64,000 nt of DNA from Candidatus Cloacimonadota bacterium (GTDB lineage: Bacteria; Cloacimonadota; Cloacimonadia; G963667145). The stretch is taken from contig OY762940.1 of the NCBI GenBank assembly GCA_963667255.1, positions 192,001 to 256,000 on the forward strand, written 5' to 3'. Both the position numbers and the translations under genes were made by a program. The notes under the pieces were generated by a model. The model saw nothing but the letters and a program-made list of their open reading frames with translations, ran no database searches and had not been told where the DNA came from. Positions 1 to 64,000 of this stretch are shown one piece after another. The stretch's first letter is position 1, and each line of letters starts with the position of its first letter.

Positions 1-282
1 TTTGGACTTGATAGCCAAGCGTTTAAGTCGCAAAATAAAGTCAACATAATCGGTATTAGTGCCCGGGATTCCTGTAAATTCATGGTGCAATCCATCAATC
101 ATCACAAATTTAACAGCAGCCCCTTGCATAGAAGAGAGTAGCACCCTACGAACAGTATTACCGACAGTTGTCCCGTATCCGGGCTCCATAGGGCTGACAC
201 TTACCTTCACATAAGTACTACTATAAGTGGATTCGTCTATTTCCACCTTGGTAGGATTTTGAATAGGAATTATTAAACTCAT
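1..282 (-). CDS. rpoA: RNA polymerase alpha subunit, 5' part (runs off window)
   Basis: Manual translation from ATG at 282: MSLIIPIQNP...SPMEPGYGTTVGNTVRRVLLSSMQGAAV...HEF; follows rpsD. Confidence 0.95.
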   Translation of the reverse strand, partial: MSLIIPIQNPTKVEIDESTYSSTYVKVSVSPMEPGYGTTVGNTVRRVLLSSMQGAAVKFVMIDGLHHEFTGIPGTNTDYVDFILRLKRLAIKSK

Positions 283-297
283 CGCACCTTCCCTACA

Positions 298-912
298 TTA
301 TTTAGAATAGAATTCGACAATCAAACGATCATCAACATTCACAGGTATTTGATCTCTATTCGGGATAGCCAAAACTTCACCCTTCAAGCTCTTCTTGTCA
401 AAAGACAACCAAGCAAAACTATCCACGGCACTGTTTCCGATATTATCCAAGAAAACTTGCATATTTTTGCTCTTATCTTTCACTTGGATGATATCTCCTT
501 GCTTACATTGATAAGAAGGGATGTTCACTCTTTTGCCGTTCACAGTGATGTGAGCATGAGTCACCAACTGACGAGACTGCATCCTCGTAGCTGCCAATCC
601 AAGTCTGAAAACAACACTGTCCAATCTCAACTCCAAAAGTCGAAAAAGATTTTCGCCGGTTACACCGCTTTGTCTTGCAGCTTTTTTGAAATAGTTACGG
701 AACTGCTTTTCCATGAGGCAATAAATCATTCTAGCTTTTTGCTTCTCATCCAAATGCAAGCCGTAATCACTCTTTCTCTTCTTAAAGCCTTGGCTATGCT
801 CACCCGGAGCGTAACCTTTTTTCTTCAAAATTTTATCATATTTGGGAGCTTCAAATATATTCTCCCCGAATTTTCTGCAAATTCTCGCTTTAGGACCTGT
901 ATATCTAGCCAT
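298..912 (-). CDS. rpsD: 30S ribosomal protein S4
   Basis: MARYTGP, LELRLDSVVFRLG, LIVEFYSK motifs. Confidence 0.98.
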   Translation of the reverse strand: MARYTGPKARICRKFGENIFEAPKYDKILKKKGYAPGEHSQGFKKRKSDYGLHLDEKQKARMIYCLMEKQFRNYFKKAARQSGVTGENLFRLLELRLDSVVFRLGLAATRMQSRQLVTHAHITVNGKRVNIPSYQCKQGDIIQVKDKSKNMQVFLDNIGNSAVDSFAWLSFDKKSLKGEVLAIPNRDQIPVNVDDRLIVEFYSK

Positions 913-922
913 CTATCTCTCC

Positions 923-1303
923 CTATATCCTTCTTTGTTTAGGCGGTCTGCAACCATTATGAGGCACCGGAGTAACATCCTTAATCATAGTGATTTGCAA
1001 TCCAGCAGCATTCAGAGCTCTAATAGCAGCTTCTCTACCACCACCGGGACCTTTCACAATCACACCAACTCTGGAAATACCAAGTTCAACAGCCAATTCA
1101 CCCATTTTTTTCCCAGCCAACTGAGCAGCAAAAGAGGTATTCTTCTTGGAGCCGTGATAACCGATATCACCGCCACTAGACCAATCGATAGTATTTCCAG
1201 ACTTGTCGGCCAAGGTCACAATCGTATTATTAAAACTGGAATGAATATTAACCATTCCTTCACTAATATTCAGTTTTTTCTTTTTCTTCACATTCTTAGC
1301 CAT
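923..1303 (-). CDS. rpsK: 30S ribosomal protein S11
   Basis: [30 protein letters not shown]. Confidence 0.98.
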
Positions 1304-1309
1304 CTTCTA

Positions 1310-1663
1310 CTACCTCTTTTTCCTTCTCTTTTTGCGAGTCATAGCATTATTCTTAGTATTTTGACCTCTGCAAGGCAAACCTCTTTTGTGACGCAAACCG
1401 CGATAAGAGCCATTACCCATCAGTCTCTTTATGTCCATTACATTTCTGGTTCTAAGCTCACCCTCTACAATATAATGACCTTGTATTTCCTCTCTAATCC
1501 GTTTTTCATCTTCGATAGAGAGGTCTTTTACTCTTATGCTTTCATCAATCGCAAGATCACTAAGAATCTTTTTAGAATAAGTTTTACCTATCCCAAAGAT
1601 ATAGGTCAACGCTATCTCCAATCTTTTGTCTTTAGGGAGTTCAACTCCTACTATATTAGCCAA
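1310..1663 (-). CDS. rpsM: 30S ribosomal protein S13
   Basis: [34 protein letters not shown] start. Confidence 0.97.
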
Positions 1664-1671
1664 ATCTCCTC

Positions 1672-1785
1672 CTAACCTTGTCTTTGCTTATGTTTGGGAT
1701 TAGAGCAAATCACTCTAACCACACCTTTACGAACCACAATCTTGCAGTCCTTACAAATCTTCTTTACAGATGCTTTAACTTTCAT
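1672..1785 (-). CDS. rpmJ: 50S ribosomal protein L36 (not in ORF track)
   Basis: Manual translation [37 protein letters not shown]. Confidence 0.97.
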
Positions 1786-1798
1786 CATTAACTCCAAA

Positions 1799-2017
1799 CT
1801 ACTTATACCTATAAATTATTCTGCCTTTGGACAAATCATAAGGAGAAATCTCTAATTTCAACTTATCTCCCGTCAAAATTCGAATATAGTGCATTCTCAT
1901 CTTTCCCGACAAATGAGCAACAATCTCATGCCCATTCTCCAACTTAACCCTAAACTTCGTCCCAGGCAAAATCTCAACAACTTCACCATCTATTTCTATA
2001 TTATCCACTTTAGCCAT
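1799..2017 (-). CDS. infA: Translation initiation factor IF-1
   Basis: [35 protein letters not shown]. Confidence 0.98.
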
Positions 2018-2028
2018 ACATGCCTCTA

Positions 2029-2787
2029 TTAACCGACCGTCAAAATCTCCGCCTCATCATCAGTAACGAGTATCGTATACTCAAAATGAGCCGAACGACT
2101 ATTATCAGCCACCACACATTCCCAACCATTCTCGACAATCCTATTGGTGCCACGATTGAACATCGGCTCTATCGCCAATGTCATTCCCGAACGCAAACGA
2201 ACTCCAGTGCCTTTTCTCCCATCATTTGGAACGGCAGGATCTTCGTGAAGATTTTTCCCAATCCCATGTCCTGTCAGATTATCCGCCGGATAAAAACCGT
2301 TCTTTTTGGCGATAGCACCAATAGCAGCGGACAAATCACCCAAACGATTACCATTTCTTGCCAAAGCCACCGCTGTGTCAAGTGCTTCCTTGGTAATTTT
2401 CATCAATTTTTTATCTTCAGCGGAAATTTCCCCAACTGCATAAGTTTTAGCTCCATCTCCATAGTAACCGTTCAAATAGGTGCCCACATCAACACCAATA
2501 ATATCGCCGTCTTGCAAAACAACTTTCTTGGAAGGAATCCCATGAACAATCACGGAATTTACCGAAGTGCAAACCTCTCCAGGAAAAGGTGGCAACCCAG
2601 GAACACTATAACCTTTGAAAGCCGGTCTAGCACCTCTATCCAAAATAAATTTCTTTGACTCTTCGTTAATCTCCCAAGTGGAGATACCAGGCTTTATTAT
2701 CCCGTCCAGATAGTCGAGCAAATCCCCGACAATTCGGTTAGCTGCTCTCATCTTTTCGATTTCGACAGAATTTTTAATAAAAATCAC
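2029..2787 (-). CDS. map: Methionine aminopeptidase type I
   Basis: [33 protein letters not shown]. Confidence 0.97.
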
Positions 2788-4106
2788 TTAGCCCTTCTGC
2801 CTCTAATCTTGCCATGTTTCATAAATCCGTCGTAGTGTCGGGAAATAAGCTGACCTTCCAATTGTTGCAAAATATCCAAAGCAACTCCCACAACAATGAT
2901 GAGACTCGTTCCCCCGAAATAAAGAGGAGAGTTCGTATAGTCTATCAAATATTGAGGGACAACAGCTATCAGAGCAAAAAATACCGCACCGGGCAATGTA
3001 ATCCGAGCAATAACACTATTCAAATATTCTGCTGTGCTCTTGCCAGGCTTCTTACCAGGGATAAATCCGCCGAACTTCTTCATATTGTTCGCCATTTCGA
3101 TAGGATTGAGCACTATAGCCGTATAAAAATACGCAAAAAACACAATCAACATAACATACAAAATCGTGTAAGTGTATGCCCCAGGCGACAAAGAAGCCGA
3201 AATCGCATTCATAAAAGCGTTCTCTTTGAAAAAAGCGGCAATCGTCTTGGGGAACATTATCACGGCTTGGGCAAAAATGATAGGAATCACACCAGCAGTA
3301 TTGACCTTGAGTGGAATGTGCGAGGACTGTCCGCCATATATCTTGCGACCGACAATTCTCTTGGCATATTGCACGACAATCTTTCTCTCGGCTTGAGTAA
3401 CATACACTACCAAGCCGGTTACGATTATCATTGTAGCCAAGATAATCACAACATTCAGAGTCGGCATAGAGCCGGCATAAACCATCTTCGCCATATTATA
3501 AAAGCCAACTGGATAGCGAACAACAATACCGGCAAAAATAATCAGAGAGATACCGTTGCCGATTCCGCGGTCGGTAATCCTCTCGCCAAGCCACATGATA
3601 ATCATCGTGCCCGTAAGCAAAGTAGTCACAGCTGCAATCGTAAACATCATACCACTATTGGGGACAACAGCTTGACCAGCCGAGGTATACAAATTTTGCA
3701 AGAATATGGCAATACCTACGGAGTTGAACGCACCGACAATTAATGTCCCGTATCTAGTATATTGAGTAATCTTGCGTTGCCCCTCTGCTCCCTCATGCTT
3801 CAACTTCTCAAAAAATGGGAAGACTCCGCCCAAGAGCTGCATCACGATAGAAGCGGTGATATAGGGCATAATACCCAAAGCGAAAATGGAAGCTCTCTGA
3901 AAATTGCCACCAACGAACATATCAAACATTCCAAAAAGAGTGCCATCTCCACCTCTAGTGGTAAAAAACTCCTGCAAAGCACTGGTATCAATTCCCGGGA
4001 CAGGTATGTAACCGCCCAATCTGTATAGAACCAAAATAAAAGCAGTAAAAAGAACTTTATTCTTTAATTCGGCAATCTTGAAGACATTTAATAAATTCTT
4101 AAGCAA
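2784..4106 (-). CDS. secY: Preprotein translocase SecY
   Basis: SIFALGIMPYITASI, GIGNGISLIIF, FGGTSLII. Confidence 0.98.
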   Translation of the reverse strand: MLKNLLNVFKIAELKNKVLFTAFILVLYRLGGYIPVPGIDTSALQEFFTTRGGDGTLFGMFDMFVGGNFQRASIFALGIMPYITASIVMQLLGGVFPFFEKLKHEGAEGQRKITQYTRYGTLIVGAFNSVGIAIFLQNLYTSAGQAVVPNSGMMFTIAAVTTLLTGTMIIMWLGERITDRGIGNGISLIIFAGIVVRYPVGFYNMAKMVYAGSMPTLNVVIILATMIIVTGLVVYVTQAERKIVVQYAKRIVGRKIYGGQSSHIPLKVNTAGVIPIIFAQAVIMFPKTIAAFFKENAFMNAISASLSPGAYTYTILYVMLIVFFAYFYTAIVLNPIEMANNMKKFGGFIPGKKPGKSTAEYLNSVIARITLPGAVFFALIAVVPQYLIDYTNSPLYFGGTSLIIVVGVALDILQQLEGQLISRHYDGFMKHGKIRGRRAK

Positions 4107-4107
4107 T

Positions 4108-4545
4108 TTAAATCTCCTTTACACTACCACCGCAAGACTCGATAAGTTTTTTTGCGTTAGCAGAGAATTTATTAGCCTCAATATTAAGAACAGCTTTGAA
4201 ATCTTCAACACCAGAAGCCAAAACCTTTACAGGCAACAACTTCTTGGGGATTAATCCCTTTTCTTCCATCAAAGCCACATCAATATCAGATTGTCCAAGA
4301 GCAACCAAAGAACCCAAGTTGATAATACGATACTCTTTTCTATTGATACTGGTAAACCCTCTCTTGGGTAAACGACGTTGCAACGGCATCTGACCACCCT
4401 CAAACCAAGCAGGAATGTTTCCACCGGCTCTTGATTTTTGTCCGTTAAATCCTCTACCGCCTGTTTTACCAAGTCCGGAACCGGGACCTTTACCTTTTCT
4501 TTTCTTATTCTTCAAGGCAGGTTTATTTAGATTAGATAAATTCAT
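4108..4545 (-). CDS. rplO: 50S ribosomal protein L15
   Basis: FEGGQMPLQRRLPKRGF. Confidence 0.97.
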   Translation of the reverse strand: MNLSNLNKPALKNKKRKGKGPGSGLGKTGGRGFNGQKSRAGGNIPAWFEGGQMPLQRRLPKRGFTSINRKEYRIINLGSLVALGQSDIDVALMEEKGLIPKKLLPVKVLASGVEDFKAVLNIEANKFSANAKKLIESCGGSVKEI

Positions 4546-4560
4546 TATTCCACCCCTATC

Positions 4561-4743
4561 TTAAACTTCTTCTACACGCAATAGATAACCAACTTTATTA
4601 ATCATCCCACGGATAACAGCAGTATCTTCATGCACTTTAGTTCTATTTATCTTACCGAGACCCAGAGCCTTGATAGCCCCCTTAACATCGTCTCTTCTTT
4701 TGATAGTACTACGAATTTGAGTAACTTTTAATTTCTTAGCCAT
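4561..4743 (-). CDS. rpmD: 50S ribosomal protein L30
   Basis: LKVTQIRSTI..ALGL..IRGMINKV; operon position. Confidence 0.95.
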   Translation of the reverse strand: MAKKLKVTQIRSTIKRRDDVKGAIKALGLGKINRTKVHEDTAVIRGMINKVGYLLRVEEV

Positions 4744-5264
4744 TATTTACTCCCCTTGGTAAGTTCATCGACGCTTTTACCGCGAAGTTTGGCTACATCT
4801 TGAATAGTTCTGAGTTGTTTCAGTCCATCGATAGTCGCCTTGGCAACATTGACAGCCGTGTTAGAACCCAAAGACTTGGTCAAAATGTTTTGCACTCCAG
4901 CAGCCTCCAAGACAGCACGAGCAGGACCTCCGGCAATAATTCCTGTTCCATCGGAAGCCGGCTTGAGCATCACTTTGCTCGCCTTAAATCTACCGATAAT
5001 TTCGTGAGGAATAGTGCCATTCACGATAGGAACACTAAACATAGCAGCAGCCGCATTGTCTTTAGCTTTGCTGATAGCATCGGTAATCTCGTTAGCTTTG
5101 CCACTGGCAAACCCCAACTTCCCGTTCTTATCTCCAACGACCATAGCAGCGTTAAAGCTGAAGTTTCTACCACCCTTTACCACTTTGGCAACTCTGGCGG
5201 TGGACACTATCTTTTCTACTTCAAATCCGCTTTTGATCGGTTTTTCGTTCTTTTGCTTTTTCAA
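4743..5264 (-). CDS. rpsE: 30S ribosomal protein S5
   Basis: [28 protein letters not shown]. Confidence 0.97.
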
Positions 5265-5273
5265 AATATCTCC

Positions 5274-5645
5274 TTATAGTGCCAAACCGGCTTCTCTAAC
5301 GCCATCTACCACAGCCTTCACGCGACCATGATATTTGTAACCGTTTCTGTCCACACATACAGCCTTAATTTTAGCAGCTTTAGCTTTTTCACCTAACATC
5401 TTCCCTACTTGAAAGCTCTTTTCGCTTTTATCTCCCTCAAACTTAGCACCCTTTTCCAAAGTAGAACAAGCTACCAATGTCTTCCCGCTCTCGTCATCTA
5501 TCATTTGAGCATAAATATTGTTCAAAGACCTGTAAATAACAAGACGAGGTCTCTCATTAGTGCCTTTTACTTTTTGAATATAAGCCTTTTTTCTTCTAAG
5601 TCTTGAGGCGGTTTTTACAAAACTCTTACACGATTTTTTTCTCAT
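5274..5645 (-). CDS. rplR: 50S ribosomal protein L18
   Basis: RPRLVIYRS, DRNGYKYHGRV. Confidence 0.97.
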   Translation of the reverse strand: MRKKSCKSFVKTASRLRRKKAYIQKVKGTNERPRLVIYRSLNNIYAQMIDDESGKTLVACSTLEKGAKFEGDKSEKSFQVGKMLGEKAKAAKIKAVCVDRNGYKYHGRVKAVVDGVREAGLAL

Positions 5646-5662
5646 TGTTAACTCCTCAACCC

Positions 5663-6220
5663 TTATTCAGCCTTTTTACCTTGTTTAATCTTCACAAATT
5701 CACCCTTGTATCTGATACCTTTGCCTTTGTAATTCTCAGGCGGTCTGATTTTGCGAATTTGGTCGGAAAACTTGCCAACCTCTTCTTTGTTAATGCCGGA
5801 GATAGTAACTTCAACATTAACAGCAAGAGCTTGCTTACCTTCAGGAGCCTTGGCTTCAACCTTCAGATGAGATGGCACTTCCACTACCACTTCGTGAGAG
5901 AAGCCGAGACTGCATCTAAGCCAACGCCCTTGCACCTTAGCGTTAAAACCGGTCCCAATAAACTGCAAAGTCTTGCTAAAACCGGCACTCACGCCTATAA
6001 CCATATTGTTTAATAAAGCCCTTGTCATCCCGTGAATAGCTTTCAAAGAGTCAGCCTTTCTGGACACAACAAGCACTCCATCTTCATTTTTTACACTAAT
6101 TCCAGGCAAAAGAGCGTAAGAAAGTTCCCCGAGAGGACCCTTTACAGCAACATCACTACCCTTGATGTTGACTTCTACTTTTTCCGGTAAACTAATTGGT
6201 AGGTCACCTATTCTAGACAT
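5663..6220 (-). CDS. rplF: 50S ribosomal protein L6
   Basis: MSRIG, VKGPLGEL, RPPENYKGKGIRY. Confidence 0.97.
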   Translation of the reverse strand: MSRIGDLPISLPEKVEVNIKGSDVAVKGPLGELSYALLPGISVKNEDGVLVVSRKADSLKAIHGMTRALLNNMVIGVSAGFSKTLQFIGTGFNAKVQGRWLRCSLGFSHEVVVEVPSHLKVEAKAPEGKQALAVNVEVTISGINKEEVGKFSDQIRKIRPPENYKGKGIRYKGEFVKIKQGKKAE

Positions 6221-6232
6221 TCTGTTCTCCTC

Positions 6233-6646
6233 CTACCAAACCTTGCAAACATACTCGCCGCCAATGTTTTTGCTTTTGGCATCTCTGTCTATCATCACAC
6301 CCTGAGAGGTCGAAATAATCGCACACCCCAAGTTGTTGTAAACAGTCGGCAAGTTCTTTGCACTTACATATACCCTCATACCAGGGGTACTAATTCTTTG
6401 GATACCTCTTAATACAGGGATTTCATCCTTAGTATATCTGAGCACCAAAGACAATTGTTTTCTTACTCTTTTTTGTGAAACATCCCTGTCCAAAATTTCG
6501 TAAGATTCTACGAAATTCTCTTGGTCGAGCAGTTTCACAATTCCTTCCACAAGTTTGCAATGGTCAACAAAAACAGTTTTGTGCTTAGCGAGATATGCAT
6601 TTCTGATTTTTGTCAAAGCATTAGCAATAGGATCTGACACACTCAT
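6233..6646 (-). CDS. rpsH: 30S ribosomal protein S8
   Basis: DPIANALTKIRNA, ISTPGMRVY, STSQGVM, GGE. Confidence 0.97.
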   Translation of the reverse strand: MSVSDPIANALTKIRNAYLAKHKTVFVDHCKLVEGIVKLLDQENFVESYEILDRDVSQKRVRKQLSLVLRYTKDEIPVLRGIQRISTPGMRVYVSAKNLPTVYNNLGCAIISTSQGVMIDRDAKSKNIGGEYVCKVW

Positions 6647-6667
6647 TTATAAACTCCTTAATTTCTT

Positions 6668-6853
6668 CTACCAGCTAGATTTGGTAACACCCGGGATTTC
6701 GCCATTGGAAGCCAATTTGCGGAAACAAAGCCTGCAAATTCCAAAATCTCTGATATATCCCCTAGGGCGACCGCATTGCTTACAACGATTATACTCTCTA
6801 ACTTTAAATTTTTGAGATCTCTTTTGTTTAGCAATCATCGATTTTTTAGCCAT
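6668..6853 (-). CDS. rpsN: 30S ribosomal protein S14 (short zinc-binding type)
   Basis: 61 aa with CKQCGRPR and CRLCFR. Confidence 0.97.
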
Positions 6854-6861
6854 AATTACCC

Positions 6862-7398
6862 CTAATTTTTCTTGAACGGAAATCCCAAGCCACTAAGTAA
6901 CTTGAAAGCACCTTCATTGTTCTTAGAACTGGTACAAACCACGATACTAAGACCTCTTACACTATCAATTTTGTCATAATCAATCTCAGGGAAAATAACT
7001 TGTTCTTGCAAACCAAGAGCATAATTACCTCTTCCATCAAACGATTTTGCGGAAATACCATTAAAGTCCTTCAGCTTAGGCAACACTATGGATACGAGTT
7101 TATCAATAAACTCAAACATAACTTCACCACGCAAAGTAACCTTACATCCAATAGGCATTCCTTCTCTCAATTTGAAATTGGAAATAGACTTTTTCGCTTT
7201 GGTTATCATAGGCTTTCTACCGGTAATAATTGTCAAATCTTTAACCGCACCATCCAAAAGAGCTTTGTTTTGAGTAGCTTCGCCCACTCCCATATTCAAA
7301 ACCACTTTCTCAAGTTTAGGAACTTGACAAATATTCTTGTATTCCTTCTTGAGCGAAGGCACTATTTCATTCAAATATTTCTCTTGTAATCTATTCAT
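6862..7398 (-). CDS. rplE: 50S ribosomal protein L5
   Basis: [24 protein letters not shown]. Confidence 0.98.
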
Positions 7399-7412
7399 CG
7401 ATCAGCTCCCGA

Positions 7413-7730
7413 TTATAACTCTTCACCGGATTTTTTGCAAACCCGAGTTCTTTTATCGCCAATCAATTTGTAAATCGGCTTGGTTACATCTTTAAGTTTT
7501 TGATTGAAAAGCATAACATTGGAAGCGTCGATAGAGCCCTCTATCTCCACTATTCCACCTTGAGGATTGTTTTGATCAGGTCTTACATGCTTCTTTTTCA
7601 AATTAACTTTTTCTATTATCACTCTGCCTTTTTTGCGGTCAACAGCCAAGATTTTCCCTTTAGCACCCTTGGAAGAGCCGGCAATCACAACCACAAAATC
7701 ATCTTTTTTCAATCTGACTTTCTTTTCCAT
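7413..7730 (-). CDS. rplX: 50S ribosomal protein L24
   Basis: KOW motif VVVIAG..KG, GGIVEIEG.I..SNV. Confidence 0.96.
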   Translation of the reverse strand: MEKKVRLKKDDFVVVIAGSSKGAKGKILAVDRKKGRVIIEKVNLKKKHVRPDQNNPQGGIVEIEGSIDASNVMLFNQKLKDVTKPIYKLIGDKRTRVCKKSGEEL

Positions 7731-7739
7731 TACTCCCCC

Positions 7740-8108
7740 TTACAACACTTCCGGAGCCAAAGATATAATCTTGGAATATCCATGCTCTCTCAGCTCTCTG
7801 GAAACCGGACCAAATACACGAGTTCCTACAGGCTCTCCGGCATCGTTGACTATCACTACGGCATTATCGGAAAATCTGATATAGGAACCGTCTTGCCTTC
7901 TAACAGCTTTCTTGGTTCTAACTATCAACCCTTTAGCCACGGCTTTTTTCTTGATTCTACCACCGGGCAAAGCTTTTTTGACAGCGATAACAATAATATC
8001 TCCAACAGTAGCGTATCTCTTCTTGGAACCACCGAGCACCTTGATGCATTCGGCTAATTTAGCTCCTGAATTATCTGCTACCACTAGATTTGTTTGCATT
8101 TGTATCAT
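7740..8108 (-). CDS. rplN: 50S ribosomal protein L14
   Basis: [24 protein letters not shown]. Confidence 0.98.
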
Positions 8109-8119
8109 AATCTTAAGTC

Positions 8120-8371
8120 CTATTTACTTTCTTCCAAAACTTTATCCAAAACCCATTTTTTGGTTTTGCTAAAAGGCTTGGACTCTCTGATAGCAACAAC
8201 ATCGCCAAATTTGCAAATATTGTTCTCATCATGAGCCTTAACCTTTTTGTGTTTTCTTACCATCTTCTTGTATAAGGGATGAGCAAACTTTCTCTCAATC
8301 TCCACAACGATAGTTTTATCCATCTTGTCGGAAACCACCTTGCCAACCCTTGACAATCTTCTACTAAACAT
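8120..8371 (-). CDS. rpsQ: 30S ribosomal protein S17
   Basis: [24 protein letters not shown]. Confidence 0.97.
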
Positions 8372-8570
8372 TTGCTTCCCCTATTCTTGCTCTTTCATTG
8401 ACTATAGTCATAATACGAGCAATATCTTTTCTTGCCCATTTGAAAGCCGAAGGAGTTTCCAATTTCCCCATTGCTTGGGAAAATCTCAAATCGAAAAGTT
8501 TCTCTTCCAACTTGTTCAAATTATCTTGCAATTCGCTATCGCTCATTTGACGAATTTCAGCAATTTTCAT
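8364..8570 (-). CDS. rpmC: 50S ribosomal protein L29
   Basis: [15 protein letters not shown]; operon position. Confidence 0.95.
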
Positions 8571-8986
8571 ATTCTCACCTCTCCTCTGTAAACCATCTCA
8601 GTCCTGATAGGCAACTTCTTTCCAGCTTTGGAGATAGCTTCTCTTGCCAAAGCCTCATCTTCTATCTCCAGCTCAAACAAGACTCTTCCCGGTTTGACTA
8701 CAGCTACCCAATACTCAGGTTCACCCTTACCTTTACCCATACGAGTTTCAGCAGCAGTTTGAGTATATGGTTTATCTGGGAAAATACGAATATGCACTTT
8801 ACCCGTTCTTTTCAAAGTTCTGGTCAAAACTACACGCACAGCCTCAATTTGACGAGCAGTAATCCAGCCACAACCTTGAGCAAGCAAACCAAAATTGCCG
8901 AAACTTACTTCGCTGCCTCGCTTGGCAAGACCACGCATTCGACCTCTCTGTTGCTTCCTAAATTTTGTTCTCTTTGGTGCTAACAT
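8567..8986 (-). CDS. rplP: 50S ribosomal protein L16
   Basis: [22 protein letters not shown]. Confidence 0.98.
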
Positions 8987-9002
8987 TATCTTAACTCCTT
9001 AA

Positions 9003-9650
9003 TTAATTGAGGATATCGCCTTTGTATATCCAAACTTTAATACCGATAATTCCGTAAGTTGTATTGGCCTCTACCAAAGCGTAATCGATGTCGGCACGGA
9101 GAGTGTGCAAAGGTGTAGAACCTTCGGTATATCTCTCTGTCCTCGCCATCTCCGCTCCGCCCAATCTTCCCGAACATTGAATCTTGATACCAACAGCTCC
9201 GTCTCTTTTGGCATTTCTGATAGCAAACTTCATCACTCTTCTAAAAGAGACTCTGTTTTGCAATTGTCTGGCAATCTCTTGACCAACAAGCTGAGCATCA
9301 CACCACATCTTTTTCACTTCGTTCACATTCACGAAGACAGAAATTTTCCTGTCTCTTTTCTTGTTGAGAAGCATAGAAATCTCATCACGCAAAAGCTCAA
9401 TTTCCGCACCTTTCTTACCAATCACCTGACCGGGTCTGGCGGTATAGATATCCACTGTGAGTTGTGAGCTCTTACGATAAATCTTAATCTTGGAAATCAT
9501 CGCTGTGGCAAGTCTGCTCTTGAGGTATCTTTTTACCATCAAATCTTCTTGCAAATTGTCGATATACTCTTTACCGGTAGCGAACCAAATAGAATCGGAT
9601 TCTTTGTTGATGCCTAAACGCAAACCAATTGGATTAACTTTTTGTCCCAT
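9003..9650 (-). CDS. rpsC: 30S ribosomal protein S3
   Basis: MGQKVNPIGLRLG, GRLGGAEMAR, PLHTLRADIDY. Confidence 0.98.
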   Translation of the reverse strand: MGQKVNPIGLRLGINKESDSIWFATGKEYIDNLQEDLMVKRYLKSRLATAMISKIKIYRKSSQLTVDIYTARPGQVIGKKGAEIELLRDEISMLLNKKRDRKISVFVNVNEVKKMWCDAQLVGQEIARQLQNRVSFRRVMKFAIRNAKRDGAVGIKIQCSGRLGGAEMARTERYTEGSTPLHTLRADIDYALVEANTTYGIIGIKVWIYKGDILN

Positions 9651-9651
9651 T

Positions 9652-10008
9652 CTATTCTCCTTCCTTGCTGATATTTTTCACAAACAAATATATGTGACAG
9701 CTTCTTTTCAAAATCGTGGTTGCTCTCCCTTGAGCTCTTGGTCTAAATCTCTTGGCTGTGCGACCCTCGTTGGCATAAATTTGAGAGACAACCAAATCAG
9801 CATCGTTAGTGCCGGCAGCCAAATCTTTTGCATTAGCAACCGCAGAGTTGAGCAATTTATACATTTGCTTAGCTACTTTTTGCTTAGACAAAAACAAAAT
9901 CTTTTGAGCTTCCGTAACCGACTTGCCTCTTACCAACTCTATTACCAATCGAGCCTTACGAGCCGAACCTTTATAATCTTTTAATATAGCTTTATATTCC
10001 ATAATCAC
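9652..10008 (-). CDS. rplV: 50S ribosomal protein L22 (true start may be ATG at 10002)
   Basis: SARKARLV, RFRPRAQGRA. Confidence 0.96.
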   Translation of the reverse strand: MIMEYKAILKDYKGSARKARLVIELVRGKSVTEAQKILFLSKQKVAKQMYKLLNSAVANAKDLAAGTNDADLVVSQIYANEGRTAKRFRPRAQGRATTILKRSCHIYLFVKNISKEGE

Positions 10009-10271
10009 TATCCTCTATTCGTGTGAGCCCTAAAAGTTCTGGTATGAGAAAACTCGCCGAACTTGTGACCTACCAAATCTTCCGAAACGAATACCGGAAT
10101 AAATTTTCTGCCGTTATGCACAGCGAATGTATATCCGATGAAATCCGGAATAATGGTGGATCTTCTTGACCAAGTCTTGATTACGGACTTCTTTCCGTCT
10201 TTCTTCATTTGCTCAACTTTCTTGAGCAAGTGTTCATCCACGAAAGGTCCTTTTTTTACTGAGCGAGCCAT
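10008..10271 (-). CDS. rpsS: 30S ribosomal protein S19
   Basis: [26 protein letters not shown]. Confidence 0.98.
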
Positions 10272-11110
10272 TATTTCCCACCTTTTCTTTTCTTAGCTTT
10301 CACTATAAACTTATCAGAATATTTTTTATTCTTACGAGTTTTGCCACCTTTGGCAAGCACACCCCATGGAGATCTCGGATGACCACCACCGGAAGTTTTA
10401 CCTTCGCCACCACCCATCGGGTGATCTACAGGGTTCATAGCCACACCACGCACTTTCGGTCTTCTGCCGAGCCATCTGGAACGACCAGCTTTACCAAGTT
10501 GCAATGTATTTCTCTCCACATTACCCACTTGACCGATAGTCGCATAGCAACCCTCTCTAACCAAATGGACATCGCCTGATGGCATTTTCAAGTGAATATA
10601 TCCGTTGTCTTTGGCAACTACCTGCACATAAGAACCAGCTGACCGAGCCAACTGACCGCCTCTGCCGGGAGCAAACTCAACATTGTGCACCAATGTACCA
10701 AGTGGAATATCCTTGAGAGGAAGAGCGTTACCAACTGCGATAGGAGCACCGTCTCCGGCAACAATCTTTTGACCTACTTCGATGCCCAATGGTGCGATAA
10801 TATAGCGTTTCTCTCCATCTACATAGTGCAAAAGACAAATCCTTGCTGTTCTGTTCGGATCATACTCCACAGTAGCCACAACAGCCTCTATGCCTCTCTT
10901 GTTTCTCTTAAAATCGATAATTCTATACTTTCTCTTGTGACCGCCACCCCTTCTCCTCATCGTAACTCGCCCTTGGTTGTTTCTACCTGCTTTTTTGGGC
11001 AAGGGAGCCAAAAGGCTCTTTTCCGGAGTAGAAGTGGTAATCTCTTCAAAAGTATATCCAGTCTTAAACCTTAAAGAAGGTGTAACTGGATTATATTTTC
11101 TAATTCCCAT
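10271..11110 (-). CDS. rplB: 50S ribosomal protein L2
   Basis: [23 protein letters not shown]. Confidence 0.98.
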
Positions 11111-11124
11111 ATCTCCAAAATCCT

Positions 11125-11427
11125 CTAAACTTCAAATTCAGGGAACGATTCCCCAGCTTGCAAAGTAACAATAGCTTTTTTCCAATCAGCTCTTTTACCG
11201 GCAAATCTACCCATAGTTTTGGTCTTCCCCTGTTGGTTGATTGTGTTCACATTCTTCACCTTAACAGAGAAAATCTTTTCCAAAGCTTTCTTAATCTCTA
11301 TCTTATTGGCGGCTCTGCTTACCTTGAAAACATACGACTTCTCGTTTCTGGCATTCTCTACCATCAACTCCGAAGATTTCTCGGTAATATGAGGAGCAAT
11401 AATTATTTGTCTATCTGACTTTCTCAT
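11125..11427 (-). CDS. rplW: 50S ribosomal protein L23
   Basis: [22 protein letters not shown]. Confidence 0.96.
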
Positions 11428-12053
11428 GATCCAAAAACCTCTATAACTTTCTTCAGCCCACTCTCGGTAATAAGCATATTGTCAGCATTCAGCACCTGAT
11501 AAGCATAAAGAGTATCCGCTCTGTCCGTAGCTACATCGACAATATTGGAAAAAGATTTAATCAAGTTGGCATCACTGCTGTCAAAAATCACCAATTTCTT
11601 TCTGCCATTTCCCAATCCTGCTACAATCTCTTTGGCTTTTTTGGTAGATGGAGCATCAAATTTGATATCCTCAATAACAAGCAAACCCTCTTTTTTTACC
11701 AAATCGCTCAAAGCCAATTTCAAAGCCAATCTCTTTAATTTCTTAGGCACTCTCACAGTCCAATCTTTTGGTTGCGGACCAAAAGCTCTACCACCGCCAC
11801 GCCTTACTGGAGTTTTGCAGTCACCAGGACGAGCATTACCCGTTCCTTTTTGACGGAACAACTTCTTAGTGCTACCCGTCACTGCCGCTCTGTTCTTCAC
11901 GCTGGAGGTGCCTTGTCTTTGGTTGGCAAGATAAGCTTTCACCACCTCGTAAATCACAATATCGGCACCTTCGCACTCCTTGGCGAAAAGTTCATCAGGC
12001 AGAGAAACAACTCCGTTTTCAGAACCGTCCAATTTGTATTTTTTTATTTCCAT
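11424..12053 (-). CDS. rplD: 50S ribosomal protein L4
   Basis: RQGT, RQKGTGNAR, GGGRAFGP. Confidence 0.97.
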   Translation of the reverse strand: MEIKKYKLDGSENGVVSLPDELFAKECEGADIVIYEVVKAYLANQRQGTSSVKNRAAVTGSTKKLFRQKGTGNARPGDCKTPVRRGGGRAFGPQPKDWTVRVPKKLKRLALKLALSDLVKKEGLLVIEDIKFDAPSTKKAKEIVAGLGNGRKKLVIFDSSDANLIKSFSNIVDVATDRADTLYAYQVLNADNMLITESGLKKVIEVFGS

Positions 12054-12069
12054 TATACTTAAAGTTCTC

Positions 12070-12684
12070 CTATCCTAACTTCTTCAGCAAGACAACACTG
12101 TTTCTGTGACCGGGAACTGCACCTCTGATGAAAATCAAATTTCTCTCTTTATCAATTTTCACAATCTCAAGATTCTTCGCAGTAACCCTAGAGTTTCCAT
12201 AATGTCCTGGAAGTTTTTTGCCCTTGAATACACGAGAAGGGGTAGCACACAAACCGATAGAACCAGGACCACGATAACTTTCGTGAACACCGTGAGTAGC
12301 CTTCATTCCGCTAAAGTTGTGTCTCTTCATCACACCGGTAAAGCCTCTACCCTTGCTGGTGCCAATCACATTTACAATCTCGTTGACATTGAATAAATCC
12401 ACAGACAATTCTTCCAAGCCTTCCAATTCAGCATCGGAACCAACAGAAAACTCTCTCAACACCTTGTAACAATCATCTTTGAAATGACCTTGCAAAGCTT
12501 TAGAGACATTTTTTGTAGATTTTTGCTCGAAACCGACTTGCACCGCAGAATAACCGTCAACAGCTTTGGTCTTCTTTTGCACGACCTTGCACGGACCGGC
12601 TTGCACCACAGTAACGGGAATTACTCTTGCATCTTCGTCAAAAATCTGACTCATGCCGATTTTCTTTCCAACTATTCCTAACAT
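12070..12684 (-). CDS. rplC: 50S ribosomal protein L3
   Basis: GKKIGMSQ, DGYSAVQ, SKGRGFTG.MKRH. Confidence 0.97.
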   Translation of the reverse strand: MLGIVGKKIGMSQIFDEDARVIPVTVVQAGPCKVVQKKTKAVDGYSAVQVGFEQKSTKNVSKALQGHFKDDCYKVLREFSVGSDAELEGLEELSVDLFNVNEIVNVIGTSKGRGFTGVMKRHNFSGMKATHGVHESYRGPGSIGLCATPSRVFKGKKLPGHYGNSRVTAKNLEIVKIDKERNLIFIRGAVPGHRNSVVLLKKLG

Positions 12685-12696
12685 TTTGCCAACCCC

Positions 12697-13005
12697 CTAA
12701 GCCTTAACCTCTACATGTACACCTGAAGGCAAGCTGATTTTTTTCAACGCATTCGTAGTGTTGGAAGTAGGATTTTCTATATCAATTATTCTTTTGTGAA
12801 TAAGCATCTGAAATTGCTCTTGCGATTTCTTATTCACATGAGGCGAACGAAGCACAGTATATACGGTCTTTTCGGTAGGCAGAGGAACAGGACCAACAAC
12901 TTTGGCTCCCGTGCTCTTTACGCTGTTAACCAACTCACCAACCGAAGCGTCCAATAGTCTGTGGTCATAAGCCTTCATTTTTATTCTAATTTTATTAGTT
13001 TTCAT
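12697..13005 (-). CDS. rpsJ: 30S ribosomal protein S10
   Basis: [19 protein letters not shown]. Confidence 0.98.
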
Positions 13006-13024
13006 TAATGTACCTTAATTTAAA

Positions 13025-14209
13025 TTACTCTTGAATCTCAGCTATTACTCCGGCACCAATAGTTCTACCACCTTCACGGATAGCAAATCTAAGACCTTTG
13101 TCCATAGCGATAGGCACTATCAACTCTCCGTTAATCTTCACATTGTCGCCTGGCATTACCATCTCTACGCCTTCGGGCAAAGTAAGAGTGCCGGTAACAT
13201 CGGTAGTTCTAAAATAGAATTGAGGACGATATCCAGAGAAGAAAGGTTTGTGACGACCACCTTCGTCAGCTTTGAGCACATAAACCTCACCAACGAATTT
13301 TTTGTGCGGAGTGATGCTCTTGGGAGCAGCCAACACCATGCCTCTGTCAATTTCGTCTTTTTTGATACCACGAAGAAGCACGCCAACATTGTCGCCAGCT
13401 TCAGCACTATCCAAGATTTTGCGGAACATCTCCACACCTGTGCAGACAACTTCGATGGTGTCTTTGATACCGACTCTTTCCAACTTGTCGTTAATCTTGA
13501 GAGTGCCAGTCTCTACACGACCTGTGGCAACTGTGCCACGACCGGAGATAGAGAACACATCCTCAACAGGCAACAAGAAAGGCTTGTCCAAATCGTGGAT
13601 AGGGTCAGGAATATAAGAATCGAGTGTATCAACCAATTTTTCGATAGCAGCAATACCTTCAGGGTCATCTTCAAGAGCCTTAAGAGCAGAGCCTTGAATG
13701 AAAGGAATGTCATCGCCAGGGAATTTGTAAGAGGTCAAAAGCTCTCTAACTTCCATCTCCACGAGTTCCAACAATTCAGCATCGTCCACAAGGTCACATT
13801 TATTAAGGAACACAACCATTGCAGGCACACCAACTTGGTAAGCCAAAAGAATGTGCTCACGAGTTTGAGGCATTGGACCGTCAGCAGCAGAAACAACGAG
13901 AATAGCACCGTCCATTTGGGCAGCACCAGTAATCATATTTTTGATGTAGTCGGCGTGACCAGGGCAGTCAACATGAGCATAATGTCTGGCTGTAGACTCA
14001 TACTCCACATGAGCAGTAGAGATAGTAATACCTCTTTCTCTCTCTTCCGGAGCGTTATCGATAGAGCCAAAATCAGTATATTTGGCTTGTCCTTTAGCTG
14101 CAAGCACCTTGGTAATAGCAGCAGTAAGGGTAGTTTTACCATGGTCAACATGACCGATGGTCCCCACATTCACATGGGGTTTCGTTCTGACAAATTTTTC
14201 CTTTGCCAT
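13025..14209 (-). CDS. tuf: Elongation factor Tu
   Basis: [30 protein letters not shown] at 14215-14220. Confidence 0.99.
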
Positions 14210-14460
14210 CATTTCCTCCTAAAGATCAAAAGTCCCCTTTATTGTAGGCGATTATCCGCCTCAGGACTTACTTTTTATTTCAACGAAAAGCTAACATTTA
14301 ACAACCAGTTATAGTGTCAACTACTTTTTTGTTCCTGTAAAAACACAAGATAATTTCCTGCCAATTTCCGAAAAAATTTAACTTTTTTGTTTGCTCAAAA
14401 TTTTGTATGCAAAAATTTGGAAGAGATTGTTAATTTTCTATGAAAAAACTGGAGGACGCA

Positions 14461-15237
14461 ATGCCAAACATTATGCAAAACAAAAAAGGTATCGTGCTGG
14501 GAGTGGCGAACAACAAAAGCATCGCTTGGCAGATAGCCAAAAAGCTGAAAGAAGAGGGTGCCACAATCGGCTATACATATCAAGATGAGGTATCCAGCAA
14601 AAAGGCTTTGTCCTTGTTTGAACAAAACGAGGTTGCTTTTGCCTGCAAACTCGATGTTTGCGATGAAAAAGATTTTGCGAAACTGAACGAAAATATAGAA
14701 GAGCATTTCGAGGGGAAATTGGATTTTGTGGTTCACTCCATCGCTGGTGGTCCGGCTCTTGAAGATTTGCAAGGAGATTTTTACGATGTTTCCCGCGAAA
14801 ACTTTTTGAAGACGATGGAAATCAGTGCGTTCTCGTTCGTGGCTATCATGAAGAGTGTCGCTCCGTATATGAAGGCTGCTGGCAACAGCTCGGCGATTTG
14901 CATGAGCTATCTCGGTGCACAGCGGGCTATCCCCAACTATAATGTGATGGGTGTCGCCAAAGCCACTCTGGAAGCGTGTGCTCGCTATATGGCAAGCGAC
15001 TTGGGCAAAGATGGCATCCGCGTGAATGTCGTTTCGCCTGGACCCGTGCTCACTCGTGCCGCCTCTGCCATAGGTGGTTTCCGCCAAATGCTAAAGGAGT
15101 GTGCAGAACTTACTCCTCTGAGGAAGTTGACCGATACGGAAGATGTCGCCTCGGCTGCCCTCTATCTGCTCTCGGATTTGTCGGCAGGGACGACCGGACA
15201 GACGCTCTATGTTGATGGTGGGTATAATATTAAGTAA
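14461..15237 (+). CDS. fabI: Enoyl-ACP reductase FabI
   Basis: GVANNKSIAW, YNVMGVAKA.LE, GIRVN..S.GP; GGAGG RBS before ATG 14461. Confidence 0.93.
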   Translation: MPNIMQNKKGIVLGVANNKSIAWQIAKKLKEEGATIGYTYQDEVSSKKALSLFEQNEVAFACKLDVCDEKDFAKLNENIEEHFEGKLDFVVHSIAGGPALEDLQGDFYDVSRENFLKTMEISAFSFVAIMKSVAPYMKAAGNSSAICMSYLGAQRAIPNYNVMGVAKATLEACARYMASDLGKDGIRVNVVSPGPVLTRAASAIGGFRQMLKECAELTPLRKLTDTEDVASAALYLLSDLSAGTTGQTLYVDGGYNIK

Positions 15238-15338
15238 TGTTTGTTCACTTTTCTTTTCACTGGAAAAGAAAACTCTCTATTATCATAAAATCGCTAAAAA
15301 TAGAGTCATGAGCTGTAGTTTGGCTAAGTGATGACAAA

Positions 15339-15457
15339 CAACTGATAGTATCTCAACCTCTCTCAAACTGGGTTCCCGCGTTCGCGGGAACGAGACAAGA
15401 AGAGCAAGAAACCCAAACACCCCGCACCCTCATTCCCGTGAAAACGGGTATTCATTC
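15339..15457. repeat. 119-bp element with two inverted REP-type palindromes, copy 1 (copy 2 at 23403-23521)
   Basis: Near-identical to 23403-23521; contains GTTCCCGCGTTCGCGGGAAC and CTCATTCCCGTGAAAACGGGTA. Confidence 0.85.
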
Positions 15458-15517
15458 AGCCCTCGGACTACAGTTTTTTCTGTCTTTTTTCTTTCTTATT
15501 CGTTCTTTTACAGGGGG

Positions 15518-15557
15518 TCTCTACCTTTTCTTTGACCGTTCAAAGAAAAGGTAGAGA
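15518..15557. repeat. Perfect 18-bp inverted repeat hairpin
   Basis: TCTCTACCTTTTCTTTGA-CCGT-TCAAAGAAAAGGTAGAGA. Confidence 0.8.
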
Positions 15558-15572
15558 AGAAGGAAAACCGCT

Positions 15573-15621
15573 CTGACCACTAAAATGCAGTCTCTAAGAT
15601 TAGCTTTATTTTAGTGGTCAG
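15573..15621. repeat. Long hairpin, GACCAC family (related copies inside 19005-19075 and 20084-20154)
   Basis: CTGACCACTAAAAT-21 nt loop-ATTTTAGTGGTCAG; loop similar to the island copies. Confidence 0.8.
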
Positions 15622-15824
15622 ATTAGCGTTCAGAGTTTAGCCACCCAAGCACAAAAGCAAGAAGCATAACTATAAAGAATTGTGCTTGACCTGCCTATTC
15701 TTGATGGGACATCAGCAAGGTAACTAAGCAGTTGCTTTGACACTTTCGTGTTTCAAAGCTTTTTGAATAAAAAAAAGATTGAGATATGGAAACCCATAGC
15801 CCAATCTTTTCAGCAGTTACTGAA

Positions 15825-16346
15825 CTACTCTTTAGTCCACTTACCAGCTAATTTTCCAGAACACAAACCAAATAATCCACCGACAGCTATAGATACAGAA
15901 ATTATAATTAGTGGATTATCCAATCTTCCGCCGAGCATAACTTCGTTGCTCAATTTACCTGGTGTTTGCAAAAGGTAAGCAAAAGTACTTGCATAACCGA
16001 AAAAAGAAGCAGGTATTGTTGCGAGTGATGGGACATTGGCAGCCCAAACTACTATTGCAACTGAAATACCCACCGCGATAGCTCCCCAAAGCGGTAGACC
16101 AAGAGAAGCAGCTAAGGGAACATTGATAATGATAACCGCTGTGAGCCAAGCCATAATTACACCAAAGATTCCACAAACAATAACATTTTTCAATGTTTCA
16201 CTAGTGCCGCCAAGAGCAAAAAATGCCCCCCAGGCAATAAAAATTGCCCAGATTAACAGAACACTACTGAGTGGTCCTAAAGCCAAAAAAGTAGCAACAC
16301 CACCCAAAAGACCAATGCTCAAACCAAGAGCCGTGAGACTTTTCAT
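15825..16346 (-). CDS. Integral membrane protein, DUF1097-like
   Basis: Highly hydrophobic, WAIFIAWGAFFALGG motif; AGGAGG before ATG 16346. Confidence 0.7.
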   Translation of the reverse strand: MKSLTALGLSIGLLGGVATFLALGPLSSVLLIWAIFIAWGAFFALGGTSETLKNVIVCGIFGVIMAWLTAVIIINVPLAASLGLPLWGAIAVGISVAIVVWAANVPSLATIPASFFGYASTFAYLLQTPGKLSNEVMLGGRLDNPLIIISVSIAVGGLFGLCSGKLAGKWTKE

Positions 16347-16481
16347 AATTCCTCCTAGAATTACACCCCCGTAATATCGTGGGTAATAAAAGTTCATTTT
16401 TATGTCAAGGCATTTAATTATTTTATTTAGAATATGTTACCGTGTTCACAAAAAAAAGGCTTAGAACAAGAGAGAGATAAA

Positions 16482-16530
16482 AAAACACTGACGAGTTTAC
16501 TCAGCCAGTGTTCCGCAATTTTTCATTTTT
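16482..16530 (-). terminator. Intrinsic terminator; 49-bp direct repeat of 23581-23629
   Basis: Hairpin plus U-tract on - strand after the 16548 stop; 48/49 identity to 23581-23629. Confidence 0.75.
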
Positions 16531-16547
16531 ATTCTTTATTTTTTAAT

Positions 16548-17156
16548 TCAAATCACCTCATCTATCTGCTTCATCAGTTTATCTGTGTGGTAGAGACTAC
16601 AGATGATTTTTTGGTAGTGCAATATCTCCTCAAATCCCAGTGTGCGACCGACCCTATCCTTGAGCCACTTCTGTGCGGGCTGATAACCACCGATGTAGAA
16701 CTCCCACGCTGTCAATGGCACTCGGTCGAAATACTGCGTGTCGTTTATCCAGACTTTGCCGATGATCTCGTCGTCCTCTTCGGCTACCCAGCCTACACTA
16801 TTGATGGTCATCTTACGCGTGATGAGGTTGTCGCCGCTCTGTGGGTAGGTGGTGATGAGCTCCTCCACGAGTGGACTCTCCAGCAGGTGCAATGCCCGTA
16901 TCTCTCCGCCGAGCTTGACCAACTGCCAAAAGTTCGCCTTGTCTGTGGGGTATGGCACTCGCGGAAAGTCTATCTTGAGAAACTCTTTGTATTTCTCGCG
17001 GTAGCTGGGGCTGTGTAGCACGGCATAGATGTAGTCCAGCAAATCTACGGGGGCGAATGTCCCCTGCTCGCCTGTCTGCTCGGGGACAAACCGCAAACCG
17101 ACGGAGCGGGCTATCGCTTTTACTATTTCGGGGTTAAGGTTGGGAGTGCGTGTCAT
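16548..17156 (-). CDS. C-terminal part of Type IIG/ISP-like R-M enzyme, separated from 20389-22998
   Basis: RTPNLN, DYIYAVLHSPSYREKYKEFLKIDFPRVP, AWEFYIGGYQPAQKWLKDR motifs of the ISP-type C-terminal domain. Confidence 0.8.
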   Translation of the reverse strand: MTRTPNLNPEIVKAIARSVGLRFVPEQTGEQGTFAPVDLLDYIYAVLHSPSYREKYKEFLKIDFPRVPYPTDKANFWQLVKLGGEIRALHLLESPLVEELITTYPQSGDNLITRKMTINSVGWVAEEDDEIIGKVWINDTQYFDRVPLTAWEFYIGGYQPAQKWLKDRVGRTLGFEEILHYQKIICSLYHTDKLMKQIDEVI

Positions 17157-17251
17157 TTTGTTTCTCTTTTTTTAATAATTTTTTCTTTTGATTGTAATTT
17201 CTCTGGTTCTGTATGCATTTCCCTGTTCTCGCTAATTGCTTGCAGAGCTTT

Positions 17252-17776
17252 TTATTGTGTATGCATTTTCCAATAGAAACATTTTATATTCTTACTTAAT
17301 TTTACTGCTTTTTTGTTCCCGTATGCATTCCCAAGCTGGAGCTTGGGAACGAGTGGAATATACTCAATTTTCTCATTAAGCATTTCCTCTGAAATTATCA
17401 ACTTCGGCTTAGTCCCCTCTTCCCAAAATTGATAAGAAGTCTCTCTTTTATGAGCCTTTTTATAAAACTCCAATTGTTGCAAAATAGTTTTCACATTTTT
17501 GGCAATCAAGAAATCGAGTATTTTTTTGGCTGTAAATGACTTAAATTTTTGCAAACTTTTGTTCAAATTATCACTACTCACAATAAGGTGCAAATGATTT
17601 TCCAAAATAACATAACTATAAATTTTCAAATTGTCGCTTTTCTGTAAATGTTGCAGGCTTTCTATGATGATTTGTTTGGTTTCTATTTTTGTGAAAATGG
17701 GTGTCCAGCGTAGCACCGTGCAGGTTACAAAGTGGATTGCTTGTTCATCGAATATTTTATAACGACTTCTACCCAT
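17252..17776 (-). mobile_element. REP-associated tyrosine (Y1/HUH) transposase RAYT, C-terminus replaced by REP-derived sequence; likely inactive
   Basis: MGRSRY..HFVTCT, YVILENHLHLI (HUH), FKSFTA, FWEEG, KIEYI then REP-encoded PLVPKLQLGNAY instead of the usual HxNPV. Confidence 0.85.
17321..17353 (+). repeat. REP palindrome GTATGCATTCCCAAGCTGGAGCTTGGGAACGAG
   Basis: Near-exact copies at 17913-17945, 20228-20260, 23324-23355. Confidence 0.9.
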
Positions 17777-17786
17777 ATTTTTTCCT

Positions 17787-17945
17787 CTCGCTCCCAAGCT
17801 CCAGCTTGGGAGTGTATACTGGCTTCATTGACAGCTGAGTAATTATTGATATGCCTTGTTTATGCTTGGGAAGCAGATGCCCATTCTCATTTTGTGCTTA
17901 ACCCTATTTCCCGTATGCATTCCCAAGCTGGAGCTTGGGAACGAG
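17787..17945. repeat. Inverted REP doublet (REPIN-like) upstream of RAYT
   Basis: Reverse copy 17787-17819 and forward copy 17913-17945. Confidence 0.85.
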
Positions 17946-18012
17946 AGAAATGAAGTCTCAAATGATTAGCCGGATTTATGTGGTCAAAGGAACGAGGGAA
18001 AGCGCATATTTT

Positions 18013-18453
18013 TCACAATCCTAATTGCTTGTTAATTGCCAACAATAATTTCAAAATTACCCCTGATTGAAAGTTAGAAACCAAAACACCATCACAAAAC
18101 CTATCATTTCGGACTATTACTGTAATCAATTTACATTTAGTAGGAATATCAATCGATGTATAATCAAAGCTCTCATTTGCAAAAATTTTTTTACCTTCAT
18201 TCCAAGCAAACCATTTAAAAACAACTATAATATTTAACTCATAAACTAATGATAAAAATTTTTCAACGACAGGAGACAGAGCATAATAAGGCATTATCTC
18301 TTCCCCTTCCTTATCTTTTTGGCAAACCATTTCTCCAAATTTAACTGTTGATTTAATTTCTGGAATCAAATCAAGTAATGGTTGCCAATGTTTCTTGTCA
18401 TAAGAATTTATTATATCAATATAATTGCTTTCATCTAATCTTATAATTTTCAT
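18013..18453 (-). CDS. Hypothetical protein, DUF6508-like (copy 1)
   Basis: ITVIVRNDRFCDGVL..FQSG.ILKLL resembles DUF6508; GGGGGA before ATG 18453. Confidence 0.6.
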   Translation of the reverse strand: MKIIRLDESNYIDIINSYDKKHWQPLLDLIPEIKSTVKFGEMVCQKDKEGEEIMPYYALSPVVEKFLSLVYELNIIVVFKWFAWNEGKKIFANESFDYTSIDIPTKCKLITVIVRNDRFCDGVLVSNFQSGVILKLLLAINKQLGL

Positions 18454-18586
18454 TTTCCCCCCTATATTTAACTTTAATTTGTTCACTACTCAAATCAGCC
18501 TCTCAATCTCAAGCAATTCTTCTCTCAAGCAGTAGCTGTGTCGCATATGCCAACACAGTGTGCCGATTCTCCTTGCACTCTCCCCA

Positions 18587-18613
18587 CTGGATTCCCGCCT
18601 ACGCGGGAATGAG
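18587..18613 (+). repeat. dRS3-like palindrome CTGGATTCCCGCCTACGCGGGAATGAG (also 19666-19692)
   Basis: ATTCCC-N8-GGGAAT pattern. Confidence 0.8.
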
Positions 18614-18641
18614 GGCGTGCGTGTCGTGTCGCTTATGCTTG

Positions 18642-18968
18642 TCACACAAACATCTTCTTCATTATTCTATCAACTTCATCGTTAATTGTATTTTGTTTCA
18701 ACACAGAATATTTGCTTGATTTCCCGCAAGTCATACATTTCAAATATTCGTCATCTTCTGGTATATACTCTTCATAAGGCGTATCAAAATAGGTTGACTG
18801 GCAATAGGGACACTTGATTGATACTTCATAAGATATATTGCCTTTGCCTGTTGCTCTCATTCGCTGTTTGGTCGCTGTGGGTTTTGTAGCGGATTTGTCA
18901 CTACGCCTACGGTTGGACTTGGATATGATGACAAAGACCAAAACCAAAAAAATGATAGCAAGAATCAT
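18642..18968 (-). CDS. Membrane-anchored zinc-ribbon hypothetical protein (copy 1)
   Basis: N-terminal hydrophobic helix, CPYC and CMTC pairs, GGAGG RBS. Confidence 0.7.
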   Translation of the reverse strand: MILAIIFLVLVFVIISKSNRRRSDKSATKPTATKQRMRATGKGNISYEVSIKCPYCQSTYFDTPYEEYIPEDDEYLKCMTCGKSSKYSVLKQNTINDEVDRIMKKMFV

Positions 18969-19004
18969 CTAAAACCTCCAATGCTTAATCTATATTTTAT
19001 TTCC

Positions 19005-19075
19005 GTATGCATTCCCCTGACCACATAAATGAAGTCTCAAATGATTAGCCGGATTTATGTGGTCAAAGGAACGAG
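19005..19075 (+). repeat. Extended REP: REP outer frame around a GACCAC hairpin (second copy 20084-20154)
   Basis: GTATGCATTCCCC-TGACCACATAAAT-loop-ATTTATGTGGTCA-AAGGAACGAG. Confidence 0.8.
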
Positions 19076-19091
19076 GGAAAGCGCATATTTT

Positions 19092-19532
19092 TCACAATCC
19101 TAATTGCTTGTTAATTGCCAACAATAATTTCAAAATTACCCCTGATTGAAAGTTAGAAACCAAAACACCATCACAAAACCTATCATTTCGGACTATTACT
19201 GTAATCAATTTACATTTAGTAGGAATATCAATCGATGTATAATCAAAGCTCTCATTTGCAAAAATTTTTTTACCTTCATTCCAAGCAAACCATTTAAAAA
19301 CAACTATAATATTTAACTCATAAACTAATGATAAAAATTTTTCAACGACAGGAGACAGAGCATAATAAGGCATTATCTCTTCCCCTTCCTTATCTTTTTG
19401 GCAAACCATTTCTCCAAATTTAACTGTTGATTTAATTTCTGGAATCAAATCAAGTAATGGTTGCCAATGTTTCTTGTCATAAGAATTTATTATATCAATA
19501 TAATTGCTTTCATCTAATCTTATAATTTTCAT
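19092..19532 (-). CDS. Hypothetical protein, DUF6508-like (copy 2)
   Basis: Identical translation to copy 1. Confidence 0.6.
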   Translation of the reverse strand: MKIIRLDESNYIDIINSYDKKHWQPLLDLIPEIKSTVKFGEMVCQKDKEGEEIMPYYALSPVVEKFLSLVYELNIIVVFKWFAWNEGKKIFANESFDYTSIDIPTKCKLITVIVRNDRFCDGVLVSNFQSGVILKLLLAINKQLGL

Positions 19533-19720
19533 TTTCCCCCCTATATTTAACTTTAATTTGTTCACTACTCAAATCAGCCTCTCAATCTCAAGCAATTCTT
19601 CTCTCAAGCAGTAGCTGTGTCGCATATGCCAACACAGTGTGCCGATTCTCCTTGCACTCTCCCCACTGGATTCCCGCCTACGCGGGAATGAGGGCGTGCG
19701 TGTCGTGTCGCTTATGCTTG

Positions 19721-20047
19721 TCACACAAACATCTTCTTCATTATTCTATCAACTTCATCGTTAATTGTATTTTGTTTCAACACAGAATATTTGCTTGATT
19801 TCCCGCAAGTCATACATTTCAAATATTCGTCATCTTCTGGTATATACTCTTCATAAGGCGTATCAAAATAGGTTGACTGGCAATAGGGACACTTGATTGA
19901 TACTTCATAAGATATATTGCCTTTGCCTGTTGCTCTCATTCGCTGTTTGGTCGCTGTGCGTCTTACCGCAGATTTGTCACTACGCCTACGGTTGGACTTG
20001 GATATGATGACAAAGACCAAAACCAAAAAAATGATAGCAAGAATCAT
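19721..20047 (-). CDS. Membrane-anchored zinc-ribbon hypothetical protein (copy 2)
   Basis: Same as copy 1 except VRR for TKP. Confidence 0.7.
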   Translation of the reverse strand: MILAIIFLVLVFVIISKSNRRRSDKSAVRRTATKQRMRATGKGNISYEVSIKCPYCQSTYFDTPYEEYIPEDDEYLKCMTCGKSSKYSVLKQNTINDEVDRIMKKMFV

Positions 20048-20227
20048 CTAAAACCTCCAATGCTTAATCTATATTTTATTTCCGTATGCATTCCCCTGAC
20101 CACATAAATGAAGTCTCAAGTGATTAGCCGTATTTACATGGTTAGAGGAGCGAGTGGGGAAAGTTCATCAATTCCAATTACAATACTTTTTAATTCTTCG
20201 GTTTTTACTACTGCTCACTTATTTCCC

Positions 20228-20260
20228 GTATGCATTCCCAAGCTGGAGCTTGGGAACGAG
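20228..20260 (+). repeat. REP palindrome
   Basis: Exact match to 17321-17353. Confidence 0.9.
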
Positions 20261-20388
20261 CAACACTCGCACGATTAGCCGTATTTATGTGGTCTGAGGA
20301 ACGAGTGGCTGGGGTGGAATTATCCATTGCTCTGCCTTGGCAGAGTCAAGCACAAGGCTATTCCATTTCTCCCTGCTTTTGTGCTTGG

Positions 20389-22998
20389 TCAATTATCTCC
20401 CTCTTCGTCTATTTGTATTTGCAGGGTTTCTTCTTCGTAGCAATACAAAGGAGCAATACTTTCTCCTCCTTTGTTATCCGACCTTATATAACCATCAGCT
20501 ACAATATTTTTAGAAATAAAAACATACAAATCCTTATTTTCTGGCTGTTGCCTCCGAAATACCAACCCCAAATTGTCTCCACTCAAAAAATGCTTCATCA
20601 CATTTCCTCTGGGCATACAATGAAATCCTTTGGACTTACCTGTAAAATATGTCCATCTGTCATCAAAAGGTCTGTAAGAAATTTTACAAATATTTTCTTC
20701 TTTTAACTCGGATTTTCGCAAATCATTTTGAGCCAAATCCACTTTCCAATCTCTCACATCTTTACCAAGATTGTATTTTGTTCTTGCTTCTTCTACATCC
20801 AATTGAACAAAATCAGAGATAATTTCCTTAACCTGTTCTTTTGTTTCATGAATAGTAAAATTATCTCTTGCGGTCACTATTCCAACGCTATTCACAGGAA
20901 ACAAATCAGCTACCGAAAACCCTTTTTCGTATTCGCCTTGCAAATCGTTGTCTTTCGGCACAAAAAAGTAGTTCGGCTCTTTGTATTCTATATCTTGCCA
21001 AGCGATACTGTCCAAGCTGTTCTCTTCCAAGAAGTTGTATTTGTCGTCTCTCCTACCATAGAGGTCGCAGTGACGGACCTTCGCCAAGCTCTGATTGTCG
21101 CCTCTCTTGACCAAAATGTTGATGCTCACTCCCTGCATAATGTCAAAGACATTCTCGTCCTTGCTTCCGTCGGGGCATACCTCTTTTTTCTTGGCGTTAC
21201 CGTGCAAATCGAGTGTGTAAATCTCGTCGAAACTTTGCAACAGATTCCAACGCATTCCCCTGAAAGTCGGGTTGTCCAAAAATCCGTGAGGATTGATAAA
21301 AGCCAAAATTCCCTCGCCGTTCTTGTCGATGTAGTGTTGACCGAAGCGAATAAATTTCACATAATCGTCGTTAATCCATTTGGAGTTCCGCTCTTGCAAT
21401 TTCACTTTGCCACCCGGCTCTTTTTTGTAATCTTCCATAATGCTCATTATCCAGTCGCCTTTGTTGGCACTTTCGCCACTATACGGAGGATTGCCAATGA
21501 CGCACATCACTGGGGTGTCTCGCTTGATGTGGTTCGCCTCGTTTGCCTCTGTGCTGAGCCATGCGGAGAATATCGTGCCTGTGTCGGGGTGTTCCTCCTC
21601 AAGTGAGTTGGTCAGATAGATGTTGAAGCGTTGATTTTTGTTGGGAATGTAGCCAGTCTCCCCAAGGAGCATATCCAGCTTGAGATGTGCCATAGAGTAG
21701 CTCGCCATCAGCAGCTCAAAGCCGTTGAGCCGTGGGATAAGATGCTCGTCCACATAGGCACTCCACGCACCTTGCATCGACCGAAATCGCTTCTCATAGA
21801 TGAACTTGACCACTTCTGCCAAGAATGTGCCTGTGCCTGTTGCGGGGTCTAAGATTTGCACCTTGTGGACTTCTTTGTCGATTTGTTTGAAGCCTGTCTT
21901 GGAGCGATTGTCCAGCGTTTGTGTGTCCACCTTTATCATGCTTTTGCTGGTGTCGGCTATGCCTGCCGTCAGTCCGAAATCGTCTCTCAGCACTTTGTCC
22001 ACTGCTCTCACGATGAACTTGACTACCGGCTCGGGAGTATACCACACGCCTCTGGCTTTCTTGAGTTTTGGGTCGTATTCTCCGAGGAAGGTCTCGTAAA
22101 AATGGATTATCGGGTCTTGCATTTTGGTGGATTTGCCGAAATTCTTCAACAGCTCTTTGATGTTGGTAGCTCTAAACACATCGGCGAGGTTGTCCACTGT
22201 GGTTTTTATCCGCTCGTCTATGTCGGGACCTGCGATGTAACCGAAGAGCCTCCGCAAGAATGGGTTGGATTTGGGTATCAGCTCGGCTGCTTCATTTCTG
22301 CTAAAATCGTCCAAAGTCTTGTCGTGCAGTCGGGCGGCAAACATCCCGTAAGCCAAGGTCTGCGAATAGATGTCGGCGAAATCATTGATTTGCAAATCGT
22401 GAATGAGAATGTTCTTGAACGCCTGAAACTGACCTTGCAGGGAGCTGTTCTCCATAGTCTGTTCGTCCGCATTGAGAGCCTCTTCCAAGATGTTTTTCAG
22501 GAGTTTAGCTTTGCCCGCCATCATCTTGGCAAGTTTGGCGGGAGACTTTATCGTCTGCCCGATGTATTGGCAAAAGTCTTTGAGCAAATTCTCAAAGTAA
22601 GCGAAATTGTCCGCAAGTGCCACAACTTTGCCGTCCATTATCTCGGCTATGCGTATCTCGTGAGTTAGTTCGCCATTTTGATAGAACCTAAACCACAGAT
22701 AGTCGGTGATTATCAGGTTGTCCAGAGCGTTGCGATAGCGGTCAAATTGCTCTTTGTAGCCCTTGGCTGCCAAGTCCTTGCCCACATCTTTTGCCTCTAT
22801 GTAACCGACGGGGATTTTGCCCTTGGTCAGCACATAGTCAGGGTTGCCACAGTCCGTCACATTCGCCGGCTCATTCGTCACTTCCACACCGGTGGTCAGC
22901 CCACGCACCAGCTCTTCCAAATCGCCTCTGTAACTATGCTCTCTGCTGATGCCCGAGGCGTATCGCTTGCTGACTTTCGCTAGATAATCACTAATCAT
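20389..22998 (-). CDS. Type IIG/ISP-like restriction-modification enzyme (nuclease + N6-adenine MTase + target recognition region), lacking C-terminal ~200 aa
   Basis: PD...YIEAK nuclease motif, YTPEPVV, ILDPATGTGTF (motif I), GNPPY (motif IV), ISYRPFD; no helicase motifs seen. Confidence 0.85.
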   Translation of the reverse strand: MISDYLAKVSKRYASGISREHSYRGDLEELVRGLTTGVEVTNEPANVTDCGNPDYVLTKGKIPVGYIEAKDVGKDLAAKGYKEQFDRYRNALDNLIITDYLWFRFYQNGELTHEIRIAEIMDGKVVALADNFAYFENLLKDFCQYIGQTIKSPAKLAKMMAGKAKLLKNILEEALNADEQTMENSSLQGQFQAFKNILIHDLQINDFADIYSQTLAYGMFAARLHDKTLDDFSRNEAAELIPKSNPFLRRLFGYIAGPDIDERIKTTVDNLADVFRATNIKELLKNFGKSTKMQDPIIHFYETFLGEYDPKLKKARGVWYTPEPVVKFIVRAVDKVLRDDFGLTAGIADTSKSMIKVDTQTLDNRSKTGFKQIDKEVHKVQILDPATGTGTFLAEVVKFIYEKRFRSMQGAWSAYVDEHLIPRLNGFELLMASYSMAHLKLDMLLGETGYIPNKNQRFNIYLTNSLEEEHPDTGTIFSAWLSTEANEANHIKRDTPVMCVIGNPPYSGESANKGDWIMSIMEDYKKEPGGKVKLQERNSKWINDDYVKFIRFGQHYIDKNGEGILAFINPHGFLDNPTFRGMRWNLLQSFDEIYTLDLHGNAKKKEVCPDGSKDENVFDIMQGVSINILVKRGDNQSLAKVRHCDLYGRRDDKYNFLEENSLDSIAWQDIEYKEPNYFFVPKDNDLQGEYEKGFSVADLFPVNSVGIVTARDNFTIHETKEQVKEIISDFVQLDVEEARTKYNLGKDVRDWKVDLAQNDLRKSELKEENICKISYRPFDDRWTYFTGKSKGFHCMPRGNVMKHFLSGDNLGLVFRRQQPENKDLYVFISKNIVADGYIRSDNKGGESIAPLYCYEEETLQIQIDEEGDN

Positions 22999-23275
22999 TT
23001 TTACCTACTATTTTATGAAATTCTCAAAACTAAAGTTCTACTCTGACAGGTTATGAAACTTCAAGCAAATAAATCAAGCGTTATTTAAAATTTTTGCAAA
23101 AAACTTAAATAGCAAACTCCTTAATTAAGATTTTGCCGATTTTCTTAATTAGTGGGAAGATTATTTAAGAGTCGCGAGAATAGCCTAACCACAAAAGCAC
23201 CAAGCAATAGAATAGTCTTGTGTTTGGCTACGCAGTTCAGTCTCTTGAGCCTTTGCAGAGACTAAAAAACAATCT

Positions 23276-23355
23276 CACTCCCAAGCTGGAGATTGAGAGT
23301 GTATATGTGCTTTCTAATTCCCTTATGCATTCCCAAGCTGGAGCTTGGGAACGAG
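23276..23355 (+). repeat. Two REP copies (degenerate 23276-23305, intact 23324-23355)
   Basis: CCCAAGCTGGAG core in both. Confidence 0.8.
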
Positions 23356-23402
23356 TAAAAAGTTGTGGTTGGCTGGAAATTGAGAGGCGAGTTCCTGAAA
23401 AG

Positions 23403-23521
23403 CAACTGATAGTATCTCAACCTCTCCCCAACTGGATTCCCGCTTTCGCAGGAACGAGGCAAGAAGAGCAAGAAGCCCAAACATCCCGCACCCTCATACC
23501 CGTGAAAACGGGTATCCATTC
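23403..23521. repeat. 119-bp REP doublet element, copy 2
   Basis: Near-identical to 15339-15457. Confidence 0.85.
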
Positions 23522-23580
23522 TTGGCTCATTTCTTAGAAAAAGCAACTGCTGTCTCCCCTGTCCCTCTGAGCGAAAACAA

Positions 23581-23629
23581 AAAACACTGGCGAGTTTACT
23601 CAGCCAGTGTTCCGCAATTTTTCATTTTT
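23581..23629 (-). terminator. Intrinsic terminator after Smr gene; direct repeat of 16482-16530
   Basis: - strand AACACTGGCTGAGTAAACTCGCCAGTGTTTTTT. Confidence 0.8.
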
Positions 23630-23634
23630 CATTC

Positions 23635-24096
23635 TTATTTTTTATCTAAAAGAAACCTCTCCCACACCCGAAACTTCCCCTTCTGCTTCTCTGCCAATAA
23701 GCCACTCTTCACAAGCGAACTGAACGCAGTCTGCACCACTTCTACTCCTGACTTGTGAAATTTGGAAAAGATTTTTTCCTTGGTTTTTGGATTCTCACAG
23801 AAATCCAAAATCTTCTGCTCCAACCCCTGTGCAACACTAATTTTCTCCGAGCCGACAACGACCAAAGTTTGCCCAAGATTGCAACGAACTCCATCTTTTT
23901 CGGTAAAAAACTTAACCCCTACACTTTTTAGAAAAGCACGCACTTTCCGCTTGAGAATGCCGTCGCTTCCTCCTGAGCCATAACCATGCACCACCACCAG
24001 TTCACAGTGCGGAGAGCCGACCAAGCTGTTGTATTTTTGCACCAGAGTCGCCAAGCCTTCTTGCACTGTCAGCCCATGCAAATCAACTTCCATCAT
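23635..24096 (-). CDS. Smr-domain protein with small C-terminal domain
   Basis: VDLHGLT, VVHGYGSGG..GILK Smr motifs. Confidence 0.8.
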   Translation of the reverse strand: MMEVDLHGLTVQEGLATLVQKYNSLVGSPHCELVVVHGYGSGGSDGILKRKVRAFLKSVGVKFFTEKDGVRCNLGQTLVVVGSEKISVAQGLEQKILDFCENPKTKEKIFSKFHKSGVEVVQTAFSSLVKSGLLAEKQKGKFRVWERFLLDKK

Positions 24097-26249
24097 TGCA
24101 CGAAATAGTCGTAAATATCTTGCTCCCCAGTCAATTGCAAAAGCTTTTCCGATTTGTCCATAGAGTCCACCTTTTGGGCGAGCTGAGTCATTATCTGGAT
24201 GTGCGGAGAAGCGTTTTTATTGGAAGAAAGTATCAGCACAAAAATCTTCGTCGGTCTTTTGTCCATCGAACCGGCATCAATATCTTTTGCGGAAATCCCT
24301 ATCGCCACTACGCCATACTCCACGGCATCGGTTTTGGCATGCGGAAAACAAGCATAATTGCCAAAAGCGGTAGAAGCTGTATGCTCCCGTGCCAAGACCG
24401 CCTGCAAAGCCAACTCCTTGTTCTTTATCATCCCCGCATCCCCCAAGCAATTCATCATCTCCTCGATGATGCTATCCACATTATTGCCCTTCAGATTGGG
24501 GATAATCGCCTGCCGACACACAAAATCTTTGAGCTTGATTTTGCTCTTCTCATTCACTACAATCTCTTTGTTGCCGAGAGTCGGACGGAGATTTTTTTTC
24601 TGAGTGCTCACCTCTCCCTTGAGCAAATTCATCTCTTCCACCAACTGCGTAAGTGCCTCATTGATAAGAGCTTTCACGAAATCGATGTTTTCGCTTTGTG
24701 TCTCAACCTTGATTTTCCTCGGCATCACCAGCAACTTGATATTAATCAAATCTTTCCTGATGTAATAAAGTTTGTTCTCCAGTCGCAATGCATGAATAAA
24801 AAAGCCTTCGTTCCGAAAAAACTCAATCGTCGTGTCCGCCAAAAAACTGGTAAATTGCTGCGTAGCAAATTTGAACTCCACCACTTGCATATTCTCGCCA
24901 ACGCCTTTTTGCTCAATTCCCACTTTGTCCTTTTCAAACAGATGTCCAATCACGGGCGAAGCGACGGCAGTGCTCAGCAAAACCAAAATAATGGCACAGC
25001 CGAAAATATCGGTGGAGATATATCCACCGGCAAGACCGATGCCAGCCACGATGGTGGTTACCTCTCCGCGAGGGACCATCCCAAAGCCTATTCGCAAAGC
25101 TCCCAGAGGATTGAACCCCAAGAGCAAACTGGGCAACCCGCAACCCAATATCTTGGCGATTATCGCTACAGCAGAGAAAAACAATCCGAAGAGCAACACC
25201 GAGCTTTCCCCGAAAACCCACACATCGACCATCATTCCCACTACCACGAAAAAAATCGGCACAAACATCACCTTCAGAAGTTCCACACTATCCAAAATGG
25301 TGAAACTGATGTCCGTCTTGGACAAGGACAACCCCGTAACATACGCCCCGATAATCATCGCCAATCCTGCTTTCTCGAAAATTCCGGCTACCAAAAGTGC
25401 CAACCCGAAAGCCAGCGTAGAGAAAATATAACGATTCTTGAAAAACTTGAGCGTCTTGGAAATTTTATGAGCGAAGACCAGTCCCAACAACGTAAAGAGA
25501 AGCCAAACACCGACAGCTTTTCCGCCTATCAAAAAAACCTTAGTCCAGTTCATCGCAGCACCACTACTCAGCGAGCCGATTATCCCCAAAACGATGGCGA
25601 AAATTATAATGCCCGAAATGTCGTCCAACACTGCGATAGACAATATCGTCACACCCTCGGCAGAGCTTAGCTTCCGCTTTTCCGAAATTATCCTCGCTGT
25701 CGCCCCGATGGAAGTTGCCGTGGACAAAATCCCGAGAAATAAGCAGGTCGGACTCATGAACCCTTTGTCGAAATAGAGCATTCCGGCGAGAGCAGCCAAC
25801 CCGAACGAGAAAATAACATCGGCAGCTATGAACAACGAAAATTTGCCAATCAGCTTCTTGATAGAGCCACCGCCAAAGCTCATTATCATCTCCAAGTCAG
25901 TCTCCAAACCGGCACAAAAAAGCAGAACGATGGAGGCAAAAGTTGAGATGGAATATAGAGCCGGCGAAATGGGGAAGCTCCCATCAACGAGCGGAAAAAT
26001 CCCTTCGGGGAAACCTGCAAATCCCATAGAGCCAAGCAAATACGGTCCAATGACTATTCCGGCACTTATCTCTCCGAGAACAGACGGCAATCCTATTTTT
26101 TTGAATAAATCTCCGAAAATCTTCGCCGCAAAGATTATCACGCCGATTTGCACTACCAACATCGTGGCTTCCTCGATAGCCCCGTTCTCCTTAGCGAACA
26201 CAAGAGAAAAACAACCCAAAAATAAAACTACCGACAACATCTTTTTCAT
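24093..26249 (-). CDS. CPA2 cation/proton antiporter fused to PTS EIIA-type domain
   Basis: LPSVLGEI, ATSIG, DD, GMVPRGEV; C-terminal RE..STA.G...PHAK. Confidence 0.85.
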   Translation of the reverse strand: MKKMLSVVLFLGCFSLVFAKENGAIEEATMLVVQIGVIIFAAKIFGDLFKKIGLPSVLGEISAGIVIGPYLLGSMGFAGFPEGIFPLVDGSFPISPALYSISTFASIVLLFCAGLETDLEMIMSFGGGSIKKLIGKFSLFIAADVIFSFGLAALAGMLYFDKGFMSPTCLFLGILSTATSIGATARIISEKRKLSSAEGVTILSIAVLDDISGIIIFAIVLGIIGSLSSGAAMNWTKVFLIGGKAVGVWLLFTLLGLVFAHKISKTLKFFKNRYIFSTLAFGLALLVAGIFEKAGLAMIIGAYVTGLSLSKTDISFTILDSVELLKVMFVPIFFVVVGMMVDVWVFGESSVLLFGLFFSAVAIIAKILGCGLPSLLLGFNPLGALRIGFGMVPRGEVTTIVAGIGLAGGYISTDIFGCAIILVLLSTAVASPVIGHLFEKDKVGIEQKGVGENMQVVEFKFATQQFTSFLADTTIEFFRNEGFFIHALRLENKLYYIRKDLINIKLLVMPRKIKVETQSENIDFVKALINEALTQLVEEMNLLKGEVSTQKKNLRPTLGNKEIVVNEKSKIKLKDFVCRQAIIPNLKGNNVDSIIEEMMNCLGDAGMIKNKELALQAVLAREHTASTAFGNYACFPHAKTDAVEYGVVAIGISAKDIDAGSMDKRPTKIFVLILSSNKNASPHIQIMTQLAQKVDSMDKSEKLLQLTGEQDIYDYFVQ

Positions 26250-26384
26250 ACACAACCTCTTTCCTAAAAAAGCTAACTTGGACAAGGCATCTATACCGAG
26301 TTTTCGTCAACAAGATTAAAAAAAATAAATTAACCAATTTTTATTTGACACGGAAACCATAAATTTGAGATTGGAAAATGTTGA

Positions 26385-26461
<77 letters not shown>

Positions 26462-26469
26462 TTTTTTTT

Positions 26470-26546
26470 GGCGACATAGCTCAGTTGGTTAGAGCATCGG
26501 AATCATAATCCGAGTGTCCGGGGTTCGAGTCCCTGTGTCGCTACCA
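26470..26546 (+). tRNA. tRNA with CAT anticodon, probably elongator Met (Ile2 not excluded)
   Basis: GGCGACA/TGTCGCT acceptor, TCGGA-ATCATAA-TCCGA, GTTCGA, CCA. Confidence 0.9.
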
Positions 26547-26558
26547 ATTTTCTGTAGT

Positions 26559-26635
26559 GCGCCAATAGCTCAGCTGGATAGAGCAACGGCCTTCTAAGCC
26601 GTAGGTCTCAGGTTCGAATCCTGATTGGCGTGCCA
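26559..26635 (+). tRNA. tRNA-Arg(TCT)
   Basis: GCGCCAA/TTGGCGT acceptor, ACGGC-CTTCTAA-GCCGT, CCA. Confidence 0.95.
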
Positions 26636-26652
26636 TTTATTAGTTTAAACTT

Positions 26653-27204
26653 TCACTGCTTAACTTTACAAGTGCCAATACGAATTTTCATCGCCATTTT
26701 CTTTGAAACTTGCTTTTCGTCGAAATCTTTTTCGCCCAAACATACCATCTCATCATCTTGAAAGCCTATCTTGAATTTAACATCTGCAACATCTAATAAT
26801 TCATCCCCAAAACTAACACTTACAACTTTCAATCGTGAAATAGTTCTAAGGATTCTTACATTAAGATAATTGTTACGCAACCTGTCAGAACGACCTGCAT
26901 ATTTGTCTATTGCCATAGGTCCTGAAGGTAATTTCCCAAGACACCTGTCAGACTCTTGCCCGTAATCAAATTTTACCTTCAACTCATCAATTTCGATAAT
27001 TTTGCCTTGTTTATCTCGAAAAAAAGAATCATAAACAACTAAGAATTCGTTAAGAACTTTATCTACGCTATCAGAATATTCTTTCTGCCAATCAGTTTGT
27101 GAATTCCACAATATCTTTAGAAATTTATAAATGAGAAAAAGAATTAAAAGGAAAACAAAACAACAAAAAAAATGATATAAGGCTACTTTACTTTGATAAT
27201 CCAC
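26653..27204 (-). CDS. Hypothetical protein with N-terminal membrane anchor
   Basis: 183-aa ORF, AT-rich, hydrophobic N-terminus, follows LysM gene. Confidence 0.5.
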   Translation of the reverse strand: MDYQSKVALYHFFCCFVFLLILFLIYKFLKILWNSQTDWQKEYSDSVDKVLNEFLVVYDSFFRDKQGKIIEIDELKVKFDYGQESDRCLGKLPSGPMAIDKYAGRSDRLRNNYLNVRILRTISRLKVVSVSFGDELLDVADVKFKIGFQDDEMVCLGEKDFDEKQVSKKMAMKIRIGTCKVKQ

Positions 27205-27213
27205 AAAATATCC

Positions 27214-28323
27214 CTAATTGAAGTTTAAAACTTTTCGCGGATCAACAGCTTTTCCTTTTACCCTATACTCGAAGTGCAATTGCGGACTATCCACACGACC
27301 AGTTTCTCCGAGTTTTGCTATCGGCTGACCTGCTGACACTTTATCGCCACTACGCACCAGATTGGTTTTGTTGTGAGCATAGACAGTCATCACAAACTTC
27401 TCATGCTCCAGAACTATCACATTGCCATAGCCTCTCTGCTCTCCGGCGAAAATCACTTTGCCCGCCAAAACTGCGTTCACGGGCTGACCATCCTTGCCAG
27501 CTATATCGATGCCTTTATTCATTACGACACCTTGATTGCCAAAATTGGAAACAACTCGTCCACCCTCCACGGGCAAATTGAGCTTGGAGTGCTGAGGTTT
27601 AGCTTGAGAAATTGTTTTGGAGGTAACTCTGGCTACGCTCGGAGCAACTTTGGTAGCTACCCTTTTCGCTGCAATTATCGTTCCTCCACCTATTCCGGCA
27701 CTAACGCTCGTCCTCACACTATTCGCTGTTGCCGTAGCAGCCAAACTCTTGACCGCTGACCTTTTGGGAGCAGTGTAAGTTACGCTTTTCTTGGAAATCT
27801 CGGACTCCTTCTTCACCTTGCCGGCAACAAGCCAAACCTTTTGCCCTGTCTGCACCTGCATACTCTCCAACTCGTTGTTCGCTACCAAATCCAACACGAA
27901 AATCCCATACATCTGCGAAATATCCGCCAAAGTCTCGCCATTTGCCACAATGTGGTATTTTGCAGCGGGCATCTCTCTCTTCGTAATCATCTTGGGATAA
28001 GCTCGCACATTAGGCGTAAAATAGATTTTCTGACCAACAAAAATCTCGTCATCAACTAAATTGTTGTAAAATTTCAACTTGTTTACCGGAATTTTGCACG
28101 ACTTGCTGATTTGGTAGAGATTTTCTCCCCGCTGAACAATGTGATACTCATCCGAGGGCGTGACATAAACGGGATTGCTATAAGCCTGATTGAGGTCAGC
28201 GATGCTCTTCTCATTCTTTGTGGAACTCTCCACAGCCTTGGGATCTTTGTTGTATATAACAGCAGGGGCACACGCCGTCATCAAAAAGCTAACTAAACAA
28301 AATCTCAAAATTCTTTTTGTCAT
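27214..28323 (-). CDS. LysM/M23 lipoprotein (NlpD-like)
   Basis: Lipobox-like MTAC, two LysM repeats, GIDI, YAH, PQLHFE (degenerate Zn site). Confidence 0.85.
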
Positions 28324-28567
28324 AATTACCTATCTTTACGCATTTTACATCGTCCACTCTGGCAAAAATCGGTCCATTGCTCAACTCTTCTTCAAAAAAT
28401 TTTCGCTGCTCTTCCGTAGCAAAACAAGCTAAAACTTCCACTCTGCCATCCGACAAATTTCTGACATATCCGCATATCCCCAAGCCGACAGCTTTTTTAT
28501 ACACAAACTTCCTGTAGCCGACTCCCTGCACTCTGCCACTTACAAAATAGCAAAACGATTTTGTCAT
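28289..28567 (-). CDS. acyP: Acylphosphatase
   Basis: [23 protein letters not shown]. Confidence 0.93.
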
Positions 28568-30453
28568 TTATTGAGCTGAAGATTGTATAAATTTTGATAC
28601 TGCGGACAAGACTGCAAAAGCTCATCATGCTTGCCAACGCCGACAATCTCGCCACTGTCCATCACCACTATCTTATCAGCGGAAATCACCGTGGACAGCC
28701 TATGAGCTATCACAAAAACAGTGCGGTCAGCGGTAACTCTGTCAATGGCAGTTTGCACATTTTTTTCCGCAATCGTGTCCAAGGCGGAAGTCGCCTCATC
28801 AAAAATCAAAATCGGCGGGTCGGAAACCACAGCCCGAGCAATACAAATTCTCTGCTTTTGTCCGCCCGAGAGATTTGCACCTTTGGATGTCAAAACCTGC
28901 TGATATCCGTTAGGCAATTTCCCGATAAATTCGTCGGCAAAAGCTGTCTTGGCAGCCTCGACAACCGCTTTTTCATCGACAACTCCGTGATGTCCGTAAG
29001 CAATATTATTGAAAATCGTATCCGAAAAAAGAATGGAATTTTGCGTAACTATCCCGAACAGCGAACGCAACGAACGGAGCGTAAATTCGCGAGTGCAAAC
29101 CCCATCAACGAGGATTTCCCCATCGGAATAATCGTAAAATCTGGGGAGCAAATTTACCAAAGTGGTTTTCCCGCTGCCGGAAGCACCCACAAAAGCAACC
29201 GTTTCCCCTTTCAACACATCCAGATTAATATTCTTGAGAACTTTGTCTCCGCCCTCGCTATAGACAAAAGACAGGTTTTTGAACTCAATCTTTTCTGCAA
29301 AATTTTCAACGGCAAGAGCGTTCTTCTTCTCAACGACACCCGTTTCCAAATCCAAAATCGTGAACACTCTATCCAGAGAAACATTGGCTTTTTTCAGGTC
29401 AGCATAGCATTTGCTAATCACCTTCGTTGGATGAAGCATGGAAGCCACAGCAGCCAAAAATACCATAAAATCGCCGAAAGTAAATCCGCCGTTACCTGCC
29501 AAAACAGTCGCTCCACCCAAAAGCAAGATTATCACTATCGTCAAAATGGAGTTGACCTCGGACAACGGAGTGTTGATGGTGCTATACATAAGCGATTTCA
29601 GCTCATATCGCAAATGTGTGGAGTTGATTTCGTTGAATTTTTTCCGCTCTTCCGCCTCTTTGCAAAAAGCTTTCACTATCCACACATTTGCCAAAGATTC
29701 CTCCACATGAGAAAAAAGGTCGGAAAACTTGGCTTGAATTTTTTGAGAATATTTCTTGATTTTTTTACCAATCAACCCGATTATCAAAGGGAAAAGAGGC
29801 AAAACAACGATACTAATAAAAAACAGCTTGGCGTTCATAGAGATGGCTAACACCAAGAAAGCCAACACGATAAGACTATTGCGAATAATCTCCATCAAAG
29901 ATGTAATGTAAAGCAGGCTGATGATGTCCACATCGTTCACCATCCGCACCATAGAGTCGCCAACTTTATTCTTGGAAAAAAACAACAAAGATTGCCGCAT
30001 ATAGCTTTCGAACATCTTGTCCCGAACATCCCTGATAGTCAGATATTTCAATTTACCAAAGCAAATCTTGTCTCCGTAAAAAAAGAGATTTTTGGCAAGA
30101 ATCGCCACAACGGCAAAAGAACCGACAATCATCAAAAGCAGAAAAGGGTCTGTGCTGAGGAGCAAACCTTTTGAAACATCCCAAAATGGAGCGAAAGCCT
30201 CTTCTCCGCTAAAAATTTGCGACAAAGATGGGAAATACTCCAAACAACTTAATACCCCCTGCCAAAAAGATTTCAGGTCGGTTATGGTGTTCATCGCTCC
30301 GGACTCACGGACAAAGATGAAATCCAAAACAGGCTTCACAAAGGTGATAGACACAGCCGAAAACAGGGAGTATCCCACCATGAAAATAAACCCGAAAACC
30401 AAGAATGTCCAGTGCCTTAGGGCAATTTTGTATAATCGCTTAACATTATTCAT
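28564..30453 (-). CDS. ABC exporter, MsbA-like (TMD+NBD)
   Basis: [24 protein letters not shown]. Confidence 0.9.
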
Positions 30454-31215
30454 TTATTTAAACTCACTCAAAAATTTCCACTTTTTTAGCTCCCGAATCG
30501 AACAGTCGTTGGAGATATTGGCAAAAATCGGCGTTATGGAAATTTTATTATTATGCACCGCCTCAATATCGGTTCCGGGGTCTTCTTGAAAAATCATCTC
30601 TTCCACGCCAAAATTGAACTCGATAACCCCGTCGTCCAAGATTTTCCCCTTGCTGAAACTGGTAAATTCACGATGACCAAGCAGCGTAACAACAACACCC
30701 TCCAACTCATCCCGAGTGATTTCCGGCACATTAATGTTCAGAAATTCGCCTTCCTGAATGTAATCCAAAACATTGTTCTGTATCGCCTGAGCAACGAACT
30801 CTGCGGGCAAATCGAAATCCAAACCCTCGAAGCCCAATCTGGAAACGGCAATCGCCTTGTAACCGTGAAAAGTCGCCTCTCTCGCAGCGGCAACAGTGCC
30901 GGAATAATAGATGTCCTCCCCAATGTTCTGACCCTTATTAATCCCCGAAATCACCAAATCGATTTTTTGGTCTGTGAGCAATCTCTTCTCGGCGAGCAAT
31001 ACACAATCGGCTGGAGTTCCGCTGACTTTGTAACGGTTCTCCTCAACCTTGTAGCAATACAGTGTATCGTGCAGAGTGAGGCTGTGCGACTTGGCACTTT
31101 GCTGAGTCTCGGGAGCCACCACCATAATATTATGCCCATCTCGCTCCAGTCTGCTAATCAGCGTCTGAATGCCAGGAGCATCGTATCCGTCATCGTTAGA
31201 AACTAAAATATTCAC
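30454..31215 (-). CDS. surE: 5'/3'-nucleotidase SurE
   Basis: ILVSNDDG, SGTPADCV, SGINKG.N, YSGTVAAA. Confidence 0.95.
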   Translation of the reverse strand: MNILVSNDDGYDAPGIQTLISRLERDGHNIMVVAPETQQSAKSHSLTLHDTLYCYKVEENRYKVSGTPADCVLLAEKRLLTDQKIDLVISGINKGQNIGEDIYYSGTVAAAREATFHGYKAIAVSRLGFEGLDFDLPAEFVAQAIQNNVLDYIQEGEFLNINVPEITRDELEGVVVTLLGHREFTSFSKGKILDDGVIEFNFGVEEMIFQEDPGTDIEAVHNNKISITPIFANISNDCSIRELKKWKFLSEFK

Positions 31216-31228
31216 CCTAACTCCTTTA

Positions 31229-32512
31229 TTAATTCCCCAAAAATTTCGGCAACATCAAGGTCAGTTTGGATTTGATTTCGCCAAAATCGATAGTGCGAAA
31301 AGAGTAATCGGAATACAAGCAATCTCCCGCAACCCACACATCGCTGACATCGGAGGCTTGTGCACTGTAAACCAAAAGCGACACTATATCGTGCTGTGGG
31401 AAAAGATGTGGTTTATCTAAATCCAACAGAATAAAATCCGCCTGTTTGCCGACTTCCAACGACCCAATCTTGTCAGACAAATCCAAAGCTTTTGCTCCGT
31501 TGATGGTCGCCATTTCCAAAATCTCATAAGCTGGCAAATCTTGCGGATTGTGAGTGAAAGCCTTGGCAATCAAAGCCGCCGAATGCATCTCCTCAAACAT
31601 ATTCTGATTGTTGTTGCTGGCAGGACCATCTGTGCCGAGAGCAACCGTAATGCCCGCATCCTTCATCGCCTGCACAGGAGCAAACCCGTTTGCCAACTTC
31701 ATATTGCTCCCAGGGTTATGCACCACTTTCGTGCCCTTACTCGCCAAAATCCGCATATCATCTTCCGTAACTTGCACACAGTGAGCAGCCATCGCTTTGC
31801 CATCCAAAAGTCCCAAATCGGCGACATGAGCGATAGGAGTCTTTCCCCAGCTCTCTTTGGCTCTCGCTATCTCGTCCAGACTCTCCGACAGATGAATATG
31901 AATCGGAATGTCAAGCTCAATCTGCAAGGCTCTGACCTCCCGCAAAAACTCGGGCGTGCAAGTGTAAGGAGCGTGCGGACCCAACATCGTGGTAATCTTG
32001 CCCTCAGCAGCACCATGCCACCGCTTGTTAAAAGCTTTCGCCTCTTCCAGCTTGTAATCGTCCGCCTTGCTAAACCAAGTAAGCCCACGACAAAGAGAGG
32101 CACGAAGCCCTGTATCCTCTACCGCTTCCGCCACTTTGTCCATAAAAAAATACATATCCGCAAAACAGGTAGTCCCCGATGCTATCAACTCCGCACACGA
32201 CAATTTGCTACCCCAATAAACAAGCTCGTCGTTCAAATTCTCCTCAAGAGGCAAAATCTTGCCGTTGAGCCACGACCAAAAATCCAAGTCATCAGCGTAG
32301 GAACGCATCAAGCTCATAGCGATATGGGTGTGAGCGTTCACAAGCCCGGGCATCGCCAACTTGCCCTTGCCGTCTATCACCTCATCTGCGACAAAATCTC
32401 TCGGCTGTTTCCCTACAAAAGCGATTTTTTGTCCGTCAATTCCCAAATCTCCGTCGATAATCTCGGAGGAAACCATACTCAGAATTTTGAGATTTTTTAC
32501 TATCTTCTTCAT
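31229..32512 (-). CDS. Amidohydrolase, MTA/SAH deaminase-like
   Basis: PGLVNAHTH, PHAPYT, HIHLSE, LGTDGPASNN. Confidence 0.8.
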   Translation of the reverse strand: MKKIVKNLKILSMVSSEIIDGDLGIDGQKIAFVGKQPRDFVADEVIDGKGKLAMPGLVNAHTHIAMSLMRSYADDLDFWSWLNGKILPLEENLNDELVYWGSKLSCAELIASGTTCFADMYFFMDKVAEAVEDTGLRASLCRGLTWFSKADDYKLEEAKAFNKRWHGAAEGKITTMLGPHAPYTCTPEFLREVRALQIELDIPIHIHLSESLDEIARAKESWGKTPIAHVADLGLLDGKAMAAHCVQVTEDDMRILASKGTKVVHNPGSNMKLANGFAPVQAMKDAGITVALGTDGPASNNNQNMFEEMHSAALIAKAFTHNPQDLPAYEILEMATINGAKALDLSDKIGSLEVGKQADFILLDLDKPHLFPQHDIVSLLVYSAQASDVSDVWVAGDCLYSDYSFRTIDFGEIKSKLTLMLPKFLGN

Positions 32513-33169
32513 TCACTTGCCCTGACCGTAACTCGTCCTCACGAAATCTTGCATCGCCTTAACATCATCAGAATCAATAAGATGAGGCGTTCCAATCGAT
32601 TTTGCCATATAGTAAATCTTTGCCGATTTTTCCAAAACAAAACTTATCTTAAAAGCATCTGCCAAACTCGCTCCGACACAAACAGCACCGTGATTGGGTA
32701 TCAGCACGGCACCTCTGTCTCCCAAGCCTGCCACCACATTCTTGGCAAGCTCCTTAGTCCCCGGCAAAGCGTATTCACAGCAACGAACAGTCTCGCCAAC
32801 TATCTGGGCGAAATCTTCGCACACAGCGGGTATCTCTTGCCTCAGCACCCCGAAAATACTGGAGTAAACTGGATGAGTATGCACCACCGCCAAAACATCG
32901 TTGCGGGCATTCATTATCCCGATGTGGAAATTATGCTCGATAGACGGCTTGCGATTGCCCTCCACGATTTGATAATCGCTATTCATCACCACGACATCGT
33001 CTTCCACAATCTTCCTGTAATCCATCCCACTTGGCTTGATGTAAATCAAACCCGTTGCCGAATCCTGCACAGAGATATTCCCCCATGTGCCCACAGTAAG
33101 CCCCTCGTCTATCATCTGCCGACCAGCTTCCACTATCATCCGCTTAAATTTTGTATCTGTTTTCATCAA
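32513..33169 (-). CDS. Class II aldolase/adducin family protein
   Basis: GTWGNIS, PSG, PSIE..FH, HTHP, NHG. Confidence 0.85.
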   Translation of the reverse strand: MMKTDTKFKRMIVEAGRQMIDEGLTVGTWGNISVQDSATGLIYIKPSGMDYRKIVEDDVVVMNSDYQIVEGNRKPSIEHNFHIGIMNARNDVLAVVHTHPVYSSIFGVLRQEIPAVCEDFAQIVGETVRCCEYALPGTKELAKNVVAGLGDRGAVLIPNHGAVCVGASLADAFKISFVLEKSAKIYYMAKSIGTPHLIDSDDVKAMQDFVRTSYGQGK

Positions 33170-33229
33170 ACTCTCTTTAAAATAAATTTGCCTTATCCAC
33201 TTTTTCCAAAACTTATCCGATAGTCAAAT

Positions 33230-33261
33230 AAAAAAGGCGAAAGAGAATGAACCCTTCCGCC
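33230..33261 (-). terminator. Intrinsic terminator after ygfK
   Basis: - strand GGCGGAAGGG-loop-TCTTTCGCC followed by a T-run. Confidence 0.7.
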
Positions 33262-33285
33262 AAATTAATCACATTATTCCAAAAT

Positions 33286-36200
33286 TTAATAAACAAACAA
33301 ATATCTATAATCGTTGTAGCAAGTCCAAATAATCTCAGCCAACCCTTCCGGCAGTGGCACACTCGGGCAACCGTCACTATCGAAATCGACACAAAGAACC
33401 TCTCCCCAAACCTTTACCTTGAACTTCGGATTGTCGCCGTCCTCAAGCAGAACGAAGCCGTTGTTTTGGTTGTCGCAAAAATCGCTCTCCGTCCAGAACA
33501 GAGTGAACTTGTCTCTGTAAGGCTCGCCGATATACGGACAGAAAAATCCACAATTACCGCACTCATTACACATCCCGTCTATATGCACAATTTGGTTCAC
33601 CTTTTCCAAACCACCTACCACCACTTGGACATTAGCCCTGTTGGGACAAACAGACGAACAGATATTGCACACCGTATCACAACCGAGACATCTGTCAGCC
33701 TCTTTTTCGCCGGTAGTTTGATTGACCAAAATAGCTTTTTTAGCCCGCAGTTCGTTCTCATCAACCTCGATGTCGTCCACCCAAAAGCGGTCTTCAAAGC
33801 CGACTACGCCCTCTTTGAACATAATCGACTTGGCAACTTTGGTGGCATCAGCAATCGCCTCCACAACAGTCGCCGGTCCGCTTTGAGCATCGCCAGCAAG
33901 ATAAACATTGCGAGCGTCGGTCTCCAAAGACAATTCGCTAATAACTTTGTGAACACCCTTAGATGCAAGAAAATCGTTGTCAATTTTGTCGCCGATACTG
34001 GAGATGACCGTGTCAACCGCCAACTCCTCATACTTGCCTGTGCCGACTGGTCTGGCTCTACCGGAGGAGTCTTTCGCACCCAGCTTCATCACTTCGCACT
34101 TGAAGGTCTTGCCGTCATAACTAACGGGAGCAAGCAGATTTTTGAACACAACTCCATCTTCTTGAGCAAGTTCCAACTCTTCCAAGTCCGCAGGCATCTG
34201 CCCGATAGTCCGACGATAAACGATGTAAACCTCATCAGCCAGTCTCTTGGCAGCACGAGCTGCATCCATCGCAGTGTTTCCACCACCGATTACCGCAACT
34301 TTTTTGCCAACCTTGGCTTTGCCAGCCACAAAATCGCTCAAGAACTCAATAGCGTTAAGGCTACTTCCGCCTTGCAAATCCACAAAAGTATGTTTGCCGG
34401 CACCCACAGCCAAAATCACATATTTGTAGCCGTCCTCTTTCAACTTCTCTATCTCGAAATCGCCACAATTAAAATTGAACTTCACACCCAATTTTTTGGC
34501 TAACTCCACATCTTTGGCAATAGCATCTCTGGAAATTCTGAAATCGGGGATAACATTGGCGACAGTGCCACCAGCAACTGAAGATTTCTCGAAAACATCG
34601 ACGGCGAAACCCTCTCTCGCCAAGAAAAATGAAGAAGCAATACCGGCAGGACCTGCACCAATCACAGCAACTTTAACGCCTTTCGCTTCGCCTTTTTTCA
34701 ACTGCAATTTATCATAGCCCTTTTCGGCAGCCAACAACTTCATCTCGCGGATTGCCACAGATTGATCATATTCCATTCTCGTGCATTTGTTCATGCAGGT
34801 ATGCGGACAAATCGTTCCCGTGATGAACGGAAGCGGATTCTTGGCGGTGATTATCTCCAAAGCCTTTGCATATTCGCCTTTTGCCACAGCATCAAGATAA
34901 TCGGGAATGTCCTGACTAATCGGACACTGAGCTCTACACGGGTCAACGAAGCAATCAACCATCGGCAAATATTCATCAATCTTTCGTTCGCTCATCAGAT
35001 GCTTCTCTTTTTTGTGATTGATGTCATCGAAAACGCCATCAGCCAGTTTTTGCAGAGCGTCCACATCTACGGTAGTGTAACCGCCATTTGGCAACAACGG
35101 ATCAACGATAGTCGCAAGTTGATTAAATCTCTCGTAACCACCCGGCTTGAGCAAACTCGTAGCAAGCGTAATCGGTCGGATACCACAAGCAGCAATCTTT
35201 TCGATGTTGAAAGCGTCCGCTCCACCCGAATAAGAAATCTTGAGGTTCCCCTTGAAATGCTTCGCCAACTTCGCAGCCAAATTGATAGTCAGCGGATACA
35301 ACGCTCTGCCCGACATATACATCTCTTCTCCAGGCAAAATCCCCTTGCGGTTTATCGATTGCAAAGTATTGGAAAGTTTCACACCGAACTCTTTCCCTTG
35401 CTCCTTGGCAAACTCGATGAGCCTCTCCAACATCGGCAACGCTTGCTCTATCTTCAAGTCGTTATCAAAAAAAGCTTGCTTTTGCTCAATATCAAAACCG
35501 AGTTTCTCCCAAGTCATTTTCAAGAAATCAGAGCCGAGCAAAGTCGGATTAAGCTTGGCAAAAACATTGAGCTTCTTCTTCTCCAAAAGATACTTAACAA
35601 TCTTCTCAATCTCGTCCGGCGGACATCCGTGCATCGTGGAGAGAGTAATCCCACTACAGATTTGAGACGGGATGCTATCAATGAACTCGTCACTAACTCC
35701 CGAGATTTTAGCCTCTTTCAGAGTCTTTCTACATTTCTCAAAAATCGGCTCGATAGAAGCATCCTTCAGCCCTTCAATAAACTTATCCACCTTAGGGTCA
35801 AGAATCCCTTCCAAGTTGTAACCAACCGACATATTGAAAACGAGACGACCGTTGCTCTCGCCGGAAAGTCCGAGTTTCTTATCCAAAACATGGCAAATGA
35901 ACCAAGCCTTTACATACTCGTCAAAAGCGTTAGCTTCGCCACGGACACACTCCTCTTTGCTGATGCTCCACCCACCGATAGCCAACTCGGTTGACCACTC
36001 AGTATTGTAGCACTCATCGGCAGACTCTATACACGGTTTGCCCAACTCCAGTTTGTCCAAAATCTGCACCGTCTTAATCTCAAAGAATCTGGCTCCTGAT
36101 AAATATGAAGCGATGATATTTTGACTAAGCTGCGAATGAGGTCCAGCAGCCGGTCCCACGATCGTGGAGATTTTCTCGCCAAAAACTTCAGCAAAATTTT

Positions 36201-36321
36201 CGTTCTCCTTACGGAAAAATTTTTGCTCTGGAATAGAAAAAATAGTTCTGCTTTGCTCAAACTCGTCAAAAACCCATTCAACAAGTTTCTTAATTGGTAT
36301 TCTACGCATATGATCACTCAT
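33286..36321 (-). CDS. ygfK: YgfK-family Fe-S/flavin oxidoreductase (annotated putative selenate reductase subunit)
   Basis: GPAAGPHSQL, YNTEWSTEL, TLSTMHGCPPDEIE, KLNPTLLG, GAGPAG, CNECGNC; GGAG before ATG 36321. Confidence 0.88.
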   Translation of the reverse strand: MSDHMRRIPIKKLVEWVFDEFEQSRTIFSIPEQKFFRKENENFAEVFGEKISTIVGPAAGPHSQLSQNIIASYLSGARFFEIKTVQILDKLELGKPCIESADECYNTEWSTELAIGGWSISKEECVRGEANAFDEYVKAWFICHVLDKKLGLSGESNGRLVFNMSVGYNLEGILDPKVDKFIEGLKDASIEPIFEKCRKTLKEAKISGVSDEFIDSIPSQICSGITLSTMHGCPPDEIEKIVKYLLEKKKLNVFAKLNPTLLGSDFLKMTWEKLGFDIEQKQAFFDNDLKIEQALPMLERLIEFAKEQGKEFGVKLSNTLQSINRKGILPGEEMYMSGRALYPLTINLAAKLAKHFKGNLKISYSGGADAFNIEKIAACGIRPITLATSLLKPGGYERFNQLATIVDPLLPNGGYTTVDVDALQKLADGVFDDINHKKEKHLMSERKIDEYLPMVDCFVDPCRAQCPISQDIPDYLDAVAKGEYAKALEIITAKNPLPFITGTICPHTCMNKCTRMEYDQSVAIREMKLLAAEKGYDKLQLKKGEAKGVKVAVIGAGPAGIASSFFLAREGFAVDVFEKSSVAGGTVANVIPDFRISRDAIAKDVELAKKLGVKFNFNCGDFEIEKLKEDGYKYVILAVGAGKHTFVDLQGGSSLNAIEFLSDFVAGKAKVGKKVAVIGGGNTAMDAARAAKRLADEVYIVYRRTIGQMPADLEELELAQEDGVVFKNLLAPVSYDGKTFKCEVMKLGAKDSSGRARPVGTGKYEELAVDTVISSIGDKIDNDFLASKGVHKVISELSLETDARNVYLAGDAQSGPATVVEAIADATKVAKSIMFKEGVVGFEDRFWVDDIEVDENELRAKKAILVNQTTGEKEADRCLGCDTVCNICSSVCPNRANVQVVVGGLEKVNQIVHIDGMCNECGNCGFFCPYIGEPYRDKFTLFWTESDFCDNQNNGFVLLEDGDNPKFKVKVWGEVLCVDFDSDGCPSVPLPEGLAEIIWTCYNDYRYLFVY

Positions 36322-36753
36322 AAAACTACTCCTTAAAAAAGAAAATTTAAAACGCTCAATACTTTTGATTTTCACTAAACTCGTCAAATAGTTTTCTAAT
36401 TGAGATATTTTTTCACTGAAATTTAGCCAAAAATTTTACGACATCTATTGTGAGTTGAAGTTTTTGTGGCACTTTTGAGTCAACTCAGATTCTCAAAATT
36501 CACCAATTTTTGATTTATTCAATATTTTGTCTTTTTTGTTTAATTTTTTCTCCTAAATTTGCACTCTTTTTTTTGAGATTGTAACTCATTTGTTTGTAAG
36601 CCGTTATAAAAATCCAAAATTCCAAAGAGAAAACACAATAAAAAATATAACTTTTTCATTGCATTTTTTATAGAAAGTTCTCTCTTGGATTACAATGATG
36701 AATTTGCGTTTGTATTATGAGAATTTACAATTTAAAAAAGGACTTGTAAAGTA

Positions 36754-39700
36754 ATGAAGATGAGAAAAAATTTTCTTTTCTCCTTATTTTTCGTCGTTTT
36801 GTTGTTGGCTTGCACCGACTACGAGTCCTTTATGTCCTATAATTATACATACACTGTTTCTGGCTCTGTAAAAACCACAGACAACACTGGATATGAGGGA
36901 GCTATTCTAACTCTCGGAGGAAACACTTCCAAAAGTGCAAAAACCGATAGTAGTGGTGCTTACGCTTTCGAAGATGTGGCAATAGGGAAACATTCCATTA
37001 CCCTCACTGTGCCAGCTAATTACGCTGCCGACACTACCATAAAAAACATCGTGGTAAGTGCCTCAAACAACACTGGGAACGACTTCATTATCGCAAAATA
37101 TTGCACTATATCCGGCACAGTCTCGACCTCAACTGGAACTAAATACAGCGGAGCAACTATAAATTTAAGTGGATTTACCACTGCATCTACTACCACAAAT
37201 AGCGAGGGTTTCTATTCGTTCAGCGTGCCACCAAATAAGACTTATAAAGTATCGTTAGTCGTGCCTACCAATTACATTGCCGAAACCACAGAAAAATCTA
37301 TCTCTCTCGCCTATACAGACAGCACAGGAAACAATTTTACCATTACAAGGACCTACTCTATCTCCGGGACTGTCTCTGGCTATATTGGAACAGCTACCAT
37401 TGAGATTTTGGACTACGCTTCCAACAAAGTGAATAGCAAAACTACCAGTGGAAATGGTGGCACTTACACATTTGCCGGACTCTTGAAAGACAGCACTTAC
37501 ACAGTCAAGCTAACAATCCCAACCAATTGCATCGCTGACGACACAACTGAAACTTACAAAATATCTGACAATGTAACCAAAAACTTTACGCTTTCTCCAA
37601 TCTACTCCATCTCTGGGACGATTAATCTTGCGACTAACAACAATGGAACTTCTGCTTTCACTGGTGGAAGCGTGAGTGTGTCGTTGAGTGGGGCTACAAA
37701 TAAGACAATAAACACAAGCGACGGCTTATACTCATTCAATGGACTTACGACCGGCTCTTACACTGTCACGATTACAAACCCAACCGGATACTACACAAAA
37801 GACACTGTTATCACTATCAATCCTCTGAATGCTGATAAACCAAACCAAAACTTCACTATCAAAAAATTGTATTCTATATCTGGCAAAGTTTCCGGCTACA
37901 ATAGTGCCAATCTTACCTTGAGTGGAGACTCTTCGGCTACTACCACCACAAGCACAGATGGCTCTTACTCATTCACAGGCTTAGTCAATGGCAACTACAA
38001 GGTAACCTTAACCATTCCAACCAATTACATCGCTGACGACACAATCAAAGACATCACCATCAGCGATGCCAATGTCGTAGATAGCAACTTTGTTCTTACA
38101 CCAACCTACTCCATCTCTGGGACTGTTAATCTGGCGACTGCAAGCACTACCTCAGCTTACACGAACAGTGCTGTAACGGTAACCCTAAGCAATGGGAAGA
38201 CAACTACAACCAACACAAGCGACGGATCATACTCATTCAGTGGGCTTTTAGCCGGCTCATACACTGTAACTCTTACAACTCCTACCGGCTACTATTGTGC
38301 TACCACTACAATTAGCGTAAACAATTTGAACGCTGATAAACCAAACCAAGATTTCACTATTGAAAAAACTTACAAAATCTCCGGTAAAGTCACCGGCTAC
38401 ACACAAGCAACTGTCGTTTTGGGTGGAAAATCTACCAGCTCTGTGAAGACTTCTACTACCGACAGCACCTACTCATTCACGGGATTGACAAGTGGCTCTT
38501 ACACTGTGACCCTAACTATCCCTGATGCTACCTACTTTGCAGACGATACGACTGAAGCCATAACCATCACAAATGGCGACATCACCAAAAACTTTGCTCT
38601 CACTAAGACCTACACTATCTCTGGGACGATTAATCTTGCGACTAACAACAATGGAACTTCTGCTTTCACTGGTGGAAGCGTGAGTGTGTCGTTGAGTGGG
38701 GCTACAAATAAGACAATAAACACAAGCGACGGCTTATACTCATTCAATGGACTTACGACCGGCTCTTACACTGTCACGATTACAAACCCAACCGGATACT
38801 ACGCAAAAGACACTGTTATCACTATCAATCCTCTGAACGCTGATAAACCAAACCAAAACTTCACTATCAAAAAATTGTATTCTATATCTGGCAAAGTTTC
38901 CGGCTACAATAGTGCCAATCTTACCTTGAGTGGAGACTCTTCGGCTACTACCACCACAAGCACAGATGGCTCTTACTCATTCGCTAATCTAGTGAATGGC
39001 AACTACAAGGTAACCTTAACCATTCCAACCGGTTACATCGCTGACGACACAATCAAAGACATCACCATCAGCGATGCCAATGTCGTAGATAGCAACTTTG
39101 TTCTTACACCAACCTACTCCATCTCTGGGACTGTTAATCTGGCGACTGCAAGCACTACCTCAGCTTACACGAACAGTGCTGTAACTGTAACCCTAAGCAA
39201 TGGGAAGACGACTACAACCAACACAAGCAATGGCTCATACTCATTCAGTGGGCTTTTAGCCGGCTCTTACACTGTAACTCTTACAACTCCTACCGGCTAC
39301 TATTGTGCTACCACTACAATTAGCGTAAACAATTTGAACGCTGATAAACCAAACCAAGATTTCACTATTGAAAAAACTTACAAAATCTCCGGTAAAGTCA
39401 CCGGCTACACACAAGCAACTGTCGTTTTGGGTGGAAAATCTACCAGCTCTGTGCAGACTTCTGCTACAGACAGCACCTACTCATTCACGGGATTGACAAG
39501 TGGCTCTTACACTGTGACCCTAACTATCCCCGATGCCACCTACTTTGCCGACGATACGACTGAGGCAATAACCATCACAAATAGCGACATCACCAAAAAC
39601 TTTGCTCTAACTAAGACTTACACTATCTCAGGGACTGTCAAACTTGGTGGTAGCAACTTCACTGGAAGTGCCGATGTAACTATCAGTGGTGGCTCACTGA

Positions 39701-41598
39701 CTGCCAGCAAAACCATTCCAACAATAAACGGCTCTTACTCCTTATCTGGCTTGGTCGCTGGCTCATACACTGTAACTCTTACAACTCCTACCGGCTACTA
39801 TTGTGCTGCCACAACAATTAGCGTAAACAATTTGACCGCTGATAAACCAAACCAAGATTTCACTATTGAAAAAACTTACAAAATCTCCGGTAAAGTTTCC
39901 GGCTACACCAGTGCCAATCTTACCTTGAGTGGAGACTCTTCGGCTACTACCACCACAAGCACAGATGGCTCTTACTCATTCACAGGCTTGGTCAATGGCA
40001 ACTACAAGGTAACCTTAACCATTCCAACCAATTACATCGCTGACGACACAATCAAAGACATCACCATCAGCGATGCCAATGTCGTAGATAGCAACTTTGT
40101 TCTTACACAAATCTACTCCATCTCTGGGACGATTAATCTTGCGACTAACAACAATGGAACTTCTGCTTTCACTGGTGGAAGCGTGAGTGTGTCGTTGAGT
40201 GGAGCTACGAACAAAACAATAACCACAAACAACGGCTCGTATTCGTTCGATAATCTTTTAGCCGGCTCTTACACTGTCACGATTACAAACCCAACCGGAT
40301 ACTACACAAAAGACGCTGTTATCACTATCAATCCTCTGAATGCTGATAAACCAAACCAAAACTTCACTATCAAAAAATTGTATTCTATATCTGGCAAAGT
40401 TTCCGGCTACAATAGTGCCAATCTTACCTTGAGTGGAGACTCTTCGGCTACTACCACCACAAGCACAGATGGTTCTTACTCATTCACAGGCTTGGTCAAT
40501 GGCAACTACAAGGTAACCTTAACCATTCCAACCAATTACATCGCTGACGACACAATCAAAGACATCACCATCAGTGATGCCAATGTTGCAAACTCAAATT
40601 TCACTCTTATCCCACCTATCTCTCTATCCGACCTAAAAACTCTAATAGCCAACGATAGTGATGTAACCAATGTCAACACTTCTACCATCACAGACATGTC
40701 TTCACTATTCCAAGGGAAAACTACTTTCAACCAAGACATTAGCAACTGGGATGTCAGCAAAGTAACAAACATGCTCAACATGTTCTCCGGAGCCACCAAA
40801 TTCAATCAAAACATAGGAAACTGGAATGTAAGTAGCGTAACCAATATGAGCTACATGTTCCGAGGCGCTACATCATTCAACCAAGACCTAAATAACTGGA
40901 CAACAACTAATGTAACCAATATGAGCAACATGTTCTTTGAAGCCACCAAATTCAATCAAAATATAGGAAACTGGAATGTAAGTAGCGTAACCGATATGAG
41001 CAACATGTTCCGAGACGCTAAATCATTCAACCAAGACCTAAATAACTGGACAACAACTAATGTAACCAATATGAGCAACATGTTCTATGGAGACACCACC
41101 TTCAATGGTAATATTAGTAACTGGAATGTAAGTAGCGTAACCGATATGAGCAGCATGTTCCAAGACGCTAAATCATTCAACCAAGACCTAAATAACTGGA
41201 CAACAACTAATGTAACCAATATGAGCTACATGTTCTGTAGAGCCACCAACTTCAATGGTAATATTAGTAACTGGAATGTTAGCAAGGTAACCGATATGAC
41301 CTACATGTTCCTAAGAGCTACATCATTCAACAAAGACCTAAATAACTGGATAACAACTAATGTAATCAATATGACAGGAATGTTCTTTGGAGCCACCAAC
41401 TTCAATGGTAATATTAGTAGCTGGGCAGATTGTATAAAAAAAGTAACCACTATGGAAGGAATGTTCTGTAGTGCTACATCATTTAATCAAAACCTTAGTG
41501 GTTGGACGGCTGATAAATTTAACTCAAGTGTAATTCATACAAATTTTGATACAGGAGCAAGTGCTTGGAACAGTGGATACAAACCTACTTTCCCATAA
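36754..41598 (+). CDS. Large surface lipoprotein: tandem Ig-like/prealbumin-fold repeats plus C-terminal DUF285/BspA-like 25-aa repeats
   Basis: Lipobox LLAC; ~80-90 aa repeats YSISG...GSYSF.GL..G.YTVT; C-terminal W.VS.VT.M..MF..A..FN repeats. Confidence 0.85.
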   Translation: MKMRKNFLFSLFFVVLLLACTDYESFMSYNYTYTVSGSVKTTDNTGYEGAILTLGGNTSKSAKTDSSGAYAFEDVAIGKHSITLTVPANYAADTTIKNIVVSASNNTGNDFIIAKYCTISGTVSTSTGTKYSGATINLSGFTTASTTTNSEGFYSFSVPPNKTYKVSLVVPTNYIAETTEKSISLAYTDSTGNNFTITRTYSISGTVSGYIGTATIEILDYASNKVNSKTTSGNGGTYTFAGLLKDSTYTVKLTIPTNCIADDTTETYKISDNVTKNFTLSPIYSISGTINLATNNNGTSAFTGGSVSVSLSGATNKTINTSDGLYSFNGLTTGSYTVTITNPTGYYTKDTVITINPLNADKPNQNFTIKKLYSISGKVSGYNSANLTLSGDSSATTTTSTDGSYSFTGLVNGNYKVTLTIPTNYIADDTIKDITISDANVVDSNFVLTPTYSISGTVNLATASTTSAYTNSAVTVTLSNGKTTTTNTSDGSYSFSGLLAGSYTVTLTTPTGYYCATTTISVNNLNADKPNQDFTIEKTYKISGKVTGYTQATVVLGGKSTSSVKTSTTDSTYSFTGLTSGSYTVTLTIPDATYFADDTTEAITITNGDITKNFALTKTYTISGTINLATNNNGTSAFTGGSVSVSLSGATNKTINTSDGLYSFNGLTTGSYTVTITNPTGYYAKDTVITINPLNADKPNQNFTIKKLYSISGKVSGYNSANLTLSGDSSATTTTSTDGSYSFANLVNGNYKVTLTIPTGYIADDTIKDITISDANVVDSNFVLTPTYSISGTVNLATASTTSAYTNSAVTVTLSNGKTTTTNTSNGSYSFSGLLAGSYTVTLTTPTGYYCATTTISVNNLNADKPNQDFTIEKTYKISGKVTGYTQATVVLGGKSTSSVQTSATDSTYSFTGLTSGSYTVTLTIPDATYFADDTTEAITITNSDITKNFALTKTYTISGTVKLGGSNFTGSADVTISGGSLTASKTIPTINGSYSLSGLVAGSYTVTLTTPTGYYCAATTISVNNLTADKPNQDFTIEKTYKISGKVSGYTSANLTLSGDSSATTTTSTDGSYSFTGLVNGNYKVTLTIPTNYIADDTIKDITISDANVVDSNFVLTQIYSISGTINLATNNNGTSAFTGGSVSVSLSGATNKTITTNNGSYSFDNLLAGSYTVTITNPTGYYTKDAVITINPLNADKPNQNFTIKKLYSISGKVSGYNSANLTLSGDSSATTTTSTDGSYSFTGLVNGNYKVTLTIPTNYIADDTIKDITISDANVANSNFTLIPPISLSDLKTLIANDSDVTNVNTSTITDMSSLFQGKTTFNQDISNWDVSKVTNMLNMFSGATKFNQNIGNWNVSSVTNMSYMFRGATSFNQDLNNWTTTNVTNMSNMFFEATKFNQNIGNWNVSSVTDMSNMFRDAKSFNQDLNNWTTTNVTNMSNMFYGDTTFNGNISNWNVSSVTDMSSMFQDAKSFNQDLNNWTTTNVTNMSYMFCRATNFNGNISNWNVSKVTDMTYMFLRATSFNKDLNNWITTNVINMTGMFFGATNFNGNISSWADCIKKVTTMEGMFCSATSFNQNLSGWTADKFNSSVIHTNFDTGASAWNSGYKPTFP
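37603..39618 (+). repeat. Intragenic 1008-bp near-identical tandem duplication (four-domain block twice)
   Basis: Domain starts 37603/38611, 37870/38878, 38107/39115, 38371/39379. Confidence 0.9.
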
Positions 41599-41704
41599 TA
41601 AATTTTGAGGGATATCTATTTTTTGTCCCTCTAAGATAATGACTGATTAGAAAGCCCTCTTTTTTTGACTGATTTAGGGGGTTTCAATTCTTCTCCGGAA
41701 TTGG

Positions 41705-41737
41705 GGTCGCAATCTTCTGTAGATTGCGACCTTTTTT
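41705..41737 (+). terminator. Intrinsic terminator
   Basis: GGTCGCAATCT-TCTGT-AGATTGCGACC-TTTTTT. Confidence 0.8.
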
Positions 41738-41770
41738 ATATTCAAATTATTTATCGCCTTATTGGGGAAA

Positions 41771-42256
41771 TCAGTTGTCTATCTCTATCCCTTCCAGTTG
41801 TAGCAACTTCCTCTTTACAGCCAAGCCCGATGCAAATCCGCCTATTTTATTTCCCGCGGCTATCACTCGATGACAGGGGATTACTATCGCCAGAGGATTT
41901 TTGCCACACGCTGTTCCCACCGCTCTGCCAGCTTTGGGCATTCCTATATTCTCGGCAACTTCTCCATACGACAGAGTTTGCCCAAAAGGAATTTTTCGGA
42001 GCTCTCCCAAAACCTTTAAAACAAAAGACGAGCCTTGCGGATTTAGACACAAAGCAAAATCTTTGCGTTTTCCGTCCAAATACTCCAAAATCTGCTTCTT
42101 CACATCTGATAATGCTTCTTCATTTCGCACACATCCCTCGGGCAAAACAAATTTCTCTCCACTTCCTCCCGATTGTATATGCACCATTTCAAGACCATTC
42201 TTTCCACAGACCACTACTATCTTGCCCAAAATAGTTTCAAACTCGTCATAATACAT
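41771..42256 (-). CDS. ogt: Methylated-DNA-protein-cysteine methyltransferase
   Basis: RAVGTACGKNP, IPCHRVI active site. Confidence 0.93.
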   Translation of the reverse strand: MYYDEFETILGKIVVVCGKNGLEMVHIQSGGSGEKFVLPEGCVRNEEALSDVKKQILEYLDGKRKDFALCLNPQGSSFVLKVLGELRKIPFGQTLSYGEVAENIGMPKAGRAVGTACGKNPLAIVIPCHRVIAAGNKIGGFASGLAVKRKLLQLEGIEIDN

Positions 42257-42431
42257 AATCTCTCCTTTGGATATTTATATGTTTTCCCAAGCAATTAGAA
42301 AACCAACTACAAAAAAAAGTAAAAATATTTTAAAAAAAACTTGAGGGATTTTGCGTGCTTAAATATCTATGAATTTAGAACGAGTCTTGAATTGTAAAAC
42401 AAGACGAGATTTATTCTTCTTCTTCTGACAG

Positions 42432-42466
42432 ATGGCGATCTTTTTAAAAGGTCGCCATTATTTTTT
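42432..42466 (+). terminator. Terminator-like hairpin upstream of amidohydrolase
   Basis: ATGGCGATCTTTT-T-AAAAGGTCGCCAT followed by TATTTTTT. Confidence 0.55.
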
Positions 42467-42534
42467 GTCAAATCATTTGACATTTCTTTCTCTTTTAGCG
42501 AAAAAAAATTAATTCAACTTTATTCGGAGGGAAA

Positions 42535-43740
42535 ATGGCAACGAACGAATTAGTAATCAAAAACGCCGTCACCAAGAACAGCGATAACAAGCCGGTGGAT
42601 ATCAGCATCAATGATGGAATAATCACAGAAATTTCCGAAAACCTCTCGGGGAAAAGCGAGATTGACGCTCAAAACAATCTTGTCACCGAATCTTTTATCA
42701 ACGGACATTTGCACCTCTGTAAAGTTTACACCCTGAAAATGATGAACTCGAACGCCCTCAATGCGTATACTCAAAACAATATGTCCGGAGCGATGACCTC
42801 CATCGAACTGGCTTCCGAGATAAAAAAGCAATACAACGCCGAATGGATACTGCCCAATGTGAGAAAAGCGTTAGATTTGGCTGTCAACTATGGCAATCTG
42901 CATATTAGAGCGTTCGTGGACACGGACACCAAAGCAAAATTGGAGGGAATGAAAGCGGTTTTGCAAGCTAAGCAAGAGTATAAGGATAAACTCAATCTGC
43001 AAGTGGTGGCGTTCCCGCAAGACGGAGTAGTCCGCGACCCGGGTGCTTATCAGATAGTGGAAGAAGGCTTGAAAATGGGAGCCGATGTAGTCGGAGGAAT
43101 CCCGTGGATAGAGTACACAATCGACGATTGCAAAAAACATATCGACCTGATGTTTGAATTGGCATTGAACTACAACAAAGACATCTCCATGCTGGTGGAC
43201 GATGCAGGCGACAACGAACTGCGAACTTTGGAATATTTGGCAATCAAGACGATAGAACACGGCTGGCAAGGCAGAGTAACGGCTCAACACGCTAGAGCGG
43301 TAGCCACTTATCCGCAAATTTACTTCGAGAAATTGACTCATCTGCTCAAAGAAGCAAAAATTGGAATCATCAGTGACCCTCAAACAGGACCATTGCATTG
43401 CAGAGTGATGGACATATACAATGCGGGAATAAATATCGGCTTGGGTCAAGACGACATCTGCGATGCCTACTATCCTTTCGGAAGAAACAATATGCCTGAA
43501 GTAGCTTTCCTCTCCGCACATCTGATGGAGAGAAAATCGCCAGAAGATATGGAAATACTCTACGAACTAATCACCACCAAAGCTGCCAAAGCTCTCGGCA
43601 TAGATAATCACGAACTAAAAATTGGAAATCCAGCCAACTTGGTAATTTTGGATGCAAAAAACATATGGGAATCACTCTGGACACACTCACTTCCCAAGTG
43701 CGTAATAAGTAACGGGAAAATCATAGCCGAAAAAAAATAA
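42535..43740 (+). CDS. Cytosine deaminase-like amidohydrolase
   Basis: GHLHL, QVVAFPQDG, GADVVGGIP, GQDD..D.YYPFG. Confidence 0.8.
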   Translation: MATNELVIKNAVTKNSDNKPVDISINDGIITEISENLSGKSEIDAQNNLVTESFINGHLHLCKVYTLKMMNSNALNAYTQNNMSGAMTSIELASEIKKQYNAEWILPNVRKALDLAVNYGNLHIRAFVDTDTKAKLEGMKAVLQAKQEYKDKLNLQVVAFPQDGVVRDPGAYQIVEEGLKMGADVVGGIPWIEYTIDDCKKHIDLMFELALNYNKDISMLVDDAGDNELRTLEYLAIKTIEHGWQGRVTAQHARAVATYPQIYFEKLTHLLKEAKIGIISDPQTGPLHCRVMDIYNAGINIGLGQDDICDAYYPFGRNNMPEVAFLSAHLMERKSPEDMEILYELITTKAAKALGIDNHELKIGNPANLVILDAKNIWESLWTHSLPKCVISNGKIIAEKK

Positions 43741-43741
43741 A

Positions 43742-44545
43742 TCAACGAAAATAAAAGTCCGTTCGTCTGTCCTGAAAGATGTCGTTGTTCTTGTTGAGTT
43801 GGGAGGTTACTTTGGTCATATCCACACAGACCTGCAAAATATTCTCCTCATTCTCAGATAGCTGACCCAGTCGCTCTCCCAAGTGGTTTACCACTTGCGA
43901 ACCACCTGTGAAATGATAAGCATATTCCCCGTTCTGCTCATCCCCAACACGATTAGCTGTAACGCTGACACACCGATTTTCCAAACTTCTGGTTATCATC
44001 GCCTGCTGACACCACGGCATCACTAAGTTAGCAGATTGACAAAGTATCTTCGCACCCTTTAGAGCAAGCGTTCTGGCGACTTCCGGAAAATACCAATCGA
44101 AGCAAATCATCAACCCAATCTTAACTCCATATTTGCCTTCCACGACACAAAATCCACTCTCGCTCTTGTCGAACCAAAGTTTTTCCGCTCCGAAAAGATG
44201 CATTTTCCGATAAATCGTGCTACTCCCATCGGGATTTACAAATTTGGAAGAGTTGTAGACTTTATCTCCCTCTCGCTCTGCAAAACCGTAAAAAATGGAA
44301 GCGTCCAGTTCCAAAGATAGCTTACTGAAAAATTCCGCACTTCTCCCAGTTTCGCCATCTTCCGCCACTGAATACAATTCATCTTTCTTCGCAAAAGCGT
44401 ATCCGCAAGTCGCCAACTCCGGCAAAACCAACAAGTCAACATCCAAACTGGAACACATCTCGCCAATTTTGGACAAATTCCGCTCAATCGACAAAAAGTC
44501 AGGTGCAAACTGAAGAACTGCAATTTTAAAATTTTCCAACTTCAT
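43742..44545 (-). CDS. Carbon-nitrogen hydrolase (nitrilase family)
   Basis: LPEL, YRKMHLF, ICFDWYFPE (E-K-C triad). Confidence 0.88.
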   Translation of the reverse strand: MKLENFKIAVLQFAPDFLSIERNLSKIGEMCSSLDVDLLVLPELATCGYAFAKKDELYSVAEDGETGRSAEFFSKLSLELDASIFYGFAEREGDKVYNSSKFVNPDGSSTIYRKMHLFGAEKLWFDKSESGFCVVEGKYGVKIGLMICFDWYFPEVARTLALKGAKILCQSANLVMPWCQQAMITRSLENRCVSVTANRVGDEQNGEYAYHFTGGSQVVNHLGERLGQLSENEENILQVCVDMTKVTSQLNKNNDIFQDRRTDFYFR

Positions 44546-44552
44546 CTCTCTA

Positions 44553-45848
44553 CTACTCGATATCAAGTATCAACTTTTCTTTGGGAACACTCTTGTCGCC
44601 CACATCTATCGCCTCGACAATCTTCCGTGCAACCTCAACCCCTAACTGCTCATCTCGACAATAAACAACTCCCAAATTTTGCTTTTCGCTTACTTCATCG
44701 CCGATTTTCACCAAAATTTTCGCACCCGTTCCATAATCCAATTTGTCAGTAAGTTCTCGGCGACCTGCACCCAACTCTATCAGAGCGTAGCCGATGGCTT
44801 GGGAATTTATCCCTTGCACATATCCGCTCCTATCAGCCACTATCGGCACTTCCACTTCCGCTTGAGGCAACAAATCCGTATTCTCCGTAACTCTGGCATC
44901 TCCACCCTGCAACTCTATAAATCTGCCCAAACACTTCAACGCACTCCCGTCAGCAATCACCCGTTCCACCATTTTCCCAGCTTCCGCTTCATCTCTCGCC
45001 AAATCGCTCAACATCAGCATTTGCACAGCCAACGCCTTATTAATCACATGCAAATCGGGATAAGACTTCCCTTGCAAATACTCGATACATTCCTTGATTT
45101 CCAAGCCATTGCCGATATAAGCACCAATCGGATTATTCATACAAGTGTAAACGATTCGCACCTTCTGCCCGAACGCTTCACCGACTTTTTTCAATCGCCT
45201 GCCAAGCTCTTTGGCATCAGGTAAGGTCTTCATAAAAGCACCCGTGCCGACCTTCAAATCGATTACCAAATTTTTCGCCCCTTCGGCAATTTTTTTGCTC
45301 ATAATGCTGGCGGTAATAAGCGGGAAAGACTCAACTGTGCCGGTCACATCCCGCAAAGCATATATCTTCTTGTCAGCGGGGACCATCTGTTTGGACTGAC
45401 TCGCTATGGAAAAACCGCAATCACCGATTATCCGTCGGAAACTCTCCTCATCCAAATCTGTGCTAAAATTCGGGATAGCCTCCAATTTGTCCAGAGTGCC
45501 GCCCGTGTGTCCAAGACCTCTTCCGGAAAACATCGGAATCTTGCCACCGCACGCAGCCACTATCGGAGCAAGCACTATGGAAACTTTGTCGCCGACTCCA
45601 CCCGTAGAGTGCTTGTCCACCGTATTTGCATCAAAAGACAAATTCACGCCGGAATCGATGTAACACTTGGTCAAAAAATAGGTCTCCTCGTCGTCCATAC
45701 CCGCAAAAAATATCGCCATCAAGAAAGCCGACATCTGATAATCGGGGACTTTCTCGGCAACATAACCGTTTACCATCGCCTTGATTTCCGCTTCGGTCAA
45801 TTTTCCGCCGGAACGCTTTTTAATAATTATCTCTACAGGATTTTCCAT
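44553..45848 (-). CDS. pdp: Pyrimidine-nucleoside/thymidine phosphorylase
   Basis: DKHSTGGVGDK, SGRGLGHTGGTLDKLE, SIMSKK. Confidence 0.93.
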   Translation of the reverse strand: MENPVEIIIKKRSGGKLTEAEIKAMVNGYVAEKVPDYQMSAFLMAIFFAGMDDEETYFLTKCYIDSGVNLSFDANTVDKHSTGGVGDKVSIVLAPIVAACGGKIPMFSGRGLGHTGGTLDKLEAIPNFSTDLDEESFRRIIGDCGFSIASQSKQMVPADKKIYALRDVTGTVESFPLITASIMSKKIAEGAKNLVIDLKVGTGAFMKTLPDAKELGRRLKKVGEAFGQKVRIVYTCMNNPIGAYIGNGLEIKECIEYLQGKSYPDLHVINKALAVQMLMLSDLARDEAEAGKMVERVIADGSALKCLGRFIELQGGDARVTENTDLLPQAEVEVPIVADRSGYVQGINSQAIGYALIELGAGRRELTDKLDYGTGAKILVKIGDEVSEKQNLGVVYCRDEQLGVEVARKIVEAIDVGDKSVPKEKLILDIE

Positions 45849-45861
45849 CGTCTTCCCTCCG

Positions 45862-46305
45862 TTATTTTTCCAACCAAATCGTGCAAGGTCCGTCGTTCAA
45901 GAGTTCCACCTCCATCATCGCTCCGAACTTGCCGTATTCCACAGGCAAATATTCACTCAACTTTTTGCCAAACTCCAAATAAATCTTTTCCGCTTCCTCG
46001 GGAGGAGCAGCCTCGGAGAACCCGGGTCTATTACCTCTTTGGCAATCCGCATACAGCGTGAACTGCGACACCAGCAAAACCGAGCCGCCCACATCGGAAA
46101 CGCTCAGGTTGATTTTGCCGTTATCATCTTCAAAAATCCGCATATTCACTATCTTGCGTATCAGCCAATCCATTTTGGCTTCGCTGTCCACCAAATCTTC
46201 GCGACCTACTCCCAAAAACAACAGCAGACCCTTGTCAATCTCGCCAACGGTTCGTCCCTCTACACCTACTCCGGCAAACTTCACTCTCTGTATCAACACT
46301 CGCAT
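45862..46305 (-). CDS. dtd: D-aminoacyl-tRNA deacylase
   Basis: QRV, SQFTL, FGA.M.V...NDGP. Confidence 0.95.
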   Translation of the reverse strand: MRVLIQRVKFAGVGVEGRTVGEIDKGLLLFLGVGREDLVDSEAKMDWLIRKIVNMRIFEDDNGKINLSVSDVGGSVLLVSQFTLYADCQRGNRPGFSEAAPPEEAEKIYLEFGKKLSEYLPVEYGKFGAMMEVELLNDGPCTIWLEK

Positions 46306-46466
46306 TTATCGACCTCGAACAACATTTATTTCACTCCCAATTACCCAAGCCATATCGCAAATTGGCAAGAATTTTCTCTCTAAAACAGTTTTTACTTGCA
46401 AACTTTCCCACTACTCCAAAACATTGCAAAGCTCCATGAGCACAATTAGAAATAGGAATTGGTGCT

Positions 46467-48620
46467 ATGAAAAAAACTTTCTCCATCATAATTGCCCTGA
46501 CTCTCAGTTCGTTGCTCTTCGCCTCTGTGGACAGGCAAATCAATCTGCAAGATTTGAGCCACTATGTCACCCATTTGGTGATGCAAGTAGGTGTCATCAT
46601 TATCTGTGCCAAACTCTCCGGCTCATTATTCGAAAAATTCGGCTTACCCTCCGTCTTGGGAGAGATATTTTGCGGAATAATCATCGGACCCTATTTGCTC
46701 GGCAGCCTCGCTCTTCCCGGATTTGCACACGGACTTTTCCCAAAATTCTTAAACTCCAACATTCACATCACTCCCGAACTTTACGGATTTGCCACCATCG
46801 CCTCAATCATTCTCCTCTTCATCGCCGGACTGAAAACCGACTTGGACTTGCTACTTCGCTACTTTTCAAGCGGATTCATTGTCGGTCTCGGAGGCGTGAT
46901 AATCTCCTTCTTTGCAGGAAATTTCTTGGCTCAATTCATTTTTGACATCAACTTTTGGCATCCGTCATCGCTATTTTTGGGAACTATGACCACGGCAACA
47001 TCAGTCGGCATCACTGCCAGAATCTTGTCCGACAAGAAAAAAATGCACTCCGCAGAAGGTGTGAGCATCCTCTCGGCAGCGGTTATTGACGACATCTTGG
47101 CGATTATCCTCTTGGCAATCGTCGTGGGAATAGTGGAGAGCGACCAACATCCCGACACCTCTTTCATCTTGATGATAGCTTTCAAAACCATCGGCATCTG
47201 GGCAATCTTTACCGGAGCAGGTCTCATCTTCGCTCACAAAATTTCCCAATTCCTCAAGCATTTCCACTCGCCGTATGTCTTCAGCATCATCGCTCTCAGC
47301 ATCGCCTTTATGATAGCGGGGATTTTCGAGAAAACTGGATTGGCAATGATTATCGGTGCGTATGTAGCAGGTCTCAGCCTCTCCAAAACCGACATCGCCT
47401 ATGTCCTCTTGGAATCGCTGGAACCACTCGAACTCTTCTTTGTCCCGATTTTTTTCACTGTGATGGGGATGATGGTTGACATCACTATTTTCACTCAATC
47501 CACTTTCCTCATCTTCGGACTGGTTTACTCTCTCGTCGCCATTTTGGCAAAAGTCATCGGCTGCGGAGCGTTCTCCTACTTGGCAGGATTCAACTCTGTC
47601 GGCTCTATCAGAATAGGACTCGGCATGGCTCCACGCGGAGAAGTTATCTTGATAATGGCAGGTTTCGGTTTAGCCGGCGACATCATTGACGAGCAAATCT
47701 TTTCCGCTGCCATCATGCTTGTGCTCCTCTCCACGATTTTTTCTCCCTTGTTTTTGGACAAAGCTTTGAAAATCAAAAAGCAAGGCACCAAGGTGGAAAA
47801 GCCCAGCAAGCAACAGCAAAACACCATTAACTACAAAATCGCCAATTCCCAAACTCGCAGACTAATTTTGAACTATATTTTGGAGACTTTTCAGGAAGAA
47901 GGGTTTTTCGTGAGCAAAACCAAAGGCGAGAATAACCTTTACCAAATCCGCAAAGACAAGCTGATGATAAGGTTAATCGAGTCGGACACCGAGCAAACAA
48001 TCAACATCTCCATCGAGCAAGAGCAAACCGTTTTCGCCCAAACTATCGTCTATGAGGCTCTGGTCAAAATCAACACCATTTTGGCGGAACTGAAGCACAT
48101 CACCAAGCCCAAAGATATCGGGAGCAAGCTGATTAACTTCGACGAAAAGCAACAAAACAGCAAAGAGGAAATCAAGCAACTTACGGAGCTTTTTCGACCG
48201 GATAATATTATCTTGGAACTGCAAGCCGAGAAGAAAATCGATGCCATCAGAGAGCTTCTTGACCTTATCTGCTCTCATCATCAGAAGATAGATGCGGAGA
48301 AAGTTTTGGACGATGTTTTGCTCCGAGAAAAAGCCCTATCAACCGCTATCGGCAATTTTGTCGCCCTGCCTCATGCCAAAACTTGCGGAACGGAAAGTAG
48401 TCACATCGCTATCGGGATTTGCCATGACGGGATTAACTTCGAGTCGTTAGACGGGAAACCAACCAAAATCATCATCCTCTTCATCTCCCCAAATAACGCC
48501 TACAAACCACACCTAAAAATCGTAGCCGAACTCTCCAAGATACTGGGAAATAAAGAGAACATCGAGGCTATTCTCAGTGCAAAATCGAAAGAAGAGGTTT
48601 ATCGGATTTTTAATAGGTAG
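46467..48620 (+). CDS. Second CPA2 cation/proton antiporter fused to PTS EIIA-type domain
   Basis: Same architecture as 24093-26249; RE..STAIG..VALPHAK. Confidence 0.85.
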   Translation: MKKTFSIIIALTLSSLLFASVDRQINLQDLSHYVTHLVMQVGVIIICAKLSGSLFEKFGLPSVLGEIFCGIIIGPYLLGSLALPGFAHGLFPKFLNSNIHITPELYGFATIASIILLFIAGLKTDLDLLLRYFSSGFIVGLGGVIISFFAGNFLAQFIFDINFWHPSSLFLGTMTTATSVGITARILSDKKKMHSAEGVSILSAAVIDDILAIILLAIVVGIVESDQHPDTSFILMIAFKTIGIWAIFTGAGLIFAHKISQFLKHFHSPYVFSIIALSIAFMIAGIFEKTGLAMIIGAYVAGLSLSKTDIAYVLLESLEPLELFFVPIFFTVMGMMVDITIFTQSTFLIFGLVYSLVAILAKVIGCGAFSYLAGFNSVGSIRIGLGMAPRGEVILIMAGFGLAGDIIDEQIFSAAIMLVLLSTIFSPLFLDKALKIKKQGTKVEKPSKQQQNTINYKIANSQTRRLILNYILETFQEEGFFVSKTKGENNLYQIRKDKLMIRLIESDTEQTINISIEQEQTVFAQTIVYEALVKINTILAELKHITKPKDIGSKLINFDEKQQNSKEEIKQLTELFRPDNIILELQAEKKIDAIRELLDLICSHHQKIDAEKVLDDVLLREKALSTAIGNFVALPHAKTCGTESSHIAIGICHDGINFESLDGKPTKIIILFISPNNAYKPHLKIVAELSKILGNKENIEAILSAKSKEEVYRIFNR

Positions 48621-48698
48621 AGAAATTTACCTCTTCCTATATGCCCGTAAAATGGGTATCCATTCTTTATTCGTTCTTGCTTTATATGTTCTTTCCCT

Positions 48699-48830
48699 TT
48701 GCTTAGAGGTGACAAAAAGTTCGGCAAGCTGATTTTGGTTCATCCAAATATTGTCAGTTTTGGTATATTAGGCAACCGATGCTTTGCCGTCAGCAGTTTT
48801 ATAGATGATGATGTTTTTTTTAGTATTCAT
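48699..48830 (-). pseudogene. RhuM-family N-terminal remnant with in-frame stop
   Basis: Manual translation MNTKKNIIIYKTADGKASVA*YTKTDNIWMNQNQLAELFVTSKQ, similarity then lost. Confidence 0.6.
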
Positions 48831-48849
48831 TTGTTATCTGTTTACTTTT

Positions 48850-48923
48850 TGCTAATGTTGCAAATAACTGGTGCAAATGGAGCGTAGCGAAATTTGCATC
48901 CGAGTTAATTTGTCCTGTTAGCT
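48850..48923 (-). mobile_element. Integron attC-like site (74 bp), R' box degenerate
   Basis: - strand AGCTAAC...AACTCGGATGCAAATTTCGCTACGCTCCATTTGCACCAGTT...ATTAGCA; imperfect palindrome 30 bp after the ATP-grasp stop. Confidence 0.75.
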
Positions 48924-48953
48924 TTCTTTACGATTGCTATACTTCAATTATTA

Positions 48954-49886
48954 CTATTCACCCATCATTATCTTTGCTAATTGCAAAGATGGCTCTGGGA
49001 ATTTATCATAATTAGGCATACTTCCATATGGATTTATGTCTATTATAATTTCCGTGCCATTCTCATCTAATAAAAAGTCAAAACATAAAAAATTTAGCCT
49101 GAACTTTTTCATCAGTTGCACAAGTCCAGACATTGTTTTTCTGGTACATTTGTAATTTGTAGATAAATATTGGGCTGGACTTTTATCAAAATCATTAATC
49201 TTATCCCTAATGTACACAAAAAGTAATCCTCCGATAATATATCCACGATATTCATTAATTGCCTGTATTTCTTGTTGTAAAAAAGCGACTTTAATATAGG
49301 ATAAATATTTCTCTATACTTTGTACATCAAAAGAGGATGCTGGAAATATTACAGCTATATCTCCATCATCTTCTTCAATTCTAAAATAATTTTTGATATT
49401 TGGTCGCAGGAAATCATTGTTTAGAGAAACGAAACAATTGCCGAGCGCTTTGATCGCCTTTCTCCCATCTAATGGTAAGACGCCCCCTTTTTTTATGATG
49501 AGGTATTCAGCAATATTAACACCTACTGCAAGTGCTTGACTTAACGAAAATGCCCTATTTCTGAGCATCCATGTAGATGCCAAATGATTTATGGAAACTT
49601 CGTCAAATATCAATGACAAAGTTTTATAAAATTCTGTTTCTTCTCGAAGCTCAAACGTTTCTGAATGCGGTGGGATTAAATCATAAGGATATCTGATAAA
49701 AGAAGAACTAAAATCATTGATTATGTATGAAGTCTTTTTATTGCACATGTATAATGAATGAGTGTCTACAGCATTAACATCATCACAATTAATCACAGTA
49801 ATATTGTCTTTCCCAATATCTTTAAATGCCATCTCCAAATTTGACATGGATGTATATGGACATCCGATAATTATCAACCTATTCAT
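48954..49886 (-). CDS. ATP-grasp peptide ligase (RimK/MvdD-like)
   Basis: AIKAL, FLQQEI...EYRGYIIG, FLCFDFLLDENG..IIIDINPYG. Confidence 0.7.
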   Translation of the reverse strand: MNRLIIIGCPYTSMSNLEMAFKDIGKDNITVINCDDVNAVDTHSLYMCNKKTSYIINDFSSSFIRYPYDLIPPHSETFELREETEFYKTLSLIFDEVSINHLASTWMLRNRAFSLSQALAVGVNIAEYLIIKKGGVLPLDGRKAIKALGNCFVSLNNDFLRPNIKNYFRIEEDDGDIAVIFPASSFDVQSIEKYLSYIKVAFLQQEIQAINEYRGYIIGGLLFVYIRDKINDFDKSPAQYLSTNYKCTRKTMSGLVQLMKKFRLNFLCFDFLLDENGTEIIIDINPYGSMPNYDKFPEPSLQLAKIMMGE

Positions 49887-49920
49887 AATGTTTTATATGT
49901 GTGTTTATTCTCCATAAATT

Positions 49921-49966
49921 AAAATAAGGGAACTGGCAACATCTACTAACCAGCTCCAGCTCCCTT
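49921..49966 (-). terminator. Stem-loop with U-tract after the micro-ORF
   Basis: - strand AAGGGAGCTGG...CCAGTTCCCTT-ATTTT. Confidence 0.65.
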
Positions 49967-49973
49967 TATCAAA

Positions 49974-50000
49974 TCAGTCTTTCCAGATTTTACAGCACAT
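49974..50000 (-). CDS. Putative 8-aa RiPP precursor MCCKIWKD (not in ORF track)
   Basis: AAGGAGGT-6 nt-ATG TGC TGT AAA ATC TGG AAA GAC TGA, between radical SAM and ATP-grasp genes. Confidence 0.65.
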   Translation of the reverse strand: MCCKIWKD

Positions 50001-50016
50001 ATTTCTACCTCCTTTA

Positions 50017-50990
50017 TTAATCTTGATTATATATTGCTTTCTCAGCAATACAGTAACCTGTGCAAGATTTGTCTATTCGACTCTGACAAGTTTTGCACAG
50101 TGGGAGAGAGCATACTAAATATTTCAATCTTTCTATTTCCTTGTTATTAACTATAAATTCTTTTGCTTCAGAAAAAGAATTAAAGTCAGTTATTTTTTTA
50201 TCTGTTAAATTGTAAAAAGGACATGAGGCAATCGATAGGTCAGGATTAATGAGAAGATTTCCACATTCATTATATGATAATCCTTTTGAATGTAAATCGT
50301 AACTATTAATTTCTTCTGATGTAAAGAAACATTTCGGAAAAGGACAATCAAAAAGAACATTCAGCCCAATTGACTCAACTGCTCTTATATAAGATAAAAG
50401 CTGGGGTTTATGTGACTCAATTTCTTTTATTGATATATATTTGTTTTTTTTTCGATTGATGGTCGCGCAAGATCTAAACGAATTTCGCGAATATTGCTGT
50501 ACTTTTTGGCTATGCCAAGAATATTTTCAATACTTTGGTCGATTTTGTAAATTGTACAAGAAAGCAAAACATCAATTTTCAGATTTTCCAATGTTGCCAA
50601 ATTCTCTAAAATTAGATTTTTTTCTGTAATCGTATAAGTGTCGAATAATGTAATATTGGCACATATGTTCTGGATATTTTTAAAAGAAGATAAGATGTCT
50701 CTTTTAAATAATAAATTACTCAACATATTTATATGAAAATTCATATCATTTGCCAACTTTAACAAATGAATAAAATTCCTATGAATTGTCGGTTCCCCAC
50801 CTAATAAAGTTAAGGTGTTAATATTTTGAAACTTTAGCCATAGCAACAAGCTATTGAAATCTGGTATCGATATTTCAGCATCGCGAATTGTCATGCTTGT
50901 TTGAAAACAGAATTCACATGACCTATTGCACTTATTCGTAAGTAGAAGTTTAGGACTCATCATAAAATGATACCTCGAAGTCCAATTCAT
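50017..50990 (-). CDS. Radical SAM/SPASM enzyme, frameshifted at A9 run (50444-50452); 324 aa if one A is added
   Basis: CNRSCEFC and GGEPT in 5' frame; -1 frame continues open with DCPFPKC, CGNLLINPDLSIASC, CKTC-x7-CTGYC to TAA at 50017. Confidence 0.8.
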
Positions 50991-51235
50991 TTAACATAAC
51001 CCTCATCTTTTATCCTTGTTTATAGACTTGTATATGTTGCTCATATTGGCAATCTAAACTAAAAATCGACAAGTTTTTTCTCCAAAATATTACCGCTACC
51101 CTCTGCATAAACTCAATTATATTTATTTCTTCTTTCATCAAGTTTCTAACCTAAATAAGATTTGATTTTTTTCAGTCAAAGCATCTTTGTGTTCGCAGGA
51201 TTGCAGTTTTATAAATAATGGTGTTTTTTTAGTAT

Positions 51236-51880
51236 TCATTTACCTTCCCTCACTCTCCTCACAAACTCCTCTATCAACTTCTCGCTTTTCACTTCGTCTT
51301 CTTCCACTCCACTGCTCACATCTACCGCCCAAGGTTGCAAGGTTTTTATTCCACTAATTACATTATCGGCGGTCAGACCGCCTGCCAAGACAAGCGGACA
51401 AGGAAAATCTATGCTCTTTGCCAACTGCCAATCAAAAATTTGCCCCAAGCCTCCGAACTGCTTTGCGGAAAATTTATCCAACAAGACAGCAGAAATATTT
51501 TTGGAAAAGCTACTCACATCTGGCAAACGATTTCCCCCAATTCGACAAGCTTTCCAAATAGAAACTCCCTTGCCGATTTTTTTTTGTAGCTCGTCAATGT
51601 AAGCGGAATCCTCATCGCCGTGCAATTGCACAACTTTCAGTCCGCAAGCAATTGCCTTTATGATGGTGAAATGCTCTTCGTTCACGAAAACCCCCACAGG
51701 GATAATTCGCTTGTCCAGTGCGAAAATCAACTCGGAAAGCAAAGCCAAAGAAACCTGCCGTTTGCTCCTTGCCAAGACAAATCCCGCAAAATCGGGCAAA
51801 TATTTGTTCAGAATTTGCACATCGGTAGCAGATTTTATTCCGCAAATTTTTATCTTGGTTTTAGGAATTTGGCTCATCAT
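51236..51880 (-). CDS. trpF: Phosphoribosylanthranilate isomerase
   Basis: IKICGI, VQLHGDE, LAGGL, DVSSGVE. Confidence 0.93.
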   Translation of the reverse strand: MMSQIPKTKIKICGIKSATDVQILNKYLPDFAGFVLARSKRQVSLALLSELIFALDKRIIPVGVFVNEEHFTIIKAIACGLKVVQLHGDEDSAYIDELQKKIGKGVSIWKACRIGGNRLPDVSSFSKNISAVLLDKFSAKQFGGLGQIFDWQLAKSIDFPCPLVLAGGLTADNVISGIKTLQPWAVDVSSGVEEDEVKSEKLIEEFVRRVREGK

Positions 51881-52656
51881 CAACCCAAAATCTTTTTAAT
51901 ATCGCTTGTGTTTTTGGCTCTCATCAGAGTCTCTCCGACCAACACCGCATCAAAACCGCAATTTCGCAGTCGCACCATATCCTCAGCCGTTTTGATACCG
52001 CTCTCGCTAACTCGAACAAACTCGCTCGGAATGCTCGCTATCAGCTTTTCGCTGTGAGCAATATCGACCACGAATGTATCCAAATCGCGATTGTTCACTC
52101 CGATAATTTTCGCTCCACTTTGCATCGCCCTGTCAATCTCCGTCTCGTTGTGAGTCTCAAAAAGGACATCTAAACCAAGCTCGCTTGCCAGAGCATAAAA
52201 CCGCTTGACTTGTTCATCACTTAAAATCCGCATAATCAATAAAATACAATCGGCTTGCAAAAGTTTGCTTTGACAAATTTGATACTCGTCCACCATAAAA
52301 TCTTTTCGCAAAATCGGCAAATTTATCTTCGCTCTAATGTCCTGCAAAATCTCATCACTTCCCAGAAAAAAATCCTCTTCCGTGAGCACAGACACAGCCG
52401 AAGCCCCGTTCTCTTCGTAATTTTGAGCAATCTGCAAATAATCGAAATCGGCAGAAATAAGCCCTTTGGAGGGCGATGCCTTTTTCACTTCGGCGATAAC
52501 CGACAACTTGTCCTTACCTGCCAAAGCAGCTTGAAAAGATTTTTTTTGGGCAAAATCAACTCTGTCCAAATCTTTGATTAACTGGCTTAAACTCTTGTCA
52601 GCTTTGGCTTTCTCTATGCGGATTTTTTTGGCAGCTACGATTTTATCCAAAATCAT
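51880..52656 (-). CDS. trpC: Indole-3-glycerol phosphate synthase
   Basis: IAEVKKASPSKG, LRKDF, GVNNRDL, SESGI. Confidence 0.95.
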   Translation of the reverse strand: MILDKIVAAKKIRIEKAKADKSLSQLIKDLDRVDFAQKKSFQAALAGKDKLSVIAEVKKASPSKGLISADFDYLQIAQNYEENGASAVSVLTEEDFFLGSDEILQDIRAKINLPILRKDFMVDEYQICQSKLLQADCILLIMRILSDEQVKRFYALASELGLDVLFETHNETEIDRAMQSGAKIIGVNNRDLDTFVVDIAHSEKLIASIPSEFVRVSESGIKTAEDMVRLRNCGFDAVLVGETLMRAKNTSDIKKILG

Positions 52657-52659
52657 CGG

Positions 52660-53676
52660 CTACACCTCGTTGGAGCATTTTATGAAATTGTCCAAAACTT
52701 CCACTGCTTTTTTGTTATCTATCACCTCTCTGGCTTTGGCGATTCCCTCGGCAATATCTTTGGCAAAACCTGCCACATAGATAGCCACTCCCGCATTCAG
52801 AAGAACGATGTCGCTCTTTGCTCCCTTATCGCCATTCAAAATTCCTCGCAAAATTTTGGCATTCTCATCAGGAGTGCCACCAAGCAAATCTTCCAATTTG
52901 CACAAAGAAAATCCGTAATCCTCTGGATTTATCTCGTATTCGCTGATTTTGTCGTTGTTCAGCTCCGCCACATAAGTTTTGCCGGTGAGAGTAATTTCGT
53001 CCATTCCATCACAGCCACTAACCACCATCGCTTTTTTTATGCCCAATTTTTTGAGCACATTTATCACTTTCGGTATCAAATTTTTGTCGAAAACCCCCAT
53101 CAGATGCACATTCGCTTTGGCTGGATTTGCCAGAGGTCCCAAAATATTGAATACTGTTCTGAAAGGCAAATCTCGGCGAATTCCCCCAACATTTTTCATA
53201 GAAGAGTGGTATTTCATCGCAAAAATGAAGCCGACTTTGGTCTTCTTGATACATTGAAAAACCTGCTTTTCATCAAGAGAGATATTCGCCCCCAAGCTCT
53301 CCAAAACATCGGCAGCTCCCGATTTGCTGGTCATCGCCTTGTTGCCGTGCTTGGCGATATTTATCCCATTGGCAGCCAAAATGAACATCACCGAAGTGGA
53401 GATATTGAAAGTGTTTATGCCGTCGCCACCAGTTCCGCAAGTGTCCATCAAAACATCAAACTCACTGCCGTCCACCGACAAAGCATTCTCCCTCAGCACT
53501 TTAGCAAAAGCGAAAATCTCCTCAACCGTCTCTTCTTTCATCTTCAGAGCAGTGAGAAAAGCCGAAATCTTAATCGCACTAACCTCGCCTCGCATTATCG
53601 CCTGCATACATTCATAACTTTCTTCAAAAGTCAAATCCTGCCCATTCGACAGCTTTTTCAAACATTTATCAATCAT
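52660..53676 (-). CDS. trpD: Anthranilate phosphoribosyltransferase
   Basis: DTCGTGGDG..TFNIST, KHGN, RTVFNILGPLANP. Confidence 0.95.
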   Translation of the reverse strand: MIDKCLKKLSNGQDLTFEESYECMQAIMRGEVSAIKISAFLTALKMKEETVEEIFAFAKVLRENALSVDGSEFDVLMDTCGTGGDGINTFNISTSVMFILAANGINIAKHGNKAMTSKSGAADVLESLGANISLDEKQVFQCIKKTKVGFIFAMKYHSSMKNVGGIRRDLPFRTVFNILGPLANPAKANVHLMGVFDKNLIPKVINVLKKLGIKKAMVVSGCDGMDEITLTGKTYVAELNNDKISEYEINPEDYGFSLCKLEDLLGGTPDENAKILRGILNGDKGAKSDIVLLNAGVAIYVAGFAKDIAEGIAKAREVIDNKKAVEVLDNFIKCSNEV

Positions 53677-53688
53677 CTTGGCTCTCCT

Positions 53689-54456
53689 TTATTGCAAATT
53701 GCTCAAAAATTTATCCACAGCCTGCAAACCTTCGCTCTCCAACACATTCAAAATTTTACTGCCGATAATGGCAATGTCAGCCACACCCGCAAGTTTTTGC
53801 ACATCATCTTTGCAAGAAATCCCAAAACCCACGGCAACATTTTTATCAATCTTCGTCTTCAGCTCTTTAATTTTCTCCAAAACATCTGTGTCAAAATTGG
53901 TTTTTTGCCCTGTAACTCCCTTTCTGGGAACATAATAGATAAATCCGCCACATTCGGTTGCAATCTCTTGCATTCGCTCACTCTTGGTGTAAGCGGTGGC
54001 AAGCCCAACGGCATCAATTCCATTTTCAGAGCAAATAGTGAAAAAATCCTTAGCATCATCGATGGGAGCATCAGGCACAATCAAGCCTTTCACTCCGATT
54101 TCTCGGCACTTCTTGGCAAAATTTTCCACACCAAACTTGTAAACAATGTTGAAATAGGTCATAAACAAAAAAGGCAAATCGGGATATTTTTTCACCATCT
54201 TCGCCATAAATTCCAAACATTGCACCACCTTCACTCCGCTCTCCACAGCGGTTTGATTGGCTTTCATAAAGATTGGACCATCAGCTACCGGATCGGAAAA
54301 AGGAATCTGCAATTCGACCAAATCCACTCCATTTTTATGAAAAAGCTCAATCACTTTTTCGTTCGCCTCAAAAGACGGATAACCCAAAATCTGATGAGTC
54401 ATCAGCAAAATATCTTTGCTCTTTTTCTTCTCATTTATATAATTTTCAAGATTCAT
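53689..54456 (-). CDS. trpA: Tryptophan synthase alpha
   Basis: ELQIPFSDPVADGP, GVTG, VGFGI. Confidence 0.93.
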   Translation of the reverse strand: MNLENYINEKKKSKDILLMTHQILGYPSFEANEKVIELFHKNGVDLVELQIPFSDPVADGPIFMKANQTAVESGVKVVQCLEFMAKMVKKYPDLPFLFMTYFNIVYKFGVENFAKKCREIGVKGLIVPDAPIDDAKDFFTICSENGIDAVGLATAYTKSERMQEIATECGGFIYYVPRKGVTGQKTNFDTDVLEKIKELKTKIDKNVAVGFGISCKDDVQKLAGVADIAIIGSKILNVLESEGLQAVDKFLSNLQ

Positions 54457-55687
54457 AAGACTGCCCTCTGTCTTTCACAAATTTTTTCCAAACCTTATCG
54501 TCAAGTGCTTCGCCGATGTTGAAAATATCCTTGTCGCCTCTGCCGGACATATTCACTATCACGAGGTCGTCCTTGCTCGTTTGCTCTATCTCGGCAAAAA
54601 GCCCTGCAAAGGCATGAGTGGATTCCAAAGCAGGAATCAAGCCCTCTTTGCCCATCACCAACTTGAAAGCCTCTATCACTTGCACATCAGTTGCCGCACA
54701 CACTCTCACTTTATTCTCTTCCGCCAAATGAGAAATAATCGGCGACACTCCCACATAGTCAAGCCCTGCGGCGATGCTCCAAGTATCCTTCATTTGTCCG
54801 TCGTCGTCCTGCAAAAACAAAGTTTTGTAGCCTTGGGAAATTCCGCTCGTTCCACATGGATAAGCAATTCTTGCCGCATGCATTCCCGATTTTTCGCCAA
54901 GACCTCCAGCTTCCACAGCCACAAGTTCCGTTTTGTCCTCGTGCAGATATTCGTAAAAAGAGCCCATAGCATTGGAGCCACCGCCCAAGCAAGCATAAAC
55001 TCTGCTCGGCAATCTATTTTCCAACTCCATAATCTGCCGTTTACTCTCCTTGCTAATTACCGATTGAAAATAGCTGACCATCTCAGGAAAAGGCTTTGGA
55101 CCGCAAGCAGTCCCCAAAACATAATGAGTGGTGTCAAAATTGGTTGCCCAGTCTCGCAAAGCCTCGTTGATAGCATCTTTGAGAGTTGCCGTTCCGCTCT
55201 CCACAGGGATAACCTCCGCACCAAGTTGCTTCATCCAAAACACATTCGGATATTGCCGCTTCACATCTTCGCTACCCATATAAATCGTAGCTTTCAAGCC
55301 CATTTTGGCAGCCATTATACTCGTGGCAATACCGTGTTGACCAGCTCCAGTCTCGGCGATAACTCGCTTTTTGCCCAGCCTCTTTACCAAAAGCCCTTGC
55401 CCCAAAACATTGTTAATCTTGTGAGCACCGGAAACATTCAAATCTTCCCGCTTGATGTAAATCTTGGCTTTCCCAAAATGTGAAGTCAAATTTTCGGCAA
55501 AAGTTAGCGGGGTAGGTCTGCCCGAAAAATTTTGCAAGAGCCAATAAAACTCCTCAAAAAATTTGTCCGACTTCCTGATTTCCCTATAAATTCCCTCCAG
55601 CTCTTCCAAAGCAGGAACTAAAATTTCCGGCACAAATCGTCCGCCATATTCCCCAAAAAAGCCGTTTTGACTATCTACATAACTCAT
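54446..55687 (-). CDS. trpB: Tryptophan synthase beta
   Basis: GAHKINN, AETGAGQHG, GLIPALES, SGRGDKD. Confidence 0.96.
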   Translation of the reverse strand: MSYVDSQNGFFGEYGGRFVPEILVPALEELEGIYREIRKSDKFFEEFYWLLQNFSGRPTPLTFAENLTSHFGKAKIYIKREDLNVSGAHKINNVLGQGLLVKRLGKKRVIAETGAGQHGIATSIMAAKMGLKATIYMGSEDVKRQYPNVFWMKQLGAEVIPVESGTATLKDAINEALRDWATNFDTTHYVLGTACGPKPFPEMVSYFQSVISKESKRQIMELENRLPSRVYACLGGGSNAMGSFYEYLHEDKTELVAVEAGGLGEKSGMHAARIAYPCGTSGISQGYKTLFLQDDDGQMKDTWSIAAGLDYVGVSPIISHLAEENKVRVCAATDVQVIEAFKLVMGKEGLIPALESTHAFAGLFAEIEQTSKDDLVIVNMSGRGDKDIFNIGEALDDKVWKKFVKDRGQSYES

Positions 55688-55714
55688 TTTAATAACTCCT
55701 TAAATTCTCTCGCT

Positions 55715-57532
55715 TTACGACAACAAATAGTCCAAAGCCTTCTTCATAATATCCTCGCCATGCTCCGTTAAGATAGACTCCACATGAAACTGGAAACTGA
55801 TAAAATCTTTCCCCTTCAGAGCAAAAATCTTGCCGTCCACATCTTTGGATATGGCAATATCTTGAATTTCGCCCTTGTCCATCGCAAAATAAGAGTTGTA
55901 AAAACCGACCTTACTCCGCTCGCCAAACAAATCTATCTCCTTTTGCATACCTTGAAAAGGAATAATCGATTTGGTCAACTCAAATCCCAAAGCACCCGAC
56001 AAAATCTGATGCCCAAGACAAATCCCCAAAATCTTTTGCCCATTATCCAGCAAATCGCTTACAATGCTGTAAAGCATCCTCATCTTATCGTGATTTAGAT
56101 TGTTCGGGTCGCCCGGACCAGGACCAACAATCGTCAGAGCAAACCTCTCATCGTAAACATAATCTTTGAACCTAACCACCGTCGTTTTGTAGCCCAGCGA
56201 CTGCAAAATATGCCTTATCATATAGATAAAATCGTCCTCGTTGTCAATCAGCAAAATCTCCTTATCCTGATTTTTGCTTTCGGCTTTTTTGCTCGGCTTC
56301 ATCCAAAATTTCGACAAATATTTGTTCCGAGCCTGCATCTTGCCCAAAATCTCCTCATCTACCACCGACGGCAACAGCACTTCCCGTTTGGAAGTCCCAG
56401 CAATCGCATTCATCAGCCCCTGAGCCTTGGCTTGTATCTCCTTGCACTCCAGCTCTGGAACAGAATCTCGCACAATGCTCGCTCCAGTTTGAATGGAAAA
56501 TCTGCCATTTTTCTCAATCTCCACCGTCCTGATGGTAATGGCACTATCCAGAAAATCTTTGCCCTTTTCGTCCTTACCAAACGAACAAATCACACTCGAG
56601 TAGTATCGTCGTGAAGAACTCTCATATTTGGTGATAATCCTCGCCGCATTCTCCAGAGGACTGCCCACCATCGTCGCCGCATAGAGGCTCTCCCGCAGAC
56701 TGGCAAAAATATCCTTCGTCCCTTGACCTTCCAGCAAATATTCCGTATGAATAACCGTCGCCATCTCCTTGAGCAGTGGACCGATTACCTTGCCTTCCTT
56801 GGGACAAAGCTTGCAAATAATCTTCAATTCCTCGTCCACCACCTGAAAAAGTTCGTTAATCTCCTTGGGATTTTCGATAAAATCTTTCAGCCTATTTTTG
56901 AACTCGCCATCATTCTTTTTAGGAAGAGTTCCGCAAATCGGATTCATATAAGTTTTGGAATCGCCGATACTCAAATGCCTCTCGGGAGATGCACCCACGA
57001 AAACATTTTTCCCCGTGTAAAAGATGAAATTCCAATAACTTCCGATTTCGTTCTCCACCAATCTTTTGAAAATAGACAGCACATGAGAGGGCGAATAGTC
57101 CTTGATTTTCCCGAAAAATTTCCTCGACATCAAGAAGTTAGAACCCTCGCCGTTCTTTATCTCGTCCTCAATCACTCTCTTCACAATCTCCATAAACTCT
57201 TCGTCCGTGATATTGGAAAAAATTCCGCCATCAACGAACACTTGCACCTCGTCAATCTGAGAACATAACTCTTCGGGAGTAGTGGAAAATTTGTCCTCAA
57301 TCAGCAACGACAAAATCTTTTCTTGCCCGTCTATCACCGCAAAACCTCGCTCGGACATTTGCTTGTATGGCAACAAACTAATATAATTCACTCCGCTTTT
57401 GTCTATCGGAGGAAGCTGGTCAATTTTCTCAAATTTGGCAATTTTCCCAGTAAAAATATCGACCTTTTCGCCCTTGTTCACAATGCAAAAAGGCTTCTCA
57501 AATAAGTTCAACAAATCTTGTTTGGTTTTCAT
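55715..57532 (-). CDS. trpE: Fused anthranilate synthase I+II (TrpEG), PhzE-like type
   Basis: GASPERH, MNPICGT, VVDEELK, HTEY, GSPLENA; GATase IDNED, GPGPGDP, GICLGHQ, QFHVES. Confidence 0.8.
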   Translation of the reverse strand: MKTKQDLLNLFEKPFCIVNKGEKVDIFTGKIAKFEKIDQLPPIDKSGVNYISLLPYKQMSERGFAVIDGQEKILSLLIEDKFSTTPEELCSQIDEVQVFVDGGIFSNITDEEFMEIVKRVIEDEIKNGEGSNFLMSRKFFGKIKDYSPSHVLSIFKRLVENEIGSYWNFIFYTGKNVFVGASPERHLSIGDSKTYMNPICGTLPKKNDGEFKNRLKDFIENPKEINELFQVVDEELKIICKLCPKEGKVIGPLLKEMATVIHTEYLLEGQGTKDIFASLRESLYAATMVGSPLENAARIITKYESSSRRYYSSVICSFGKDEKGKDFLDSAITIRTVEIEKNGRFSIQTGASIVRDSVPELECKEIQAKAQGLMNAIAGTSKREVLLPSVVDEEILGKMQARNKYLSKFWMKPSKKAESKNQDKEILLIDNEDDFIYMIRHILQSLGYKTTVVRFKDYVYDERFALTIVGPGPGDPNNLNHDKMRMLYSIVSDLLDNGQKILGICLGHQILSGALGFELTKSIIPFQGMQKEIDLFGERSKVGFYNSYFAMDKGEIQDIAISKDVDGKIFALKGKDFISFQFHVESILTEHGEDIMKKALDYLLS

Positions 57533-57952
57533 ATATAATCCCCAAGTCAATATCGCATAATTGCGACTCAACTACTCTATAACTTTCTATTTTTGTGTGT
57601 CTTAAAACGATTTAGAATAAAAATCGCCAACGAAATTGCCAAACGACATTGGTAGTCGCTTCGCAAGAAATGAATTTCAGAATTTTTTCAAGATTTTCGC
57701 AATCTTTAGATAAAAATAAAATCATGGGAGAAGCCTTTGTGTCAAGCTGCTGGAAGTCAAGAAAAAATTGAGATTAGTTGTAAGATTCCAATTCATCTTG
57801 GGAAATATGTTGACAGGAAAAAGAGCTAAAACTCTTAAATAAGAAAATAAATTATAGCAGAAATTTTATTCAATAAACACAAATCCCAAAAGACAATCTC
57901 GCTCCCAATTAAAATATCTTTTGACTAAAATTTTGAAAATTCTATATTGTGG

Positions 57953-58038
57953 ACAAAACAAAGGAAGTATATATGCAATTGCGTTTAGCCCACCAATTTG
58001 GAAGGATAAATACCATTGAGTTTATACAAATGTTGTGT
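57953..58038 (+). mobile_element. Degenerate attC-like site at left end of the R-M unit
   Basis: ACAAAAC...GTATA..CAAT..TTTA/TAAA..ATTG..TATAC...GTTGTGT imperfect palindrome. Confidence 0.5.
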
Positions 58039-58217
58039 TTCATGCAAGGAGAGACAGTACAACTAAAGTCAACGCACATTTGGCACATTTGCAAGCCGCC
58101 CAAACTCACAAGCTGACGCTTCAGCTTTCAAAAGAGCCAAATTTTTGCCGACACACAATCATAGATTATCAAATATTATTAATAGCAATTAGAATTATAA
58201 ACTTTTTATACTTACCT

Positions 58218-58235
58218 TTGACTAAAATAAGTCAA
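58218..58235. promoter_or_regulatory. Inverted repeat operator (C-box-like) before HTH gene
   Basis: TTGACT-AAAATA-AGTCAA, 16 nt before ATG 58252. Confidence 0.5.
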
Positions 58236-58251
58236 GTCCAAATTTGGTAAA

Positions 58252-58542
58252 ATGACACTAGTACAAAAAATTAAAGAATTAAGAGAAGCATAAGGAATGT
58301 TTCAAAGGCAAATATCGTCAATATTAGAGATGGGTGATGGTTTTTTGAGTAAAGTTGAAAGCGACAGAAAACCATTAAAAAGAGAACATCTAAAGACTTT
58401 GAGCGAAACACTTGATTGCTCTTATGCAGAGTTGGAAGCTTTATGGATAGGAACAAAAATATATGACATAGTAAAAGATGAGGATGAAGCTTTAAATGCA
58501 ATAAAAGTTGCAGAGGAGCAAGTGAAATATCATAAAAGGTAA
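58252..58542 (+). pseudogene. XRE-family HTH regulator with in-frame TAA at codon 14 (restart possible at 58297)
   Basis: MTLVQKIKELREA*GMFQRQISSILEMGDGFLSKVESD. Confidence 0.7.
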
Positions 58543-58544
58543 GA

Positions 58545-59597
58545 ATGAAGTATTGTCTATATAAAAAGGAAAAGAAAGAAATAGTTCCCGTTAAAGATAG
58601 AGAACAAATAAAACTTGCTAAGGAGAGGTTGCAAGAATTATTTGGACAAAGGAACACACTTAGAATCCCAAGTAGATTTATTGAGTCTTGGGAGAATGTT
58701 GCTCTATTTCAAACTAATGGAGATGTTAAGAAAGCAAATGCAATATTGTTTCCAGAAGAAAAATCTGCATTTGCATTGAATAATTTGCTTAATGATTTAA
58801 CAGCAAAAGAATGGTTACCTGAAACGGTCACCGTGTTCAGTCAAAAAGGACTTGGTGCTGGAAACAAGGATGCACAAATTGAAAAACAACACCCTGCACC
58901 TTATTCTTTTCAGGATGTTGCAAGATTAATTCAGTTTTACTCTAAAGAAAAGGATAGAGTACTAGACCCATTTTCAGGTGTTGCATCCTCTGTTAAAGCA
59001 TGTGCATTTAGCAATAGAGAAGGATACGGGATTGAATTGAATCCCAAATACCATGATTTAGGTGTATTGAGAATTGAACAAGAAGTACCTGATGATGTTA
59101 AGGGGAAAATAATACAGACATTAATAAATGGGAATAGTGTAGATGAAATTAAAAAGTTTAAAAATGATTTCTTTGACTTTATAGTAACTAGTCCACCTTA
59201 TTGGAATATTTTAGAAACTGTTGACCACAAAGGTAAAGAACGAATTGAAAATGAATTAGACCACAAATACAGTGAAAATGAGGAGGACTTAGCAAATATT
59301 GAAGATTATAAAGAGTTTTTGAAAACGCTATCAGGTTTCTTTAACTCATGTTCTAAAATACTTAAGAAAGGAAAGTATATGTGTGTTGTTGTTAGTGATT
59401 TTAGAAAAAAAGACAAATACTACACATTCCATGCAGACCTTGCAAATGCAATTGAAAAGAGAGGCAATTTCGTATTAAAAGGTGTTAGGATTTTATACCA
59501 GCGTCATAAAGGAATTTATCCATATGGATATCCATTTTCATTTGTTCCTAACATGCATCATCAAAATGTTTTGATTTTCCAAAATATAAAAAAGTAA
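58545..59597 (+). CDS. DNA amino-methyltransferase (N4-C/N6-A), motif I before motif IV
   Basis: HPAPY, VLDPFSG, TSPPY. Confidence 0.85.
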   Translation: MKYCLYKKEKKEIVPVKDREQIKLAKERLQELFGQRNTLRIPSRFIESWENVALFQTNGDVKKANAILFPEEKSAFALNNLLNDLTAKEWLPETVTVFSQKGLGAGNKDAQIEKQHPAPYSFQDVARLIQFYSKEKDRVLDPFSGVASSVKACAFSNREGYGIELNPKYHDLGVLRIEQEVPDDVKGKIIQTLINGNSVDEIKKFKNDFFDFIVTSPPYWNILETVDHKGKERIENELDHKYSENEEDLANIEDYKEFLKTLSGFFNSCSKILKKGKYMCVVVSDFRKKDKYYTFHADLANAIEKRGNFVLKGVRILYQRHKGIYPYGYPFSFVPNMHHQNVLIFQNIKK

Positions 59598-60409
59598 TGA
59601 TAGATATAAACAAAATCCATGCTGGAGATTGCATCAAAAAAATGCAAGAGATAGAGAACGAATCTGTTGATTTGATAATTGCTGACCCTCCTTATAATCT
59701 TAAAAAAGATTTTGGAAATTCTTCCGACATTTGGGATGATGTAAATGAATGGGTAAGCTGGTCAAAACAATGGATTGATGTTGCTATAAGCAAATTGAAA
59801 CCAACAGGTTCTATTTTTATTTATGGAATTCATCATTATTTATGCTACTTACAGGTTCATTTGTATAAGCGAGATATGAAATATCGAAGACAGATTATCT
59901 GGCATTATGAAAACAGTTTCTCTGGTTATAAAAATGCTCCATCAGCAAACTATGAACCAATATTGTGGTTTTCAAAATCTGACAATTACACCTATCATCA
60001 GATACGAGAGCCCTATAAAAGTACCGAGAGATTGAAAAATAAAATAACTAAAAATGAAAAAGTTTGGACGCCACACCCTGATGGTAAACATGCAGGTGAT
60101 GTTTGGAATATTCCTGTTTTGGCTGGTAAAAGATTTTCTTATGAAAAAGTAGACCACCCTACACAAAAACCTTTAGCCATTTGTGATAGGCTAATAAAAC
60201 ATTTTTCCAATGAGGGAGAATTAGTGCTTGTACCATTTGCTGGGTCTGGCAGTGAATGTGTAAGTGCAATTAAGAATAATCGCAATTTTATTGCTTTCGA
60301 GAAAAACAAAGAATATATAAAAATCGCTAATCAACGATTATTAGAACTAAACAGCCAGAGTATTTCTGAAAATCATAATCTAACAAATAGTATATTTGTC
60401 GAAATGTAA
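59597..60409 (+). CDS. DNA amino-methyltransferase, beta class
   Basis: ADPPYN, HPTQKP, PFAGSGS. Confidence 0.9.
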   Translation: MIDINKIHAGDCIKKMQEIENESVDLIIADPPYNLKKDFGNSSDIWDDVNEWVSWSKQWIDVAISKLKPTGSIFIYGIHHYLCYLQVHLYKRDMKYRRQIIWHYENSFSGYKNAPSANYEPILWFSKSDNYTYHQIREPYKSTERLKNKITKNEKVWTPHPDGKHAGDVWNIPVLAGKRFSYEKVDHPTQKPLAICDRLIKHFSNEGELVLVPFAGSGSECVSAIKNNRNFIAFEKNKEYIKIANQRLLELNSQSISENHNLTNSIFVEM

Positions 60410-60421
60410 TTTGGTAATACT

Positions 60422-61678
60422 ATGAAAAATTTCCCACATCAATTTAATGACTTAACAAAATTATATAATGCTTTAGTCTGCATCAAAGAACTTATAGAAG
60501 AAGAAGTTGCGTTAAAGGATGAGAATTTCGGAGAATTATTAACCAGAAAAGAAATTTATACTTATAGGGATAAAACCCTATCAATTGACGAGTTTTTAGA
60601 AGCAGAAGAACAGAAACCTAAAGCTAGTCGTGGTTACCTTACTGTTGCAAGAGATATTCGTAGACTTTTTCAATTACTAGGTTTTTTGATTGTTTACGAT
60701 GATAAATCAGGGAAACTGAGTCCACAAGCTATACAATTAATTTCAGCCAGTACAGAATCTATAAAAAAAGAATTATGGCAGAATTCATTTGTTCAATTAG
60801 GGCTTGAAGGAACAGATGGGGAAATAAGTCATCCATATCGTATTTTATTAAAATTAGTACAAGACAAATCTGGAATTGAGACTAAAAAACTAATGCTTGC
60901 TCTTGAAGCTGAAAATGATTCTGATGAAGAATATCAAAGAATTTTAGAGCTTTCAGATTTGACTTTTGAAAAAATACTAAAGACTACAGGCACCACTGAA
61001 TCAATGGCAAAGAATGCTGTGAAAATTTTGCCAGGCATTGCAGAGCAACTCCATGATATCGAAAGAAAAGGGAACTATTCTTTTTCTGTTGGAAATGTGA
61101 TAATAACAGAGGATGAAATTTCAACAGAAATTCCTGAAGAATCAACAAATCAAGATGGTGTCTTATACTCTCAATTTAGACAAGTTACATCTGACAATAT
61201 TGCTAAAGACCCCATTTTTAATACTGTTTCTTCCATAAGTATTGACCTTACAGAATCCATTAGAATAAGACAAAATCGTCTTGCCCTACATCAAGAAATT
61301 GTTAGACAACTAGGTTTGCTATGTGAACAAAAGGGATTTAACTTGTATGAAGGAAAATTTGATTGTTTATCCACAATTAATGACAATGCAATAGTTTTTG
61401 AGGTTAAAACTATCTTAGATTCGATGTCTGACCAAGAAAAGCAAACAATAAAAGGAGTTGGGCAATTAAAATATTATAAGTATTCAATTGTGCATAAACA
61501 AATGGGTTATGATAATATACGAGAAGTTTTAGTTTATTCGCAAAAACCTGCAAATAGTCTAATTGAGTTTTGTTCGAATGAAAATATCTCAATATTATGG
61601 ATAGAGAATGATATTTTCAAGATTTATGACACTGAAAATAATGCAGACATTGGTTTTGAGCCCAATAATATCATTTAA
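60422..61678 (+). CDS. Putative restriction endonuclease with C-terminal PD-(D/E)xK domain
   Basis: FD...IVFEVK...GVGQLKYY; follows two MTases in operon. Confidence 0.6.
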   Translation: MKNFPHQFNDLTKLYNALVCIKELIEEEVALKDENFGELLTRKEIYTYRDKTLSIDEFLEAEEQKPKASRGYLTVARDIRRLFQLLGFLIVYDDKSGKLSPQAIQLISASTESIKKELWQNSFVQLGLEGTDGEISHPYRILLKLVQDKSGIETKKLMLALEAENDSDEEYQRILELSDLTFEKILKTTGTTESMAKNAVKILPGIAEQLHDIERKGNYSFSVGNVIITEDEISTEIPEESTNQDGVLYSQFRQVTSDNIAKDPIFNTVSSISIDLTESIRIRQNRLALHQEIVRQLGLLCEQKGFNLYEGKFDCLSTINDNAIVFEVKTILDSMSDQEKQTIKGVGQLKYYKYSIVHKQMGYDNIREVLVYSQKPANSLIEFCSNENISILWIENDIFKIYDTENNADIGFEPNNII

Positions 61679-61834
61679 TGCCAACCCCTTAGCATCCATA
61701 CACATTGCCAAGTCGCTCAAAAAGCCAACCGCACGACCTAAACTTGTCAAAGAGTGTGTCTGTCCCAACACACGGGAGACAGGAAAGTGCAGCAAATTTT
61801 AAAGACAAAAAAACGGACGAAAAAGAACGCCAGT

Positions 61835-61965
61835 GCACAACATCGTATATAAAACATTTGGCAGTCAGTGGTTTATTGAGCGGCACCGCTCGTGTCAAAA
61901 GTAGTTGCAACTTGACAGGAAAACACCACGTAATCTGCCACTACTCATACAATTTACCATTACCA
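61835..61965 (+). mobile_element. Long attC-like site (131 bp) at right end of the R-M unit, R' degenerate
   Basis: GCACAAC...GTAT...TGGCAG...TGTCAA/TTGACA...CTGCCA...ATAC...ATTACCA; GCACAAC complements the upstream core GTTGTGT at 6/7. Confidence 0.6.
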
Positions 61966-62065
61966 ACTTACAACTCCCCAAACCCAAAAATAATCGTGCA
62001 TCTGCTTTTGACAAATGCACGAAATTAAATGAACAAACAATATTTGCTTCAAAGCCTTACTATAC

Positions 62066-63793
62066 TTATGCTATTTGCCTTGCGATCATTTTAGCAAAGA
62101 TGCCATTTTGGGCTTTTAAAGTTTTAGGAGTTCCACTTTCGGCGACTTTGCCTTCTGCTAAAACAACTATATTGTCAGCGTTTGCCACGGTTCGCATACG
62201 ATGAGCTATAATCAACACCGTTTTATCTCTGATTAATTCGGAAATTCCCGCCTGAATTTTTGTTTCATTTTCCACATCAAGAGAGGCTGTTGCTTCATCA
62301 AGTAAGACAATAGGTGCATTTTTTAGTAAAGCACGAGCGATGGAAATTCTTTGCCTTTCTCCTCCAGAAAGAGTTTCGCCGTTTTCACCGATGATGGTGT
62401 CATAGCCTTGAGGCATTTTGCGGATAAATTCATCGCATTGAGCCAATTTTGCTACCCGAATAATTTCTTCATCACTGGCTTTACGCCTGCCAATTCTGAT
62501 ATTATCCTTGATGGTAGTGTTAAACAGAACCACATCCTGAAAAACAATAGAAAAATTTTTGAGCAGAGTTTCTGGCTCTATTTTACTGATGTCCTGATTG
62601 CCAAGAGTGATTTTGCCTTTTTGAATATCCCAAAAGCGAGCGGCCAACTTTGCGGAGGTGCTTTTTCCTCCTCCAGATGGTCCAACCAAGGCGGTGATTT
62701 CACCTTGTTTTGCCATGAATGACACATCTTGCAAGACCAGCTTGTCTTTTTCGTAAGCAAAATCGACATTCTCAAATTTTATGTCGTAATTATCGGGAGA
62801 AAAATCTGTTTTTCCTTGTTGAATAGGCATTGCTTGCATCTCGTTCATTCGGTTGATGCGTACATTTAGGTAGAGCAAAGCAGCAAGATGACCAAAAACT
62901 TCGTTGATAGGATTGTAAATACTGGCGGAAATCATCAAAAAAATCAAATAGACAAACAAGTCGATAGTTCCGTTTGTCACCAAATTTGCACCAACAATAA
63001 TAACTCCTGCAAGTCCCAATTTCAAAACACTTTGAGCACTATGCACCATCGCCCCTGTGAAGAGTTCGCCACTTATCAGATGCTTTTCATATATAGTGAT
63101 GATGTTGTCTAATTCTTCCACATATTTTTTTTCTTGATTGTAAGACTTCATTTCTTGGATAGTGTCCAAGCCTTCCTGAATTTTTTCGCTGACATCTCGC
63201 TTAGTTAAATAACCAATTTTGTTCTCTTTATCGATTCTTTTTTTGGATAGAAAAATCAACCCTGTAGCAACAGGAACTACCCAAAACAGAGCCAAAGCCA
63301 ATTGCCAATTATAGCAAAAAAGTCCGATAGCAATCAGCATAATGCTGAAAATTGAAGCAAATAGTTGCGGAACAGCATGGGAAAAAGTTTCTTCCAAATC
63401 GGTGTTATCGTTCATTATGGTGGAGGTTAAATCTGATAGATTTTTTTCTCCGAAAAATGCCAAAGGTAATTTACGAAGTTTCTCTGCTAAGGAAATGCGG
63501 CGATTTGCACTTTCTTCGTAAACCGTGGTATAGGTGCTTTTGTATTGTATCATAGATATAATAAACATAATGAGCATAAACCCAAGCCCAAGCAAAATGT
63601 AATAGCCAACTCCATGAGTGATGATGCTTTCGGGGTCTATGATTTTGTTTAGATACTCACTCAAAAAAATGAACATATAAACTGCAGGTAGCATCAAAGC
63701 GAGATTGAGCAAAGAGCTAAAAACAGTTCCTTTTGCAAAATCTTTGGCGCCTTTTTGGGAAAGAGCAAATTTTTTTTGGATAATCTTAAGCAT
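62066..63793 (-). CDS. ABC transporter TMD+NBD (YbtQ/IrtB-like)
   Basis: GPSGGGKS, LSGGERQRISIAR, DEATASLD. Confidence 0.88.
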   Translation of the reverse strand: MLKIIQKKFALSQKGAKDFAKGTVFSSLLNLALMLPAVYMFIFLSEYLNKIIDPESIITHGVGYYILLGLGFMLIMFIISMIQYKSTYTTVYEESANRRISLAEKLRKLPLAFFGEKNLSDLTSTIMNDNTDLEETFSHAVPQLFASIFSIMLIAIGLFCYNWQLALALFWVVPVATGLIFLSKKRIDKENKIGYLTKRDVSEKIQEGLDTIQEMKSYNQEKKYVEELDNIITIYEKHLISGELFTGAMVHSAQSVLKLGLAGVIIVGANLVTNGTIDLFVYLIFLMISASIYNPINEVFGHLAALLYLNVRINRMNEMQAMPIQQGKTDFSPDNYDIKFENVDFAYEKDKLVLQDVSFMAKQGEITALVGPSGGGKSTSAKLAARFWDIQKGKITLGNQDISKIEPETLLKNFSIVFQDVVLFNTTIKDNIRIGRRKASDEEIIRVAKLAQCDEFIRKMPQGYDTIIGENGETLSGGERQRISIARALLKNAPIVLLDEATASLDVENETKIQAGISELIRDKTVLIIAHRMRTVANADNIVVLAEGKVAESGTPKTLKAQNGIFAKMIARQIA

Positions 63794-64000
63794 TGCAAGC
63801 CTCCTTTCCGATAGTCCACTGAACCGATTTTTGATATTCGTTCCACATTTTTAGATAAATTCCGTTTTGCTTAAGCAACTCTTCGTGGTTACCTTGTTCA
63901 GCGATTTTGCCGTTGTTGATAACCAAGATATTGTCGGCATTTTGCACACTGGTTAGCCGATGTGCTATCATCAAAACCGTTTTCCCTTTAGCCAACACAC
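63786..64000 (-). CDS. ABC transporter C-terminus (partner subunit; starts outside window)
   Basis: KTVLMIAHRL...ADNILVI..G.IAEQG.H.ELL. Confidence 0.85.
   Translation of the reverse strand, partial: VLAKGKTVLMIAHRLTSVQNADNILVINNGKIAEQGNHEELLKQNGIYLKMWNEYQKSVQWTIGKEACNA

Follow-up and report, generated by a model that had tools for sequence, protein, structure and literature searches.

A conserved gene pair encoding a 6- to 10-residue peptide and a graspetide-type ATP-grasp ligase: a candidate for a new minimal family of RiPPs

Introduction

What is made from an 8-codon ORF that lies between a radical SAM gene and the gene of an ATP-grasp ligase? This question arises from the minus strand of the 64,000-nt stretch of Candidatus Cloacimonadota DNA analysed here (the window), in which a radical SAM gene split over two frames is followed by a Shine-Dalgarno (SD) sequence, a micro-ORF encoding MCCKIWKD, a hairpin, and the ligase ORF. 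The original prediction proposed a minimal RiPP system in which almost every residue of the octapeptide is reactive and both enzymes cyclise it. The relevant features are as follows.

50427..50990, minus strand: 5' part of the radical SAM gene with the CxxxCxxC motif (PF04055 above cut-off; likely true start near 50963)
50444..50452, minus strand: run of nine As where the frame shifts, shorter by one base than that of a close relative
50017..50448, minus strand: 3' part of the radical SAM gene, in a different frame (SPASM-like solely in the pattern of its 8 Cys, which do not vary within the clade)
50007..50014, minus strand: Shine-Dalgarno sequence AAGGAGGT, with a 6-nt spacer to the ATG (from the sequence)
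49974..50000, minus strand: micro-ORF MCCKIWKD (from the sequence; ATG at 50000, stop ending at 49974; family motif [K/A][I/V]W[K/Q]D-stop)
49926..49966, minus strand: terminator- or stabiliser-like stem-loop with a U-rich tail between precursor and ligase genes (by folding)
48954..49886, minus strand: ATP-grasp ligase of 310 aa, of a new clade related to graspetide synthetases (by profile, fold and residue comparison)

Results

The micro-ORF is conserved next to the ligase gene

The SD sequence, its 6-nt spacer and the MCCKIWKD micro-ORF are all present in the window as originally described, and the SD does lie directly after the radical SAM stop codon, although the gap is 2 nt (stop at 50017) and not 3 nt. 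Taken alone, a strong SD ahead of a short ORF is weak evidence because 5 of the 23 other AAGGAGG+ATG sites in the genome of the window open ORFs of at most 13 aa. The expected stem-loop with a U-tract was found between the peptide and ATP-grasp genes (49966-49926), with a centroid energy of -20.2 kcal/mol, z scores of -2.2 (81 nt) and -4.1 (60 nt), and a tail of 6 U in 8 nt. A promoter scan performed at chance level (16 versus 14.7) and its terminator rule did not pick out this hairpin. By ORF inspection, the 2.4-kb unit contains neither a protease nor an exporter gene, as had been noted before.

To follow the micro-ORF beyond the window, ligase homologs were collected in two collection scans, which returned 22 loci (L001-L022). 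We left out L019, a duplicate of L005, and L022, a short stop-ridden remnant without precursor. Five other contigs (L003, L004, L006, L009, and L013) start inside the ligase gene or at most 64 nt from it and therefore cannot show an upstream precursor; the peptide motif does not occur elsewhere in these contigs. The evaluable set thus consisted of the window and 15 distinct loci with enough flanking DNA (n = 16). An ORF of 6 to 10 codons ending in [K/A][I/V]W[K/Q]D-stop and followed by a hairpin was present in 16 of 16, so that the check originally suggested, scanning the DNA beside ligase homologs for similar short ORFs, gave a positive result at 15 of 15 homolog loci. Eight of the peptides have Lys four positions before the terminal Asp (position -4), namely MCCKIWKD (window), MYSKIWKD, MTMEKIWKD, MKRRKKIWKD (with a GTG start), MRKIWQD, MINKVWKD, MANKIWKD, and MVYSKIWQD, and the other 8 have Ala: MSRAIWKD, MKGAIWQD, MAIWQD (twice, in L008 and L020), MAVWKD, MAIWKD (twice, one of them in L016), and MTLSAIWQD. 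When all 22 loci (190 kb) were scanned with the motif, 16 matches were obtained, one of them on the duplicate contig and all linked to the ligase, against 0.48 expected from the 4 motif occurrences in the 1.59-Mb genome of the window.

Only the Trp, the Asp and the position of the stop codon are fixed in the 16 peptides. Within the motif the codons vary synonymously, with three codons used for Ile, two for Asp and three for the stop. The residue before the terminal Asp is Gln in 6 of the 16 peptides, and Cys occurs solely in that of the window. The conserved SD and C/K/W/D-rich ORF that had been anticipated were thus recovered in part: W and D are conserved, Cys is not (1/16), and GGAGG precedes 7 of the 16 precursors. 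Many Patescibacteria-type bacteria do not use SD sites, and 4 of the 9 precursors without GGAGG come from records of Patescibacteria, Uhrbacteria or Saccharibacteria, while the contig of a fifth (L005) is identical to that of a Patescibacteria record; the start codons of the SD-less micro-ORFs are predicted ones. The hairpin has a z score of -3 or lower at 14 of the 16 loci and energies of -14 to -25 kcal/mol at the ligase-linked loci, and it is kept though its sequence is not (mean identity 0.34 versus 0.77). The ORF is located 5' of the ligase gene, at a distance of 25 to 138 nt, in 15 of the 16 loci. In the remaining one, L016, an intact MAIWKD gene with its hairpin lies on the opposite strand, convergent with and downstream of the ligase and oxygenase genes, and no long ORF follows this peptide gene and hairpin. 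Conservation beside the ligase homologs removes a chance origin and confirms that the micro-ORF is real; it is probably translated.

Matches to the motif away from the ligase were also inspected. Three unlinked matches in whole genomes lack both an SD and a significant hairpin (z scores of 0.2, 1.3, and -0.7), and 2 matches to the 6-mer gene pattern in IMG/VR, with no ligase within 1.5 kb and weak downstream folds (-10.6 kcal/mol), were discarded as chance.

The ligase is related to graspetide synthetases

A word-indexed search retrieved 46 ligase relatives, and a search of 50%-identity representatives gave 42 at E ≤ 1e-30 with a steep drop beyond, which by sequence comparison delimits a small and distinct clade. 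The Pfam search named no family for the ligase. NCBIfam gave weak matches to graspetide synthetases far below cut-off: TIGR04192 reached 13 bits where its cut-off is 230, and TIGR04187 weakly matched 32 of the 46 family members. When the family profile was compared with the PDB, the first five matches were MdnC, AMdnB, CdnC, MdnB, and PsnB. A confident structure model of the ligase (pLDDT 89.7) placed the same graspetide enzymes and PruB at the top of a fold search, followed by synapsin, ArgX, and RimK. Identity to graspetide synthetases is 9-17%, with TM scores of 0.56-0.68.

Nine residues are invariant in the 46 sequences (R65, K146, Q204, E212, R214, D234, D270, D283, and N285). They align with the ATP-binding and carboxylate motifs of MdnC, AMdnB, and PsnB, with K-to-R and E-to-D substitutions: the ligase carries Arg and Asp at positions where AMdnB has Lys and Glu. 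R214 aligns with the Arg motif of PsnB and the sequence FDKS with its DFR loop. In PsnB, according to the available text of the report, this Arg recognises the ring-forming carboxylate and the loop has the form D(F/W)R, and activation of graspetide synthetases, as for PsnB, requires the leader (bioRxiv 10.1101/2021.03.09.434688). By analogy with these enzymes, the ligase is presumably active and phosphorylates a carboxylate. No PADLOC model matched the ligase, and no relatives were found in IMG/VR, plasmids or phage records.

The radical SAM gene is an optional partner and is broken in the window

The 5' part of the radical SAM gene is 94% identical to the Desulfosarcina ovata protein P0085 over 172 aa and the 3' part 93%. 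The same break at the run of nine As occurs in contigs of runs X1 and X2 (depth 39). Because these contigs were assembled separately and agree, a sequencing error is a less likely cause of the frameshift, although X1/X2 possibly represent the sample from which the window itself came. At this run, an X5 contig is longer by one base. Since the D. ovata protein is continuous and the X5 contig has one base more, the radical SAM gene of the window has most likely undergone a recent one-base deletion. Slippage on runs such as nine As can occur, and it is possible that it rescues some enzyme.

The CxxxCxxC motif is at residues 21, 25, and 28 of the ORF starting at 50990 and at residue 11 in intact homologs. 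Because these homologs start about 10 codons later than that ORF, an RRE domain could not be accommodated, and the earlier statement that the motif near residue 21 leaves no space for an N-terminal RRE was correct. No SPASM model of Pfam or NCBIfam matched the protein despite its eight invariant C-terminal Cys, and its AF2 model is poor in the C-terminal region (mean pLDDT 60). The best weak matches include the peptide maturases SkfB and WgkB, with no family cut-off reached.

Besides that of the window, the clade has four database members. An intact radical SAM gene, 47-51% identical to the two halves in the window, directly follows the ligase gene in L003. The D. ovata subsp. sediminis genes for the radical SAM (DSCO28_21260) and for a ligase that shares 95% identity with that of the window (DSCO28_21250) carry adjacent locus tags. 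The two other radical SAMs are on contigs equal in size to ligase contigs (19954 and 6307 bases), which is only suggestive. All five known members therefore appear to be linked to the ligase, two directly in the DNA, one through neighbouring locus tags, and two by matching contig sizes only, in agreement with the original assignment of the radical SAM to the peptide-ligase system. Of the 20 distinct loci whose ligase gene is real, however, L003 alone has a homolog. The radical SAM is an optional partner, and the conserved core is the peptide and the ligase.

Four loci have a 2OG-Fe(II) oxygenase-like gene instead of a radical SAM gene, overlapping the 3' end of the ligase gene. The four oxygenases are mutually homologous and share an invariant HxD...H...R set; three further relatives have no assigned locus, and none was found in IMG/VR. 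In the corallotide pathway, as the available part of the source describes, a 2OG oxygenase acts on the Lys isopeptide of a graspetide (PMC13097080). Neither an exporter nor a protease is conserved across the neighbourhoods of the loci, in which genes for restriction, helicases or nucleases are common, as are integrases. A role of the product in conflict or signalling is a guess from this neighbourhood.

The unit is patchy and mobile

Three further elements surround the unit:

51203..51241, no strand: 40-nt direct repeat, copy 2 (repeat comparison)
48850..48923, minus strand: attC-like imperfect palindrome of 74 nt after the ligase gene (box-and-fold scan; distal core box ATT, not GTT)
48793..48832, no strand: 40-nt direct repeat, copy 1, 90% identical, flanking the low-GC insert (repeat comparison)

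The 2 kb of the unit have a GC content of 30-32%, compared with 39% for the genome. The ligase is absent from 231 other genomes of the phylum (five of the same genus and 226 more), and in the closest genome an unrelated gene occupies the site. The low GC content, the absence from relatives and the unrelated gene indicate that the unit arrived recently. The genome of the window contains the attC-like element only once, and stretches resembling it are present in as many as 18 further contigs from runs X1/X2. Using our own box-and-fold scan, which is not a curated model, attC-like elements were found after the ligase gene in the window and L006, and further off in L001 and L010. The scan detected none in L002, L003, L004, L008, L009, and L012; the match in L014 is doubtful, and this locus adjoins integrase genes. 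In each order concerned, the carrier is an isolated genome. Samples of 1, 4, 35, 4, 401, 162, and 9 kin genomes contained only already-known carriers and a weak distant match (G243, E 1e-10). The unit is patchy and mobile between unrelated bacteria. A functional link to the adjacent trp operon was considered and ruled out by the relatives without ligase and the unrelated gene at the site.

A lactam to the terminal Asp is the favoured chemistry

The only acid conserved in the peptides is the terminal Asp (16/16). Ser, Thr or Lys is present in 14 of the 16 and absent from the MAIWQD of L008 and L020, and no donor position is invariant. Because of these two peptides, a classical graspetide ring between side chains is not general. 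K7 had been listed among the reactive sites in the original prediction; a lactam between K7 and D8 is excluded as a general solution because this residue is Gln in 6 of the 16 peptides. Position -4, as residue 2, is Ala in all five 6-mers, and it is Lys in 8 of the 11 longer peptides (Fisher test, one-sided p 0.013, two-sided 0.026, with related loci treated as independent). The sister ligases of L008 and L019 (98% SH-aLRT, in a quick-search tree with many open forks) differ exactly in K versus A at this position. Met removal is established for small second residues. An amine at -4 fits 13 of the 16 peptides; MSRAIWKD, MKGAIWQD, and MTLSAIWQD have no free amine there without trimming. This pattern suggests a five-residue lactam between the amine at -4 and the Asp. 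N-terminal amines as donors are not mentioned in the available part of PMC12291112.

The explanation that we favour, and consider on balance probable, is a mobile unit of two genes, in which a leaderless ribosomal peptide of 6 to 10 residues ending in W-[K/Q]-D is processed by the adjacent graspetide-type ligase to form a lactam. That the peptide is the substrate of this ligase is very probable. The enzyme would transfer a phosphate to a carboxylate of the terminal Asp before closing the lactam, and a bond inside the peptide seems to us somewhat the better supposition. The likeliest nucleophile would be the amine four residues before the Asp, giving a ring of five residues; this exact register is tentative. 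In the K-type peptides the donor would be the Lys side chain (K4 in the window), and in the MA[I/V]W[K/Q]D 6-mers the N-terminal Ala freed by Met removal. The hairpin may keep the precursor message in excess over that of the ligase. The radical SAM or the 2OG-Fe(II) oxygenase would be an optional extra that oxidises the peptide. Because the radical SAM copy in the window is broken, the product in this genome is likely the ligase-only form, unless slippage on the nine As rescues some enzyme. A leaderless minimal RiPP is the best reading, so that of the system originally proposed the nearly leaderless micro-precursor with a graspetide-type ligase stands and the obligatory cyclisation by two enzymes falls. 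Cyclisation of almost every residue by both enzymes does not agree with Cys in 1 of 16 peptides, with most loci lacking the radical SAM, or with the frameshift in the window.

Other explanations were weighed against the intramolecular lactam. The activated Asp could be joined to an outside amine, supplied by a metabolite or by a Lys in a protein of the host or of a phage, producing a tag or a Trojan-horse-type conjugate. Such an intermolecular bond would suit the two MAIWQD precursors that have no Ser, Thr or Lys, and the fact that only the C-terminal end is fixed while the N-terminal part varies to give 6 to 10 residues. The absence of a conserved exporter or protease, the frequent restriction, helicase, nuclease and integrase neighbours, and the rank of RimK and ArgX/LysX just under the graspetide enzymes in the fold search point the same way. 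There is also precedent: microcin C is a short ribosomal peptide activated and modified at its C-terminus, and the fosfazinomycin precursor is another short one with C-terminal modification, according to the available text of PMC13622209. However, the nearest relatives of the ligase are macrocyclases, no acceptor gene co-occurs across the loci, the ligase matches no PADLOC model, and conjugation leaves the K/A pattern at -4 unexplained. We consider it unlikely.

A role in cis appears more doubtful still. The micro-ORF could encode a leader or arrest peptide, with a ribosome paused at its stop codon masking the 5' arm of the terminator and allowing read-through into the ligase gene, whose substrate would be elsewhere. 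Its upstream position at 15 loci agrees with this, as do the G-C core of the hairpin 1-18 nt past the stop and the U-rich tail, with 5 or more U among the 8 nt that follow, at 11 of the 16 loci. Conservation anchored at the stop is also seen in arrest peptides such as TnaC. An attenuator leader would nevertheless always be 5' on the same strand, and the convergent peptide gene of L016, with no long ORF beyond it to control, argues against a cis leader. Neither a run of control codons (there is a single Trp) nor antiterminator pairing was found, the latter at 13 of the 16 loci (P ≤ 0.01; 0.24 for L012, 0.59 for L020, and 0.99 for L016). The ORF in the window is in the middle of the unit, behind the radical SAM gene, and its proximity to the trp operon is incidental, since five genomes of the same genus lack the ligase. 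Because L016 is one case, we regard the leader as improbable rather than dismissing it. An obligatory three-gene system, in which radical SAM Cys-thioether or Lys-Trp crosslinks and a K4- or K7-to-D8 lactam give a multiply cyclised octapeptide, is very improbable. The sole precursor with Cys does adjoin a radical SAM gene, the radical SAMs form a very small clade associated with the ligase, and SkfB and WgkB are among its best weak matches. The association of Cys with the radical SAM nevertheless rests on one case, the enzyme is absent from most loci and frameshifted in the window, K7 varies, and the protein reaches no family cut-off and matches no SPASM HMM. This chemistry could hold for the sub-lineage of the window only.

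Discussion

The system that most resembles the favoured peptide-ligase unit is that of the graspetides (microviridin MdnB/MdnC, AMdnB, chryseoviridin CdnC, plesiocin PsnB, PruB, and corallotide). They share the ATP-grasp fold, as the closest solved relatives, the carboxylate-recognising Arg, the position of the D(F/W)R-type loop, a precursor gene beside the ligase gene, and, in some known groups according to the partial sources cited here, optional SPASM-type or 2OG-Fe(II) partners. Q204, E212, R214, D234, D270, and N285, the residues relevant to graspetide assignment, are invariant in the 46 sequences, and the ligase belongs to the graspetide synthetase lineage at the level of fold and lineage only, below the curated cut-offs. 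Graspetide leaders have PFFARFL or Phhx(1,2)h motifs and often GG, as stated in the available part of PMC8939145, whereas the 6-10-aa precursors described here have no leader, GG site or Phhx(1,2)h motif. In addition, they have a single acid at the very C-terminus and 2 of 16 lack a Ser, Thr or Lys donor, and the ligase, at 9-17% identity, is below all NCBIfam cut-offs. Because it fails on the leader, we do not class the system as a graspetide, though it likely works like one. Compared with radical SAM/SPASM maturases of the sactipeptide, ranthipeptide, streptide, and triceptide types, the CxxxCxxC core is present (PF04055), while an RRE domain, a leader-bearing precursor and an intact frame are absent.

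The nearest precedent for size is the biarylitides (bytA, encoding MRYYH, and the P450 BytO), which, in the available text of PMC12002111, have a minimal two-gene unit with an SD-led micro-ORF directly upstream of the modifier gene, an optional extra tailoring gene and no dedicated protease. They differ in the oxidative biaryl crosslink made by a P450 and in a 2-aa leader; here there is an ATP-grasp ligase and a C-terminal W-x-D. The grasp-with-SPASM systems (TIGR04192; Makarova branch 5, group 14) likewise combine an ATP-grasp with a radical SAM/SPASM gene, but the accessible part of PMC8939145 describes for them a cluster-23 protein and longer GG-type precursors, and no such shared gene was found among the neighbours compared here. 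The same source (Makarova 2022, PMC8939145) reports a branch 2 of CPR bacteria for which most precursors were not found, possibly because they are too small. Our clade possibly overlaps this branch. Microcin C (mccA) and the fosfazinomycin precursor share with the present peptides a very short ribosomal origin and activation at the C-terminal residue (available part of PMC13622209, for fosfazinomycin), and mccA is 21 bp long (available part of PMC12002111). They differ in using ThiF-type or asparagine-synthetase-like enzymes that attach a nucleotide or a hydrazine-phosphonate, and such genes are not recurrent here.

The strings IWKD, IWQD, VWKD, and RYPYDL do not occur in the 11 supplements of Makarova 2022 (PMC8939145) that were available, and accessions of D. 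ovata and Flavivirga are absent among the rows listed of the Carter 2026 dataset (PMC13097080). No paper on the peptide-ligase family was found in the full-text literature searched, which leaves out most subscription papers. We regard the system as an undescribed, candidate new minimal RiPP family, with a strongly supported conserved gene pair and unproven chemistry. A broader reading is plausible but falls a little short of probable: a new class of leaderless RiPPs, with a leader-free ligase derived from graspetide synthetases that uses Lys or the N-terminus as donor at the same position, spread by integrons and islands, with swappable tailoring, and with Patescibacteria, Bacteroidota, Pseudomonadota, and sulfate reducers as carriers.

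If the favoured chemistry is right, graspetide-type enzymes can recognise a substrate by W-x-D alone, without a leader. This would provide a very small cyclisation or ligation tag and make the enzyme a minimal-tag peptide cyclase, and precursor genes of 21 bp would rank with the smallest ones known. Genes of 21-33 bp fall under the limits of ORF callers and were for this reason probably overlooked in earlier surveys, which offers a concrete reason for the 'missing' precursors at many ATP-grasp loci. For the reduced-genome Patescibacteria, a candidate small-molecule pathway is added. A near-identical annotated cluster with a continuous radical SAM is available in D. ovata subsp. sediminis (DSCO28_21250/21260).

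Variability at the site of the insert

In the genome closest to that of the window (G204), the position that the peptide unit occupies in the window is taken by a gene encoding a 1114-aa protein (L059:1671-5015), which probably carries C-type-lectin-like units in repeated copies and has an end that looks FGE-sulfatase-like. Because the closest genome carries this protein instead of the unit, the site of the insert is a variable spot. The two direct repeats that flank the insert both begin an ORF on the minus strand with the reading MNTKK...IIYKT (48832-48680 and 51241-51190). The copy located after the ligase gene (48832-48680) continues with an internal stop and probably resembles the N-terminus of RhuM-family proteins. 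The start of a RhuM-like gene may have been split or duplicated by the insert. The joint that appeared at 48837-51113 when the window was compared with contigs of the sequencing runs is probably the result of the flanking repeats mapping onto each other.

Comparison of the run contigs also showed that the match to the radical SAM gene ends at window position 50283 (runs X3 and X5) and at position 50533 (runs X3 and X4), with other sequence beyond these points, hinting that close relatives likewise carry interrupted copies of this gene. Upstream of the radical SAM gene, a 66-nt stretch (51003-51068) is common to other contigs in several runs and may act in recombination or as a promoter.

Variants and neighbors of the ligase-homolog loci

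tRNA-like sequences were spotted by eye near the unit in 3 ligase-homolog loci (L007:2790-2860, L014 after 9499, and L015 after 8948), which fits the expectation for island insertion sites. In an Uhrbacteria record (L020:8001-8920), the ligase is broken into two frames, and the MAIWQD gene and the hairpin are intact. At L017, a glycosyltransferase-28-like gene, a GT1/DUF2264 fusion, and a TauD-family gene (9590-13623) lie on the same strand 3' of the ligase and an oxygenase, and possibly form a larger tailoring cluster. A distant ATP-grasp protein (L058, G243:C3:9971-10288) matched the ligase family profile with an E value of 1e-10; its genome is a relative of the one bearing the ligase-homolog locus L018.

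Elsewhere in the window, a lipoprotein-like ORF of 1614 aa (36754-41598, plus strand) has long repeats in its interior, and its C-terminus is formed by a repeat region that, from its appearance, is presumably of the BspA/DUF285 type.
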